NCBI GenBank assembly: GCA_022763365.1
Contig: JALEGN010000001.1
Coordinates: 30,514 to 94,513 of the forward strand
Reading direction: 5' to 3'
Source: Minisyncoccota bacterium
Lineage (GTDB): Bacteria; Patescibacteriota; Minisyncoccia; Phycocordibacterales; UBA1006
Length of the DNA: 64,000 bases
Position 1 is the first letter of the stretch. The number at the start of each line of letters is the position of its first letter. Below are positions 1 through 64,000 of the stretch, in pieces. The position numbers and the translations under genes are program-made. The notes under the pieces were generated by a model. It did not search any database and had not been told where the DNA came from. It saw nothing but the letters and a program-made list of their open reading frames with translations.

Positions 1-6
1 AATCGA

Positions 7-432
7 TTGGGAGATTTTGGTGAAACATTAGATGTGGAATTAACACATATTCATCCAAAATTAATCAAGCGTATTGACCTTGGTCCTATTTTTGGACATT
101 ACTCAAAAGACGAGCATAGTATTTCGCAATTCTTTCATCGACATAATTTCAAACCAACTGATAGTATTATTTGGTTTGAAATACAGAAACTTGTTTCTGT
201 TGGTGAAAAGAAAACGCGTAGCAAATTTTTCAATGCTAAAACAATTTTGCAAGAATTTGAATTCTCTCAGGATATTGAATCTATGCGAAATAAAGTTTCA
301 GATATTGAATATCATCTTGTGGCACCGCATCATGTGATGCAGTATCTCTATGATGATGAAGAAGAAATGAAAACAATAATCAGAAAGGTAGGTGATAATA
401 TCACTACCTTTCATAAAAACGAACATGCATGA
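7..432 (+). CDS. hypothetical protein; the frame is open to the window edge, so it may be 5'-partial. First gene of a coupled five-gene operon.
   Basis: The ORF starts at TTG and the frame continues to position 1. Its stop overlaps the next gene's start (ATGA at 429-432). No recognisable motifs. Confidence 0.4.
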   Translation: MGDFGETLDVELTHIHPKLIKRIDLGPIFGHYSKDEHSISQFFHRHNFKPTDSIIWFEIQKLVSVGEKKTRSKFFNAKTILQEFEFSQDIESMRNKVSDIEYHLVAPHHVMQYLYDDEEEMKTIIRKVGDNITTFHKNEHA

Positions 433-2420
433 CAACACAGTCATATATACCAATAACGAAAGGTGATTTGGAAAAAGGTGCTCAGGTTGTGACATCAGCT
501 CTTGAAAAAGTTGGATGGAATGATTCTGATAGAACCACAAATCAACCAAAGAAAGAAAGTATTGAAGCTTATGCAGGAAACTTTGCACACCGACATGCAG
601 GAGCATTAGGTAGAGGAGTTTCATCAAATGTTAATACACTTTCATTAACCGGTATTGCTCAGAAATTGAGTAAAAATACGAGCATTCTCAACGAGGATTG
701 TTCGGTTGTACTAAATGCAATCTTAACGGGTATGTCTGTTGGTGTATATATTGCTGAGCAATACTATACTTCATCTGGACTTATTAAGTTACGAGTAACT
801 AAGGATTCAAGTGAGAAAGATAAGGAAGAGTATGAAGAAAAACGAGCAGCTCAAGCACGCATATTTTTGCATGTGGCTGCTAACTTTATTACTTGGACTT
901 TGGAACAGTACAAAAGCGACGAAGCTGGCGTACTAGCAATGACCTTGGATAAAAATCCAGAACTCAGCTTGAGTGGTTCAACAAATAGCATGAAATCATC
1001 TTTATATTTTTATGCCAAGTTTGTTGAGCAATCAGGTAAAGTAAATACATCGCTTGCTTTTGTAAAAGCAACCTTGGTGTATTTTGAACGAGTTTTAGAT
1101 ATTGTAGAAGCAGAAGTTAGTACGACTAATTATACTGATTTCTTTACCAGTAGACGATACAAATTATCTGATACTGATTTTGTTATCGAAGGATTTGAAC
1201 GATCTTCAGTTGGTACTCACAGCAAAGTTGAAGTACGTGACATCACCATGGACGATATTATCGCTAATGGTGAATTCCGTAAAACAAATATGCGTCAAAT
1301 TGAACGCATGTTGTGTTATGACCCAACCGAACAGAGAAATCCGTGGCAAGAGTTAGGTGGATTATCTACCTTTGCTATGAGCTATGGGCCTCCTGGAACA
1401 GGAAAATCGATGGGAATTGCTGCAACGTATAATTATGGATTTGATCTCGCTGAGAATATCGGCGTTCCATTCAAAATGTTACCTCTTCCAAAGACGTTAA
1501 TTTCTGGCATTCAGGGAGAAACGGCTGGAAAAGTTCAGCAATACTTTAGATTGTTGCGTAATCCAAGTGTGATTACCTATGCTCCATGGGATGATATTGA
1601 AAATCTCTTGAAAGATCGCTCTCGTCAGGGAGCTTCAGAAGGAGAAGGTCATATTATCAGTGGTGTATTAACTGAAACTGAAGGGGCTACGGCTGTTAAT
1701 CATGGAAACTATTTTATCCAGATTTTCAGTAATTACCCTGGAGGTATTGATGCGGCTATTTTATCACGAGTTCAAAGCCGAACGCTCTTAGGTGGTCCAA
1801 CTACCTATGAAGATTTTATGGCTTTAGACTACCTGTGGTATAAGCTGCACGAAGAACAGATTAATGGACTTGTCGGTAGTAAAAAACCTCCTAAAACAGA
1901 ATTTGAAAAATCAATGGAAATACCAGAATTTCTGGCTAACATTGAATTTGATGAATCTGTTCTTAGGCCAGAGGTTCTTGAAATCGCTAAAAAAGTTGAC
2001 AATCAGTTTGATAGTTCAGACGACCCACGTTGGGCAGCAACCTTTCAAGATTTAATGAGTAACCAGTATGATTTCTGGACGGCTCGTGAATCACGAAATG
2101 TACAGTCAGGTATTGATTTAATTCTTATGGATTTTGATATGGAAAAAGAGATGTTTGAAAACAGATCTGTATTCTTTGATAAGTCTTACAAGGAAAGAGT
2201 TGGTATCTTAAAAGAGCTGAAACGAGCTCGTGCCAAAGAGGTTGATTTTTACAAAATATGGCGTCAAGAAATGCTAAAACATGCATCATCATTGATTACC
2301 ATAAAAAGTGAGAAAATTGATCAAAAGATTGGTGAACGAACAGAAGACATGATTGTGCAGCGAGCTGCTATTAATGCAGCTGCCAAACAGCGTCCTGATT
2401 TGTTTCAAGAACAACAATAA
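429..2420 (+). CDS. AAA+ ATPase of the classical AAA clade, with a large N-terminal domain (~330 aa) and a C-terminal extension
   Basis: Walker A GPPGTGKS. An AAA-type box ISGIQGETAGKVQQYF resembles the GESEKxVRxLF box. Walker B-like ITYAPWDDIE is atypical (DD). The SRH-like stretch GGIDAAILSRVQSR is comparable to the Fts[17 protein letters not shown] seen in this same window. Confidence 0.7.
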   Translation: MTTQSYIPITKGDLEKGAQVVTSALEKVGWNDSDRTTNQPKKESIEAYAGNFAHRHAGALGRGVSSNVNTLSLTGIAQKLSKNTSILNEDCSVVLNAILTGMSVGVYIAEQYYTSSGLIKLRVTKDSSEKDKEEYEEKRAAQARIFLHVAANFITWTLEQYKSDEAGVLAMTLDKNPELSLSGSTNSMKSSLYFYAKFVEQSGKVNTSLAFVKATLVYFERVLDIVEAEVSTTNYTDFFTSRRYKLSDTDFVIEGFERSSVGTHSKVEVRDITMDDIIANGEFRKTNMRQIERMLCYDPTEQRNPWQELGGLSTFAMSYGPPGTGKSMGIAATYNYGFDLAENIGVPFKMLPLPKTLISGIQGETAGKVQQYFRLLRNPSVITYAPWDDIENLLKDRSRQGASEGEGHIISGVLTETEGATAVNHGNYFIQIFSNYPGGIDAAILSRVQSRTLLGGPTTYEDFMALDYLWYKLHEEQINGLVGSKKPPKTEFEKSMEIPEFLANIEFDESVLRPEVLEIAKKVDNQFDSSDDPRWAATFQDLMSNQYDFWTARESRNVQSGIDLILMDFDMEKEMFENRSVFFDKSYKERVGILKELKRARAKEVDFYKIWRQEMLKHASSLITIKSEKIDQKIGERTEDMIVQRAAINAAAKQRPDLFQEQQ

Positions 2421-2478
2421 ATGTATAACCATGGCTAGGTGACATGTGTGTTACCTAGCCATTTTAAAAACCTAGTTA

Positions 2479-3783
2479 ATGGAATTACTCAAAGAGCTTA
2501 AGCTCATAAACCATGGATTAATCGAAATTAATAGTTCACTATTGATTAAACGATATAACGATGCGTTGAGCTTGATTGGACTTGCGCCAACTCAGCTCAA
2601 AACATTTTTCATTGATGGTTGGGGTTGGTCACCGGAAATTGCAAAAGAAAAAGATGATAAATTTTATCTTTCTCATGGACTTGAAAATCCTTATGCAATA
2701 ATCCTTACACCTGAGCAAAAAAATGTTTCGGTATATATGCCAACTCATTCTTTTGATAAACAAATTCTTAAGAAAATTTTTCTAGAATTTGAACCTCAAA
2801 TACATGACTTGACCATGAAAACAGCAATTGTTGTTGAGTGTGATCAAGAGATATCACGGTATGTAAATGCAGAAGACTTACTTGGGATTGAATATTTTAT
2901 GCTTAATTTTAAAACTGTCGGAGATCTTTCTTCTAAAAAGAAAGAACAACAGCAACTTGAAAGTGAGTTTTATAAAAATCCTATGGCTTGGTCAAATCAT
3001 GATCTTCGAGAACAACTCGTAGAAAGCTATGCAATCTATGGTGTACTTGCAAAGAAAAAGTATTATTTGCCAAGCCTACCATTTTCAAATGTGCAGTGTT
3101 TTTACACAAAGGCATTTGGCGGTACTTTTGTCATAAATAGCATTTCTAAATATCTTCCTCAGCCCTTGTTGATTCATGAGAAGAAAACAAAGAAAGCTGA
3201 GAAGATTAGAGGTCAAGCTGCAGGGCATATGGAGTTTAATCTCCAAGACCCGAAGCTTATTACGTATCTTAAAAAACGTAATGTTATTGGGGTATACGAA
3301 GAAAAACTGAGGGAAGAAATTGATGATATTAACAGGCTCCTTCACTGCGAAGTAGTAAACGCTATTTCAGATAAGGAACCCGAACTTCTTATTCGGGAAC
3401 TCAGTACTCCTCAACTTGATGGTTATATCCATAATTATTTAGAGAAAAAACGGCTTGGTAAGGTTTTTAGTAATTTAGAATGTCTCTGCTCTGATTTGAA
3501 AAAGAATCGAAGTATTGATATTACTGAATTATTACCAGAAACAAGAAACCATCTCTTGCGCCCTAATCCGATGCTTGATGATGAAACAAGACGTGTCATC
3601 TGGAGAATCTTACTCAAGGTTAATTCTTTTGATGTTTTTAGACTCTATGTCTATGACAAAGAAGAGTTCTTTAAAGAATATCTTTCTTGGCCCTTAGGAA
3701 AACGTCATTGGGTCGCTCACTATATTGCCGAGCGATACCAAGACAACGATGAATTTGAAATTAACACTAAAAACGATACATAA
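2479..3783 (+). CDS. hypothetical protein (434 aa), operon member
   Basis: Long ORF with no recognisable motif. The stop overlaps the next start by 1 nt (taATGa at 3781-3786). Confidence 0.5.
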   Translation: MELLKELKLINHGLIEINSSLLIKRYNDALSLIGLAPTQLKTFFIDGWGWSPEIAKEKDDKFYLSHGLENPYAIILTPEQKNVSVYMPTHSFDKQILKKIFLEFEPQIHDLTMKTAIVVECDQEISRYVNAEDLLGIEYFMLNFKTVGDLSSKKKEQQQLESEFYKNPMAWSNHDLREQLVESYAIYGVLAKKKYYLPSLPFSNVQCFYTKAFGGTFVINSISKYLPQPLLIHEKKTKKAEKIRGQAAGHMEFNLQDPKLITYLKKRNVIGVYEEKLREEIDDINRLLHCEVVNAISDKEPELLIRELSTPQLDGYIHNYLEKKRLGKVFSNLECLCSDLKKNRSIDITELLPETRNHLLRPNPMLDDETRRVIWRILLKVNSFDVFRLYVYDKEEFFKEYLSWPLGKRHWVAHYIAERYQDNDEFEINTKNDT

Positions 3784-4385
3784 TGAAAGTAACTATTTCA
3801 GCACTATTGGTAACAGGAATAATTTTTATTCTTGGTATGTTTCTTTCTTATCGCGATGCACTGCGAAAGAAGAAACCAGAGGGATTATTATCAGCCTTTT
3901 ATGGTTTGATATTAAAACCTCTTGGATGGAATCCAGAACCAAAAACTAAAGCAATGAGAGGATATGTCTTTGGGCAAAATTTTCTTATTCGCCTTATTTC
4001 CGCATTCATATTTGTGATATGTGTGAAGTTATGTTGGTGGTTAGGGACGGGAGCTCTTGGATTAGAGTCGTATAGTACATCAGGCGGCGTATCTACAAGA
4101 TGGATGATTATTCATTTGGTGGCAGCCTTAGCAAGTATGTATCTCTTTGACCTTTGGCCATCAGTCAGAAAAAAAACTTTTGAACGTGCTGAGAATTTTG
4201 CCAATTCAGGCAAAGAGCATTTTCAAGAGAATATGGCTGGTATTAAAGCAAAAACAGAGTCTTTTCGAAAAAGGTTTCAAAAAGAGAAACCTCAAGAAGA
4301 GACAAAAACAAATGTTCAACCACAAGAAACGAAGAAGAAATCTTTAGAAGATATCGATACTTCAAATCTTGATAAATATCAATAA
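3783..4385 (+). CDS. membrane protein (~3 TM helices) with a charged C-terminal tail
   Basis: Hydrophobic segments LLVTGIIFILGMFL, LIRLISAFIFVICV and MIIHLVAALASMYLF. The tail is K/E-rich. The stop abuts the next start. Confidence 0.5.
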   Translation: MKVTISALLVTGIIFILGMFLSYRDALRKKKPEGLLSAFYGLILKPLGWNPEPKTKAMRGYVFGQNFLIRLISAFIFVICVKLCWWLGTGALGLESYSTSGGVSTRWMIIHLVAALASMYLFDLWPSVRKKTFERAENFANSGKEHFQENMAGIKAKTESFRKRFQKEKPQEETKTNVQPQETKKKSLEDIDTSNLDKYQ

Positions 4386-6341
4386 ATGGAAACAGATATT
4401 AAACCCAAAAAACTAAGTGGTAATCGCTTTGTACGTTTTGGTCACAGTCTATGGAAATTTTTCGTTTTTATAGCTAAAACATTCTTATGGATTGTGGCTT
4501 GGCCTTACATGTTCGCTGGTAAACATCGAACACGATTAGACCAAAGTATTGAACGATTGAAGACAGAGCGATACTCTGAAGAACATATTCGTGTTCATCG
4601 TTTTTGGATGAATATTAAATATCGTTTCTTAAAAATCTTCAGATGGTTAGCTGTTTGGGCTGTTATTTGGTGGCCAATTCTATTATTTTTTGAACGAGCC
4701 TATTTGCATCCAATAGTATTATTTGTGAGTATTAAAACTCCCGTAATATTATTATTGGCATTGGTTGGTTTTCTCTTTGTTCGTAAATTTAATCGAGTGA
4801 AGAAAACAAGTAATAAAATTATTACAGCGGCTGTTGCAATCACAATTGGTGTTGGAACCTTTTATCTTGGTGAATGGACCTATGATTATTGTGCCTATGC
4901 GTATAATTTTCATACGCGAATAAAAGCACAAGAAATTAGTGTTTTACCAGAAACCGATTATGAAAAAGTTCATGCACGTGTCACCGTTCATGGTGTCGCC
5001 GAGCGTGATCGAACTGAAGATACACAAGATGTAACTTTGGCTCATTACGTTCGTGACATTGATGATGGTGAACATTATTGGACAATGGGTGTTGAACCAT
5101 CTAAGACTAAATGGGTACAGTATCTTTTCGGTAATGTATCACAAGTATTCTTTACTAAAGGTAACTCATTGAGTTTACGTTTTGATAAAGAATCCAAGGA
5201 GGTTACTGATGTTGATTTTCAATTTGGAGAATATTTACTATTCTCAAATAACATAGAACAAGCAGCAATTAAAAAACTCAATGCTCTCCAGTATTGGAGA
5301 TACGAGCCAGCTGATTACGCTATTTATATTAATCGAGGATCAAAACCAGATGAAAATGGAGAAATGAAGAAAGATTGGGTACAGGTCATTCCCGTGACAA
5401 AATGGGTTGGGGTTTTATTCCCAATGCCAGAACCAGCTGGAGTGATTGTTATTGACCAAAACCATGTAAGTTATGTTGAAAAAATATTTCTTGGCGCCGG
5501 AGACTTTGTTTCTCGCGCTGAAGTACGTGATACTGACTACTTACAAGGTCAACTATTAATACCCGAGAGTTATTCGGTATACATGGCAAATTGCTTTAGG
5601 TTTTACCACAGTTTGTTTGCTCCTATGCCAGGAAATCATGAGGGAGATATTCGGATTCCGAATATTCCAAATAATTTCACAAGCTTTCCATTTAAAGAGT
5701 ATTTCCGTATGAGTAAGGTTGATTCAACAGGGAATGCTTATGATGGTTTTTATCATTATATTCCATTGTCACCCTTTGGTGATAAGAATCTCTTAAGTCT
5801 GAGTTTATTTGTGGCAGGTGATGATGGACGTGATGTCTATTACATTGATCACAAAAAGACTGGTACAAAAATGGATGGACCATCAAGTATCCCTTCGAGG
5901 GTTGTTGATGGTAATAGTAACTATGATTGGAGTAAAGCTGTTCCAACTGAAGTAAGTCCTGTTGTTAAAACAGTCCACGGAGAACGGCATCTTATTTGGA
6001 AGTCTGCAATACAGACCTATGGAGACGATGAACGTACTCAAATTACCTTCGGTAAAACAGAATTATTTTTTCTTGTTGCAAAAGACCTTTCTGCTTCTAT
6101 CCGTTTAGAGGGGAGAGATGCATCTACAGCTAACTGGCAATCAGGGTTTGAATCAATTATTGATCCTCCTGATGGCTGGAAGCCGCCTGTTGAATTAATT
6201 GACTCTGAAATCGAGATACCAGAACAAGAAATAATTGTTAAACCAACAATTTCCCAAGATTCAACTTCTCAGGTAAATACGGTTAAGATAGATAGTGTTC
6301 TTTATGAAAAAGAGAAAGATACTTTAAGTATCAACCAATAA
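4386..6341 (+). CDS. polytopic membrane protein (4 N-terminal TM helices) with a large C-terminal soluble domain (~450 aa) of unknown function
   Basis: TM segments FFVFIAKTFLWIVAWPYMF, LAVWAVIWWPILLFF, VILLLALVGFLFV and IITAAVAITIGVGTFYLG, followed by a long hydrophilic domain. Followed directly by a rho-independent terminator. Confidence 0.55.
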   Translation: METDIKPKKLSGNRFVRFGHSLWKFFVFIAKTFLWIVAWPYMFAGKHRTRLDQSIERLKTERYSEEHIRVHRFWMNIKYRFLKIFRWLAVWAVIWWPILLFFERAYLHPIVLFVSIKTPVILLLALVGFLFVRKFNRVKKTSNKIITAAVAITIGVGTFYLGEWTYDYCAYAYNFHTRIKAQEISVLPETDYEKVHARVTVHGVAERDRTEDTQDVTLAHYVRDIDDGEHYWTMGVEPSKTKWVQYLFGNVSQVFFTKGNSLSLRFDKESKEVTDVDFQFGEYLLFSNNIEQAAIKKLNALQYWRYEPADYAIYINRGSKPDENGEMKKDWVQVIPVTKWVGVLFPMPEPAGVIVIDQNHVSYVEKIFLGAGDFVSRAEVRDTDYLQGQLLIPESYSVYMANCFRFYHSLFAPMPGNHEGDIRIPNIPNNFTSFPFKEYFRMSKVDSTGNAYDGFYHYIPLSPFGDKNLLSLSLFVAGDDGRDVYYIDHKKTGTKMDGPSSIPSRVVDGNSNYDWSKAVPTEVSPVVKTVHGERHLIWKSAIQTYGDDERTQITFGKTELFFLVAKDLSASIRLEGRDASTANWQSGFESIIDPPDGWKPPVELIDSEIEIPEQEIIVKPTISQDSTSQVNTVKIDSVLYEKEKDTLSINQ

Positions 6342-6349
6342 TTTAATAA

Positions 6350-6377
6350 ACCCGACACTTTGTGTCGGGTTTTTTCT
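6350..6377 (+). terminator. rho-independent terminator closing the 5-gene operon
   Basis: Hairpin cccgacac-tttg-tgtcggg followed by a tttttt run. Confidence 0.8.
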
Positions 6378-6438
6378 TGGTATTGATTATTTTAAATTTT
6401 ACGATAATATTAAAAATAGAACCTAAAATTAAAAACAG

Positions 6439-6960
6439 ATGAAATTAAAATTTAAAGACGTAACAAAGTTTCTCAAGGGAAAGTATCAAGAAGTTGCCGA
6501 ACTCATTCCTTCTACAGAGGAAATCGAGAAGGCATTAAAATCTATTCCCGATTTTCTGGAAGATAGGGGAGTCTTAAGGTGGTTTCGAAGACTTGATAAG
6601 GAAGCCAGAGCCAAAGTCAAATCAGCCTTTTCAGACCGATCAGCTCGTAGAATTTTATTAATTCTTCTGAGTCTCGCAATCCCAACAAAATTATTTTATC
6701 GTATCTTGTTGGGTATTGTTGATATTGAAGATGTAAAGTTGGTTAATACTAACGAAAAATCAATTTCAATTACCTTGCTCGATCAACGAGCCGTGAGCTT
6801 TAATAGAAGTGAAGAAGGGGTATGGACCTGCGCTTTTGGTCCTAATGGAAGACAGCGAACCATTCCTCTACCAGAAGGTATAGATAAAATCCTTGCTAAT
6901 TTTAAAGTCAAAGCTCCTTGGAAATCAAGCAATGAAACTGATTCGACCGAAGAAGGGTAA
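6439..6960 (+). CDS. hypothetical protein
   Basis: 173-aa ORF with an AT-rich promoter-like upstream region. The overlapping minus ORF 6783..7022 is treated as a shadow ORF. Confidence 0.4.
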   Translation: MKLKFKDVTKFLKGKYQEVAELIPSTEEIEKALKSIPDFLEDRGVLRWFRRLDKEARAKVKSAFSDRSARRILLILLSLAIPTKLFYRILLGIVDIEDVKLVNTNEKSISITLLDQRAVSFNRSEEGVWTCAFGPNGRQRTIPLPEGIDKILANFKVKAPWKSSNETDSTEEG

Positions 6961-7056
6961 AAACCTCTCATAACTAAATAAAACCTACAGAGAAATCTGT
7001 GGGTTTTAAATTTGATTTTCAATTTTTAATCATTATAATTAAACAAAAAATACAAT

Positions 7057-7656
7057 ATGGTAGAAACAATTATTGATTCGTATGTGTTAAATAAATTTCA
7101 GAAAATTAGTGATTTTGTTCAAGATTGGTTTGGAGTAGATAATTTTAAAATAGCCCAAATAGCTTTTCATTTATATGTTATTACAAATTTATTAAATGAA
7201 TTGTTTGAATTTAAAGAACTCGGGTCTATTTTTTGGCTTTGTATTGGTATAATATTTTTCTTTATATTTTTTATTGTTTATAGATTTCTTTTAAGAATAA
7301 CTCAGTCTGCTTACTCAAGTAACCCACAATTCCAAAATAGATTAGGTACTACGGGTACCATCATTGGTATGTTTAGATGTTACTTTTTTGTCTTCTTAGT
7401 ATTGAGTTTATTTTTTCTATTTTTTCATCTTGGTCATGAGCATGTTCCAAAAAATGCAGGAGATATAGTCTATCCAAATTACTTAAGGTTTATAAGTTTT
7501 CTAGAGCAGTTATTTGAAGTTTGTTTCGTTTATTTTATTTCTTGTACACCTAAGCCTAAAAAACCAAGTAAATTTAAAAAATTCATAGAAAAAATGAAAA
7601 CGAGCTTTTCATCGCAAGGTCAAGGAACATTAGTCCCTAATTTTGTGAAAATATAA
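7057..7656 (+). CDS. hypothetical polytopic membrane protein (very AT-rich gene)
   Basis: Multiple hydrophobic stretches such as IFWLCIGIIFFFIFFIVY and YFFVFLVLSLFFLFF. A bidirectional terminator (aatccca/tgggatt) follows at 7658-7681. Confidence 0.4.
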   Translation: MVETIIDSYVLNKFQKISDFVQDWFGVDNFKIAQIAFHLYVITNLLNELFEFKELGSIFWLCIGIIFFFIFFIVYRFLLRITQSAYSSNPQFQNRLGTTGTIIGMFRCYFFVFLVLSLFFLFFHLGHEHVPKNAGDIVYPNYLRFISFLEQLFEVCFVYFISCTPKPKKPSKFKKFIEKMKTSFSSQGQGTLVPNFVKI

Positions 7657-7678
7657 AATCCCAAAAAAATGGGATTTT

Positions 7679-8434
7679 TTATAATTTATCAAACAATGTT
7701 TGAAATATATTTTTTTGGAATTCAGCAACTTCTTCATTCTCAATAATGTATGCATTGTCTGTGTTAAAGTCTAAGAAAGAAACCTTGTTGTTGTAAATAA
7801 ATTGCACAATATTTTGCTTGAATTGATTTTCCTCAGAGTCAATAAATTTAATATTTCTATTGGTTCGCAATTTTTTTTGATTACCTGAATTTCGATTCGT
7901 AATAACATCACGGCTCAGATTTTTGTTATCGCGTAGAGTACGATATTTTTTCGGTACATATGAATCGACGTTAATCTGATCTTTTGCTGAAGAGTAGCGA
8001 TAAAAATGATCTCCTTTATTTAGAGTCTCGACAACATCAAGGAATGCATGAGCAATTCCTTTTTTACCTTCATGATGTTCAACGATAAGTTTTGATGAAT
8101 TCTTTGCTTGATTATATGATAGGTCTGGAATGATAGTATTTAAATTTTCCTCAATGGTATCCATTATATGATAAAGCCGTGATGCTTTTGCCGCGCTATA
8201 TTTTTTTCTTTTTCCTTCTATAATTTCAATCAAGAGACCCTTTTCAAGAAGGGAAGATATAGCGGTATAAATTGCTGGTCTGTGATGAGAGGTATTTTTT
8301 TCTATGTCACTAATACTTAATGCACCATGTAAATTGAGGCATAAATATACTGATGATTCAACACTTGAAAGACCAACTTGTTGAAGTATATTATTATAAT
8401 TCTTCATACTAAAAATGTACCATAAAAGGTACAT
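7679..8434 (-). CDS. TrmB-family (winged helix) transcriptional regulator; the real start is probably the internal Met (MKNYNN...)
   Basis: N-terminal wHTH LSSVESSVYLCLNLHGALSISDIEKNTSHHRPAIYTAISSLLEKGLLIEII is typical of the TrmB N-terminal domain. Confidence 0.55.
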   Translation of the reverse strand: MYLLWYIFSMKNYNNILQQVGLSSVESSVYLCLNLHGALSISDIEKNTSHHRPAIYTAISSLLEKGLLIEIIEGKRKKYSAAKASRLYHIMDTIEENLNTIIPDLSYNQAKNSSKLIVEHHEGKKGIAHAFLDVVETLNKGDHFYRYSSAKDQINVDSYVPKKYRTLRDNKNLSRDVITNRNSGNQKKLRTNRNIKFIDSEENQFKQNIVQFIYNNKVSFLDFNTDNAYIIENEEVAEFQKNIFQTLFDKL

Positions 8435-8584
8435 TTTTTAAACAGTAATTTTATATATTTATATAATGAATACTCATTATTTTATTTTCTATAGTACATT
8501 TTTATTATTTTGAAATAAAATATATCGTATAGTTTCCTATACTAATAATGAATTTGTTACTTAAAAATTTAAAACTAATATATT

Positions 8585-8866
8585 ATGGAAATTATTAAAG
8601 AAGGGTCGCCGCATGGTTGGTCTCGGGAATATGAATGTACTGGTCATGGTAACGGTGGTGGAGGTTGTGGAGCCTTGCTGTTGGTAACCGAAGATGATGT
8701 ATATCAAACTTCTCGTAGTTTTTACGATGGGAGTACTGATTATTACGTTACCTTTACCTGTATAGGCTGTGGTGTGGCAACTGATATTGTTAGCGATGGT
8801 AAAAATTGCTCTCATGATGTTCCGTCAAGAGTGAGAGATAAGGCACGAAACAAAAAAAGAAAATGA
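8585..8866 (+). CDS. small Gly/Cys-rich hypothetical protein (possible zinc ribbon)
   Basis: Contains ECTGHGNGGGGCGA and CIGCG. Its stop sits 1 nt before the apt start. It competes with minus ORF 8561..8815. Confidence 0.3.
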   Translation: MEIIKEGSPHGWSREYECTGHGNGGGGCGALLLVTEDDVYQTSRSFYDGSTDYYVTFTCIGCGVATDIVSDGKNCSHDVPSRVRDKARNKKRK

Positions 8867-8867
8867 T

Positions 8868-9398
8868 ATGAAAACACTTGAACAAAAATTAGAAAAGGAA
8901 ATCCTTACTATTAATGATTTTCCTAAGAAAGGAATTGCTTTTAAAGATTTACAAAGCATCTTATCAAATCCAGAACTTGTTTCTGATATTGTTGAATCAT
9001 TTGTGAATCAAATTGAAAAAAACGTAACTGTTATTGTTGGCTTAGAATCCCGAGGTTTTCTTTTCGGGATGTTAATTGCTAAAGAGCTTGGACTTCCATT
9101 TGTAATGTTACGTAAACCGGGGAAGTTACCTCCACCAGTTATTAATCTGAAATATTTAAAAGAATATGGTTCAGATAGTATTGAAATACGTGAAGGGGTA
9201 ATTAGTGAGAACGATAAGGTTCATATTCACGACGATTTATTAGCTACTGGTGGTAGCGCAAAAGCAGCTCAGGATTTAATTAAAAAAAGTGGAGCTGAGG
9301 TTTCAGGATTCTCTTTTGTTATGGAGTTACCAAGATTAAAGGGGAGAGATGTACTTGATTCCAGGTCTATTGTTTCATTAGTAAAATTTAATAACTGA
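8868..9398 (+). CDS. apt: adenine phosphoribosyltransferase
   Basis: PRTase motifs VIVGLESRGFLFG and the PRPP-binding loop VHIHDDLLATGGSA. Length ~176 aa, typical of APRT. Confidence 0.85.
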   Translation: MKTLEQKLEKEILTINDFPKKGIAFKDLQSILSNPELVSDIVESFVNQIEKNVTVIVGLESRGFLFGMLIAKELGLPFVMLRKPGKLPPPVINLKYLKEYGSDSIEIREGVISENDKVHIHDDLLATGGSAKAAQDLIKKSGAEVSGFSFVMELPRLKGRDVLDSRSIVSLVKFNN

Positions 9399-9904
9399 TG
9401 AAAGTATACCTTGCTTCAAAAAGTAAAATAAAAGTGAATGCTTGCCATCAAGCATTCACTTCTTGTTTTAAAAAGGAAATCTATGTATATCCAGTAACGG
9501 TTTCTTCTTTAGTTTCAGAACAACCTTTAGGTAAGTTTGAAATTATTGAAGGTGCAAAAAATAGACTTAATGGTTTACTGGATTATTATAATGATTCATA
9601 TTTTGTCTCTATTGAGAATGGAATTTTTTATGAAGATGGAAGATTTTTCGACATTGCATATGTTTTAGTAAAAAGTCTTAATGGTGAAGAATTTTATATT
9701 TGGTCAGAGGCTATCGAATTTCCCTTTGAATATGCTAAAAGAGCATACATTCTAGGAGGTATTAAAACTGCAGGGGAAATGATGATTGAAGAAGGTATTA
9801 TTAAAAATCATAATGATCCACACAAAGAATTAATTGGTATTTCTCGAGAAGTAATCTTAAAAAATGCTCTTATAAAAATTTTAAAAACTATTAAAAAAAC
9901 CTGA
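9398..9904 (+). CDS. inosine/xanthosine triphosphatase-like NTPase (YjjX/DUF84-like)
   Basis: The pattern VTVSSLVSEQPLGKFEIIEGAKNRL resembles YjjX [24 protein letters not shown]. Overlaps the apt stop (ATGA), giving purine-salvage context. Confidence 0.5.
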   Translation: MKVYLASKSKIKVNACHQAFTSCFKKEIYVYPVTVSSLVSEQPLGKFEIIEGAKNRLNGLLDYYNDSYFVSIENGIFYEDGRFFDIAYVLVKSLNGEEFYIWSEAIEFPFEYAKRAYILGGIKTAGEMMIEEGIIKNHNDPHKELIGISREVILKNALIKILKTIKKT

Positions 9905-9928
9905 AAATAATTCAGGTTTTTTATTTTT
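9895..9928 (+). terminator. rho-independent terminator. Its sequence is near-identical to the one at 10963-10996.
   Basis: aaaaaacctgaaaataattcaggttttttatttttc. Confidence 0.75.
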
Positions 9929-9955
9929 CTCTATAAGAAATGGTATGCTAGGTGT

Positions 9956-10954
9956 ATGAAAAAAAGTTTTATTATATTTATATTAAGTTTATTTATTATC
10001 CCAATTTTTGCTTTTGCTAGTGAAGGGTATTGGGGTACCCAGTGGCAACGTAATTCGTCCTTTTCACGAAAAGTTGATAAGTTAGATGATGATCCAGTTG
10101 AAAAAATTCCGATCCCTGTATTATTTGGAATTGATCTTGGTAATGTTCCTGATGATTTTGGAGCTCCGCGTGGTGGTGGAACACGATCTCACGAAGGAAT
10201 CGATTTCCTTGTTCCAACGGGAACACCAATTATTTCTCCTACCGAGGCAGTTGTTCGAAATATTGGAGTGGGAAATTCAGCTGGGAATTACGTATATACG
10301 GTTAACCCAGGAGGTGAGGTCTTTGCCTACATGCACCTTCATGAAATTGCTAGAGGTCTTGAACCGGGCGATGAGCTCGACCCTGGAGACTTCATCGGAA
10401 CGGTCGGGTACAGTGGAAACGCTGTTGAGTCTGCTCCACATTTACATTTTGAAATTCAAGTTGATGGAGAAGCAATAGATCCACATCATCGTGTTGCAAA
10501 AGAATTTGATTTAGAGGAGAAAATGGAATTTTTGGATGAAGTTTTTGATACGATGAATAGTTCTGACGATGATGACTTAGCAGAATTGATGTTAAGTGTT
10601 TATCGAGATGAAATTCAAGAGGCTGAAGACGAGGATATTGACCTTCCTAAAGAAATTGAAGAGGCACAAGAGGATTTGAATGAAAAACAAGAAGAGTTTT
10701 TTGAAAATCTCGATGAAGGTGATATCGATTGTAATATTAGATATACACGTTTGATTCGTTTATGGAGTCGTGGTGAGGATGTCAAAGATGTGCAACGATG
10801 TATGAATTCATTAGGATTTAGTACTGGCGTAGTTGATGGAATTTATGGACCTAATACTTACGCAGGAATTACGGCTTACCAAAGAAATGCTGGTTTAAAA
10901 TATATTGATGGTATTGTTGGACCTGAAACTTCATCAGCATTAAATAGACTATAG
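9956..10954 (+). CDS. secreted M23 (LytM-type) peptidase with a C-terminal peptidoglycan-binding domain
   Basis: N-terminal signal peptide. M23 motifs HEGIDF...HLHFEI. C-terminal PG_binding_1-like GIYGPNTYAGITAYQRNAGL...GIVGPETSSAL. Confidence 0.8.
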   Translation: MKKSFIIFILSLFIIPIFAFASEGYWGTQWQRNSSFSRKVDKLDDDPVEKIPIPVLFGIDLGNVPDDFGAPRGGGTRSHEGIDFLVPTGTPIISPTEAVVRNIGVGNSAGNYVYTVNPGGEVFAYMHLHEIARGLEPGDELDPGDFIGTVGYSGNAVESAPHLHFEIQVDGEAIDPHHRVAKEFDLEEKMEFLDEVFDTMNSSDDDDLAELMLSVYRDEIQEAEDEDIDLPKEIEEAQEDLNEKQEEFFENLDEGDIDCNIRYTRLIRLWSRGEDVKDVQRCMNSLGFSTGVVDGIYGPNTYAGITAYQRNAGLKYIDGIVGPETSSALNRL

Positions 10955-10962
10955 ATCAAAAT

Positions 10963-10996
10963 AAAAAACCTGAATTACTTTCAGGTTTTTTATTTT
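10963..10996. terminator. bidirectional rho-independent terminator between convergent genes
   Basis: aaaaaacctgaattactttcaggttttttatttttc. It is near-identical to the terminator at 9895-9928. Confidence 0.75.
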
Positions 10997-12588
10997 TCAC
11001 CGACCAGCACCATATTGGTTGGTGGGTAGGGTATAGTTGTTAATCCTTGTTCTGTTTTTTCAAACAGTTCTACACTTCCTCTGAATCGATTTTCTACAAT
11101 CCATTGATTGGTATAGGCTTTTGAATATGTTGTTCCGTTATGAACAATGGAAAATCCAGCTTTCTCAAGAGCTTGCTCCCATTCACTAAAACTCCAAAAG
11201 GCAAATTGTTCGTTTGATTCACTAAGCCAATTATCGGTGTAATCTTTTTTGGTAATATATTCGGTAATATTTTTGAAACTTGTTTTTATATATACTGTGT
11301 CATCAATTTTTTCAATACTATAGTTAATTTTTTCTTGAACATCGCGTCTTCCTGCATCAATAAGATCACGAAGATAGGTTTCGGCATAGAGATAAAAACG
11401 CGATAATGTTGACAGACCTTCGAGCGTCTCTGGTGAAAAATCACTCCATGATTTCACTTCTTCTGGTCGCATATTCTCTCCATCAGTATCAGAGAGTTTG
11501 GCATAAATTATTTTGTTTTTATCTTCAGGTCCTACAACATCACGAATTATAATTCTACCACCAGCTTGGGTTTGTTTGTATTTATGGGCAAGATACGCAT
11601 GAATATCCTTTTCTCCGTTTCCATAAGAATAAATTTCATGTGTTGTTGAATTACATAATGTTGTTGAGATGGTATTTTCTTTAAAGATTTCTTCAGTAAT
11701 ATTTCGTTGATAAAAGTTAATATAACTATTGCCAAAGTCACCAAGTCGTTGCCGCTCTTGGCAACGTGCAATAAACTCAGCGGTGATATCAACACCAATA
11801 TAATCACTGTCTGGTTCATCAGTAATAATTCGTGCCAAAAGTGATCCATCAGCACAACCCTCATCAACAATGCGGCCTGGAATAATAGCATCTTTTACAT
11901 CTTGGTATTTAAATTCCAAAAGTTGATTATGTCCCATACCGTAGGCATAGGTAGCATAATCTCGAGTTTCGGTAAGGCTTCCGCTTTCGGTTAATAATGG
12001 ATCATTCCATAGTCTATGAACATGAGCGTATACTTGTGGCAGTGTTTTCCATAATGATTGCCCTGATAGTGACAGGAGAGAAAAATCATCAGCTTTTTCG
12101 ATGTCTGTGAAATCGCTTTCAATAATATTCTTTAAAATTTCATTAGGGGTTTTTTCAGTATATTCTTGGGTATTAATGTTAAACTCAGCGTCATATACGA
12201 TAAAATTATTTTTTCTAAATCGTTTAGCTAGCGCTTGGGTTGAGCACAAAATATTTGTATTTTCAGGATGTAGATCTATATGTAAACTGTCTTGAACATA
12301 TTTAATAACAAGTTCAGTAAAATTTTCAACAAGTCCAAAATGTGGAACAGGAACAATACGGTACTGAATGGTTGGTTTTGTTCCTTGCAATTCTTGACCA
12401 AATCTATCAACGCCAAGTGCTCGTACCCATAAAGGTAGTGGGTTGTATCGCGACCCACGTTGGTTAGCAGAAGTAATGGCAAAAATAATACATATCTGCT
12501 CATCACTATTTGCTATCTGTTCTAAGATATATTTTTTTTGAAATGCAGTAGTCAGTAAATGACGCCCAGGGAATAAAATATATTTCAT
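10990..12588 (-). CDS. hypothetical multidomain protein with a central class I SAM-dependent methyltransferase fold
   Basis: MTase motif I region IVDEGCADGSLL and motif II YIGVDI. The N- and C-terminal regions are unassigned. Confidence 0.5.
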   Translation of the reverse strand: MKYILFPGRHLLTTAFQKKYILEQIANSDEQICIIFAITSANQRGSRYNPLPLWVRALGVDRFGQELQGTKPTIQYRIVPVPHFGLVENFTELVIKYVQDSLHIDLHPENTNILCSTQALAKRFRKNNFIVYDAEFNINTQEYTEKTPNEILKNIIESDFTDIEKADDFSLLSLSGQSLWKTLPQVYAHVHRLWNDPLLTESGSLTETRDYATYAYGMGHNQLLEFKYQDVKDAIIPGRIVDEGCADGSLLARIITDEPDSDYIGVDITAEFIARCQERQRLGDFGNSYINFYQRNITEEIFKENTISTTLCNSTTHEIYSYGNGEKDIHAYLAHKYKQTQAGGRIIIRDVVGPEDKNKIIYAKLSDTDGENMRPEEVKSWSDFSPETLEGLSTLSRFYLYAETYLRDLIDAGRRDVQEKINYSIEKIDDTVYIKTSFKNITEYITKKDYTDNWLSESNEQFAFWSFSEWEQALEKAGFSIVHNGTTYSKAYTNQWIVENRFRGSVELFEKTEQGLTTIPYPPTNMVLVGEK

Positions 12589-12751
12589 ATACTCTCTATA
12601 CTACCAAAATTTGATATAATAAATATATGAATGATAGGCAAGCAGAATTACTTATTGAAACACTTAAAGAATCAAATCGGATTCTTGAACAAAAACTTGA
12701 GCAAATTGATCGATCACTTGATAAAATTCAAGAAGAGTTAAGAGAGTTAAA

Positions 12752-13348
12752 TTGATAATGAATTTTTTTATATTTACAAAACATCATAAAGCATCCTCTT
12801 TACATACTTTCTGTGGATTTACCCTAATAGAGTTATTGGTCGTGATTGCTGTTATTGGTATTTTATCTACTATAATCCTCAGTGCACTTTCTGATGCTCG
12901 GGATAAAGCAGAGCGAGCTAATGCTGTTACTGAATTAAAATCATTACGGGACGCTATTTTTACACTCGAGCTAGATACTGGGGTAATGGTTGGAGGTTTG
13001 GCTCTTGATACCTGTGCTGCTAATGATGAATATAGCTTTGAACCAACATCACCAGAATGTGGTGGTGGACTTATTTGTAATACCGCAAGACTGTATCCAT
13101 CAGGTGCTACGTATACCTATCCAAGTTCTTGGAATGGACCCTACGTTTCAGAAGCAGCCCTTCTTGATCCATGGGGAAATTATTATTTGTTTGATTATGA
13201 TATTCATTGTGGTGACAGTGGGAATGCGATTCCGTCTGAAAAGTGTAATGGTAATACAGGGGAAGTTGTTGGGGTTACCAGCGCTGGTCCTGATGGAGAT
13301 TTCTTTACTTATAACGATAATGAGGTCAGTGTTGTCTGCCCACAATAA
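12752..13348 (+). CDS. type IV pilin-like / pseudopilin protein (prepilin-type N-terminal cleavage/methylation domain)
   Basis: G|FTLIELLVVIAVIGILSTIILSAL is a class III signal with the conserved Glu at +5. The start is probably the ATG at 12758. Confidence 0.7.
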   Translation: MIMNFFIFTKHHKASSLHTFCGFTLIELLVVIAVIGILSTIILSALSDARDKAERANAVTELKSLRDAIFTLELDTGVMVGGLALDTCAANDEYSFEPTSPECGGGLICNTARLYPSGATYTYPSSWNGPYVSEAALLDPWGNYYLFDYDIHCGDSGNAIPSEKCNGNTGEVVGVTSAGPDGDFFTYNDNEVSVVCPQ

Positions 13349-13373
13349 AAAACACCTACGAGGTGTTTTTTAT
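13346..13373. terminator. bidirectional terminator of the aaaaaacacct..aggtgtttttt family (similar copies at 21028-21056 and 23033-23063)
   Basis: aaaaaacacctacgaggtgttttttatt between the convergent pilin and ABC genes. Confidence 0.75.
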
Positions 13374-15100
13374 TGTTGTCCATTCCATAGAGAATAGTAC
13401 AAGCCTTTATTATTCAATAATTCTGTATGTGTGCCATATTCATCAATGATTCCATTACGCATAACATAGATAGTATCAGCATGTTCAATGGTTGAGAGTC
13501 TGTGGGCGACAAGAATCATAATCAGTTCTGGATGTTCTTTTTTAATCTCTTTAATGGTTTGGTTGATTTCATATTCTGTTAGGGAATCAAGGCTTGAGGT
13601 TGCTTCATCAAAAATAAGAATATCAGGCTTCCGCAAGAGGGCTCTGGCAATAGCAATACGTTGACGTTCACCACCTGAGAGTTTAATTCCGTTTTCTCCT
13701 AATAAGGTATCAAGGCCGTCATCACTCCGCTTTAGTATTCCATGAGCTTTTGCTTGAGATAAGGCTTTTAGGCAATCATCATCACTTGCTGAGGGTTCAA
13801 CAAACAAAAGGTTTTCACGTATGGTTCCTGCAAATACTTGGCTTTCTTGTGGAACGTATCCGACCCGTTTTCGTAAGCTCATAGGGTTAATATTTTTCTG
13901 TGGAATTCCGTTATAAGTAATGATTCCTTTTTGTGGCTTGTAGAGTCCAAGGAGTAGTTTTAAAAAGGTCGATTTACCTGATCCACTTGGTCCAGCCAAG
14001 GCAATAGTATCGCCAGCTTTAATAGTAAGATTAATAGAAGACAATGAGGGAGTAGATTCAATATAAGAGAAAGAAACACTGTCAAAACTAATCGAGTCTA
14101 TATGGGTAATATCTTCTTTTTCTCTATCATGAGTTATCGTTTGTTCTTGAAGAATAACTTCAAGTTCACCAACTGAAGCCTGGGCTTCTTGATAGCTTTG
14201 AACAAGTCCTGCAAATTGACCGAGTGGTCCAAAAACAAAAAATCCATAAAACCATAGTGCAAGGAATTCTCCTAAACTAATTGATCCTTGAAAAATTAGA
14301 ATCATTGATACAAAGACAATTAAAGTACTGACAGCATTAACTAAGGTTCCTTGAATAAAAGATAATTTTCTAAGAATAACGACTTTCTGCAATTCGAGCT
14401 CCAAAATAATTTCATGCACATCATTAAGTCGTTTAATTTCCTGATGTTCAAGTCCTAATGATTTTACGAGTCCAACATTTTGAAGTGTTTCGGTAGTTGA
14501 GGCGGCAAGCTCGGCACTTTTAAGGACAATAATTTGTTGAGCTTTTTTAATGCTTTTTCCTGTAAAGTAAATAATACTTCCAACTAATGGGAGAGATAGA
14601 GTAAACACAAGCCCAATCCAATAATGAACCGTAAAGGCATAAATAATAACAAAGAGAATTCCAATCAATGAAAAGAATCCAATATTTACGACATCATTAA
14701 TGAGTTTTTTACTATGATCACGAGCTTTCTGCAATTTTTGTAAAAGGGATCCTGATTGTTCATTCTCAAATACCTTAAAGGGAAGGGTAAAGACATGCGC
14801 TACTGAATCATTATACATACCCGTTCCAACTCGTTCTGAAACGACGTTTACATAGTAATCTTGAAATGCTTTACCAAGACGAGAGATTAAAGCGACACCA
14901 ATATACAAAAGAAGTAACAGTCCAACACCAGTAATAAATTCAGATTGCGTATATGCTTCAAATTCTGCAGCATAGTTATCAATAACAAGCCGAAAGACTT
15001 GAGGATTTAAAAGAGAAAATATCTGATTTACTGCTGCAAAAAATAATGCCAGAGAGAGTATTTTTGAATGTTTACCTAAATAATTAAGAAATGTTTTCAT
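13370..15100 (-). CDS. ABC transporter, fused permease/ATPase (type I exporter)
   Basis: Six TM helices N-terminally. Walker A GPSGSGKST, signature LSGGERQRIAIARALL, Walker B ILIFDEATSSLD, H-loop VAHRLSTI. Confidence 0.85.
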   Translation of the reverse strand: MKTFLNYLGKHSKILSLALFFAAVNQIFSLLNPQVFRLVIDNYAAEFEAYTQSEFITGVGLLLLLYIGVALISRLGKAFQDYYVNVVSERVGTGMYNDSVAHVFTLPFKVFENEQSGSLLQKLQKARDHSKKLINDVVNIGFFSLIGILFVIIYAFTVHYWIGLVFTLSLPLVGSIIYFTGKSIKKAQQIIVLKSAELAASTTETLQNVGLVKSLGLEHQEIKRLNDVHEIILELELQKVVILRKLSFIQGTLVNAVSTLIVFVSMILIFQGSISLGEFLALWFYGFFVFGPLGQFAGLVQSYQEAQASVGELEVILQEQTITHDREKEDITHIDSISFDSVSFSYIESTPSLSSINLTIKAGDTIALAGPSGSGKSTFLKLLLGLYKPQKGIITYNGIPQKNINPMSLRKRVGYVPQESQVFAGTIRENLLFVEPSASDDDCLKALSQAKAHGILKRSDDGLDTLLGENGIKLSGGERQRIAIARALLRKPDILIFDEATSSLDSLTEYEINQTIKEIKKEHPELIMILVAHRLSTIEHADTIYVMRNGIIDEYGTHTELLNNKGLYYSLWNGQQ

Positions 15101-15161
15101 ACTGACCAGTATACTGAAACTTTCTATTTGAGCTATTTTGTGAGCGCTATATAATACAACT

Positions 15162-15413
15162 ATGTTAATACAGCAACTTGTCGATGCTTTAGGTTCAGTA
15201 TTTTTACAAATCCCACCATTTTATTATCTCCTTATTTTTCTTTTTGTAATGGCGGGTTCAATTATCGTCAGTATTATTTTCCATTACCATATTCAGAAAT
15301 ATACCTTTCGTGATTATAAAACTGGGCTTATGCGACTTGTTTTCATTTCAGGTCTTGGAATATTATCAACTATCGCTCTTATTTTATTAGGACTTATTTT
15401 TCGACTATCATGA
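15162..15413 (+). CDS. small membrane protein
   Basis: Two hydrophobic helices. Overlaps the next gene's start (ATGA). Confidence 0.4.
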   Translation: MLIQQLVDALGSVFLQIPPFYYLLIFLFVMAGSIIVSIIFHYHIQKYTFRDYKTGLMRLVFISGLGILSTIALILLGLIFRLS

Positions 15414-15943
15414 TTGAACTAGCACCACAAGAACATATCATTGCACTCTTTCGAAAACATTGGTTTGTCATTTTATTGGAATTACTTGGTCTTGGTATCT
15501 TGGCGTTGGCTCCTATTGCTCTCTATATTTTTGGAAATATATTTATTTTTGGGGCACTTGGTTTTGGATTAACTGTAATACTAGGTTTCTTTTATGTATT
15601 ATTTCTTATTGTGCTATGGATTGTAGGGTTTAATTTATGGCTGGATTTTTACCTTGATAAACTTGTTGTGACGAATGAACGGGTTATTGAAATTGAGCAA
15701 CGTGGTTTGTTTTCCCGAGAAATTTCAAGTCTTAATCTTGAAAACATCCAAGATGTTACCATTGAGGTTCATGGTATTATTCAAACATTTTTCAAACTTG
15801 GAGATATCCATGTTCAAACCTCAGGGGCTCAAAAGAAAGTTTCTATTTCATATTTAGCTCATCCTGAGTATGCAAAACATATGATTATGGATCTTCATAA
15901 TCAAACACTGAATCGCGTTAAGTCAGTTCGCATAGAGCAATAA
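15410..15943 (+). CDS. membrane protein with a bacterial PH-like (YdbS/YdbT-type) domain
   Basis: N-terminal TM helices followed by LVVTNERVIEIEQRGLFSREISSLNLENIQDV...GDIHVQT, which is bPH_2-like. Confidence 0.5.
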   Translation: MIELAPQEHIIALFRKHWFVILLELLGLGILALAPIALYIFGNIFIFGALGFGLTVILGFFYVLFLIVLWIVGFNLWLDFYLDKLVVTNERVIEIEQRGLFSREISSLNLENIQDVTIEVHGIIQTFFKLGDIHVQTSGAQKKVSISYLAHPEYAKHMIMDLHNQTLNRVKSVRIEQ

Positions 15944-15985
15944 TAAAAACCTATTAATAGGTTTTTATTTTGTTATAGTAAGCAC

Positions 15986-16678
15986 ATGAACAATCAGCAG
16001 TTTTGGGAGCAAGAATATAAAAAATCTCAGCTTGTCACTCAATCGCATAAACCTCAAAAAGATTTCTTGCGGTTTATCAAATGGATCAAAAATAATAAAC
16101 ACATTAATTTGTATTCTGGCATTACGGTGCTTGATCTTGGTTGTGGGGTAGGGCGTAATAGTTTCTATATGGCTGATAACTATGATGCGAAGGTACATGG
16201 CTGGGATTTCTCCAGTGATGCTATTGAAAAAGCGCAGAAATTCCATAGTCATGAATTAATAAATTTTCAAATGCGAGATATTGGAGAGAAATTTCCACTC
16301 GGAGATAATTCAGTAGATATAATTTTAGATGTTACGGCATCAAATGCTTTAAATGAAAAACAGCGTTCAATCTATCTAAAAGAATGTGCACGTGTATTAA
16401 AACCCTCAGGCTTTATGTATGTACGAACACTTGCAAAAGAAGGTGATAAGAATGCTCAAAAAATGGTCAAAGAATTTCCGGGTGGGGAATACGATACCTA
16501 TATGCATCCACAATTAAATGTGACGGAACGTATTTTCTCAGGCCCAGATTTTAAGGAATTATATAATCAATATCTAGAAGTAGTTCGCATGGAACGTAAA
16601 ACAGGGTATCAAGCTTTTGGGAAGCAACGATATAAACGAAATTATTGGAATATTTATATTAAAAATAAAAACGCATAA
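15986..16678 (+). CDS. class I SAM-dependent methyltransferase
   Basis: Motif I VLDLGCGVGRNSFYMA and motif II-like DIILDV. Confidence 0.7.
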   Translation: MNNQQFWEQEYKKSQLVTQSHKPQKDFLRFIKWIKNNKHINLYSGITVLDLGCGVGRNSFYMADNYDAKVHGWDFSSDAIEKAQKFHSHELINFQMRDIGEKFPLGDNSVDIILDVTASNALNEKQRSIYLKECARVLKPSGFMYVRTLAKEGDKNAQKMVKEFPGGEYDTYMHPQLNVTERIFSGPDFKELYNQYLEVVRMERKTGYQAFGKQRYKRNYWNIYIKNKNA

Positions 16679-16685
16679 TGCGTTT

Positions 16686-18149
16686 TTATTTTGCTTCAAT
16701 AACAAAGACAGTGTTTGTTGAACCAATTTCTCCAAAGGGCGTTCCTGCGGTGACAACAATTTTTTCTCCAGATAATGCCCATTTATTTTTCTTTATAAGT
16801 TTTTGAATTTCTTTTGAGACATCATCAATACTTCCTGCCATATCATTAAGGACCGGCTTACATCCGTAGAACATATGAAGCTCTCGGTAAGTTCGCGGAT
16901 GAGGAGTAATAGCAATAACACCATGATGAGGTCTAAACCGGGTCATCATACGAGCCGTACCACCTGATTCAGTTAAACAAACAATTAATCGGGCTCTAAT
17001 ATTATTAGCAACGCGCACTGCCGATACACTGATGGTATCCACGACTTCACGTGAATCACCAATATAATCAAGATAGGTATTTTTATTTTGGGGTTCTGTT
17101 CGACGTGCAATAGCTGACATTGTCTCAATTGATTTAACTGGATATTTTCCAACCGCAGATTCTCCTGAAAGCATAATAGCATCAGTTCCATCTAAAATAG
17201 CATTAGCTACATCAGATACCTCAGCTCGGGTAGGTACAGGATTTTGTTCCATAGAGTCGAGCATTTGAGTGGCTGTAATAACCGGTTTACCAAGCTCATT
17301 ACATTTTTTGATAATCATTTTTTGAATCAAAGGTACACGTTCCACACCAACTTCAACCGCCATATCGCCTCGAGCTACCATTGCTCCGTCAGCAACATCT
17401 AAAATTTCATCGATATTTTTTACGGCAGGAGTCGTTTCAATTTTTGCAATGATTTTTGCTGATGATTTGTGTTTATTAAGAATCTTTCGAAGATCTAAAA
17501 CATCTTTGGCGGTTTGTACAAAGGATAAGGCGATATAGTCAACGTTATGTTCTATTCCAAAAAGAACATCTTTTTTATCTTTGGTAGTTAACGATGAAAT
17601 AGAAAGTTCAGTATCAGGGAAATTGACTCCTTTATTTGAGCTCAGTGGTCCGCCAACAACTACTTTAGTATGAATTTCTTCACCGCTTACTTTGGTAACT
17701 ACTAATTCTTTCTTACCATCATCAAGTTTAATAACAGCACCTTTTGAAATTTCTTTCGGAAGTTTTTTATAATTAATAAACGCCTGTTTATTATCTCCAA
17801 TAAATTTTTTAGTTGTGAGAATAAATGAATCACCTTCTTTAAGGATGGTATCTTCTTCCATTTTCCCAACGCGGATTTTAGGACCTGAAAGGTCTTGTAA
17901 TATTGCTACAGATTTTTTAGCAGATGTTGCTGCTGACCTAACAAGCTCGAGTGTTTCGTGATGGTCATCATGACTTCCATGTGAAAAATTCATGCGGATG
18001 ACATTAAGACCTGTTAGTATCATGTCTTTAAGAACTTTTTTATCTCGTGAAGCTGGACCTATGGTTGCTACAATTTTTGTTTTCTTTTCTTGAATTGCTT
18101 TCATAATAATAAGTATACATGAGATACTAAATGATATGAAAATATTCAT
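16686..18149 (-). CDS. pyk: pyruvate kinase (probable true start at the internal MKAIQEKKTKIVATIGP, ~18104)
   Basis: KIVATIGPAS, MNFSHGSHDDH and other PK barrel/active-site motifs. Flanked on both sides by similar terminators (aaaacgcat...atgcgtttt). Confidence 0.9.
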   Translation of the reverse strand: MNIFISFSISCILIIMKAIQEKKTKIVATIGPASRDKKVLKDMILTGLNVIRMNFSHGSHDDHHETLELVRSAATSAKKSVAILQDLSGPKIRVGKMEEDTILKEGDSFILTTKKFIGDNKQAFINYKKLPKEISKGAVIKLDDGKKELVVTKVSGEEIHTKVVVGGPLSSNKGVNFPDTELSISSLTTKDKKDVLFGIEHNVDYIALSFVQTAKDVLDLRKILNKHKSSAKIIAKIETTPAVKNIDEILDVADGAMVARGDMAVEVGVERVPLIQKMIIKKCNELGKPVITATQMLDSMEQNPVPTRAEVSDVANAILDGTDAIMLSGESAVGKYPVKSIETMSAIARRTEPQNKNTYLDYIGDSREVVDTISVSAVRVANNIRARLIVCLTESGGTARMMTRFRPHHGVIAITPHPRTYRELHMFYGCKPVLNDMAGSIDDVSKEIQKLIKKNKWALSGEKIVVTAGTPFGEIGSTNTVFVIEAK

Positions 18150-18290
18150 TGTTATAATCCTTTTCTTTATTGCTTTTATTGCAGTATCACTTTACTTTGA
18201 ATCTAATAGGGTTCCAGATGACTATTCACTTGGAAGTATTTCAACTAAGGTTCCAATTTAAAAACGCATAATGATGCGTTTTATTTTTTA

Positions 18291-18956
18291 TTACCAATTA
18301 ACTTCTTCTTTGTTCCATTGTTGTAAATATTCATTTGCTTGAGAAAAATGTTTGCATCCAATAAATCCACGATGAGCTCCAAGAGGTGAGGGATGTGATG
18401 ATTCTAAAACAAGGTGCTTGTTTCGGTCAATAATTTGCCCTTTCTGTTTGGCATAATTCCCCCATAAAAGAAAAACAATATTCTCCCGATTCTTGGATAA
18501 TTGTTTGATTACTTCATCAGTAAATAATTCCCAACCTTTATTGGCGTGTGAACCAGCCTTACCTTCCTCAACCGTGAGAACTGAGTTTAACAAGAGCACT
18601 CCTTGTTCTGCCAAATAGATTAAGTTCCCATTAGAGAAATCTTTCTTGGTACCTACATCATTTTCGATTTCTTTGTAAATATTTTTTAATGATGGCGGAA
18701 CTGGAATTCCAGGCGGTACTGAGAATGATAAACCATGAGCTTGGCCTTTGCCATGATAAGGATCTTGCCCGATAATAACTACCTTAACCTTATTAAAAGG
18801 AGTTGTATTAAAAGCATTAAAGAGACTTTTTGGGTGCGGGTAAACAGTTTTTTCTTGGTATTCTTTTCTTACAAAATCAGCTAATAGTTTCCATTCTGGG
18901 AGTTTAAAATACTTCTCTAAAACCTCGTTCCAGCTGGCTTCAATTTGGACTTTCAT
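18291..18956 (-). CDS. ung: uracil-DNA glycosylase
   Basis: GQDPYHGKGQAHGLSFSV (water-activating loop) and HPSPL. Confidence 0.9.
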   Translation of the reverse strand: MKVQIEASWNEVLEKYFKLPEWKLLADFVRKEYQEKTVYPHPKSLFNAFNTTPFNKVKVVIIGQDPYHGKGQAHGLSFSVPPGIPVPPSLKNIYKEIENDVGTKKDFSNGNLIYLAEQGVLLLNSVLTVEEGKAGSHANKGWELFTDEVIKQLSKNRENIVFLLWGNYAKQKGQIIDRNKHLVLESSHPSPLGAHRGFIGCKHFSQANEYLQQWNKEEVNW

Positions 18957-19011
18957 ATTTTTATCATACCATAGAAAAACCCTTATTTTTTCAAGGTTTT
19001 AGTGGGTTTTT

Positions 19012-21027
19012 GTGGTATACTTTAGGTATAATTTTTTAAAAATATTTATGGCTAAAGAGACAAAAAAAACTACGAAAAAGAAAGAATATAGCGCATCAGA
19101 TATTTCGGTGCTTGAAGGACTTGAACCAGTACGTAAACGTCCTGGTATGTATATTGGGTCAACAGGTCCTGATGGTCTACATCACCTCATTCGAGAAATC
19201 TTTGATAACTCTCGTGATGAGGCGATGGGAGGTCATGCTGATCATATTGAAATTACACTACTACCTGATAATTATGTCCGCGTTGTTGACAATGGGCGGG
19301 GTATCCCAGTTGATAAACATCCAAAAACAGGACAATCGGCTCTTGAGGTGATTATGACAACACTTCACGCTGGAGGGAAATTTGATAATGAATCATATAA
19401 ATTCTCTGGAGGACTCCATGGAGTAGGAGCTTCGGTAGTGAACGCTCTTTCAATTCATACTAAAGCCGAGGTTCACCGCGGTGGAGATAAATATGTTCAA
19501 GAATATTCTATTGGTAAACCCAAAGGAAAAGTAAAAAAAGTAGGTAAAACGAAACATAACGGTACGATAATTATGTTTCAACCAGACGATACTATTTTTT
19601 CAGAAGTTGCTTTCAATTGGGAACGTATTATCAAACATTATCAACAGCAGGCTTATTTGGTGAAAAATTTACGTGTATCACTCATCGATGCTCGTAAATA
19701 TGAAGGTGATATTAACCTTGATGAAGTGTACCTTGAAGACTTAAATCTTCAGGTTCCATCTCAGAGTTTTTACTTTGAAGGAGGAATTGTATCAATGGTA
19801 CGTTATCTCAATGCTCATCAGAAAAAAGTTCATAAAAATATCTTCCATGTTGAAAAAGAAACAGAAGATGGTATTCAGGTTGAGTTGGCACTGCAGTATG
19901 TAGATGATATTTCACCTCGGATTGTTCCATTTGCGAATAATATTTCAACACCTGGAGGAGGAATGCATATCACGGGGTTTAAAACAGCACTAACGAGAAA
20001 TCTCAATAGTTATAATAAAGACAATAAAATTCTCTCTGAAAAAGATGGTTCACTATCAGGAGATGATGTCCTCGAAGGAATCTCAGTAGTAGTTTCTGTG
20101 AAAATGAAAGAGATTCAGTTTGAAGGACAAACTAAAGATAAATTAGGAAGTCCTGAGGCTCGAGGAGCTGTTGAGTCAGTATTTGGTGAAGCTTTCTCAG
20201 CGTATTTAGAGGAAAATCCAGATGATGCTAAGGCTATTTTGAAAAAAGCCTCACTAGCTATGAAGGCTCGTAAGGCTGCCAAGGCTGTAAAGGATTCAAT
20301 CTTACGTAAAGGGGCTCTTGAAGGATTTACCTTACCAGGAAAATTAACCGATTGTCAGACGAAAAATGCTGACGAAGCTGAAATCTTTATCGTTGAGGGA
20401 GATTCTGCGGGCGGTACGGCTAAACAAGGTCGTGACCGAAAAACCCAAGCTATCTTGCCGCTTCGTGGTAAGCCTTTGAATGTTGAGCGTGTACGCTTAG
20501 ATAGAATGCTTGGAAATAATGAGATTAAATCAATGGTAGTAGCCTTTGGTACTTCAATTGGTGAAACCTTCGATATTGAAAAAGCTCGCTATAAAAAAAT
20601 TGTTATTGCAACGGATGCGGACGTTGATGGTGCACACATTCGAATCCTTTTGATGACATTTTTCTTCCGTTACTTTAGAGAATTCATTGATAATGGATAT
20701 ATCTATGTAGCACAACCACCACTATATAAAATTAAACAAGGTAAAACACTTCACTATGCTTTCTCAGATGAAGAACGAGATGCTATCTTAGATAGTCTGA
20801 CCGGAAAAGGTGAGCCACATGTACAACGGTATAAGGGACTTGGAGAAATGAATGCAGAGGAATTATGGGAAACTACCATGAATCCAGAAACGCGTACATT
20901 AAAACAGGTTACCGTGGATGATGCTCTTGAGGCTGATCAAATTTTTGATACCTTAATGGGATCTGATGTTGAACCACGTAAGGCGTTTATTCAGAATAAT
21001 GCTAAATTAGCTGAAATTGATATTTAA
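19012..21027 (+). CDS. gyrB: DNA gyrase subunit B, compact form (likely start MAKETKK at ~19048)
   Basis: GHKL ATPase motifs (GLHHLIREIFDNSRDE, DNGRGIP, GLHGVGASVVNALS), TOPRIM EIFIVEGDSAGG, and QRYKGLGEMN. Confidence 0.9.
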   Translation: MVYFRYNFLKIFMAKETKKTTKKKEYSASDISVLEGLEPVRKRPGMYIGSTGPDGLHHLIREIFDNSRDEAMGGHADHIEITLLPDNYVRVVDNGRGIPVDKHPKTGQSALEVIMTTLHAGGKFDNESYKFSGGLHGVGASVVNALSIHTKAEVHRGGDKYVQEYSIGKPKGKVKKVGKTKHNGTIIMFQPDDTIFSEVAFNWERIIKHYQQQAYLVKNLRVSLIDARKYEGDINLDEVYLEDLNLQVPSQSFYFEGGIVSMVRYLNAHQKKVHKNIFHVEKETEDGIQVELALQYVDDISPRIVPFANNISTPGGGMHITGFKTALTRNLNSYNKDNKILSEKDGSLSGDDVLEGISVVVSVKMKEIQFEGQTKDKLGSPEARGAVESVFGEAFSAYLEENPDDAKAILKKASLAMKARKAAKAVKDSILRKGALEGFTLPGKLTDCQTKNADEAEIFIVEGDSAGGTAKQGRDRKTQAILPLRGKPLNVERVRLDRMLGNNEIKSMVVAFGTSIGETFDIEKARYKKIVIATDADVDGAHIRILLMTFFFRYFREFIDNGYIYVAQPPLYKIKQGKTLHYAFSDEERDAILDSLTGKGEPHVQRYKGLGEMNAEELWETTMNPETRTLKQVTVDDALEADQIFDTLMGSDVEPRKAFIQNNAKLAEIDI

Positions 21028-21276
21028 AATAAAAAACACCTGAGGTGTTTTTTATTTGAGGCATTTTTTAGCCATCTTTGATAGCTCGTCAATGTTTTTA
21101 CGTTTTTGATTTCGTAGTTTAGTCCACAGTTTTTTATCATCAGCATTTTTTGATTCTGGGAGATAATGTTCTTCGATTCGCCAGAGTGACTTTTGTTCCT
21201 GAACGAGTTGATTAAGAATGTTAAAATCGTGATTATTCATAGATTATATACGTTTAACTAATATATATGTAGTATA

Positions 21277-21750
21277 TCATTTTTTCATAAGGTATGAGAT
21301 AGCAGTCTCAAGAGATTTAAAAGTCTTTTGATTAAATCTTTGTGCAACAATATCTACGTTTCCTTTTCGCCAAAAGCCTTCCGGGCATATGATTAATATT
21401 TCTTTTTCTTTAATCATTAGTCCTAATTCTAATAATGAGATAGGGGAAAGAGTGCCTGGCTGTAAGTACATGATAATAATGTCAGCTTGTTCTAGCGCAT
21501 CTAATTCCCAATTTACTTGGGTGTTAAATTCTTTTTCTTCAATATCTTGTTTTAATTCCGGATTCCAAGATTCTCTTCGTGGATTAAATAACGTATATGT
21601 ATTTGAAAGTTTTTCTTCGCAATATTTTTGCCAATTATCTGCTTTTCCTTGTTCTATCGACCCAGCTAAAAAAATACTTTTCTGTTTTGAGTTTCTTTTT
21701 GAAATATCTTGAGGTGCTTTATAGATAGTCATATAGTGTAATATTAACAC
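21277..21750 (-). CDS. nucleoside 2-deoxyribosyltransferase-like protein
   Basis: SIFLAGSIEQG...W and the overall ~155-aa Rossmann-like pattern typical of the family. Tentative. Confidence 0.45.
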   Translation of the reverse strand: MLILHYMTIYKAPQDISKRNSKQKSIFLAGSIEQGKADNWQKYCEEKLSNTYTLFNPRRESWNPELKQDIEEKEFNTQVNWELDALEQADIIIMYLQPGTLSPISLLELGLMIKEKEILIICPEGFWRKGNVDIVAQRFNQKTFKSLETAISYLMKK

Positions 21751-21787
21751 TTATTAATAAAAAATACCAGTAAGGTATACTGTATTT

Positions 21788-22537
21788 ATGGAATTTTTTC
21801 TATTTCTCATAATTGGATTACTTGTTGGTTATATAGGTGGTTATGCTGGAATTGGTGGTGCACCATTTCTTGTTGGGCTATTAGTTTTATTTCTAGGTGT
21901 ATCCCAGTTTGAAGCACAGGGAACAGTACTAGCCATGATGATGGGTCCCATGAGTCTTCTAGGTGTCATGACTATGCGAAAAGAAATTTTTGCTCAATGG
22001 AAGTCAATTGTTGTGGGTGTATTATCTTACGCATTTTTTTCTTATTTTGGAGCTGAGCTAGCTTTTAGTATTGGGGAATCATTGATTCAGATTTATTTTG
22101 CAATTCTTCTAATAATAATTGCTCTATTACAATTTATACCTTCAGATTTTTTTAAAAATGATATACAACAAGTTGAATCAATACATCCATTGTGGATGTT
22201 TATTATTGGCTCCGTAACTGGAATAATTGGAGGTTTATTTGGGATAGGAGCAGGTGTCCTCATGATTCCTGTTTTTATGAGTATATTTCATCTTAAAAAA
22301 GAATATGCCAGGGCACTTTCTCTGGCTATATTATTGCCGCCAGTTAGTTTAGGAGCTTTTATTAAGTACTATCAAGAGGGTGTTGTTGATTGGTCTATTG
22401 CTGTTATATTATTTATCGCCTATTTTGTTGCAAATTACTTTGGTGCAAAACAGGGAAGTAAAGCATCAACGGGTATATTTAAAATAGTATATGGAGTACT
22501 TTTAATAATCACTGCTGTTATTTATTTTTTCTCATGA
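21788..22537 (+). CDS. TSUP (TauE/SafE) family membrane transporter
   Basis: A duplicated 4-TM architecture with G-rich GYIGGYAGIGGAPFLV and GIIGGLFGIGAGVLMIP motifs. Confidence 0.75.
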   Translation: MEFFLFLIIGLLVGYIGGYAGIGGAPFLVGLLVLFLGVSQFEAQGTVLAMMMGPMSLLGVMTMRKEIFAQWKSIVVGVLSYAFFSYFGAELAFSIGESLIQIYFAILLIIIALLQFIPSDFFKNDIQQVESIHPLWMFIIGSVTGIIGGLFGIGAGVLMIPVFMSIFHLKKEYARALSLAILLPPVSLGAFIKYYQEGVVDWSIAVILFIAYFVANYFGAKQGSKASTGIFKIVYGVLLIITAVIYFFS

Positions 22538-22560
22538 TATATCCATGTTAGGATTATTGC

Positions 22561-23037
22561 ATGTTGCAAACTTTTAAAAAGAAATTATGCAAAATATTAT
22601 GTTCAAAGAAAAAGCCTCGAGAAGTTGTTATTGTATACCCCTTTAATACAAAAACCAAAGAGCTACTTCTAATCGAAGAATATATTCATCATTATAAAAA
22701 GTCTTTCTGGAAATTTGTGAGTGGTGGAGTAGATAAAAACGATAAAGATCTAATCACTCATGCACGTGAAGAACTAGCTGAAGAAGTGGCTTTAGAATCT
22801 GAAAATCTCTACCACGTGTATTCAGCACCAAAGATTTTTGGTAACCGCGGAACTCATTTCTACGTTGCTGAAAATCCTATTACCATGAAGCATCCACCAA
22901 AGAATCCTGATACTGATGAAATTCTTAATCATAAATGGGTGAACCAAGAACAGTTTCAGAAAATGCTTGATGTTAAAGAATTGTTATGGGACGAGGCGAC
23001 TATGGTCGCCCTACAATTATTTAGAAAATATAAATAA
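22561..23037 (+). CDS. NUDIX hydrolase
   Basis: Nudix box SGGVDKNDKDLITHAREELAEEVAL (GX5EX7REUXEEXGU). Confidence 0.7.
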   Translation: MLQTFKKKLCKILCSKKKPREVVIVYPFNTKTKELLLIEEYIHHYKKSFWKFVSGGVDKNDKDLITHAREELAEEVALESENLYHVYSAPKIFGNRGTHFYVAENPITMKHPPKNPDTDEILNHKWVNQEQFQKMLDVKELLWDEATMVALQLFRKYK

Positions 23038-23069
23038 AAAACACCCTAAGGTGTTTTTTTATTTTAGGT

Positions 23070-23207
23070 TTATTTACCTACGTAGTGCCGAGAGTTTCGA
23101 CGTGTTTTAGCAACTTCAAGCATTGCTTTTTTAGCTTCTAATCGTTTTTTGGTTTTATGAGACTTGGTGGTCTTCATGTTTCCAACGCTATTTAATCGTT
23201 TTCCCAT
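23070..23207 (-). CDS. small highly basic protein (45 aa), possibly ribosomal-protein-like
   Basis: MGKRLNSVGNMKTTKSHKTKKRLEAKKAMLEVAKTRRNSRHYVGK. It is below the ORF-track cutoff and sits between terminators. No family assigned. Confidence 0.25.
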   Translation of the reverse strand: MGKRLNSVGNMKTTKSHKTKKRLEAKKAMLEVAKTRRNSRHYVGK

Positions 23208-23301
23208 ATGAATACCAGTATACATATATTTCAGAAAAATAAAGTAATTTTAAGATTTTGACCTAGGTTTATTTATTTAATAAACATAATATAGTAAAGA
23301 T

Positions 23302-24072
23302 ATGAAAATAATTACACTTAATGCTTGGTGTGGGCGTGCTGGTTCAAGCGTTCATGATTTTTTTAAAAACTATGGTGATACTGATATCTTTTGTCTCCAA
23401 GAAGTTGATTTAGATGGAAGTAAGTTTGGTAAAGATGTAACTGGAGCAAATCCTCCAGCAGGTGATCCATTTCTTTTTCGCTCTATTCAGGATATTTTAC
23501 CTGGTCATCATGGGTTTTTTGCACCAATACTCTCAAGTTGGTGGGGAAATGCAATCTTTATTAGTAATGAACTCTATAGAAATATGACTGCTTATGGGGA
23601 AGTTTTGATTTCTGACGAACAGCAAAAATATATGGAGTATGATACCTGGTTTAGACGATCATTACAGTGGGTAGATTTTTCAAAGGATGGAGAATTGTAT
23701 ACGGTAGTTAATTATCACGGTCTTTGGGAGCGTGATAAAGGAAAGGGCGATAGTCCTGATCGAATAGAACAATCACAAAATATTATTAATTTCCTAGAAA
23801 CAAAAAAGGAAAGAAAAATAATCCTCACAGGTGATTTTAACCTTAGTCCAGATACTGACAGTTTAAAAATGCTGAGTAATCTTGGGTTAATAAATTTAAT
23901 TTCAGAATTTAATATTACTGATACTCGAACTTCATTATATGAAAAAGAAAACCGTTTTGCAGACTATACTTTTATTAGCCCAGAGATCAAAGTAAAAGAA
24001 TTTAAGGTTTTGCCTGATGAGGTGTCAGATCATGCACCCTTATTGTTAGAAATTGAACAAAAAAAGACCTAG
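23302..24072 (+). CDS. endonuclease/exonuclease/phosphatase (EEP) family protein
   Basis: IFCLQEVD, LTGDFNL and SDHAPLLL motifs. Confidence 0.7.
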   Translation: MKIITLNAWCGRAGSSVHDFFKNYGDTDIFCLQEVDLDGSKFGKDVTGANPPAGDPFLFRSIQDILPGHHGFFAPILSSWWGNAIFISNELYRNMTAYGEVLISDEQQKYMEYDTWFRRSLQWVDFSKDGELYTVVNYHGLWERDKGKGDSPDRIEQSQNIINFLETKKERKIILTGDFNLSPDTDSLKMLSNLGLINLISEFNITDTRTSLYEKENRFADYTFISPEIKVKEFKVLPDEVSDHAPLLLEIEQKKT

Positions 24073-25811
24073 TCTAGGTCTTTTTTAATATCTTCAATAA
24101 ATTGTGCAGGTGGAATTCCTTTTTCTCCACCATCTTTATTTTCAATTGTTAGTGTTTGGGAATTAACCTCCTCATCTCCAATAATAATCCAGTACGGTAG
24201 CTTTTCATTTTTAGCACGGCGAACTTTTTTACCAAACCCATCTTTGTCATCGTTCCAAAGCTCTACTCGAGCACCAGATTCTTTTAATGATTCATATACT
24301 GATGTTGCATAGTCGTTATGAATATCTGATTTAATTGGGATAACAGCAATCTGAAGAGGGGCAAGCCACAAGGGAAAATGACCAGCAAAATGCTCAATCG
24401 CGAGAGACATAAATCGCTCAAGCGATCCTGCAATAGCACGGTGAATCATCACCGGTGTTTGTTTGTGACCTTCATGGTCAGTATATTCCAGTTCAAATCG
24501 AGCAGGTTGTACAAAATCTAGTTGTGCAGTCCCTAATTGCCATTCACGTCCCAAGGCATCACGAAATTGGAAATCTAATTTTGGCCCGTAAAATGCTGCC
24601 TCACCCTCAACTCGTTTGTAATTAAGATTATTTTCTTGAGCGATATCTTCTAGGATTGATTCAGCTTTATCCCATAAATTATCATCACCAATATATTTAT
24701 CTAAATCCTGTGAATCGCGAACAGATAGGGATACCCAATAGTCTCCGTCATTAAACATATTCATGGCGGTGTAAAATTCTTTAATAATGGAAACAATATT
24801 ATTTACCTCTTGTTTAATTTGTTCCGGAGTACAGAAAATATGACCATCATCTTGTGATATGGAACGAACTCGTGAAAGCCCCATTAACTCTCCAGCCTGT
24901 TCATCACGATAGACCATCGTTGTTTCTGCGTAACGTAAGGGAAGGTCACGATACGAACGAGGTTCAGCATCAAAAATTTGAGTATGATGCGGACAGTTCA
25001 TAGGTTTCATCACAAATTCAGCATCAGATTTTCCTTTTACATGGAATAGGTCGTCTTTGTATTTATCCCAGTGTCCTGAAGTTTTGTAGAGATCTGATTT
25101 CGTAATATGTGGAATACATACTTGTTCGTATCCATACTGAGATTGAATTGAACTGATTTTTTCAGTAACGAGATTTCTAATTTTTGTTCCTTTTGGTGTA
25201 AAGAGGGGAAGTCCTGGTCCAACTTTTTCTGAAAAGGTAAAGAGGCCAAGTTCTTTTCCGATTTTTCTATGGTCACGTTTTTTCGCTTCTTCGCGCAATC
25301 TAAGATATTCATCAAGTTCTTCTTTGGTATCAAAGGCAAGACCATACACACGAGTCAGCATTTTATTATTTTCGTCTCCTCGCCAATAGGCACCAGCAAC
25401 GCGATCAAGTTTAAAGGCATCCATGGCGACATCTTCTTTAAAATTTTCTACATGCCCTCCACGACAGAGATCGGTAAAATCTCCTGAGGTATAAAGGGTA
25501 ATATCTTCACCTTTAGCTTCAATCTCTTCAATCAATTCCAATTTATATTCGTTATCAACAAAAAATTCTCTGGCTTCGTCTGGAGAAACTGTTTTTCCAT
25601 CAAAGCTTGTCCAAGAATTTGCCATCTTTTTCATAGTTTTTTGAATTTTTTTCAAATCACTATCGTTAATAGGTTTAGTAAAATCCATATCGTAATAAAA
25701 TCCATTTTCAATATGGGGACCTAAGGTCACCTTTGTGTCAGGGTAGAGTTTCAAAGTTGCTGCCGCCAAAAGGTGAGCGAGAGAATGTCGTTTTTTTTCT
25801 ATTTCAGTCAT
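24069..25811 (-). CDS. thrS: threonine--tRNA ligase (compact, lacking most of the N-terminal extension)
   Basis: Class II aaRS motifs. Zinc-site and anticodon-binding regions (HRAIAGSLERFMS, CPHH). A T-box leader lies upstream. Confidence 0.9.
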   Translation of the reverse strand: MTEIEKKRHSLAHLLAAATLKLYPDTKVTLGPHIENGFYYDMDFTKPINDSDLKKIQKTMKKMANSWTSFDGKTVSPDEAREFFVDNEYKLELIEEIEAKGEDITLYTSGDFTDLCRGGHVENFKEDVAMDAFKLDRVAGAYWRGDENNKMLTRVYGLAFDTKEELDEYLRLREEAKKRDHRKIGKELGLFTFSEKVGPGLPLFTPKGTKIRNLVTEKISSIQSQYGYEQVCIPHITKSDLYKTSGHWDKYKDDLFHVKGKSDAEFVMKPMNCPHHTQIFDAEPRSYRDLPLRYAETTMVYRDEQAGELMGLSRVRSISQDDGHIFCTPEQIKQEVNNIVSIIKEFYTAMNMFNDGDYWVSLSVRDSQDLDKYIGDDNLWDKAESILEDIAQENNLNYKRVEGEAAFYGPKLDFQFRDALGREWQLGTAQLDFVQPARFELEYTDHEGHKQTPVMIHRAIAGSLERFMSLAIEHFAGHFPLWLAPLQIAVIPIKSDIHNDYATSVYESLKESGARVELWNDDKDGFGKKVRRAKNEKLPYWIIIGDEEVNSQTLTIENKDGGEKGIPPAQFIEDIKKDLD

Positions 25812-26075
25812 ACTTAATAAGTCTTTAATTTCTCAATAATATCTTGCCGAGATTTTTAAATCGATCTGCATAAGTAAAATATATTCGTAAACTCATTATT
25901 TTACTAAAAAAATCGTCCAGCAAGTATGCAAAAAGCATCTTACTAGGACGATTTAAAAACCGCGGTTCCACCTAGCTTCTGATTGATATTTCAATCAGCT
26001 CTTGAGAATTCAGATTAGGCCGAAGCTTGTAATTGATACAATTATGGTTGGTAGTCATAACAATCTCTGATATTT
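25812..26075 (-). promoter_or_regulatory. T-box riboswitch leader of thrS, with the conserved T-box sequence and a terminator/antiterminator
   Basis: On the minus strand: Stem III-like hairpin ctgattgaaatatcaatcag, then AGGTGGAACCGCGG (T-box consensus GGTGGnACCGCG), then terminator ATCGTCC...GGACGAT plus a T-run (plus coordinates 25905-25951). The specifier loop is not confidently located. Confidence 0.55.
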
Positions 26076-26126
26076 ATAGAATATCATAATCTTTAAGGGT
26101 TACAACGATTAGGGTATACTGAATCT

Positions 26127-26501
26127 ATGAAAAACTATCATTCAGGTTTTGGTCCAAAAGGAGTCTTACGGAGTGCAAAAAATTCATTACGAGGATTTAG
26201 AGTTCTTATGCGAAATGAATATAATCTGTATATTCAGTTGTTTTTTGCCGCTATTGCAATAGCTTTTGGTTTTGTATTTGAAATTAGTTTAACTGAATGG
26301 GCGATTCAAATTGCGGTAATTGGACTCGTAATTTTTTCGGAATTGGTTAATACTGCAATTGAAAAAACGATGGATCTCGTGCATCCTAATTACGATGAGC
26401 GCGTTCGTGACATAAAAGACTTGGCATCAGGATCAGTATTGTTTATGGTCATTGTTTCAATTGCTGCTGGATTGTTGATTTATATTCCTAAGGTATTTTA
26501 A
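26127..26501 (+). CDS. dgkA: diacylglycerol kinase / undecaprenol kinase family (DgkA-like)
   Basis: Three TM helices plus SELVNTAIEKTMDLVHP. Confidence 0.7.
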   Translation: MKNYHSGFGPKGVLRSAKNSLRGFRVLMRNEYNLYIQLFFAAIAIAFGFVFEISLTEWAIQIAVIGLVIFSELVNTAIEKTMDLVHPNYDERVRDIKDLASGSVLFMVIVSIAAGLLIYIPKVF

Positions 26502-26539
26502 AAACCTCTCATAAATCTGAGAGGTTTTAAATTAATTAT

Positions 26540-26866
26540 TTAGGATATTGTAAATACCGTAATAGGAACAAATACATTTGTTTGTTTGAGTTTTACATAT
26601 TCTGGCCAACGTATGCTGGTAATAAAACACACACCGTCTTCGCATTGAATAATAGCGTGATTTTTTTCTTTATGTGCAAAAAAGCTAGTACCTTTTTTAA
26701 CCAAAATTTGATGAGATCCGGTATAACAACCTGGTTTTTTTATTTTGATATAAAAGTCTTCGATAGCTTTCATTATCATTGGTTCTTTGGTTAATCCTGT
26801 TTCTCTGAGAAAGGTAATCTGGTTATCATTAAAATTACAATCGTAAATGCTCTCTGATCTAATCAT
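26540..26866 (-). CDS. hypothetical protein, divergent from the TrpR-like regulator
   Basis: 108-aa ORF with no motif. Confidence 0.35.
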   Translation of the reverse strand: MIRSESIYDCNFNDNQITFLRETGLTKEPMIMKAIEDFYIKIKKPGCYTGSHQILVKKGTSFFAHKEKNHAIIQCEDGVCFITSIRWPEYVKLKQTNVFVPITVFTIS

Positions 26867-26918
26867 AGTGTTATTTTTTAAAGGAATTATTTTACTTATA
26901 AAGAAGTATACACAAAAA

Positions 26919-26960
26919 ATTTAAATGTATCAATGTACTAGTACATTGATACATTTAAAT
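26919..26960. promoter_or_regulatory. perfect 42-bp palindrome (21-bp arms), putative operator in a divergent promoter region
   Basis: aatttaaatgtatcaatgtac|tagtacattgatacatttaaat. It is centred 35 bp upstream of the TrpR-like gene start. Confidence 0.5.
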
Positions 26961-26974
26961 AATAAGGTATACTG

Positions 26975-27268
26975 ATGCTAACCATGAATCATCCGAATTT
27001 ACGAAAAAAACTTATTAAGGCTTTTGAACAAACACAGAAAAAAACAAGTGATGTTAATTTTCTCATAAATGCCTTATTAACATCTTCTGAAATAAATGAT
27101 ATTGCATTACGCCTCGAGATTCTCAGACGATTATCAGCAGGAGAAACACATAGATCAATTGCTGAATCTCTTGGCGTAGGAATTGCAACGGTAACGCGCG
27201 GTTCTAGGCAATTACAACAATCAGGTGGAACATTAGAAAAGTTTTTCAAAAATAAAAACCATGAATAA
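26975..27268 (+). CDS. TrpR-like DNA-binding protein (YerC/YecD family)
   Basis: RLSAGETHRSIAESLGVGIATVTRGSRQL matches the TrpR/YerC HTH. Confidence 0.7.
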   Translation: MLTMNHPNLRKKLIKAFEQTQKKTSDVNFLINALLTSSEINDIALRLEILRRLSAGETHRSIAESLGVGIATVTRGSRQLQQSGGTLEKFFKNKNHE

Positions 27269-27274
27269 TGGTTT

Positions 27275-35932: not shown

Positions 35933-36595
35933 ATGAATAACCAAGATTTATTCAGTGCAGTCATTCCAATTATTAACGAATATATTTTGTTAGCTTTTCG
36001 GAAAAATTTAAATCCAAACTCTCCAAAGAAATATGTAGCAGGAAATCCAGGAGGTGTTCGTTATGCAGATCCGACAAAAAATGGACCTGAAGAACTCCAA
36101 TATAGTCATACTTCTAAAGAAATTGTGAAAGGTATGTTCAAGCATGTGATCAAAATGGGTACACCAAAATATGAAAAAGTAGAGCATTTTGATATCCTTA
36201 CTGGAGGTATAGCTGATCATATTAATGAGCATATTGCCGGAGCTGCTAAAATCAACGCAGTAAAAGAAGGTATCGAAGAATCAGGTACTATTTGTTTAGA
36301 ACTCGATGAAATTTTTGAGCATGAACAAGAAAACAAGTACGGACCTCAATACTTCTATCTTGCTACAAAAATGATGAAGTTTAATGGTGATATTGGTGAT
36401 TTTGAAATAATTGAAGATCTCGCTAAGCAATTACCGAGAGAAGGTATTGATTATATATGTCTTGATAATGACATTGATCATATACGGGCTATTCATCTTT
36501 CAGAGGTTTTCAGTCATCCTGATTTCGATGTGATTCCTTCTCATAGGAAGCCAATTGAAGGCGCTATTGCTCATTATCATGTAATGAAGAGATAA
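35933..36595 (+). CDS. hypothetical protein
   Basis: 220-aa ORF with no assignable motif. A terminator follows at 36618-36645 (aacccatc..gatgggtttt). Confidence 0.45.
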   Translation: MNNQDLFSAVIPIINEYILLAFRKNLNPNSPKKYVAGNPGGVRYADPTKNGPEELQYSHTSKEIVKGMFKHVIKMGTPKYEKVEHFDILTGGIADHINEHIAGAAKINAVKEGIEESGTICLELDEIFEHEQENKYGPQYFYLATKMMKFNGDIGDFEIIEDLAKQLPREGIDYICLDNDIDHIRAIHLSEVFSHPDFDVIPSHRKPIEGAIAHYHVMKR

Positions 36596-36679
36596 TAAGC
36601 ACTACCTTTAAATACTAACCCATCTTTCTGATGGGTTTTGTCTTGCAAAAAATAGAAATCTCTCTATAGTAGAGGCATT

Positions 36680-36874
36680 ATGGTAATTCGAATGAGACAT
36701 ACACGTGCGCACACTGGGAACCGACGTTCTCATCACGCATTGAAAACTGCCGCAAATACTATTTCTGAAACAGGTCAACGACATCGCATTGATATGGAAA
36801 CTGGAATGTACCGAGGGCGGCAAGTTATTGACGTAACTAAAAAAGCGTTAAAAAAAGCTAAAAAATCAGCTTAA
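36680..36874 (+). CDS. rpmF: 50S ribosomal protein L32
   Basis: RRSHHALK...YRGRQVI matches the L32 RRSHxAL core. Confidence 0.75.
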   Translation: MVIRMRHTRAHTGNRRSHHALKTAANTISETGQRHRIDMETGMYRGRQVIDVTKKALKKAKKSA

Positions 36875-36939
36875 ATTATATATAAAGACCATGCTTTCTA
36901 TTTGGAAAGCATGGTCTTTTTCGTTATACTATATTCACT

Positions 36940-38019
36940 ATGGCAAATAGACAGTTGTACCGATCGATTCTTTTACAAACACTTTTTGAATGGGATATAC
37001 GAGGATATCAGAATGAAATGATACCGAGTTATTTTGAGTATACCTTAGATTCATTTAATAGTGATACACCTATTCCGGACAAGGATGATATGCTTGCCCT
37101 TATTTTAAGTATTGCAAAAAAACAAGTAGTTATTGATGAAATTATTGAAAAAGCCGCTCCTGATTGGCCGCTGTCAAAAATTGCAATTACTGATAGAAAT
37201 GTTCTGCGGTATGGGCTCTACGAACTTCTCTTTGGTGATCATGATGCGGTCCCACCAAAAGTAGCTATTAATGAAGCAGTAGAATTGGCTAAGCGTTTTG
37301 GTGGACCAAAATCTAATAAATTTGTTAATGGTGTTATTGGTGCAGTGTATCGTGAAATAGGTGAACCAGGTAAAGACCAACAGGCAAAGGTAAAAATGCC
37401 AGAGGTTCCTTATGAAGAAATGCCTGTTGACGAAAAAGGGGCAGCAGTGATTTATTCTATTGATGATAATGGAGTTATCAGAATTGGAATGGTGCATGAT
37501 ATTTTTGGTTATTGGACGCTGTCAAAAGGAACCATTGAAGATGGAGAAACCAAAGAAGAGGGAACTATTCGTGAAGTTAAGGAAGAAACAAACTGGGATA
37601 TTGTTATCAAAGAAGAGCTTGGTGATAATGAGTATATTGCCTATCCGCCAGAGCGTGGACCGGTTCGTAAACATGTAACCTATTATTTAGCTGAATCAGC
37701 CTATACTTCACCAGTTCTTGAGGAAGGTTCTGGTGGACTTGATGACGTACGTTGGTTTGAATTATCTGAAATCTCAGACTTGAGTATTTATGATGATGTA
37801 TCTCAAATGTTGATTAAATCCATTGCAATTATTAGCGCCGAGGAAAGTGAATCTACTGAGCGTGGAGATGAAACTTCTGATACTAAGAATGAATCAGATA
37901 ATACAGATGTCGATGTTTCTTCACTGAAGGTGAGTGAACTTAAAGCACTAGCTAAAGAGCGTGGACTCGCAGGATACTCAAGTATGAAAAAAGCTGAACT
38001 TATCGAATTTCTACAATAA
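36940..38019 (+). CDS. NusB-like antitermination domain fused to a NUDIX hydrolase domain and a C-terminal Rho-N/SAP-like motif
   Basis: NusB-like RSILLQTLFEWDI...NRFGGPKSNKFVNGVIGAVYRE. Nudix box GTIEDGETKEEGTIREVKEETN. C-terminal LKVSELKALAKERGLAGYSSMKKAELIEFL. Confidence 0.65.
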   Translation: MANRQLYRSILLQTLFEWDIRGYQNEMIPSYFEYTLDSFNSDTPIPDKDDMLALILSIAKKQVVIDEIIEKAAPDWPLSKIAITDRNVLRYGLYELLFGDHDAVPPKVAINEAVELAKRFGGPKSNKFVNGVIGAVYREIGEPGKDQQAKVKMPEVPYEEMPVDEKGAAVIYSIDDNGVIRIGMVHDIFGYWTLSKGTIEDGETKEEGTIREVKEETNWDIVIKEELGDNEYIAYPPERGPVRKHVTYYLAESAYTSPVLEEGSGGLDDVRWFELSEISDLSIYDDVSQMLIKSIAIISAEESESTERGDETSDTKNESDNTDVDVSSLKVSELKALAKERGLAGYSSMKKAELIEFLQ

Positions 38020-38023
38020 TCGT

Positions 38024-38725
38024 ATGAATACTGTATATAATGATTTTGAATCAAAAATTGGAGTATTCTTTAACAATAAAGACTTACTAAAACAAGCTTT
38101 CATTCATCGATCGTATATTAATGAGCAAAAAGATTCAGGTTTAGAACATAATGAGCGACTTGAATTTCTTGGCGATGCGGTACTTGAACTCGTCGTAACT
38201 GATTTCCTCTATAAAAAATATCCTAGCGTTGCAGAAGGTCGTTTAACAGCCTACCGTTCAGCACTGGTACGAACCGAAAGTATTTCTCGTTCTGCCCGCA
38301 ATATGGGTATGAATGACTTACTGTTACTTTCAAAAGGTGAGGCACAAGATCAAGGTAAGGCACGTGATTATATCTTAGCCAATACTTTTGAGGCCTATGT
38401 TGGTGCGGTCTATCTTGATCAAGGATATGATCTCGCACGAGATGTTATTGCCAACCATCTCTTAGATAATATCGAAGATATCATTAAGGAGGGTTCTTGG
38501 CGTGATGCAAAATCTTATGTTCAAGAAAAATCACAAGAACTGTATAATGAAACTCCACGTTATGAATTAGTTTCGTCAGAAGGACCTGATCATGCAAAGA
38601 ATTTTGTTATGGCCATCTATTTTGGCGATAGAAAAATTGCTGAAGGGTCAGGAAATAGCAAACAAAAAGCCCAGCAATCTGCAGCTCAAGCTGCATTAAC
38701 CAAAGAAGGTTGGGATGAAGAATAG
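38024..38725 (+). CDS. rnc: ribonuclease III
   Basis: RNase III signature ERLEFLGDAVLELVV plus a C-terminal dsRBD. Confidence 0.9.
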   Translation: MNTVYNDFESKIGVFFNNKDLLKQAFIHRSYINEQKDSGLEHNERLEFLGDAVLELVVTDFLYKKYPSVAEGRLTAYRSALVRTESISRSARNMGMNDLLLLSKGEAQDQGKARDYILANTFEAYVGAVYLDQGYDLARDVIANHLLDNIEDIIKEGSWRDAKSYVQEKSQELYNETPRYELVSSEGPDHAKNFVMAIYFGDRKIAEGSGNSKQKAQQSAAQAALTKEGWDEE

Positions 38726-38916
38726 AAAACACCAGGAAGATTAATTCTGGTGTTTTTTCATAAATGAACGTAGTTGATATAAACGATAGGCACGTTTATT
38801 GGTTTCAGCTTTAAGTAATAAACGGATTATTCTTTGTATGCGATTTTTTGGATATGAACCTTTGTCTTTCATAATGATTCAATTATTTATACTTAGTATA
38901 CCGCGCAAATCATAGA

Positions 38917-41217
38917 TTGAATATGATATACTATTGCTATACTTTTTCCTTATTACCTATGCATTTGAAACGACTTGAATTGAATGGATTTAAATCATTC
39001 GCTAAGAAGAGCGAATTTATTTTTGATGTTCCTATTATTGCTATTGTAGGACCTAATGGTTCTGGAAAATCTAATGTTGTTGAATCCATTCGTTTCGTAT
39101 TAGGTGAACAATCAGTAAAATCAATGCGAGGGAAAACTGGTTCAGATCTTATCTTCAAAGGTTCACGTGAGATTTCAAAAATGTCACGTGCTGCGGTATC
39201 AATTGTGTTTGATAATACTGATAGAGTATTTCACCTTGAGCAAGCGAATAACACCAAACTGAGTGTTGATTTTGATGAAGTAGTTATTACACGTGAGGTC
39301 TACGCTGATGGTGCTAATAAATATTTGATAAATGGACATGAGGTGCGCATGAAAGATGTTCATGAATTGATTGCGTCAGTGAATATTGGTGCATCGGGCC
39401 ACCATATTATTTCTCAAGGTGAAGCTGATCGATATCTCAACGCTAATATTAAAGATAGACGCGAGCTTATTGAAGAGGCTTTAGGATTAAAATTGTATCA
39501 ATACCGCATTAAAGAATCTCAGCGAAAACTCAAAAAAGCTGAAGAGAATATGCGTGAGTCTGAGCTTCTCAGGCGGGAGATTGCTCCGCATCTGCGTTTC
39601 CTAAAACGTCAGGTTGATAAAATTGAAAAAGCGAAACATCTTCGAGAAGAACTTGCAGGTGAGTATCGTAAATACTTTGCTCAAGAAGATTATCTAAGAC
39701 AGGTTCTGACCAAAAAACTTGATCAAGATAGGGATGAGGTACAGTCTGAATATTCGCGTGTCCGATCGTTTCTTGATGAATATGGTGATGTTGATGAAAC
39801 AGCATCTTTTCAAGAAGAGTTTGATATTAAAGAAGCCCAAGAGCAAATTGAAAATATCAATACCAAAATTACACATAAGCGACAAGAATTAGGTCGCATT
39901 GAGGGGATGATGACGATGCTCCAGAAACAGCAAGATAAGGCTGTAGTAGAACCTGAAAAAAAACAACACCCCGGATTTTCTTACAGTGCTATCTCTGAAT
40001 TTTTGAACAGCATTATTACACAACTAGATTTAATGGGTACGAATGGGCAAGTTAGCCTCGGACAAATTAAACAACGGATTGATGATTTCTTGAAAAAGCC
40101 TGGTGAATCAACATTACAATCAGCGCCAAGTGTTGATAATTCAGTTGAGATTAAGGCTCTTGAAGAGAATAAAGAAACGATTAACCGCCAGGTTGAAGAA
40201 TTACAAGGTATTATAGTGGCAACACAGAATTCTATTGTTGAATTACAAAATACTCTTACTGAAAAACGTAAACAAGAACAAGAATCTCAGCGGCAATATT
40301 ATGAATATCTGGCTAAGAAAAAAGAGCTTGATGGGCGACGTGAAATGATCACTGCTCGAGATGAATCTTTAGGTATGCGCGCTAATGCACGTAACGAAGA
40401 GTATCAAGAAGCCAAAGTTCTTTTAGGAGTAGAGGCGATTGAATATCAATCAATTTTAGGCGGAGATGATGCAGATGTTACAGCCCAGTCCCAAGAACAA
40501 TTTAGACGTCAAATCGAACGTATTAAAATTAGACTTGAAGATATGGGTGGAGGTTCTGGTATTGAAACAATCAACGAATACAACGAAACTCTTGAGCGTG
40601 ATCAATTCCTTGAAGGTGAAATCAAAGATATTGAATCGACCATTGAATCTCTGGAGAATATGATTAGCGACTTGAAAGAGCGTTTGAATACTGAATTTGA
40701 TAAAGGTGTTCAAAAAATTAATACTGAATTTGATCGATTCTTTAAACTGATGTTTGGAGGAGGGCAAGCAAAGCTTGAATCAGCCTTAATCAAGAAACGT
40801 CGGAAAAAATCAACAGAAGAAGGTCAACTTGAACTCTTACCTGAGGAAGAAGAGGTGCAAGAATACGGTATTGATATTAAGGTTCAGTTACCACGTAAAA
40901 AGGTTTCTGATCTTGATATGCTCTCTGGAGGAGAGCGATCACTGACATCAATTGCGCTCCTCTTTGCTTTATCGCAGGTAAATCCGCCACCGTTTTTGGT
41001 GCTTGATGAAACTGATGCGGCTCTTGATGAAGCAAATTCACAGCGTTATGGGGATATGGTAGAACAACTTTCTAAATATTCACAACTCATTGTTGTGACC
41101 CATAACAGGGAAACGATGAGTCGCGCACAGACACTCTTTGGAGTGACTCTTGGACGTGATGATTGTTCAACAACACTCTCACTGCGACTTGAAGATGCAA
41201 CACAATATGCAAAATAA
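38917..41217 (+). CDS. smc: SMC-family chromosome segregation ATPase, compact form (likely start MHLKRLELNGF)
   Basis: N-terminal IVGPNGSGKSNVVESIRFVLGEQS. Coiled coil. C-terminal LSGGERSLTSIALLFAL and Walker B LVLDETDAALD. Confidence 0.8.
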   Translation: MNMIYYCYTFSLLPMHLKRLELNGFKSFAKKSEFIFDVPIIAIVGPNGSGKSNVVESIRFVLGEQSVKSMRGKTGSDLIFKGSREISKMSRAAVSIVFDNTDRVFHLEQANNTKLSVDFDEVVITREVYADGANKYLINGHEVRMKDVHELIASVNIGASGHHIISQGEADRYLNANIKDRRELIEEALGLKLYQYRIKESQRKLKKAEENMRESELLRREIAPHLRFLKRQVDKIEKAKHLREELAGEYRKYFAQEDYLRQVLTKKLDQDRDEVQSEYSRVRSFLDEYGDVDETASFQEEFDIKEAQEQIENINTKITHKRQELGRIEGMMTMLQKQQDKAVVEPEKKQHPGFSYSAISEFLNSIITQLDLMGTNGQVSLGQIKQRIDDFLKKPGESTLQSAPSVDNSVEIKALEENKETINRQVEELQGIIVATQNSIVELQNTLTEKRKQEQESQRQYYEYLAKKKELDGRREMITARDESLGMRANARNEEYQEAKVLLGVEAIEYQSILGGDDADVTAQSQEQFRRQIERIKIRLEDMGGGSGIETINEYNETLERDQFLEGEIKDIESTIESLENMISDLKERLNTEFDKGVQKINTEFDRFFKLMFGGGQAKLESALIKKRRKKSTEEGQLELLPEEEEVQEYGIDIKVQLPRKKVSDLDMLSGGERSLTSIALLFALSQVNPPPFLVLDETDAALDEANSQRYGDMVEQLSKYSQLIVVTHNRETMSRAQTLFGVTLGRDDCSTTLSLRLEDATQYAK

Positions 41218-41242
41218 AAAACCATCTAATGGTTTTTTATTT

Positions 41243-41815
41243 TTACCTGATATGAGTAGCACAGTGTTCGTGACCAAAAGGAGCTCCAAATGTTCTGCCG
41301 CTATACCAAGGCTCCTCTTGAATATTCATTGAATACCAAGTAAGAACATAGCCCTGACCTTGTCCGAATACCACGTAATCACATAGCCAATTTGACGGCC
41401 CACTATAACCCGTATTTGTATAAGAAGAATAATAAATACACTCTTGATTATTAATAAGTTCATTATTAATATATCCATCCATAGCTTCTCTGAATTCTTC
41501 ATATCCAGGAGATCCTTGTCCCTCACATAGTCCGGTAAACCAACTCCATGAAGCGTTTGAAGGAACCACTGGATAAGAACCATTATCTAAATAATATAAT
41601 TCAAGTGCAGTCCGTAATGATCGAACTTCTGAGAAAACGACACCTTCACGTGCTTTTTCACGTGCATCATTAAGAGAACTAAGTACAACTGTCGCTAGAA
41701 CCCCAATAATAGAGATAACCACAAGGAGTTCTATGAGGGTAAATCCTCGCTTTGAAATTTTTTTATTAATATAATTTCTTGTCATATAAAGAAGTATAAC
41801 AAAAAAAGAAGTCAT
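41243..41815 (-). CDS. type IV pilin-like / pseudopilin protein
   Basis: G|FTLIELLVVISIIGVLATVVLSSL prepilin-type N-terminus. Confidence 0.7.
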   Translation of the reverse strand: MTSFFVILLYMTRNYINKKISKRGFTLIELLVVISIIGVLATVVLSSLNDAREKAREGVVFSEVRSLRTALELYYLDNGSYPVVPSNASWSWFTGLCEGQGSPGYEEFREAMDGYINNELINNQECIYYSSYTNTGYSGPSNWLCDYVVFGQGQGYVLTWYSMNIQEEPWYSGRTFGAPFGHEHCATHIR

Positions 41816-41826
41816 GTGACTTCTTT

Positions 41827-42816
41827 TTATAGAAAAGCAACATAGCGTTTGAGGTATTCTAAAATATTACGCGTATCTTGTTGTCTGGTATTTGATTGAA
41901 GAATAATGACGGCAATATTTTTTGTTTCGTCATTGGCTAATTGTATTTGGTAGTAACCAATACTTGTTTGCCTGGCAGCGTTGGTGTATCCAGTTTTACC
42001 TCCTTTAAACTCTGGAAAACGTGAGGCTTTATTGATATTTTGCCAGAGGTAATCTCCATTTTCTTTAAAGGTAAGACGTGAGATATCAATAATTTGAGGA
42101 TATTTTTTCCGGACGGCACGCATCATTACAAAAAGATCACGAGCTGTTGAATAGTTTTCTTTTGAAAGTCCTGTTGGGTCTGCAAAGCTGGTATTATTCA
42201 TACCCAGTTCAGCAGCTAAGTCCCGCATGGTATTAATGAACCCAATTCGATTTCGCTGCTGCGCAATAATCTCTCCAGCATCATTTGATGAAACCAGAAG
42301 CAGAGGATAGATAAGATCTCGTACCGTTAGGCTATCGCCAACTTTGAATCGGCCACGGTTTCCTTCAACCTCAAGTTTATCTCGCGTTATTGTTGCTAGC
42401 TCATTAGGTTCTAATATTTCAGCAGCCGTGTAGGCTGTCATATATTTAGTAATTGAGGCAATAGGAAATTCTTCATTTGGTTTTCGTTCAAAAATAACTT
42501 GTCCAGTATCAAGATCACCGACGACAAAGGCTCTGGCATTAATTTGCCCTAAACGTTCAAGTTGTTGAAGAATGTATTTCTTTTCAACTTCTTGATTTTC
42601 TTGATAAGGATTAACAAAGGTGAAGACTTGGTCTGTGGTGGTAGGTTGCTGAGCTATTTTTTGATTAATTTCTTGGTCTTTGTTGTTGGTATAAAATGAG
42701 AGTGAATCATTTTTATTTAAACCAAAAGTAATTGAGAAAAGAGAAAATGACCCAATCAAGAGTGATAGGGCAAGGGTTATATGGGCTATGGTATTTTCTT
42801 CTTTATAGAAATTCAT
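41827..42816 (-). CDS. D-alanyl-D-alanine carboxypeptidase (serine-type, PBP5/DacA-like)
   Basis: SxxK SITK, SxN SSND, KTG KTGYT. N-terminal TM/signal anchor. Confidence 0.8.
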   Translation of the reverse strand: MNFYKEENTIAHITLALSLLIGSFSLFSITFGLNKNDSLSFYTNNKDQEINQKIAQQPTTTDQVFTFVNPYQENQEVEKKYILQQLERLGQINARAFVVGDLDTGQVIFERKPNEEFPIASITKYMTAYTAAEILEPNELATITRDKLEVEGNRGRFKVGDSLTVRDLIYPLLLVSSNDAGEIIAQQRNRIGFINTMRDLAAELGMNNTSFADPTGLSKENYSTARDLFVMMRAVRKKYPQIIDISRLTFKENGDYLWQNINKASRFPEFKGGKTGYTNAARQTSIGYYQIQLANDETKNIAVIILQSNTRQQDTRNILEYLKRYVAFL

Positions 42817-42913
42817 AATTATATTATAAATATTTTTAAATAAAATGTCAATATTTTATCGTAAGAATGATAGTAAATATAGTATAACAAAAAACACCGA
42901 TAATGGTGTTTTT

Positions 42914-44899
42914 TTATTGAGATTTTTTTTCGTTAAAATTCTTTCTTTTTCCGTGGTGTTTTCGTCTATTTTTTCTCGGGAATCTTGGTGGTGCTTCTTG
43001 GGATTTTCCATCAACGACGAGAGCATAGTCGATGAGACGTTTTTCTAAATCAACACGTTTGATTTTAATATCAATTTCATCACCAATTTTAAAAGTTTTC
43101 TGTGTTTTCTTTCCAATAATGGTTCCTGATTTTTCACGATATTCCCACATATCATCCCCTAAATCAAACAATCGAATCATTCCTTCTGACCGTGATTCTT
43201 CTTCGGCCACAAAGACACCAAATTTCCCAGCTCCAGTAACAATACCTTTAAGGAAAGTATCAGGATCAAGCGTCTTCATATATTCTACTTGTTTTAATTT
43301 CGTTGAATTTCGTTCGGCGGTAACGGCACGTTGTTCTTGTTGTGAGCTATGAGTACACATTTTTTCAAACCATTCTTGATCGAAATCTGATTCAGTACCT
43401 TTGATTTTGTGATCTAATAATCGATGAGCCAAAACATCAGGGTAACGACGAATAGGTGAGGTAAAGTGACTATAATCTGAAAATGCTAATCCAAAGTGAC
43501 CAATATTTTTTGTGGTATAGATGGCTTTTTGCATTGACCGAACGGTCACTACTTGGAGTGTTTCATACTCTTTTGTTCCTTCAGCTTCACGAATAATCCG
43601 TTGTAGTTCTTTAACAGGAATCATGCCGTCTTTGAGTTTTGTTTCGTATCCAAGGAGTTTAAGAAATTCTTGAAGTTTTTCCATTTTTTCTTGCTCAGGC
43701 TTATCGTGAATACGATAAACAAAAAATGGTGCATCGTTCATGTATTTTGCAACACGTGAATTAGCCAAGAGCATAAATTCTTCAATCAATTTATTGGTAT
43801 CAATACGCTCTTTAACCTTAACGCTGACAGGTACCCCTTCATCATCAAGGATAAATTTCACTTCATGAGTTTCGAAATTTAAGGCACCTTGTTCGTATCG
43901 TTGTTTTTCGTAGATTTTTGCAATTCGATTGAATTCTAATAATTCTTCTACATAGAGTCCTGATTTATTATCAATAATGTCTTGAGCTTCTTCGTAGGTA
44001 AATCGTTTATTAGAATTAATAACAGTTCGTCCAAACCATTCATCGGCAACTTCACCTGTAGTTGGATTAATCTCAAAGACTGCAGAGAACGCAAGTTTTT
44101 CTTCATCCTGACGTAATGAACAGAGTCCATTTGATAATGCCTCAGGTAACATTGGAATGGTTCTATCAACTAGATAAACTGAGGTTGTTCGTTTCTGTGC
44201 CTCTTTATCAAGGGCACTACCTGGGCGTACATAATGTGCAACGTCAGCAATGTGGATACCAATTTCATAATTTCCATTATCTAATTTTTTAAATGACAAT
44301 GCATCGTCAAAATCTTTAGCGTCTTCAGGGTCAATAGTGAAAGTAAGGGTATTACGCATATCACGCCGGGCTTGTATTTCTTCTTCGGTAATACCTTTTG
44401 CTTCTAAGGCGTCAGCTTCATCATCGACTTCTTTCGGGAATGAATAATCAAAACCTTGCTCCATGGCGATACCGTGCATATGGGCGTCGTTGCTTCCTGG
44501 TTTACCAAGGTGTTTGAGAACTTTTCCAATCAATCGTGGCTCATATTGCGTAATTTCTACAAATACTTTCTCACCAGTAGGGGCATTATCGTGTTGACCA
44601 TTTGGAATAGTGATTTCTGGAATTTTAAAATTGTCTGGCTTTAATGAGAAATGATCTCCTTTTTTCTCTAATATTCCAACAAATCCTGCATTAGCCCGGC
44701 TTACAATTGCAGTAACTTCACCTTCATTTTTCTCAGCATCAGTAACGTTCACGGTAACAATATCTCGGTGAAGGGCAGTGTTATGAAGATGAGCTGGAAC
44801 TTCAATGACATCATTGGTTTCTTTATTTTTAATATAGGCGATACCATTTTTCCCAAGAGAATAGATTCCTTCAAATTCTGTATTTTTATTCATAGGCAA
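42914..44899 (-). CDS. rnr: ribonuclease R (RNB family 3'-5' exoribonuclease with S1 domain)
   Basis: RNB catalytic region, a C-terminal S1 domain, and a basic tail. Confidence 0.85.
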   Translation of the reverse strand: MPMNKNTEFEGIYSLGKNGIAYIKNKETNDVIEVPAHLHNTALHRDIVTVNVTDAEKNEGEVTAIVSRANAGFVGILEKKGDHFSLKPDNFKIPEITIPNGQHDNAPTGEKVFVEITQYEPRLIGKVLKHLGKPGSNDAHMHGIAMEQGFDYSFPKEVDDEADALEAKGITEEEIQARRDMRNTLTFTIDPEDAKDFDDALSFKKLDNGNYEIGIHIADVAHYVRPGSALDKEAQKRTTSVYLVDRTIPMLPEALSNGLCSLRQDEEKLAFSAVFEINPTTGEVADEWFGRTVINSNKRFTYEEAQDIIDNKSGLYVEELLEFNRIAKIYEKQRYEQGALNFETHEVKFILDDEGVPVSVKVKERIDTNKLIEEFMLLANSRVAKYMNDAPFFVYRIHDKPEQEKMEKLQEFLKLLGYETKLKDGMIPVKELQRIIREAEGTKEYETLQVVTVRSMQKAIYTTKNIGHFGLAFSDYSHFTSPIRRYPDVLAHRLLDHKIKGTESDFDQEWFEKMCTHSSQQEQRAVTAERNSTKLKQVEYMKTLDPDTFLKGIVTGAGKFGVFVAEEESRSEGMIRLFDLGDDMWEYREKSGTIIGKKTQKTFKIGDEIDIKIKRVDLEKRLIDYALVVDGKSQEAPPRFPRKNRRKHHGKRKNFNEKKSQ

Positions 44900-44972
44900 A
44901 GTATATCATGATTCCTTAATTACTCATTAAAACCCTTGCGCAATAATATATTTTTGATAGTATCTCGTTTAT

Positions 44973-45497
44973 ATGTTAATGCTTAGATTACAACGAATCG
45001 GACGACGAAATGAAGCACATTTCAAAATTGTCGTTATCGAAAAAACCAAAGGTCCAAAATCTCAAAAATATGTTGATATTGTTGGGTCATACAATCCCAA
45101 AATGGGAACAATACAAATGGACGAAGCAAAGGTAAAAACACACCTCGCAAACGGAGTACAACCATCAGATACGGTATACAACATGCTTGTTTCAAAAGGG
45201 CTTGTTGAAGGACGAAAGAAAAACGTTCTTCCTAAAAAATCTCCAGTTATTGATGAAGAAAAACTAGCGCGAGAAAAAGAAGAAGCCGAAGCAAAAGCTC
45301 AAGCTGAAAAAGAAGCTGCTGAAGCTAAAGAGGCTGAAGCAAATACTGAGGAAGCATCTCCAGAAGCTGAACCAGAAGAAGCGACCGAAGCTCCAGCCGA
45401 AGAAGAAACACCAGAAACTGTTGAAGAACCATCAGCAGATGAACTTGAAGCTGCATCTGAAGGTGCGCCAGAAGAAGCAACAAAAACAGAGGAGTAA
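44973..45497 (+). CDS. rpsP: 30S ribosomal protein S16 with a low-complexity acidic/Ala-rich C-terminal extension
   Basis: MLRLQRIGRRNEAHFKIVV...SYNPK core, then an EAKAQAEKEAAEAKEAEA tail. Confidence 0.85.
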   Translation: MLMLRLQRIGRRNEAHFKIVVIEKTKGPKSQKYVDIVGSYNPKMGTIQMDEAKVKTHLANGVQPSDTVYNMLVSKGLVEGRKKNVLPKKSPVIDEEKLAREKEEAEAKAQAEKEAAEAKEAEANTEEASPEAEPEEATEAPAEEETPETVEEPSADELEAASEGAPEEATKTEE

Positions 45498-45536
45498 TCT
45501 TGTGTTTTTTTTATTATCCTTGCTATACTTTAGATG

Positions 45537-45668
45537 TCACCTCTTTTGGTGCTCCATCGTCTCTTATGAGAGCTGATGGCGGCACTCACATAGGATGTTT
45601 AGTGGAGCTCGCACCCATCAGCTCTCACAGGAGGTGATTTAAAAACAGGAATAATTCCTGTTTTTTTA
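45537..45668 (+). ncRNA. candidate small structured RNA (unknown family) with its own -10-like box and an intrinsic terminator
   Basis: tatact at 45525-45530. A ~100-nt imperfect long hairpin runs from tcacctc (45537) to gaggtga (45637), including a 13-bp helix tgagagctgatgg/cccatcagctctca. Alternative pairing gctcca/tggagc is possible. The terminator aaaaacaggaataattcctgttttttt lies at 45641-45668. Confidence 0.35.
45641..45668 (+). terminator. rho-independent terminator
   Basis: aaaaacaggaataattcctgttttttt. Confidence 0.8.
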
Positions 45669-45693
45669 ATGTTCATATGGTACACTCGAGCGT

Positions 45694-48144
45694 ATGAAAC
45701 TATTGAAAAAAATCTTTGGAGATGAAAATCAAAAGAAATTAAAAGAAGCACAGAAAATTGTAGAAACGATTAATGGACTTGAAGAATCAATAAAAAATCT
45801 TGATGATTCAGCCCTTGCTGAAAAGACAAATGAATTTAAATCACGATTAGAAAAAGGGGAAAGTTTAGACGACATTTTACCTGAAGCTTTTGCCGTTATT
45901 AGAGAAACAGCATGGCGAACGCTTGGTCAACGTCACTATGATGTTCAATTGATTGGAGGAATGATGCTCCATTGGGGGCATATTGCAGAAATGAGAACTG
46001 GTGAAGGGAAGACTTTGGTTTCAACCTTGCCAACCTATTTGAATGCCTTAGAAGGCAAAGGAGTTCATGTTGTTACTGTAAACGATTACCTAGCTCGGCG
46101 TGATGCACAATGGATGGGGCAGGTCTTTGCTTTTCATGGTCTTTCAATTGGTGTTATTAATGATCAAAATCAATCATTTCTCTATGATGCTGGGCATCAA
46201 GAGGTTGATGAAGAACGAGATGAATTAGGTTCATTTAAGGTATTTTATGAATTCCTTAAACCATCATCACGAAAATCTTGTTATGAGGCTGATATAACCT
46301 ATGGAACCAATAATCAATTTGGTTTTGATTATCTGCGGGATCATACAGCCCAAAATAAAAACACGGTAGTACAACGTGGACATCATTACGTAGTCATCGA
46401 TGAGGTTGATTCAATTTTAATTGATGAGGCTCGTGTCCCGCTCATCTTATCAACAGCTGCTGATAATGCCGAAGGTCTCTACACTGCTATGAATACGATT
46501 GCAGGGTCAATGACCGAAGGTCCTGATTACGAAATTGATGAAAAACTTCGTGCTGTATCAATTAGCGACCAAGGAATTGTTAAGGCTGAGAAGGCTTTAA
46601 AAATAAAAAATATCTATACTCAGGAAAATATTAAATTAGTTCATCACCTTGAGACAGCCTTGAAGGCTAAGGCTATTTTCCAAAAAGACAGGGATTATGT
46701 GGTTCAAAATAATGAAGTCCTGATTGTTGATCAATTTACCGGACGTTTACAAGAAGGACGTCGATATTCAGATGGTCTTCATCAAGCTCTTGAAGCAAAA
46801 GAACGTGTACCGATTCAACAGGAATCAAAAACCTTAGCATCAATTACCTACCAAAATTACTTTAAATTTTATGAAAAAATTTCAGGTATGACCGGTACCG
46901 GTAAAACCTCTGAAGAAGAATTCCAAAAAGTATATGGTCTTGATGTTTATGTTATTCCAACGCACAGGCCAATTGCTCGTATTGATCAGACTGATCTTAT
47001 TTATCAAAACGAGGAAGCTAAATTTAAAGCCATCGCACAAAAGGTGAAGGAAAAACAAGACAAGGGTCAACCTGTATTGATTGGTACCGTATCAGTTGAG
47101 AAGAATGAACTCTTATCAGCATTTTTGAAACAAGCTGGTGTTAAACACCAAGCCTTAAATGCGAAAAATCATGAAAGTGAAGGGGAAATTATTGCTCAGG
47201 CCGGGAAACCAGGATCGGTAGTAATTGCAACGAACATGGCGGGACGTGGAGTTGATATTAAACTTGGAGGAAATCCATGTACCCCTGAAGAAGAACAAGA
47301 GGTAAAAGATCTTGGAGGGCTGTTCGTGTTGGGGACCGAACGTCATGACGCTCGGCGTATTGATGACCAGTTGCGTGGACGTGCCGGACGTCAAGGTGAT
47401 GTTGGAGAGACACAATTTTACGTATCACTGGATGATCCAATTATGAAAATTTTTGGAGGTGATCGAATTAAAGGAATCGTTACGAGTCTTGGTCTTAAAG
47501 ATGACGAAGCTATCCAAAATAAAATGATTTCTCGGCAACTTGAAAATGCTCAAGAAAAAGTCGAAGGGTTCCATTTCGATGGACGGAAGGCAATTTTGGA
47601 TTATGATAATGTTCTTTCGTATCAACGAGATACGGTATATGAACGTCGTCAGAATATACTCATGGAAGACCCTGAAACATTGAAGGAAATCGAATCAAAT
47701 ATTATGACGGTTTCTGATGACTTCTCAGAGCGGATTAGCAAAAAGAAAGAAGAATTAACTGAAGAACAATATACTAATGCACTTCGTCAGATTGCCTTAT
47801 ATGTTACTGACCAATTGTGGATGCAACACCTGCAGGTTATGGACTATACACGTCAATCAGTAAATCTTCGCGCCTATGGTCAACGAGACCCACTCGTAGA
47901 GTATAAAAAAGAAGGGCTTCGTTTATATCAAGAAATGGGAACGATGTTTACGAACAAAGTAGCTGAATTGTTAGCACACGTTGAAATTCAAAAGGTGACT
48001 AATACCTCAGAATCAGAAGAGAAAGATACACCAAATTTTTCAAAAAATGATTCAGTTCAAATTATCAAAGATGGAGAAGTCCGTCAGGTAAAGAAAAAGA
48101 AACTGCAAACGTATCTCGATGCAGGTTGGCAAGAACGAAAATAA
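45694..48144 (+). CDS. secA: preprotein translocase ATPase SecA
   Basis: DEAD-like motor motifs MRTGEGKT, VVIDEVDSILIDEAR, GRAGRQGD and TNMAGRGVDI. Confidence 0.9.
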   Translation: MKLLKKIFGDENQKKLKEAQKIVETINGLEESIKNLDDSALAEKTNEFKSRLEKGESLDDILPEAFAVIRETAWRTLGQRHYDVQLIGGMMLHWGHIAEMRTGEGKTLVSTLPTYLNALEGKGVHVVTVNDYLARRDAQWMGQVFAFHGLSIGVINDQNQSFLYDAGHQEVDEERDELGSFKVFYEFLKPSSRKSCYEADITYGTNNQFGFDYLRDHTAQNKNTVVQRGHHYVVIDEVDSILIDEARVPLILSTAADNAEGLYTAMNTIAGSMTEGPDYEIDEKLRAVSISDQGIVKAEKALKIKNIYTQENIKLVHHLETALKAKAIFQKDRDYVVQNNEVLIVDQFTGRLQEGRRYSDGLHQALEAKERVPIQQESKTLASITYQNYFKFYEKISGMTGTGKTSEEEFQKVYGLDVYVIPTHRPIARIDQTDLIYQNEEAKFKAIAQKVKEKQDKGQPVLIGTVSVEKNELLSAFLKQAGVKHQALNAKNHESEGEIIAQAGKPGSVVIATNMAGRGVDIKLGGNPCTPEEEQEVKDLGGLFVLGTERHDARRIDDQLRGRAGRQGDVGETQFYVSLDDPIMKIFGGDRIKGIVTSLGLKDDEAIQNKMISRQLENAQEKVEGFHFDGRKAILDYDNVLSYQRDTVYERRQNILMEDPETLKEIESNIMTVSDDFSERISKKKEELTEEQYTNALRQIALYVTDQLWMQHLQVMDYTRQSVNLRAYGQRDPLVEYKKEGLRLYQEMGTMFTNKVAELLAHVEIQKVTNTSESEEKDTPNFSKNDSVQIIKDGEVRQVKKKKLQTYLDAGWQERK

Positions 48145-48155
48145 AAAACACGAAT

Positions 48156-48536
48156 CTATCGTGTTTTTTTTGTGGTATATTTTTTTGCGTAAATATAGAC
48201 AGCAAGGACTAATGCTACGATTGCTGAGATAGCTAAAGGTAAATTATTTCCTGCAAATCCAAGTTTCGTGATGTGGAAATATAATGCTCCTGCCATTAGT
48301 GCCATAACTCCAAATAGAGATTCACGTTCTGATGGTTTAATAAATAAACCAATACTTACGAGGAGCTCAGCAACACCGACACCAATTCGTCCATAGGCTT
48401 CCGGTAATCCAAATAACTGTAATTCAGTAAATAGCGTTACTGATTCAGGATGTGCACTAAACTTATAAAACAATGTTTGTAGCAAAATAATCGCAATGAT
48501 AATGTGCGCCCAATATTTTTTGATAATATGTTTCAT
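48156..48536 (-). CDS. DoxX-family membrane protein
   Basis: 4-TM small protein. Paralogous to the adjacent upstream gene (shared FTELQLFGLPEAYGR / FTEINLFGQGEAFGR). Confidence 0.55.
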   Translation of the reverse strand: MKHIIKKYWAHIIIAIILLQTLFYKFSAHPESVTLFTELQLFGLPEAYGRIGVGVAELLVSIGLFIKPSERESLFGVMALMAGALYFHITKLGFAGNNLPLAISAIVALVLAVYIYAKKYTTKKTR

Positions 48537-48937
48537 TATTCTTCTGTAACTTCACAAGTTTTTCCTGCACACATTTGTCGTTTACAACCAGCGCATCCCG
48601 TTGTTCCTAGAATCCATAGACCAAGAGCTGCTGTTACGATTGGTAGTACTGGTGCACCAAGCTCAAGAACATAGTGGAAATAAACAGCACCAAGCATAAT
48701 AGCGATTCCTAAAACTGCCGCGAGTTTCCGCGTTGGCTTAAAGAATATCCCAATAGCTGCTGCTAATTGACCAAGTCCTACAAGATAGCGCCCAAAGGCT
48801 TCACCTTGTCCAAAGAGGTTAATTTCGGTGAACATTGCTACGGCATTTTCATGACCGGTTAATTTTCCAATAGCTCCCATAAACAATAGAATTGCAGCAA
48901 AGGCTATATGAGGGATAAATTTAAGATATTTTTTCAT
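48536..48937 (-). CDS. DoxX-family membrane protein with a Cys-rich C-terminal tail
   Basis: DoxX-like core plus CAGCKRQMCAGKTCEV. Its stop overlaps the next start. Confidence 0.55.
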   Translation of the reverse strand: MKKYLKFIPHIAFAAILLFMGAIGKLTGHENAVAMFTEINLFGQGEAFGRYLVGLGQLAAAIGIFFKPTRKLAAVLGIAIMLGAVYFHYVLELGAPVLPIVTAALGLWILGTTGCAGCKRQMCAGKTCEVTEE

Positions 48938-49026
48938 AGTGTATTTTTATATGATTACTAATAACTACATTGTAAAGTATATCATTTTGAATTAGAGTTG
49001 GTAATGAAATAAAAAAACAAATATAT

Positions 49027-50088
49027 ATGAATATGTTTATTATTCTCGCTCTGACTTTTACATGTTTGTATGTACTTAGAAAAATAGTCTTAGGTATACG
49101 AGATAAACGAAGAGTAAATAGAAGAAAGCGTTCACGCAAAGCAATAGAATTATTGCTGAATAAACTTCTTGAGAAAGGTGTTCTGATTGATAGAAATAAA
49201 AAAGATAATCGAGAATCATGGTGTCAGTACCGCGTTCCATACATTGGATATCTTGGTTCAGATACTCCTGAAAAAGTTATCGTACTTCAATCAGGTTTGC
49301 ACGGACTTGAATACTTTTCAATTGAAACCTTATTGAGATATGTACATCAACTTGACGTCAAAAATCTAGAAAAGCGTAATATTCAAGTGATTGTTATTCC
49401 AATTGTAAATTATTGGGGTTTTCAAAATTACAAAAGAACTAACGAAAATGGTGTTGATTTAGCTCGTAATTATAGAGTGTATACTCATAATGCTCTTGAA
49501 GAAGTTACTTCCTATCCATTAGTAAGAGGTTATAAGATGTGGTTTGTTCCATGGCTCCTAACTAAAATTATGAGAAAAACATGGTATTACATGGGCAGGG
49601 AACTTCAACTAGAATTATATGAACTTCGTGATATCTATGCAGAAATTTTGAATACGTATTCTAATGTTCATTTTTATGATTTTCATACAGGAAATAATTC
49701 TATGGCGACAACCATGTGGCGACATGAATTTGATACCAGGCGTGGTATCCCAAAAAAATTCCGTTCTATTTTTAGAAAACAAATGATGGATGCTCCAGGT
49801 ATTCAGTTAGGTCCTATTGATTATGTTACCTATGGAGGTTTATATGAAGGATTATCTCAAGAATTTAAGAATGCTCATCCACATCTCAATGCTTTTACGG
49901 TTGAAATGGCAGTTTTAGCAAAACCTGGAAATTGGCATTATCGATACGAATATTTTTTTGGTTCAGTTTTTGAACCAAAAATAAGTAATCGTGTGTCACA
50001 ATTACAGCAAGAATTGAAGCATATGAGTTTAATAATTAATGCAGAAATTAATGCTGAATCTGATTCAGATGAACTTGATGCTGCATAA
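49027..50088 (+). CDS. M14-like zinc carboxypeptidase / succinylglutamate desuccinylase-aspartoacylase (AstE/AspA) family protein
   Basis: Zinc-ligand pattern SGLHGLEY (HxxE) ... IPIVNYWGF...NGVDLARNY ... HFYDFHTG. Confidence 0.5.
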   Translation: MNMFIILALTFTCLYVLRKIVLGIRDKRRVNRRKRSRKAIELLLNKLLEKGVLIDRNKKDNRESWCQYRVPYIGYLGSDTPEKVIVLQSGLHGLEYFSIETLLRYVHQLDVKNLEKRNIQVIVIPIVNYWGFQNYKRTNENGVDLARNYRVYTHNALEEVTSYPLVRGYKMWFVPWLLTKIMRKTWYYMGRELQLELYELRDIYAEILNTYSNVHFYDFHTGNNSMATTMWRHEFDTRRGIPKKFRSIFRKQMMDAPGIQLGPIDYVTYGGLYEGLSQEFKNAHPHLNAFTVEMAVLAKPGNWHYRYEYFFGSVFEPKISNRVSQLQQELKHMSLIINAEINAESDSDELDAA

Positions 50089-50196
50089 TCAAACACTCGT
50101 AATGAGTGTTTTTTAATTAACTCTACTAAATGTTTCTTTACTTAATCTCAAAAATAATAATAATTAAATTAAATCTAATTTAAAAAATAAAAAATT

Positions 50197-52038
50197 ATGT
50201 GTGGAATTATTGGATACATTGGTACCAAACCAGCTTTGAAAAAAGTCATGATAGGACTGAAAAGACTTGAGCCAAGAGGATATGATTCTTTTGGTCTTGC
50301 TGTCATGAATAATTCAGAAATGACGGTATATAAAAAGGCCAACTTAGAGAAAGGTTTTAATGAATTTAAAGAGAATCTTCCTGATGATATTGTTGGTTCA
50401 ATTGGTATTGGTCATACACGCTGGGCAACTCATGGAGGTGTACATGATAAAAATGCACATCCTCATATCAGTTATGATAGTAGCATTTCTATTGTCCATA
50501 ACGGAATGATAGAAAACTATAAAGAGCTTATACAAAAATATCAACTTAAGTCTTTTCTCGTCAGCGAAACTGACAGTGAAATAATAGCTCATATGATTGC
50601 ACTATTTGTTAATCAAGAGCAGCTATCATTCAAAAAAGCTTTCGAAAAAACCGTAGGAGAAATTACTGGATCTTTTGGTTTGGTGGCTATATCTACCGCT
50701 GAGCCTGATAAAATTATGTGCGCAAAACTTGGCAGCGATTTATACATTGGCAAGGCAAATAATGGTTATTTTGTTGCATCGGCAAAATCTGCTTATCATG
50801 GTGCTGCCGGTAAAGGTTTTGCTTTGGAAGATAGAGAGATTTGTATGATTACAGAGTTACAGGCAGAGGTTTGGAATTTTGATGGAAAAAAACAAATTCC
50901 CAAACTCGAAAAAACAGAAAGTGATTATGAAGATGCGGATAAAGATGGCTATCCTCATGTTATGTTGAAAGAGATCTATGAAGCACCTGAGGTGTTACGA
51001 AATTCCTTACGTGGCAGAATTTATACAGATGCCGGTGGACTCTTGCAGGTAAAACTTGGAGGTATGGAACCCTTTTTAAAAAAGGTAAAGACCATTGATG
51101 AGATTATTGTTGTTGCCTGCGGGACAGCCTATAACGCTGGATTATTTGCAAAGGTGATGTTTGAAAAATATGCCAACATTCCAGTGTCGGTATATACCGC
51201 AACAGAGTTTGTTGATAATGATTACATCACTAAAAAAAATTCAACAGTTCTTGCAATCTCTCAGTCAGGAACAACAAAAGACACTATTGATGCTATCAAA
51301 AAAGCAAAACGATTGGGTCTTAATACTCTTGGTATTGTTAATGCCGTAGGTTCAGAGATTGCACGTATTACTGATGCAGGAGTTCATAATCATGCTGGAC
51401 CTGAGTATGCAGTTGCTTCGACAAAAGCATTAACTTCTCAATTAGCGATTATTGGTTTGATGACAGTTTTTCTAGGAGAAAGACGTTCGTTAAGGTTGGA
51501 GGATAAACAAAATATCTTACAAGAGCTTTCTCAATTACCTCAAGTAATCGAGAAACAACTAGAAGATCCTTTGTATAATCCAAAAAATGTAGCACAAACA
51601 TCTGCCAAATTTGATAGTGGTGCCATTATAGGGAGTAATATACATTCATGGCTTTCTCTTGAAGCCGCATTAAAGGTCAGAGAAATTAGCTATGCCAATT
51701 TTATGGGATATCCTGCCTCTGAACTCAAACACGGTAACATTGCCTTGGTTGATCAAAACTATCTTATCCTTGCTATTGGTATTAATGACACTAGCTTGGC
51801 AAAGGTAAAGAATAATACTAGGCAGGTCGCCGCACGAGACGGTAATATTATTTGGGTAGGACATACACCTCTTGATGAAGAGGGAGATAGTATTCTGTAC
51901 CCTTATGATAATATCCGTATTTTTGAAGCTTTACTTGCGAATATTCAGTTGCAGCGTTTTGCATATTACTTTGCAGATGCCAAGGGTAGACCCATTGATA
52001 GGCCTCGAAACCTAGCAAAAACAGTTACGGTTGAGTAA
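50197..52038 (+). CDS. glmS: glutamine--fructose-6-phosphate aminotransferase
   Basis: N-terminal MCGIIGY Ntn amidotransferase domain, two SIS domains, C-terminal ...KTVTVE. Confidence 0.9.
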   Translation: MCGIIGYIGTKPALKKVMIGLKRLEPRGYDSFGLAVMNNSEMTVYKKANLEKGFNEFKENLPDDIVGSIGIGHTRWATHGGVHDKNAHPHISYDSSISIVHNGMIENYKELIQKYQLKSFLVSETDSEIIAHMIALFVNQEQLSFKKAFEKTVGEITGSFGLVAISTAEPDKIMCAKLGSDLYIGKANNGYFVASAKSAYHGAAGKGFALEDREICMITELQAEVWNFDGKKQIPKLEKTESDYEDADKDGYPHVMLKEIYEAPEVLRNSLRGRIYTDAGGLLQVKLGGMEPFLKKVKTIDEIIVVACGTAYNAGLFAKVMFEKYANIPVSVYTATEFVDNDYITKKNSTVLAISQSGTTKDTIDAIKKAKRLGLNTLGIVNAVGSEIARITDAGVHNHAGPEYAVASTKALTSQLAIIGLMTVFLGERRSLRLEDKQNILQELSQLPQVIEKQLEDPLYNPKNVAQTSAKFDSGAIIGSNIHSWLSLEAALKVREISYANFMGYPASELKHGNIALVDQNYLILAIGINDTSLAKVKNNTRQVAARDGNIIWVGHTPLDEEGDSILYPYDNIRIFEALLANIQLQRFAYYFADAKGRPIDRPRNLAKTVTVE

Positions 52039-52082
52039 TAATCGAATAGACAAAACCCATTCATAAGAATGGGTTTTTTATG

Positions 52083-52458
52083 TGGAGATGGGCGGAATCG
52101 AACCGCCGTGTAAAAAGGAAATCCTCTAACGTCTACATATTTAGTCTATCTTAATTTATTTAGAGCAATTATCTAAAAGATAAACAAAAGCGATAGTTAC
52201 TCGAGCCTTCTGTATTTAAAAGAGGGTAGGAAGCAGCTACCAACTTCGAGTCTGACGGTTATGATACACCGCTATACCATGCAGACACTGGCATAGGATG
52301 CATTCGCTGCGAAGTTTGTTACGCGATTGCGAAAGAGTTCACCGTGTACGGTGAAGCAATTGATTTTCCATTTAAGGAGTGATGCGTTTTACCAGTTCAC
52401 ATCAAACTGGATATGCAATTAAAGGATAACGATCTTCCTAGCGAAGCCTGTCATCCCC
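52083..52458 (-). ncRNA. ssrA: tmRNA (SsrA)
   Basis: Minus-strand 5' end GGGGATGACAGGCTTCGC and 3' end GGCGGTTCGATTCCGCCCATCTCCA. The acceptor stem pairs GGGGATG/CATCTCC with the alanine-identity G3-U70 wobble. Length is ~376 nt. smpB lies 1.1 kb away. The tag ORF was not confidently resolved. Confidence 0.8.
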
Positions 52459-52634
52459 TAAAATCTGACTTTCGTCAGATTTTAGACGTCGAGGCCAATC
52501 TGAAGGCGAAGCCTGAAGCAGACCTGACGTTGTACCTATACTTTATTCCAAAACAAAAAAACTAACAATAGTCATCTGTAATATTGCTTTATATTTAAAT
52601 AATTTTATAGTTTAAATAAACAAAGTTATTTACA

Positions 52635-53552
52635 ATGGAAATATTAACACTTGATTACAATGATATTAAGAATGGAAATCAACAAGATTTTATTCTCAAT
52701 CTAGAAAAAGCACTTTCAACGACGGGTTTTTTCTTGTTAAAAAATCATCCAATTGATGATACTTTACTTTTGAAAAATAGAGAGCTTTTTGAGATCTTTT
52801 TCAAAAGCCTTACTGAAGAGCAAAGAAAATATTATTGTTTTCCTGATGATGCTCATCAAAGAGGATACACACCGATGAAAACAGAAATAGGAGAATTTGC
52901 TTCAGTCGCAGATTCAAAACATTTTTATCAGCTAGGAGATAATTATGAGAATCCTTTTGTATCTGAGATACCCGATTTGCAATATGTGAGTGGACTTTTA
53001 TTCGCACAATTTAATTCTTTATATAGAGAATTAATGAAGTGCGTAGCTCTGTCTTTAGATTTAGACAAAGATTATTTTAATGATGAGATTGGAAATTCTA
53101 TTATGCGGAATATACATTACCCAGCTTTAGATAATCCAACAGTTTCAGATGATGTGGTACGAGAAGGTGGAAATATCGAAGGAATGTGTGCTTCGGCGCA
53201 TACGGATATTGACGATTTAACCTTGTTGCATGCCACTGAAGCTGGCCTTGAGCTGAAATTACCAAATGGGAAATATCAACCTATTGTGTGTAATCCTGAT
53301 GTTATCATCGTAAATACTGGAGACATGTTGCAGCATCTAACTGCTGGCTATTACAAATCTGGTGTTCACCGCGTGGTTTGTGAACCTGGTATAGAACGAT
53401 TCTCAACACCATTTTTTGGACATAGAATCGACTCTGCCTCAGTGATACCATTAGCTAAATTTATTGGCTACGATGTAAAAAAATATCCTTATACAACTGA
53501 AGGTGAATATTTACACAGGCGACTGATTGATATTGGTCTGATAAAAGAATAG
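52635..53552 (+). CDS. 2-oxoglutarate/Fe(II)-dependent oxygenase (isopenicillin-N-synthase-like)
   Basis: HxD...H facial triad region HTDIDDLTLLH...GVHRV and the DSBH pattern. Confidence 0.65.
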   Translation: MEILTLDYNDIKNGNQQDFILNLEKALSTTGFFLLKNHPIDDTLLLKNRELFEIFFKSLTEEQRKYYCFPDDAHQRGYTPMKTEIGEFASVADSKHFYQLGDNYENPFVSEIPDLQYVSGLLFAQFNSLYRELMKCVALSLDLDKDYFNDEIGNSIMRNIHYPALDNPTVSDDVVREGGNIEGMCASAHTDIDDLTLLHATEAGLELKLPNGKYQPIVCNPDVIIVNTGDMLQHLTAGYYKSGVHRVVCEPGIERFSTPFFGHRIDSASVIPLAKFIGYDVKKYPYTTEGEYLHRRLIDIGLIKE

Positions 53553-53577
53553 TAAAATCCAGCATGAGCTGGATTTT

Positions 53578-54021
53578 TTAATAATGTTTCATTGCTCGGT
53601 CAGCGTCACGTTTCATTGAGCGATCTTTGAGGTCTTTACGTTTATCATGAAGTTTTTTACCACGTGCAATAGCAATTTCAATTTTTATTAATTGACCTTT
53701 TTCATAGACTCGCAAGGGAACTACCGTCAAACCTTTTTGTTTTTGTGATTCTTTTAAATCTTGGATTTGTTTTGTATGTAATAAGAGCTTCCTTCTTTGA
53801 TAGGGGTCAGCTGATTCGTGAAGAGGTTGATTTGGTTGATACAAGGGAATAAAGGCTGATGTTAACCATACTTCATCATCAATCGTTACGTAGGCTTCTT
53901 TGAGGGATCCGTGTTTCAGGCGCAGTGTCTTAACCTCCCATCCAGCTAGTTTTATACCAGCCTCAAAGGTTTCAAGAATCTCGTAACTTCTTTTTACTGT
54001 TTTATTAACAAGTAAATTCAT
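53578..54021 (-). CDS. smpB: SsrA-binding protein SmpB
   Basis: NKKARHDYEI-like N-terminus (VNKTVKRSYEILETFEAGIKLAGWEVK). ~147 aa with a basic C-terminal tail. Confidence 0.85.
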   Translation of the reverse strand: MNLLVNKTVKRSYEILETFEAGIKLAGWEVKTLRLKHGSLKEAYVTIDDEVWLTSAFIPLYQPNQPLHESADPYQRRKLLLHTKQIQDLKESQKQKGLTVVPLRVYEKGQLIKIEIAIARGKKLHDKRKDLKDRSMKRDADRAMKHY

Positions 54022-54072
54022 GATTGTAGTATACGTAATTTAGATATAAAAAAAACCTTCAAAAGAAGGTTG

Positions 54073-54483
54073 TTAATATAAATTTACATTTAGTCCTTTT
54101 TGAATATGGATATAGGAAAATAATGGAAGATAAACCATATCTATTTCTTTTTTGGGAATAGGGCAACTTTTTATAGTTGAACCTATTTCCTTGGTTACAA
54201 GATAATAGTCGTCTTTGGTATCGTCTTTCATAATTAATAACTCAACGTTCTTGGATAAAATTTTTGCTGGCAGTTTTATGGTTTGTGTGCCTCGAGTATT
54301 TATTTTAATTTGTAGTTCAGCCTGTGAACCAAGTTCATGAAGAGATTCAATGGCATTATAGATACCTGCGAGTGTATGCTTATCTAAGCAAGAATTATCG
54401 TTATTTTCAAAAATTTTCTCCCCGAGTTCATCAAATGATAAAAAGGGTACTATTATTAATTCTTCAGTTAAGGGTTTATTCAT
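54073..54483 (-). CDS. hypothetical protein immediately upstream of smpB
   Basis: 136-aa ORF. A terminator follows its stop (aaccttcttttgaaggtt plus a T-run on the minus strand, 54046-54070). Confidence 0.4.
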   Translation of the reverse strand: MNKPLTEELIIVPFLSFDELGEKIFENNDNSCLDKHTLAGIYNAIESLHELGSQAELQIKINTRGTQTIKLPAKILSKNVELLIMKDDTKDDYYLVTKEIGSTIKSCPIPKKEIDMVYLPLFSYIHIQKGLNVNLY

Positions 54484-54845
54484 TGGATTTGTTTTTGATT
54501 CATTTTAAATTTAGTTTTTAAAATATATTTTGTCAATAAACACAAAAGCACGATAGATATCGTGCTTACCACTATGGGATTTTATTTATGAAGCTCACTT
54601 GCTTATTTGTTCAGAATCCTACTCAGGGATTATCTCTCATTGAATAACTTAATTCCTTAATTAAGTTATTATATTTCTACAAGATAACTAATGTTGGGGG
54701 ATTAGCCCATGATTATGCAATATATTGCAATACCCTCGTTTATATTTCTGCTAGTTTATGATTAGATTTTTATTTTGAGAAGTTAATCTCAATCACTTAA
54801 ATTACTTAAAATTAAGATATTTAAAATATACACTATTAAAAATAT

Positions 54846-56891
54846 TTGTCAAGTATTTTATTTGAAATATTTGTATCTATGGATAACTTTTCTTTTAAAA
54901 ACAAAGAGCTTATTTTTTATTTTTTGATTGCCCAAATTTTCTCACTCGTTATAATCGAAAGTATGTTATTTAATCAAAATAAATCACCGAAGAAAGGGAA
55001 AAAGAAAAATAACCAAGCTCCTTCGGTAAGTACACAAATTATTTCAGCATTAATGCTATTTGTTTTAGTCGGATTTTTGGTGGATTCATTTTTTCCATCA
55101 CAAGAAGATAATCAAATCACCATTTCAGAAACCGCCCAATTAGTATCTGAAGGACGTGTTGATGAAATTATTGTAAAAGGAGAACAGTTAGAAATAACAC
55201 TCCTACCAGAAACAGAAGGTGCCGAGCCAGAGCTTCGAGAGTCTAAGAAAGAAGCTGGAACCGCCTTATCAGATACCTTGGTAAACTATGGTGTAACACC
55301 AGAGCAATTACAGGCAATTGCTATTGAAATTAATGAACCATCAGGTTTTGCATATTGGCTTGCACAATTAGGTCCATTTTTACTCCCGCTGCTAGGACTG
55401 ATTTTCATTATTTGGTTTTTTATGCGCCAGGTAAAGGGAAGCAATGGTCAAGCAATGAGTTTCGGAAATTCAAAAGCGCGTATTATCCTGCCAAGCAATA
55501 AAGACAAACGCGTTACCTTTAAAGATGTAGCCGGTAATAAGGAAGCTAAAAAAGAACTTGAAGAAATGGTCGAGTTTCTTAAAAACCCAAAGAAATTTAT
55601 TTCTATGGGTGCAAAAATTCCAAAAGGAGTATTAATGACAGGGAGACCAGGAACAGGGAAGACCATGCTTGCCAGGGCTGTAGCTGGTGAGGCAAAGGTA
55701 CCGTTTTTCTACCTATCGGGATCTGATTTTGTAGAAATGTTTGTCGGAGTTGGTGCCTCACGAGTACGTGATCTCTTCAAAATGGCAAAAAAAATGTCAC
55801 CAGCAATTATTTTCATCGATGAGATTGATGCAGTAGGGCGATCACGTGGTGTTGGAATTGGTGGAGGAAATGATGAGCGTGAACAAACTCTAAACCAAAT
55901 TTTGGTTGAAATGGACGGATTTGAACCAAATGAAAAATTAATTGTTATGGCGGCAACAAACCGATCTGATGTTCTTGATCCGGCGCTATTGCGTCCTGGA
56001 CGTTTTGATCGGCGCGTGACCCTTGAATTACCTGATCGACCTGATCGAAAAAAGATTCTTGAAATTCATGGTGCTAAAAAACCTCTTGGTGATGACGTTA
56101 ACCTGACAACTATTTCAGAACGAACGGCAGGATTTTCTGGGGCTGATTTAGAATCACTAATGAACGAAGGAGCTATTATTGCAGCTCTTCATAATCGAAA
56201 AACTATTTTACAAGAAGACCTTCTTGAGGCTCTTGAAAAGGTGATGATTGGTCCAAAACGGCAATCACACCTTGCTTCAGAGCATGAACGAAAGGTGACG
56301 GCATATCACGAGGCAGGGCACGCTATTGTAGCCTCAGTCCTACCTGATGCTGATCCTGTTCATAAAGTAACTATTATCCCACGAGGACGCGCAGGAGGAT
56401 TTACAATGAAATTACCTCTTGATGAACGCCGTCTACCAACCAAAGCAGTTTATGAAGATGATATTGCTATGGGTCTTGGTGGATATGTGGCTGAAGAAAA
56501 AATATTTGGTGATATTACCACAGGTCCATCAAATGATCTTAAGGTGGCTTCAGCAACGGCTCGAGACATGGTGATGAAATTTGGTATGTCATCAGCCATT
56601 GGTCCGATTGTTGTTGATGGAAAACCAGCCCAGACAATGTTTGGTGGTCGCGTAGAAGGAAATAATCGCAGTGAAAAAATGCTTGAAACCATTGATGAAG
56701 AAGTTTCAAAAATTATCCATCGAGGACTCGAGCGGGCACGAAAGGTTATTACCGAATACAATGATGCTTTTGTGGAAATTGCAGAAACCCTTCTTGAGGT
56801 GGAAACACTTGAGCAAGATTCCTATAATGAAATTCTTAAAAAGCACGGAATTGCTATCAAAGAATTACCAAAAACAAAAAAAGCCGCATAA
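54846..56891 (+). CDS. ftsH: ATP-dependent zinc metalloprotease FtsH (probable start at MDNFSF..., ~54879)
   Basis: Two TM helices. AAA motifs [17 protein letters not shown] and the [17 protein letters not shown]. Zinc site HEAGHA. Confidence 0.9.
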
Positions 56892-57154
56892 GGCTTTTTT
56901 GTTTATCTAAAAAAACGTATACTTAAAAACATATGGGTGATCTCCTAAAAAAAATAATCAGTTTACTCTTTAAAATCCTTTTGATCGTATTTGGAATTTA
57001 TTTATTAAAATATCTTTTTGAATACTTATCATGGAATTTTACTCTCGATCAACTTTTTTATTATGTCATTGTTGGTTTCGGTCTATGGATCCTAGCTGAG
57101 TGGATGAAGGGATAATTAAAAGCCGATACACATGTACCGGCTTTTAATGTTAAG

Positions 57155-57228
57155 TACGCCCACCAGGACTCGAACCTGGAACCCTCGAGGAATAAGCTCG
57201 ATGCTCTAGCCAATTGAGCTATAGGCGC
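57155..57228 (-). tRNA. tRNA with anticodon UAU (formally Ile, AUA-decoding), with an atypical U37 and two G-U pairs in the acceptor stem
   Basis: Minus strand: GCGCCTA TA GCTC AATTGGCTA GAGC A TCGAG CTTATTC CTCGA GGGTT CCAGG TTCGAGT CCTGG TGGGCGT A. Canonical D/T loops (GG; TTCGAGT). 74 nt. No encoded CCA. Confidence 0.6.
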
Positions 57229-57384
57229 ATACCTCATAGAATAGCTTAATGAATATTTTTTTCAACGAATAAAAATTGACTTATATTCTAAAGAGCTTAG
57301 TATCAAGGTATCAAATGTTGTTTAAAGGGGACTTAGTCGCGTTAAATGTTATTTGAAGTTTATTCGCACTAATTGTTTTACACA

Positions 57385-57591
57385 ATGCAAAAAGGAACCA
57401 TTAAAAAAGTTATGGATAAAGGTTTTGGATTCATTGGAGTTGAAGGTCAAGAAAAAGATCTTTTCTTCCACATGAATGAATTACAAAATGTTAATTTTGA
57501 TGACTTGAAAGAAGGGGATACTTTAGAATTTGAAGTTGAAGACGGACCAAAAGGACCATCAGCAGTCAACGTTTCAAAAGTAGACGCTTAA
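57385..57591 (+). CDS. cold-shock protein (CspA family)
   Basis: RNP1/RNP2 motifs KGFGFI and DLFFH. ~68 aa. Confidence 0.8.
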   Translation: MQKGTIKKVMDKGFGFIGVEGQEKDLFFHMNELQNVNFDDLKEGDTLEFEVEDGPKGPSAVNVSKVDA

Positions 57592-57660
57592 TAAAAAATC
57601 ACACTTTATGTGTGATTTTTTATTATCAAAATTGAAAAAATGTGTATACTCTAAACATAT

Positions 57661-58719
57661 ATGACAACACTTATTATTCTTGCGTTGGCGGTAGTTGCTG
57701 GCTCGGGACTGTTTTCAGGAATAGAGGCGGCATTATTCTCAGTACCGCATTCAAGAGTATTACTCCTTAAAGAACAAAAGAGAAAAGGGGCAGATGCCCT
57801 CGCGACAATTAAAGAAAATCCACAAAAAGCCATTATCGTTATTGTAATTGCAAATAATATTGTAAATATCGTTGGTTCTATTTTTGTTGGGGTTGTTGCA
57901 ACTAATATTTTAGGTGACGCTATGATTGGTATTGTTTCGGCAGTGCTGACCTTCCTTATTATTATTTTTGGTGAAATTTTACCAAAAACAATTGGAGAAA
58001 ATAATGCTGAAAAAATTGGGCTCCTTGTCTCACGACCGTTAATTTTTGCTATCAAAATTCTGACACCGATAGTATGGCTCTTAGAGCAGTTGACAAAGAA
58101 ATTCTCAATATCACGAAAACTTGTTTCAGAAGAAGAGCTTCATATGCTCTCTGAGCTTGGTCACCTCGAGGGAAGTATTGAAGAAGACGAGCGTGATATT
58201 ATCCAAAAGGTTTTCACCCTGAATGATATGACGGCCTACGATATCATGACACCACGAACGGTCATTAGCGCTTTTCAGAAAGATGCAGTGATTGGAGAGA
58301 TCAGAAATGATATTTATGAATTGAATAATTCTCGTATTCCAGTCTTTGAAGATTCCATGGATAAAATTATCGGACTTGCATACCGGAAAAATATTTTGAT
58401 TGCCCTTGCAAAAGATGAAGACGATCGAACGATTGAATCATTTATGCAAGATGTGCTGTATGTATCAGAAGATATCCGAGTTGATGATCTCTTGCAACTA
58501 TTCCTTGAGCGTCGTGAGCAATTAGCTATTGTTAAAGATGAATTTGAAGGAACCAGTGGTTTGGTAACTCTCGAAGATGTTCTTGAGCAATTGGTAGGAG
58601 AAATTGTTGATGAAGATGATGAAGTCGTCGATACTCGTATCGAAGCAAAAAGAGAGGCTGATGAATCAGACCTCGTTGTTGAAGCATCAGAACATCTTGA
58701 AATAGAAGAAAAAGAATAG
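57661..58719 (+). CDS. CNNM/HlyC-CorC family transporter (DUF21 TM domain + CBS pair)
   Basis: N-terminal 4-TM DUF21 segment, then a tandem CBS region (DIMTPRTVISAF...; QLAIVKDEFEGTSGLVTLEDVLEQLVGEI) and an acidic tail. Confidence 0.75.
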   Translation: MTTLIILALAVVAGSGLFSGIEAALFSVPHSRVLLLKEQKRKGADALATIKENPQKAIIVIVIANNIVNIVGSIFVGVVATNILGDAMIGIVSAVLTFLIIIFGEILPKTIGENNAEKIGLLVSRPLIFAIKILTPIVWLLEQLTKKFSISRKLVSEEELHMLSELGHLEGSIEEDERDIIQKVFTLNDMTAYDIMTPRTVISAFQKDAVIGEIRNDIYELNNSRIPVFEDSMDKIIGLAYRKNILIALAKDEDDRTIESFMQDVLYVSEDIRVDDLLQLFLERREQLAIVKDEFEGTSGLVTLEDVLEQLVGEIVDEDDEVVDTRIEAKREADESDLVVEASEHLEIEEKE

Positions 58720-58777
58720 TAATAAAAACTATTCTTTTTTTATTTTTATGTTTTAATTATAAAAACAAACAATTATT

Positions 58778-59254
58778 ATGCTTAAAAAAAGAATACGAAT
58801 TTTGGTTGATATGGATGGAGTTCTTGCAGATTTTTTTGGACGGCGAAATCAAATGCTTAAAAATAATCCAGGGATTAAATTTCCTCAAAGTCAGTATAGA
58901 TTCTTTGCAGAACTTGAACCTATCAAGGATGCGATTGAAGTCTTTTTATTTTTAAGTCTACATTTTGACGTTCACATTCTAACAGCACCTTCTATTAAGA
59001 ATTTACTCTGTTATACAGAAAAGGCTGAATGGGTACTGAATAATTTAGGAGAGGAAGCACTTTCAAATATGTCTATTTCTCCAAATAAAGATTTTTTCAA
59101 AGGAGATTATCTTATTGATGATAATGATTCAGGAAAAGGTCAGGATAAATTTGAAGGAAAACTCATTCATTTCCATTCCAAGACAAACAACTGGCAAGAT
59201 ATCAAAAAATATTTTATTGATACTTATCCAGAACATATTCAAAAAACTGCTTAA
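58778..59254 (+). CDS. HAD-superfamily 5'(3')-deoxyribonucleotidase (NT5C-like)
   Basis: N-terminal VDMDGVLADF (DxDG HAD motif I) and a family-typical length. Confidence 0.65.
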   Translation: MLKKRIRILVDMDGVLADFFGRRNQMLKNNPGIKFPQSQYRFFAELEPIKDAIEVFLFLSLHFDVHILTAPSIKNLLCYTEKAEWVLNNLGEEALSNMSISPNKDFFKGDYLIDDNDSGKGQDKFEGKLIHFHSKTNNWQDIKKYFIDTYPEHIQKTA

Positions 59255-59272
59255 TTATAAGCAGTTTTTATA

Positions 59273-61468
59273 TTACTCAAAATGAATCTGATAACTATCA
59301 CTATCAATAATAGTTTTCAATTCCGGGAAGTTTTCTAAAGTTTCGTCATTTTCAATAATTTCTCTAGCTTCGGTTCGGGCGTATTCAACCATTTTGATAT
59401 TTTTGATGGCTTCCATGGCAAGGTCTGACATACCCCATTGTTTAACTCCGGCTAAATCTCCGGCACCACGCATCGATAAATCAATCTCTGCGAGCTCAAA
59501 TCCGTTTTTTGCTTCAACAATAGCTTTCATACGTTCCATGGTTTTCTCAGTTTTTGCATCAGCAAATAAATAACAATAGGCTTGATGGTTTGACCTGATA
59601 ACACGGCCACGTAATTGGTGTAGCTGAGCCAGTCCAAATCGCTCAGCTCCTTCGATGATAATACTGGTAGCATTCGGTACATTAACACCAACTTCTACAA
59701 CCGACGTTGAAACCAATACATCAATTTCGTGATTGTAGAATCGATTCATGACTTCTTCTTTTTCAGCCTTCTTCATCTTTGAATGCATAATATCGACTCG
59801 ATAGTCTTTAAATTCAGAATTCTGTAAACGTTTCGCTTCTGCTTTAACAGATTTTAATTGAAGACTATTTGCCTTATCAGGATCAGGTTCACTAATTCGT
59901 GGGCAGATAACGTATGCTTGGCGACCTTCTTCAAGTCGCTCTCTAATATCAGCATAGACCTGATCGCGTGATTCAGGTGATGGCGGAACTATTTTAGTCA
60001 TAACTGGCTTACGACCTGATGGCATTTGATCAACTACTGATAAATCAAGGTCGCCATAAATAGTTAGGGCAAGAGTTCGTGGAATAGGGGTAGCCGTCAT
60101 CGAGAGATAATGAGGAAGGCGATGATCTTTAGTTGTGAGGTTCATTCGTTGCTTCGTTCCAAAACGGTGTTGTTCATCAATAATTACCAAGGCAAGGTCT
60201 TGGAACTCTACTTTTTTTTGAATGAGGGCATGAGTTCCTATTACAATAGGAACTTCACCATTTTTAATCCATTTTAATAACTGATTTTTTGAAATATTGG
60301 TCCATGATTCACTAGGAACTTTTGATGGATATTTTCGGCATCCAGCACCGGTCATTAGACCAATTTGTATTCCTGTTTTTTCAAAGTATTCAACAAAGTT
60401 TTCAAAGAGCTGGGTTGCCAAGACCTCAGTCGGTGCCATATAAGCAACCTGCATACGGCCAAAATCATAGCTTCCTCCTGATTTCTTTTTTGGTCTGTTT
60501 TGAATAGCGGCATGAGCTGATACGGCAGCGACAAAGGTTTTACCTGAACCCACATCTCCTTCAAGGAGTCGTGTCATAGGTCTATCAGATTGCAAATCAG
60601 TAATGATTGATTCAATAGCAGAAGATTGAGCATCTGTTGGTGTAAAGGGGAATGATTCAATAAATGACTGAGTTTTTAATGAATCGACTTCTAAATCATA
60701 AGCATGCATTTTCCGATGATTTGATCGGCGCTGTTGATTACGTAATTGAATAAAAAATATTTCTTCAAAGGCAAAACGTTTTTTTGCGGCGTCTGCATCA
60801 GATTGTTTTTTCGGTGCATGTATCCATACTAGAGCAGTGGCAAGTCCTGGTAGATTATATTTCTGTCTAATGTGAATAGGTAATGGGTCTTCTAGATTTT
60901 CAAGAAAATCAGAACCTAAAATTTTCATGATGGTGTGGTACATCCATTTACTCGTAATACCACGTGACTCACGATAGATAGGATAGCCAAAAGCTATTTC
61001 TTCTGAATTTTCATTTTTAAAAAGTGAGTCGTGAGTATCAATTGGCATGTCAGCTACAATTTCAAATTCAGGATTAACCATGGTTTTATTTCCTTTTGAT
61101 TCAGTTATTTTTCCAGTGAGTTTTACACTTTGTCCGTCATGAAGTTTTTTTGCAATAAAGGCCTGGTTAAACCAGGTAATTTTTATTGAATCATTATTAA
61201 TGTCGGTGAGTGTCGCTGATGCCGTGGGAACTTTTGAGGTATAGGTTTTTCCAGTTTTTGGATTATTAATGATTCCGTAGATCGTAACCATTTCACCAAT
61301 TTCTGCCATATCAATCGTAGTGACCTCTGACATATGCGAATAACGACTAGGGAAGTGGTAGAGGAGATTACGTACTGTTTCGATACGCAGGCGTTTAAGC
61401 GCCTTTTTCTGAGAATCAACCGTACGAAAAGTACCAATAATAGGAGTTTCTAAAGAGATTTTTTTCAT
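59273..61468 (-). CDS. recG: ATP-dependent DNA helicase RecG
   Basis: Wedge/OB N-terminal region. SF2 motifs GDVGSGKT, DEQHRFG and TATPIPR. C-terminal RecG motif. Confidence 0.9.
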   Translation of the reverse strand: MKKISLETPIIGTFRTVDSQKKALKRLRIETVRNLLYHFPSRYSHMSEVTTIDMAEIGEMVTIYGIINNPKTGKTYTSKVPTASATLTDINNDSIKITWFNQAFIAKKLHDGQSVKLTGKITESKGNKTMVNPEFEIVADMPIDTHDSLFKNENSEEIAFGYPIYRESRGITSKWMYHTIMKILGSDFLENLEDPLPIHIRQKYNLPGLATALVWIHAPKKQSDADAAKKRFAFEEIFFIQLRNQQRRSNHRKMHAYDLEVDSLKTQSFIESFPFTPTDAQSSAIESIITDLQSDRPMTRLLEGDVGSGKTFVAAVSAHAAIQNRPKKKSGGSYDFGRMQVAYMAPTEVLATQLFENFVEYFEKTGIQIGLMTGAGCRKYPSKVPSESWTNISKNQLLKWIKNGEVPIVIGTHALIQKKVEFQDLALVIIDEQHRFGTKQRMNLTTKDHRLPHYLSMTATPIPRTLALTIYGDLDLSVVDQMPSGRKPVMTKIVPPSPESRDQVYADIRERLEEGRQAYVICPRISEPDPDKANSLQLKSVKAEAKRLQNSEFKDYRVDIMHSKMKKAEKEEVMNRFYNHEIDVLVSTSVVEVGVNVPNATSIIIEGAERFGLAQLHQLRGRVIRSNHQAYCYLFADAKTEKTMERMKAIVEAKNGFELAEIDLSMRGAGDLAGVKQWGMSDLAMEAIKNIKMVEYARTEAREIIENDETLENFPELKTIIDSDSYQIHFE

Positions 61469-61538
61469 GAGTTAAATTATAGCATTTCTTATAAAACAAA
61501 AGCCTCAAAAGCTTTTGTTTTTGAGGGATAAAAATAAG

Positions 61539-61757
61539 TTATTCTTTGTCAGGAAATCTCTTGTCTAAAAAATGGATTAAGAGAGGATTCAAAATGGCTC
61601 CAATCATCATGGCAATTCCTATTGTTCTGAACATAGGAATTTCATATTTGAAACCAGAATAGGTCATTCCAATTGCAAAAAAAGAATACCAGAGAATACT
61701 TACTCCTATAACAAAGTAATAAGAAAAATTTACAAAGTTTTTATTTTTACTGAGCAT
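61539..61757 (-). CDS. small membrane protein (72 aa)
   Basis: Two hydrophobic helices. Confidence 0.35.
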   Translation of the reverse strand: MLSKNKNFVNFSYYFVIGVSILWYSFFAIGMTYSGFKYEIPMFRTIGIAMMIGAILNPLLIHFLDKRFPDKE

Positions 61758-61805
61758 AAAATATAAGTTTTGATTTAATTATACTATACATTTTTTAAAA
61801 TATAA

Positions 61806-61851
61806 GTCAAATAAAAAACTATACCTCGACAGTGTTTAATATTTTTTGAAT
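61806..61851. repeat. ~45-bp intergenic repeat, copy 1 (terminator-like; second copy at 62156-62200)
   Basis: gtcaaataaaaaactatacctcgacagtgtttaatattttttgaat versus gtcaaaaaaacactatacttcgacagtgtttagtattttttgaat. Confidence 0.6.
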
Positions 61852-61877
61852 AATAAAAAAAGAAAGGAAAACCTTTC

Positions 61878-62111
61878 TTAGAAACTATCTTTACGATATT
61901 GTTCTCCATAAGCACTGTGCATAAAATAGCAAGCTAAGGCATAGGCTATCACGGCACTAATACCAAAACACCAATTCTCATTACCGGGAAGTGCTATAGA
62001 AATAATATAGGTATCAACTATACCAATTACAAGGATACATACTGTCCAAATAATAAGAGCTGGAAAAAAAGATGCTTGCATTAAATCATTAATGTAGGTA
62101 CTTGTTTTCAT
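61878..62111 (-). CDS. small membrane protein (77 aa)
   Basis: Two hydrophobic helices. It is followed by a terminator-like repeat. Confidence 0.35.
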   Translation of the reverse strand: MKTSTYINDLMQASFFPALIIWTVCILVIGIVDTYIISIALPGNENWCFGISAVIAYALACYFMHSAYGEQYRKDSF

Positions 62112-62155
62112 ATGTATAAACTATTTTATTTAATTATTAACTATTCAAATTTTTT

Positions 62156-62200
62156 GTCAAAAAAACACTATACTTCGACAGTGTTTAGTATTTTTTGAAT
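62156..62200. repeat. ~45-bp intergenic repeat, copy 2; overlaps the stop codon of the receiver-like gene
   Basis: See copy 1. On the minus strand it reads aacact-gtcgaagtat-agtgtt plus a T-run. Confidence 0.6.
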
Positions 62201-62518
62201 TGAAAGGTCTTCAATCTTCATTTGTTTATCTTTAGGGAATCCTTTGATGGTGGTGTTTAGGTGATTGATGATGAAAAAATCAGTATTCGGGTTTTCAAGT
62301 TTTTTCTTAATATAATTAATGCTCTTTAATCCTTTAAACTCAGGACATGAAGTTCCTAGTATTACGGCCCCAATATTTTTTCCCGAAGTTTCTTTAAGCC
62401 CATCCTCGATAGATGAACTGTTTAAAATATAACCTCCTTTTTTGTGTAAGAGATTTCCAATAATTTCCCGTAAGAATTCATCGTTTTCAAGGATAAGAAT
62501 TTTTCTTCGATGTGACAT
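62168..62518 (-). CDS. stand-alone CheY-like receiver-domain protein (possibly atypical, with a non-canonical acceptor region)
   Basis: KILILENDEFLREIIGNLL...GAVILGTSCPEFKGLKSINYIKK has a receiver-like alpha/beta pattern. No output domain. Confidence 0.45.
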   Translation of the reverse strand: MSHRRKILILENDEFLREIIGNLLHKKGGYILNSSSIEDGLKETSGKNIGAVILGTSCPEFKGLKSINYIKKKLENPNTDFFIINHLNTTIKGFPKDKQMKIEDLSIQKILNTVEV

Positions 62519-62547
62519 ATATTTAGTATAACGAATTTTTTGATTCT

Positions 62548-62835
62548 ATGTATAATAATTGTATGTCACTTAATTCAAATACAGCTTTTCATGACCTTAA
62601 TGATGCATTAAAAAATGCTCTTGTTACAGATGAAAAACTTATTGAAATTTGGAATTCTCTTACTGATATCCAGCGTAATGAATGGGTGTGTTATACGACG
62701 CTTGCCAAACAAGAATCTACCCGAGATAAAAGGGTAGTGCGAGCTATAGAAGATTTACAAAAAGGTAAAAGAAGTCCTTGCTGTTGGCCAGGTTGCCCTC
62801 ACCGCAGAACAAAAGCTGCTAAATTCTTTAAATAA
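62548..62835 (+). CDS. YdeI/OmpD-associated (DUF1801-like) family small protein
   Basis: C-terminal ...TRDKRVVRAIEDLQKGKR pattern. Low confidence. Confidence 0.4.
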   Translation: MYNNCMSLNSNTAFHDLNDALKNALVTDEKLIEIWNSLTDIQRNEWVCYTTLAKQESTRDKRVVRAIEDLQKGKRSPCCWPGCPHRRTKAAKFFK

Positions 62836-62850
62836 TTAGAAACTATCATT

Positions 62851-63663
62851 ATGAACACTATTGTATTTGCATTTTTAATAACGCTTGGCGCAGGATTGGC
62901 TACCGGTATAGGGAGCCTTTTGGCATTTACGGCTAAAAAAACAAATAAAAAATTCCTCTCATTTATGTTAGGACTCTCAGCCGGAGTGATGTTATACGTG
63001 TCGCTCGTTGAGATTTTTCAAAAATCAGTTGCTTCATTAACTGATGCTTTTGGTGATGGTGGATTGGGATATTTGTATGCAACGATTGGTTTTTTTGCTG
63101 GTGTTATTTTAATTTATTTGGTTGATATTTTCTTACATCGAAATGATGCTAGTCCGCATGAGGCTCATGACGTAGTTGAAATGGAAGATAAAGATGAAAA
63201 GGAGAAAAAGGCTCTTTTAAAAATGGGAACCTTTACGGCTTTGGCTATAGCGATTCATAATTTCCCTGAAGGGTTTGCGACATTTCTGGCAACTATGGAG
63301 GATCCAGCCTTAGGAATATCAATTGCGATTGCCATCGCCATTCATAATATTCCAGAAGGGATCGCGGTATCCATTCCGATTTATCATGCAACGGGTAGCC
63401 GTATTAAGGCATTTTGGTATTCGTTTGCTTCAGGTATTGTTGAACCTCTTGGCGCTTTGCTAGGATACTTTATCTTTATTCAATTTATTGGTGATAAATT
63501 TTTCGGAATTGTATTTGCTGCGGTTGCTGGTGTTATGGTGTTTATTTCTCTCGATGAATTATTACCAGCCGCACAAAAATACGGATACCATCATCATAGT
63601 ATTATCGGAACAATAGTAGGAATGATGATTATGGCACTGAGTTTGGTGTTGTTTGTTGTATAG
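62851..63663 (+). CDS. zupT: zinc transporter ZupT (ZIP family)
   Basis: Duplicated HNxPEG motifs (IHNFPEGFATF, IHNIPEGIAVS) and 8 TM helices. Confidence 0.85.
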   Translation: MNTIVFAFLITLGAGLATGIGSLLAFTAKKTNKKFLSFMLGLSAGVMLYVSLVEIFQKSVASLTDAFGDGGLGYLYATIGFFAGVILIYLVDIFLHRNDASPHEAHDVVEMEDKDEKEKKALLKMGTFTALAIAIHNFPEGFATFLATMEDPALGISIAIAIAIHNIPEGIAVSIPIYHATGSRIKAFWYSFASGIVEPLGALLGYFIFIQFIGDKFFGIVFAAVAGVMVFISLDELLPAAQKYGYHHHSIIGTIVGMMIMALSLVLFVV

Positions 63664-63767
63664 ATTTTATTAAGGTATTTACGCGATGCTCTTAGCTAAT
63701 TAGGCAAAACCTATGTACTTATAAATTAAAAAATACCAGAGAAAAAATCTCTGGTATTTTAATTTTG

Positions 63768-63854
63768 CGGAGAGTAAGGGATTCGAACCCTTGGAACCTT
63801 TGACAGTTCACTTCGTTAGCAGTGAAGCGCTTTCGACCACTCAGCCAACTCTCC
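63768..63854 (-). tRNA. tRNA-Ser (anticodon GCU)
   Basis: Minus strand: GGAGAGT TG GCT..AGC with a long variable arm. Anticodon loop CTGCTAA. T arm AAGGG TTCGAAT CCCTT. Acceptor 3' ACTCTCC plus G discriminator. 87 nt. Confidence 0.8.
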
Positions 63855-64000
63855 AATAAAATCAATACTACCACGATTATTTTTGAATTCAATTCAGTTC
63901 CTTGAAGAATATTTTGTAATAATTATTTTACTCATACGTCATATATAGTATGAAGAAATTATTTTATACACTTTTTATTTGCTCTTTTGTTTTTGTAGCA

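Follow-up and report, generated by a model that had tools for sequence, protein, structure and literature searches.

Among the classical AAA proteins, FtsH is, to our knowledge, the sole one with broad conservation in bacteria. Members of this class whose pore loop is intact normally act as mechanical remodelers. The segregases Cdc48/p97/VAT and Afg2 depend on adaptors together with short linear motifs, and the p97 tail ...DDDLYG docks onto PUB/PUL domains. NSF, also a classical AAA enzyme, takes apart coiled-coil complexes that are anchored in membranes and does so via adaptor proteins. Here, we analyzed an operon at the start of a 64,000-nt stretch of DNA (the window), which codes for a further AAA protein. 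We conclude that the system combines a AAA motor of the Cdc48/Vps4 type with five partners outside any characterized family or fold.

Operon layout and conserved gene order

The window opens inside the gene of a protein named Y, and the operon comprises five ORFs on the same strand, with the following features.

up to 432, + strand: Y, C-terminal 143 aa (frame-1, open from base 1), start upstream of the window
429..2420, + strand: AAA ATPase, 663 aa (PF00004 match), with orphan N-domain, linker, AAA module, lid and C-terminal extension
1386-1409, + strand: Walker A, GPPGTGKS, residues 320-327
1503-1520, + strand: pore loop 1 of the ATPase gene
1578-1604, + strand: Walker B with DD; WDDIE is residues 387-391
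1722-1739, + strand: sensor-1 of the ATPase gene
1749-1781, + strand: SRH-like region, AAILSRVQSR, residues 442-451
2431..2462, + strand: hairpin with a perfect 14-bp stem, then UUUUAAAAA, inside the 58-nt ATPase-DUF6638 spacer
2479..3783, + strand: DUF6638 protein, 434 aa, cytosolic (PF20343, E 1e-29, 104 bits versus a cut-off of 27)
3783..4385, + strand: g4, small inner-membrane protein, 200 aa (hydropathy)
4386..6341, + strand: g5, membrane protein, 651 aa (alignment, positive-inside rule, AlphaFold2)
6348..6377, + strand: intrinsic terminator at the operon end, 11-bp stem with 6 G-C pairs, 3-nt loop, T-run

A previous sequence-only reading had described a tightly coupled five-gene operon with a strong terminator. 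The five ORFs and the terminator were found where it had placed them, and the junctions were as described: the start codon of the ATPase gene overlaps the stop codon of Y (ATGA at 429-432), the DUF6638 and g4 genes overlap by 1 nt at 3783, and g4 and g5 abut at 4385/4386. The 11-bp stem and T-run downstream of g5 (stem-loop plus T-run spanning 6348-6372) bear out the strong terminator. The tight coupling holds for the overlapping and abutting genes but not for the 58-nt spacer between the ATPase and DUF6638 genes. The hairpin in this spacer (dG -22.5 kcal/mol, z -4.2), which is followed by UUUU in the RNA, was matched in folding by 0 of 200 shuffles. Its possible roles are partial termination, attenuation or mRNA stabilization. 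Elsewhere, the same junction is the commonest split point of the cluster, with 19 of 80 gaps longer than 200 nt (maximum, 5.7 kb).

The conserved unit has six genes rather than five, since the gene of a coiled-coil protein, X, lies upstream of Y and thus outside the window. The full order X-Y-AAA-DUF6638-g4-g5 was found on the same strand in 64 of 87 independent loci, confirming the co-conservation of the genes. The median intergenic gaps were 1-8 nt for Y-AAA, AAA-DUF6638, DUF6638-g4 and g4-g5. This clustering is far beyond chance, and the visible operon corresponds to a conserved chromosomal cluster of six genes, of which it includes the second in part and the third to sixth in full.

The distribution is patchy: a DUF6638 relative is present in 439 of 185,579 species genomes, and the cluster occurs in at least five bacterial phyla, including Bacteroidota, Patescibacteria, Desulfobacterota, and Alpha- and Gammaproteobacteria. 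X, Y, AAA and DUF6638, all of them cytosolic, make up the constant core, and the membrane partner is the variable part. The latter is usually g4-g5; it is replaced by DUF2333 (PF10095), a protein unrelated to g5, in Rhizobiaceae and is missing in Vibrio megaplasmids, in Desulfonema and in one Flavobacteriaceae locus. The flanking genes are housekeeping genes, which are syntenic within Flavobacteriaceae and are not conserved across the cluster loci; a defence-island context, which was also considered, was not seen. In Sinorhizobium meliloti Ak57, an IS element lies within the cluster, which is therefore dispensable there. The copy in the window is nearest to Flavobacteriales versions and the MAG carries a Patescibacteria label, suggesting horizontal transfer. 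The DUF6638 protein of the window is 100% identical to NCBI MRY57_00225 ("Candidatus Pacebacteria bacterium").

The ATPase and its closest described relatives

The ATPase consists of an N-domain (residues 1 to ~255), a AAA domain (~315-460), and a lid plus C-terminal helical extension (~460-663). All motifs previously quoted from its translation were found there, and the motif SGIQGETAGK is present. Pfam AAA (PF00004) covers residues 319-452 (E 5.6e-11; 43.4 bits versus a cut-off of 21.2). Against the PDB, the ATPase profile matched Cdc48/VAT/Afg2/NVL/p97 at 1e-13 to 5e-9, Vps4 at 3e-9 and NSF at 2e-8. In 24 diverse homologues, the GxPGTGK motif and residues S359, Q362, G363, D388, D389, N435, R447 and R451 are invariant. 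Both pore loop and sensor-1 are intact. In Walker B, an invariant DD stands in place of DE, and of the two canonical arginine fingers only one could be aligned. The classical AAA core and the atypical Walker B noted earlier are thus confirmed. By sequence comparison, the ATPase is a single-module, classical-clade AAA protein, nearest to Cdc48/VAT/Afg2, then to Vps4 and NSF, with the residues required for nucleotide binding, a substrate-contacting pore loop and inter-subunit sensing retained. Given the DD Walker B and the single aligned arginine finger, it might be a slow switch instead of a processive motor. Its N-terminal domain, said to be unique and ~330 aa long, is indeed an orphan (no match in Pfam or the PDB, no MIT domain) but measures ~255 aa plus a linker.

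Each of the described systems resembles the cluster in part. The AAA module is closest in sequence to the Cdc48/p97/VAT and Afg2 segregases, and the acidic X C terminus ...DDDLLG/S resembles the p97 tail. However, these segregases are tandem D1-D2 proteins with a CDC48_N fold, both absent from the ATPase here, and no protease, ubiquitin-like or proteasome component was found in or near the cluster. Vps4 (CdvC) is also among the best PDB matches, a weak NCBIfam match to CdvC covers ATPase residues 200-475 (E 1.3e-3), and in both systems the partner is helical, probably binds membranes and bears short conserved end peptides (compare MIM motifs). In contrast to Vps4, the ATPase has no MIT domain and carries the DD Walker B. 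In contrast to ESCRT-III/Snf7 and PspA/Vipp1, the 25 X members scanned are devoid of a Snf7 or PspA_IM30 signature, and the obligatory cytosolic proteins Y and DUF6638 as well as the membrane module have no ESCRT counterpart. With NSF/SNAP/SNARE, the cluster shares a classical AAA protein, and its gene set fits the logic of a coiled-coil client, adaptor(s) and a AAA enzyme. Yet NSF differs in having two AAA modules and, at its N terminus, a double-psi-barrel domain, whereas one module and an orphan N-domain are present here, and no SNARE or SNAP homology was detectable in the cluster proteins. The likeness to FtsH lies in the classical AAA domain and a membrane site of action; an FtsH paralog with its regulators was excluded because the ATPase lacks a TM anchor and an M41 protease domain.

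The partner proteins

X (360-470 aa) had only generic coiled-coil database matches. In Bacteroidota, it carries conserved acidic-hydrophobic end peptides, MSDDFDLLE... at the start and ...DDDLLG/S at the finish, and the aromatic-basic loop WNNLWGRK. Such a loop was detected in 56 of 66 full-length X proteins; rhizobial X is devoid of it and of the DLL end peptides. None of 25 X members scanned had a Snf7 or PspA_IM30 signature, and a relation of X to ESCRT-III, PspA or SNAREs was not detectable. A weak score, below the Pfam cut-off (E 6e-4), was obtained for two X proteins with the coiled coil of SipB, a T3SS translocator.

The Y fragment in the window is ~85% identical to the C terminus of a 373-aa protein (L001:993-2114). 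The Y family, found in 78 loci, comprises cytosolic proteins of about 370 aa with the conserved motifs DLTxSGFPN, HPKxLKRIDLGP and PHxVxQ and has no Pfam or PDB match. The DUF6638 protein, for which a homologue search gave 63, has an N-terminal alpha/beta domain (residues 1 to ~255), in which the invariant loop IDGxGWSPE sits, and a C-terminal helical domain (~258-432). AlphaFold2 modeled it with a pLDDT of 91.1 and a pTM of 0.86; Foldseek retrieved no analogue of this model in the PDB (best E 0.5, TM about 0.1) or BFVD. The invariant polar residues of Y and DUF6638 could equally be enzyme active sites.

The two membrane proteins noted earlier form one membrane module, which is sometimes fused, sometimes replaced by DUF2333 and sometimes absent. 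The g4 protein has 2-3 TM helices. The g5 core has 3 rather than the previous 4, the fourth, N-terminal hydrophobic segment being limited to the window lineage. The g4 family occurs in 79 loci, invariably just upstream of g5, and natural g4-g5 fusions were found (P0150, P0201, P0203 and P0204). The g4 helices are followed by a charged, probably disordered cytoplasmic tail of ~80 aa, the tip of which is a peptide kept within each lineage (KSARDRLKDKGMIK, DDDWRKGVKDFLDK and DDPDDIINEYLG). In g5, the N-terminal helical TM bundle precedes a beta-rich domain of ~420 aa (residues ~180-595), predicted by the positive-inside rule to lie outside the cytoplasm, and there is a low-confidence tail. The g5 model (pLDDT 86.4, pTM 0.83; residues 100-540 mostly >90) gave only weak propeller-like/beta-sandwich matches in the PDB (levansucrase, sialidase, GH43 and copper amine oxidase; E 2e-4 to 1e-2, TM 0.15-0.22), and its sequence had no Pfam or PDB match. 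Judging from the models, neither DUF6638 nor g5 appears to have a convincing solved structural analogue. Relatives of g5 make up only 124 cluster representatives among 1.84 billion.

The statement that none of the proteins matches a recognizable family stands insofar as none is characterized, but gene 3 is a bona fide member of Pfam DUF6638. DUF6638 and DUF2333 are names only; no paper in our literature search mentioned DUF6638 or gave a function or structure for it, and DUF2333 had a single passing mention. X, Y, the AAA N-domain, g4 and g5 had no family match in Pfam, PDB, PADLOC or PHROG, and no FtsH-like, secretion-system or ESCRT components were detectable in the cluster. Thus, the proteins do not map to well-known families, and their genes are co-conserved.

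A proposed remodeling model and its alternatives

We tentatively propose, with a probability of roughly 0.4, that a hexameric AAA protein remodels or disassembles X assemblies at the inner face of the membrane, recognizing conserved terminal peptides of X and g4. Since the nearest solved relatives are Cdc48/VAT, Afg2, Vps4 and NSF, we infer that the ATPase acts likewise: by analogy, its pore loops would, in a hexameric ring, grip a polypeptide, pull it and dismantle a protein assembly. The likeliest client would be the long coiled-coil protein X, whose aromatic-basic loop seems suited to the membrane interface, although the client could be another protein. The ATPase N-domain and/or the putative adaptors Y and DUF6638 would recognize the X end peptides and the g4 C-terminal peptide, g4-g5 would tether the reaction to the cytoplasmic membrane at its inner face, and the g5 outer domain may couple it to the state of the envelope. 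Driven by ATP, a membrane-associated coiled-coil scaffold would thus cycle between assembly and disassembly, and the system would be a functional analogue of Vps4/ESCRT-III or NSF/SNARE built from unrelated parts. Some lineages manage without the membrane partner, so the core activity may not be membrane-bound. Of the functions first suggested (membrane remodeling, secretion, quality control and defence), membrane-associated remodeling is the most plausible; no defence or secretion component was matched.

The same relatives, segregases and extractases, together with the intact pore loop, the cytoplasmic docking tails on the membrane partners and the chromosomal, housekeeping context, would also suit a AAA ring that docks on g4-g5 or DUF2333 and extracts misfolded or mislocalized membrane proteins, as do Msp1/ATAD1, Cdc48 in ERAD and the AAA part of FtsH. 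Adaptor or regulator roles, not client roles, would then fall to X, Y and DUF6638. We consider such quality control rather unlikely: it leaves the strictly conserved X without a role, the core is kept without any membrane partner in some genomes, and a protease or ubiquitin-like component is lacking. Somewhat less probable is an envelope-sensing switch, in which the g5 outer domain senses a cue and signals via g4-g5 to the cytosolic module; there, Y and/or DUF6638, as possible enzymes, would be under nucleotide-dependent control by the ATPase, a slow DD Walker B enzyme. The large, highly conserved g5 outer domain, the atypical Walker B and the invariant Asp, Ser, Glu and His in Y and DUF6638 are consistent with it. 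Here, a possible lead is SMc02733 of S. meliloti, within which a fragment binding the envelope-stress regulator ChvI was mapped (PMC3687685) and which, putatively, may belong to the cluster by gene order. Known signaling domains, however, are absent from the cluster proteins, and the membrane sensor is missing in some lineages. Moreover, the intact pore loop points to a mechanical remodeler.

Export is an unlikely function as well. Under it, X (or another client), once unfolded by the ATPase, would be threaded through a g4-g5 channel to the cell surface, with the X end peptides as secretion signals, in analogy to the ATPase- or chaperone-assisted export of helical substrates by type III and type VII secretion. 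X is long and helical with conserved N- and C-terminal peptides, g4 and g5 together provide 5-7 TM helices, and two X proteins gave the SipB score, but this score reflects generic coiled-coil similarity, and homology to known secretion components is absent. Furthermore, several lineages keep X while the membrane module is missing or swapped, and in the g5 model, a single globular outer domain makes up most of the protein, the helical bundle that carries it is small and no channel is obvious. A role in anti-phage or inter-microbial conflict, with X or the membrane proteins released by the ATPase upon infection as a membrane-damaging effector (abortive infection), seems very improbable. The patchy spread over distant phyla, including Vibrio megaplasmids, the suggested horizontal transfer and the IS insertion in Ak57 would agree with it. 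Against it, searches with 5,027 PADLOC models and with PHROG yielded nothing beyond the generic noise of AAA or coiled-coil regions, and phage records gave no match; the flanks are housekeeping genes with synteny in Flavobacteriaceae, the GC content of the cluster equals that of the surrounding chromosome, and the cluster is retained in very small CPR genomes.

A conserved six-gene cluster

ORFs were called in all 87 loci, and the neighbouring genes served as seeds for the iterated HMM searches that defined the cluster families. Six families were found on one strand and in one fixed order: X, Y, the AAA ATPase, DUF6638, and the membrane proteins g4 and g5. The full set was present in 64 of the 87 loci, and contig ends cut most of the others. 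The same neighbours appeared on contigs with ATPase homologues and on contigs with DUF6638 homologues. Median gaps were 1 nt (Y-AAA), 4 nt (AAA-DUF6638), 3 nt (DUF6638-g4), and 8 nt (g4-g5). A chance cluster of ORFs was rejected. Thus, the genes grouped together by the sequence-only reading are indeed co-conserved, but the unit comprises six genes and not five.

Exact-sequence look-ups of the ATPase and DUF6638 proteins of the window gave no entry from which the contig could be extended. For the region upstream of the window, we used L001, a locus from a 90%-identical relative. ORF 1 of the window and the Y protein of L001 share approximately 85% identity. The features of the operon in the window are as follows.

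Operon features in the window (ORFs from the six-frame ORF list)
1-432, + strand: ORF 1, open from base 1, the C-terminal 143 aa of Y
429-2420, + strand: AAA ATPase, 663 aa
2431-2462, + strand: perfect 14-bp hairpin followed by UUUUAAAAA (UUUU); dG -22.5 kcal/mol, z -4.2 versus shuffles
2479-3783, + strand: DUF6638 protein, 434 aa
3783-4385, + strand: g4, 200 aa
4386-6341, + strand: g5, 651 aa
6348-6372, + strand: strong intrinsic terminator after g5

The gene overlaps and abutments described before agreed with the ORF list, the quoted ATPase motifs were found in the translation, and the strong terminator claimed at the operon end was located. The earlier observation was therefore confirmed and enlarged from five to six genes, while its interpretation was supported in part. 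The 58-nt spacer between the ATPase and DUF6638 genes had been missed; its hairpin may cause the two halves of the operon to be expressed at different levels. In many other genomes, unlike in the window, these two genes overlap by 7 to 8 nt.

The GC content of the operon region (0.35 to 0.37) agrees with that of the rest of the window, which encodes GyrB, ThrRS, DnaE, SMC, RNase R, SecA, RecG, pyruvate kinase, tmRNA, and tRNAs. This places the operon in an ordinary chromosomal context. Across the 87 loci, no extra neighbour recurred in more than 11, and the flanks consisted of housekeeping genes.

A scan of 185,579 species genomes, seeded with a 9-sequence DUF6638 alignment (a 19-sequence version was too diverse), detected DUF6638 relatives in 439 genomes and returned 80 loci. 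Going by record titles, many loci are from Bacteroidota, both Flavobacteriales and Chitinophagales, with cultured Kordia, Winogradskyella, Aquimarina, Seonamhaeicola, and Patiriisocius among them. Patescibacterial loci from the DUF6638 scan belong to Buchananbacteria and Sungiibacteriota. Desulfobacterota loci, among them that of Desulfonema magnum, and one gammaproteobacterial MAG were also found, and the cluster occurs in Rhizobiaceae and on Vibrio megaplasmids as well.

The window DUF6638 protein is 100% identical to NCBI MRY57_00225, from a MAG labelled 'Candidatus Pacebacteria bacterium'. The operon (1-6341) was compared with the loci L002, L007, L008, and L010 and with L030, L046, L047, and L079. 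The window proteins are closest to versions from Flavobacteriales MAGs, at approximately 57% (ATPase) and 50% (DUF6638) identity, and share only approximately 30% with other Patescibacteria versions, although the MAG itself is labelled Patescibacteria. Together with the patchy distribution, this closeness suggests that the whole cluster was transferred horizontally, or else that the MAG was mis-binned or mislabelled.

The AAA ATPase and its partner proteins

The ATPase contains one Pfam AAA module (PF00004; 43.4 bits versus a cut-off of 21.2; residues 319 to 452). When a profile of 24 homologues was compared with the PDB, all matches were classical-clade AAA enzymes: Cdc48, VAT, Afg2, NVL, and p97 (E 1e-13 to 5e-9), Vps4 (E 3e-9), NSF (E 2e-8), and Pex6 (E about 2e-7). 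This bears out the earlier assignment to the classical clade. The Walker A motif GPPGTGKS lies at residues 320 to 327, and its G-x-P-G-T-G-K is invariant in the 24 homologues. The Walker B does not match the canonical hhhhDE with the catalytic glutamate; it reads YAPWDDIEN, so that IDEID becomes IDDxE. Residues D388 and D389 are invariant (24/24) and followed by x-E-N, in which E391 is nearly invariant. Pore loop 1 is present as S-x-[F/Y/I]-Q-G with S359, Q362, and G363 invariant; its variable position is Ile in the window protein and Phe or Tyr in most homologues. Furthermore, the sensor-1 residue N435 and R447 and R451 of the SRH-like region are invariant across the family, as is an R/N pair in the lid. 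In the HMMER alignment, R447 pairs with the second canonical Arg finger and the nearly invariant S446 with the first.

The N-domain of the ATPase (the first ~255 residues) is well conserved within the family. It had no match in the PDB (profile search) or in Pfam (24 N-domains), and was unrelated to X, Y, and DUF6638 (hhalign probability <1%). No convincing TM helix was detected; residues 91 to 109 pass the hydropathy threshold and were read as a buried helix. The protein has a single AAA module and lacks both a TM anchor and a Peptidase_M41 match, which excludes an FtsH paralog, an alternative that had been named before. A Cdc48-like tandem ATPase was likewise excluded by the single module, and no CDC48_N-type match was found.

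The earlier statement that none of the proteins belongs to a recognised family does not hold for the DUF6638 protein, whose Pfam family had gone unrecognised. This protein is a full-length PF20343 member (104.1 bits versus a cut-off of 27, E 1e-29), with residues 14 to 423 matching model positions 5 to 400 of 439. The statement stands for the partial Y, the 200-aa g4, and the 651-aa g5 of the window, which match nothing in Pfam, NCBIfam, or PADLOC. Sequence and profile searches of Pfam, NCBIfam, PADLOC, PHROGs, and PDB likewise returned no significant match for X, Y, the AAA N-domain, g4, or g5.

X is a coiled coil of 360 to 470 aa that matches only generic coiled coils (keratin, IFT20, designed coiled coils); matches to SipB and JetC were below threshold. 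Signatures of Snf7, PspA, and TelA were absent in the 25 X members scanned: at E up to 1, neither PF03357 (Snf7/ESCRT-III) nor PF04012 (PspA/Vipp1) was among their sequence- or profile-level matches. A PspA system was rejected. In Bacteroidota, X starts with M[SA]D[DSE]FDLL[ED] and ends with [DN]DL[LM][GSDE], preceded by a low-complexity acidic linker. An aromatic-basic loop (WNNLWGRK or WNILFGYK) between long helices is present in 56 of 66 full-length X proteins. Outside Bacteroidota, the C-terminal peptides are of the ...SSFFxY... type, and rhizobial X lacks the loop.

In Y, of about 370 aa, several Ser, Asp, His, and Gln residues are invariant, and neither Pfam nor PDB gave a match; internal paralogy between Y and DUF6638 was rejected (hhalign probability <1%). 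In a long-read Flavobacteriales MAG (L028:6912-9998), a single 1028-aa ORF spans Y and the ATPase; either a true fusion of the two proteins or an indel in the assembly could account for it.

The AlphaFold2 model of DUF6638 is confident (pLDDT 91, pTM 0.86) and combines an alpha/beta domain, bearing an invariant IDGxGWSPE loop, with a helical domain. Foldseek found no analogue of this fold in the PDB (best E 0.5, TM about 0.1) or among viral models. The g4 protein has two to three TM helices and a charged cytoplasmic tail whose end peptides are conserved within each lineage. The g5 protein has three core TM helices with a positive-inside pattern, which predicts that its large C-terminal domain lies outside the cytoplasm. 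The g5 model is also confident (pLDDT 86, pTM 0.83; mostly above 90 in the outer domain). Its best PDB matches were five- and six-bladed propeller enzymes and copper amine oxidase (E 2e-4 to 1e-2), with TM scores of only 0.15 to 0.22. The modelled outer domain is beta-rich and possibly propeller-like, with no real analogue. Thus, two partners are modelled with confidence but lack a convincing analogue among solved structures. Members of the g5 family are few, with 124 representatives among 1.84 billion clusters.

Core genes and membrane genes

The membrane genes vary among lineages. In Rhizobium and Sinorhizobium, a single DUF2333 (PF10095) membrane protein takes the place of g4-g5, and no relation between g5 and DUF2333 was detected (hhalign probability <1%). 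X-Y-AAA-DUF6638 without an adjacent membrane gene was found on a Vibrio parahaemolyticus megaplasmid, in D. magnum, and at one flavobacterial locus. On the 0.9-Mb non-mobilizable megaplasmids of V. parahaemolyticus (NZ_CP062152.1, locus L087, 4663-10212) and Vibrio vulnificus, the four-gene core lacks a membrane partner and is directly followed by mfd. Since the membrane genes are replaced or absent in some lineages, we consider the four cytosolic proteins the constant core and the membrane module exchangeable. In several Flavobacteriaceae, the ATPase and DUF6638 genes are separated by other genes, or a DUF6638-g4-g5 block stands by itself.

The g4 and g5 genes are always adjacent, and four database proteins (P0150, P0201, P0203, P0204; 720 to 835 aa) are natural fusions with g4 N-terminal and g5 C-terminal. 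Adjacency and fusions show that g4 and g5 belong together, and the fusions are independent support for the two membrane proteins acting as one unit. Of the longer g5 relatives examined for domain fusions, these four include g4, and no Pfam domain was detected in any of the set.

In Sinorhizobium meliloti Ak57 (CP090106.1, locus L088, 5060-6805), an ISRm16 transposase gene and an endonuclease-domain gene lie between the ATPase and DUF6638 genes. This insertion indicates that the intact operon is dispensable in this strain. The 3.7-Mb record is titled 'pSymB' and looks like the chromosome (it has trpE, fhs, and tdk).

A possible membrane-remodelling machine and its rivals

Classical AAA enzymes are hexameric, and their pore loops pull polypeptides brought by an N-domain or an adaptor. 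What the analysis establishes is the gene set and how it is conserved, to which class the ATPase belongs and which motifs it has, the protein topology, and the terminal peptides; the mechanism proposed beyond this is inferred from these enzymes. X would be the best-suited client, given its long coiled coil, conserved exposed end peptides, and membrane-interface-like loop. The conserved tail peptide of g4 would offer a second docking site that brings the motor to the membrane, and the outer domain of g5 could couple the cycle to the envelope. This whole model, in which the AAA ring remodels X, docks via g4, and is tied to the envelope through g5, is tentative and falls somewhat short of even odds. 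The boldest reading, with a probability of roughly 0.3, goes further: the cluster would encode an undescribed bacterial membrane-remodelling or scaffold-recycling machine in which a Cdc48/Vps4-like ring drives a coiled-coil protein through cycles of membrane attachment and release. It would be an independently arisen functional analogue of ESCRT-III/Vps4 or SNARE/NSF, with at least two partner folds without a solved counterpart.

In its working, the module would most resemble Vps4/ESCRT-III, NSF/SNARE, or Cdc48/adaptor systems, but it belongs to none of them. ESCRT-III carries MIM peptides for Vps4, and SNARE bundles use SNAP for NSF; the likeness would lie in the end peptides of X, comparable to MIM peptides, and in a coiled-coil client with an adaptor. 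In contrast to Vps4, no MIT domain was detected (24 N-domains, E up to 1; nothing by PDB profile), and unlike ESCRT-III, X showed no Snf7/PspA relation at the sequence or profile level. The type II enzymes Cdc48, p97, and NSF differ by tandem AAA modules and a CDC48_N-type double-psi barrel, neither of which was matched here; no SNARE or SNAP was found; and FtsH differs by its M41 metalloprotease and TM anchor. Judged by its sequences, the cluster belongs only to the classical AAA family, with an atypical Walker B, and to the uncharacterised DUF6638 family. It may be an AAA remodelling machine whose partners are all new, and could turn out to be a new kind of envelope machinery.

Four other readings were weighed against the model of X as client. 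The ATPase could serve membrane-protein extraction or quality control, which we consider unlikely; slightly less likely is a switch that senses the envelope, in which Y or DUF6638 would be enzymes, followed closely by a machine that exports X via g4-g5. A role in defence or conflict, among the functions suggested before, is improbable and comes last. Matches of the cluster proteins in PADLOC-DB v2 were at noise level (generic AAA proteins TRIP13 and IetA and the coiled-coil JetC, E 3e-5 or weaker, with low scores), and PHROG families gave none beyond noise. No phage record contained a DUF6638 relative, and plasmid matches were non-mobilizable megareplicons or mislabelled chromosomes; phage or plasmid cargo was rejected. 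Moreover, the housekeeping flanks are syntenic within families and the cluster region has native composition; no island or mobile-element setting was apparent. A T6SS/T7SS component was also rejected.

Eukaryotic and archaeal classical AAA machines perform membrane fission, recycling of fusion complexes, and protein extraction. To our knowledge, bacteria have few classical-clade AAA machines besides FtsH, and these are poorly understood. The cluster ties such a motor to a conserved set of five partners without a known family. It is spread over five or more phyla, among them the minimal-genome Patescibacteria, and occurs in the model organism S. meliloti. Streamlined CPR genomes keep the cluster, and so do tractable hosts (Sinorhizobium, Rhizobium, Vibrio, marine flavobacteria), in which its function is directly testable. 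Any answer would give DUF6638 a function and define four new protein families, and a new bacterial cell-envelope process could emerge.

In the literature searched, DUF6638, PF20343, and PF10095 were not mentioned, and DUF2333 was mentioned once in passing. PspA/Snf7-AAA operons, which are other operons, were surveyed in PMC11237479; the available part of that survey does not describe the six-gene cluster. In S. meliloti 1021, the orthologues lie between tdk and fhs and are probably SMc02729-33. Of the locus tags SMc02730-35, SMc02733 alone was mentioned: a DNA-binding screen found a ChvI-bound fragment inside it (PMC3687685). SMc02733 may lie in the cluster, judging from the order of genes near fhs, shmR, and trpE.

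Several minor observations concern the window itself. Directly past the operon terminator, a 173-aa single-TM protein is encoded (6439-6960, +), followed by a terminator-like site at 6979-7008. Its conservation is limited to the 90% relative (L001:7977-8492); the other 85 loci lack it, and it is probably outside the system. In the same relative, three genes (L001:8582-13023) lie between g6 and a 200-aa membrane protein/TrmB regulator pair. They encode an isocitrate/isopropylmalate dehydrogenase family protein, an ADP-ribosylglycohydrolase, and a 672-aa TPM-domain protein, and are not at the corresponding window position (6960-7057).

The SMC-family protein of the window (38917-41217, +) has only 766 aa, whereas bacterial SMC typically has about 1,150 to 1,200 aa; a variant typical of a reduced genome, or another kind of SMC-like protein, may explain this. 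A tRNA-Ile with the anticodon TAT (UAU) is located at 57154-57228 (-). In most bacteria, AUA is read by a lysidine-modified CAU tRNA, and a UAU tRNA-Ile is unusual; its presence may be tied to the lineage or to tilS loss. The tmRNA gene (52080-52458, -; Rfam 110 bits) has the predicted tag peptide ASPYTVNSFAIA.
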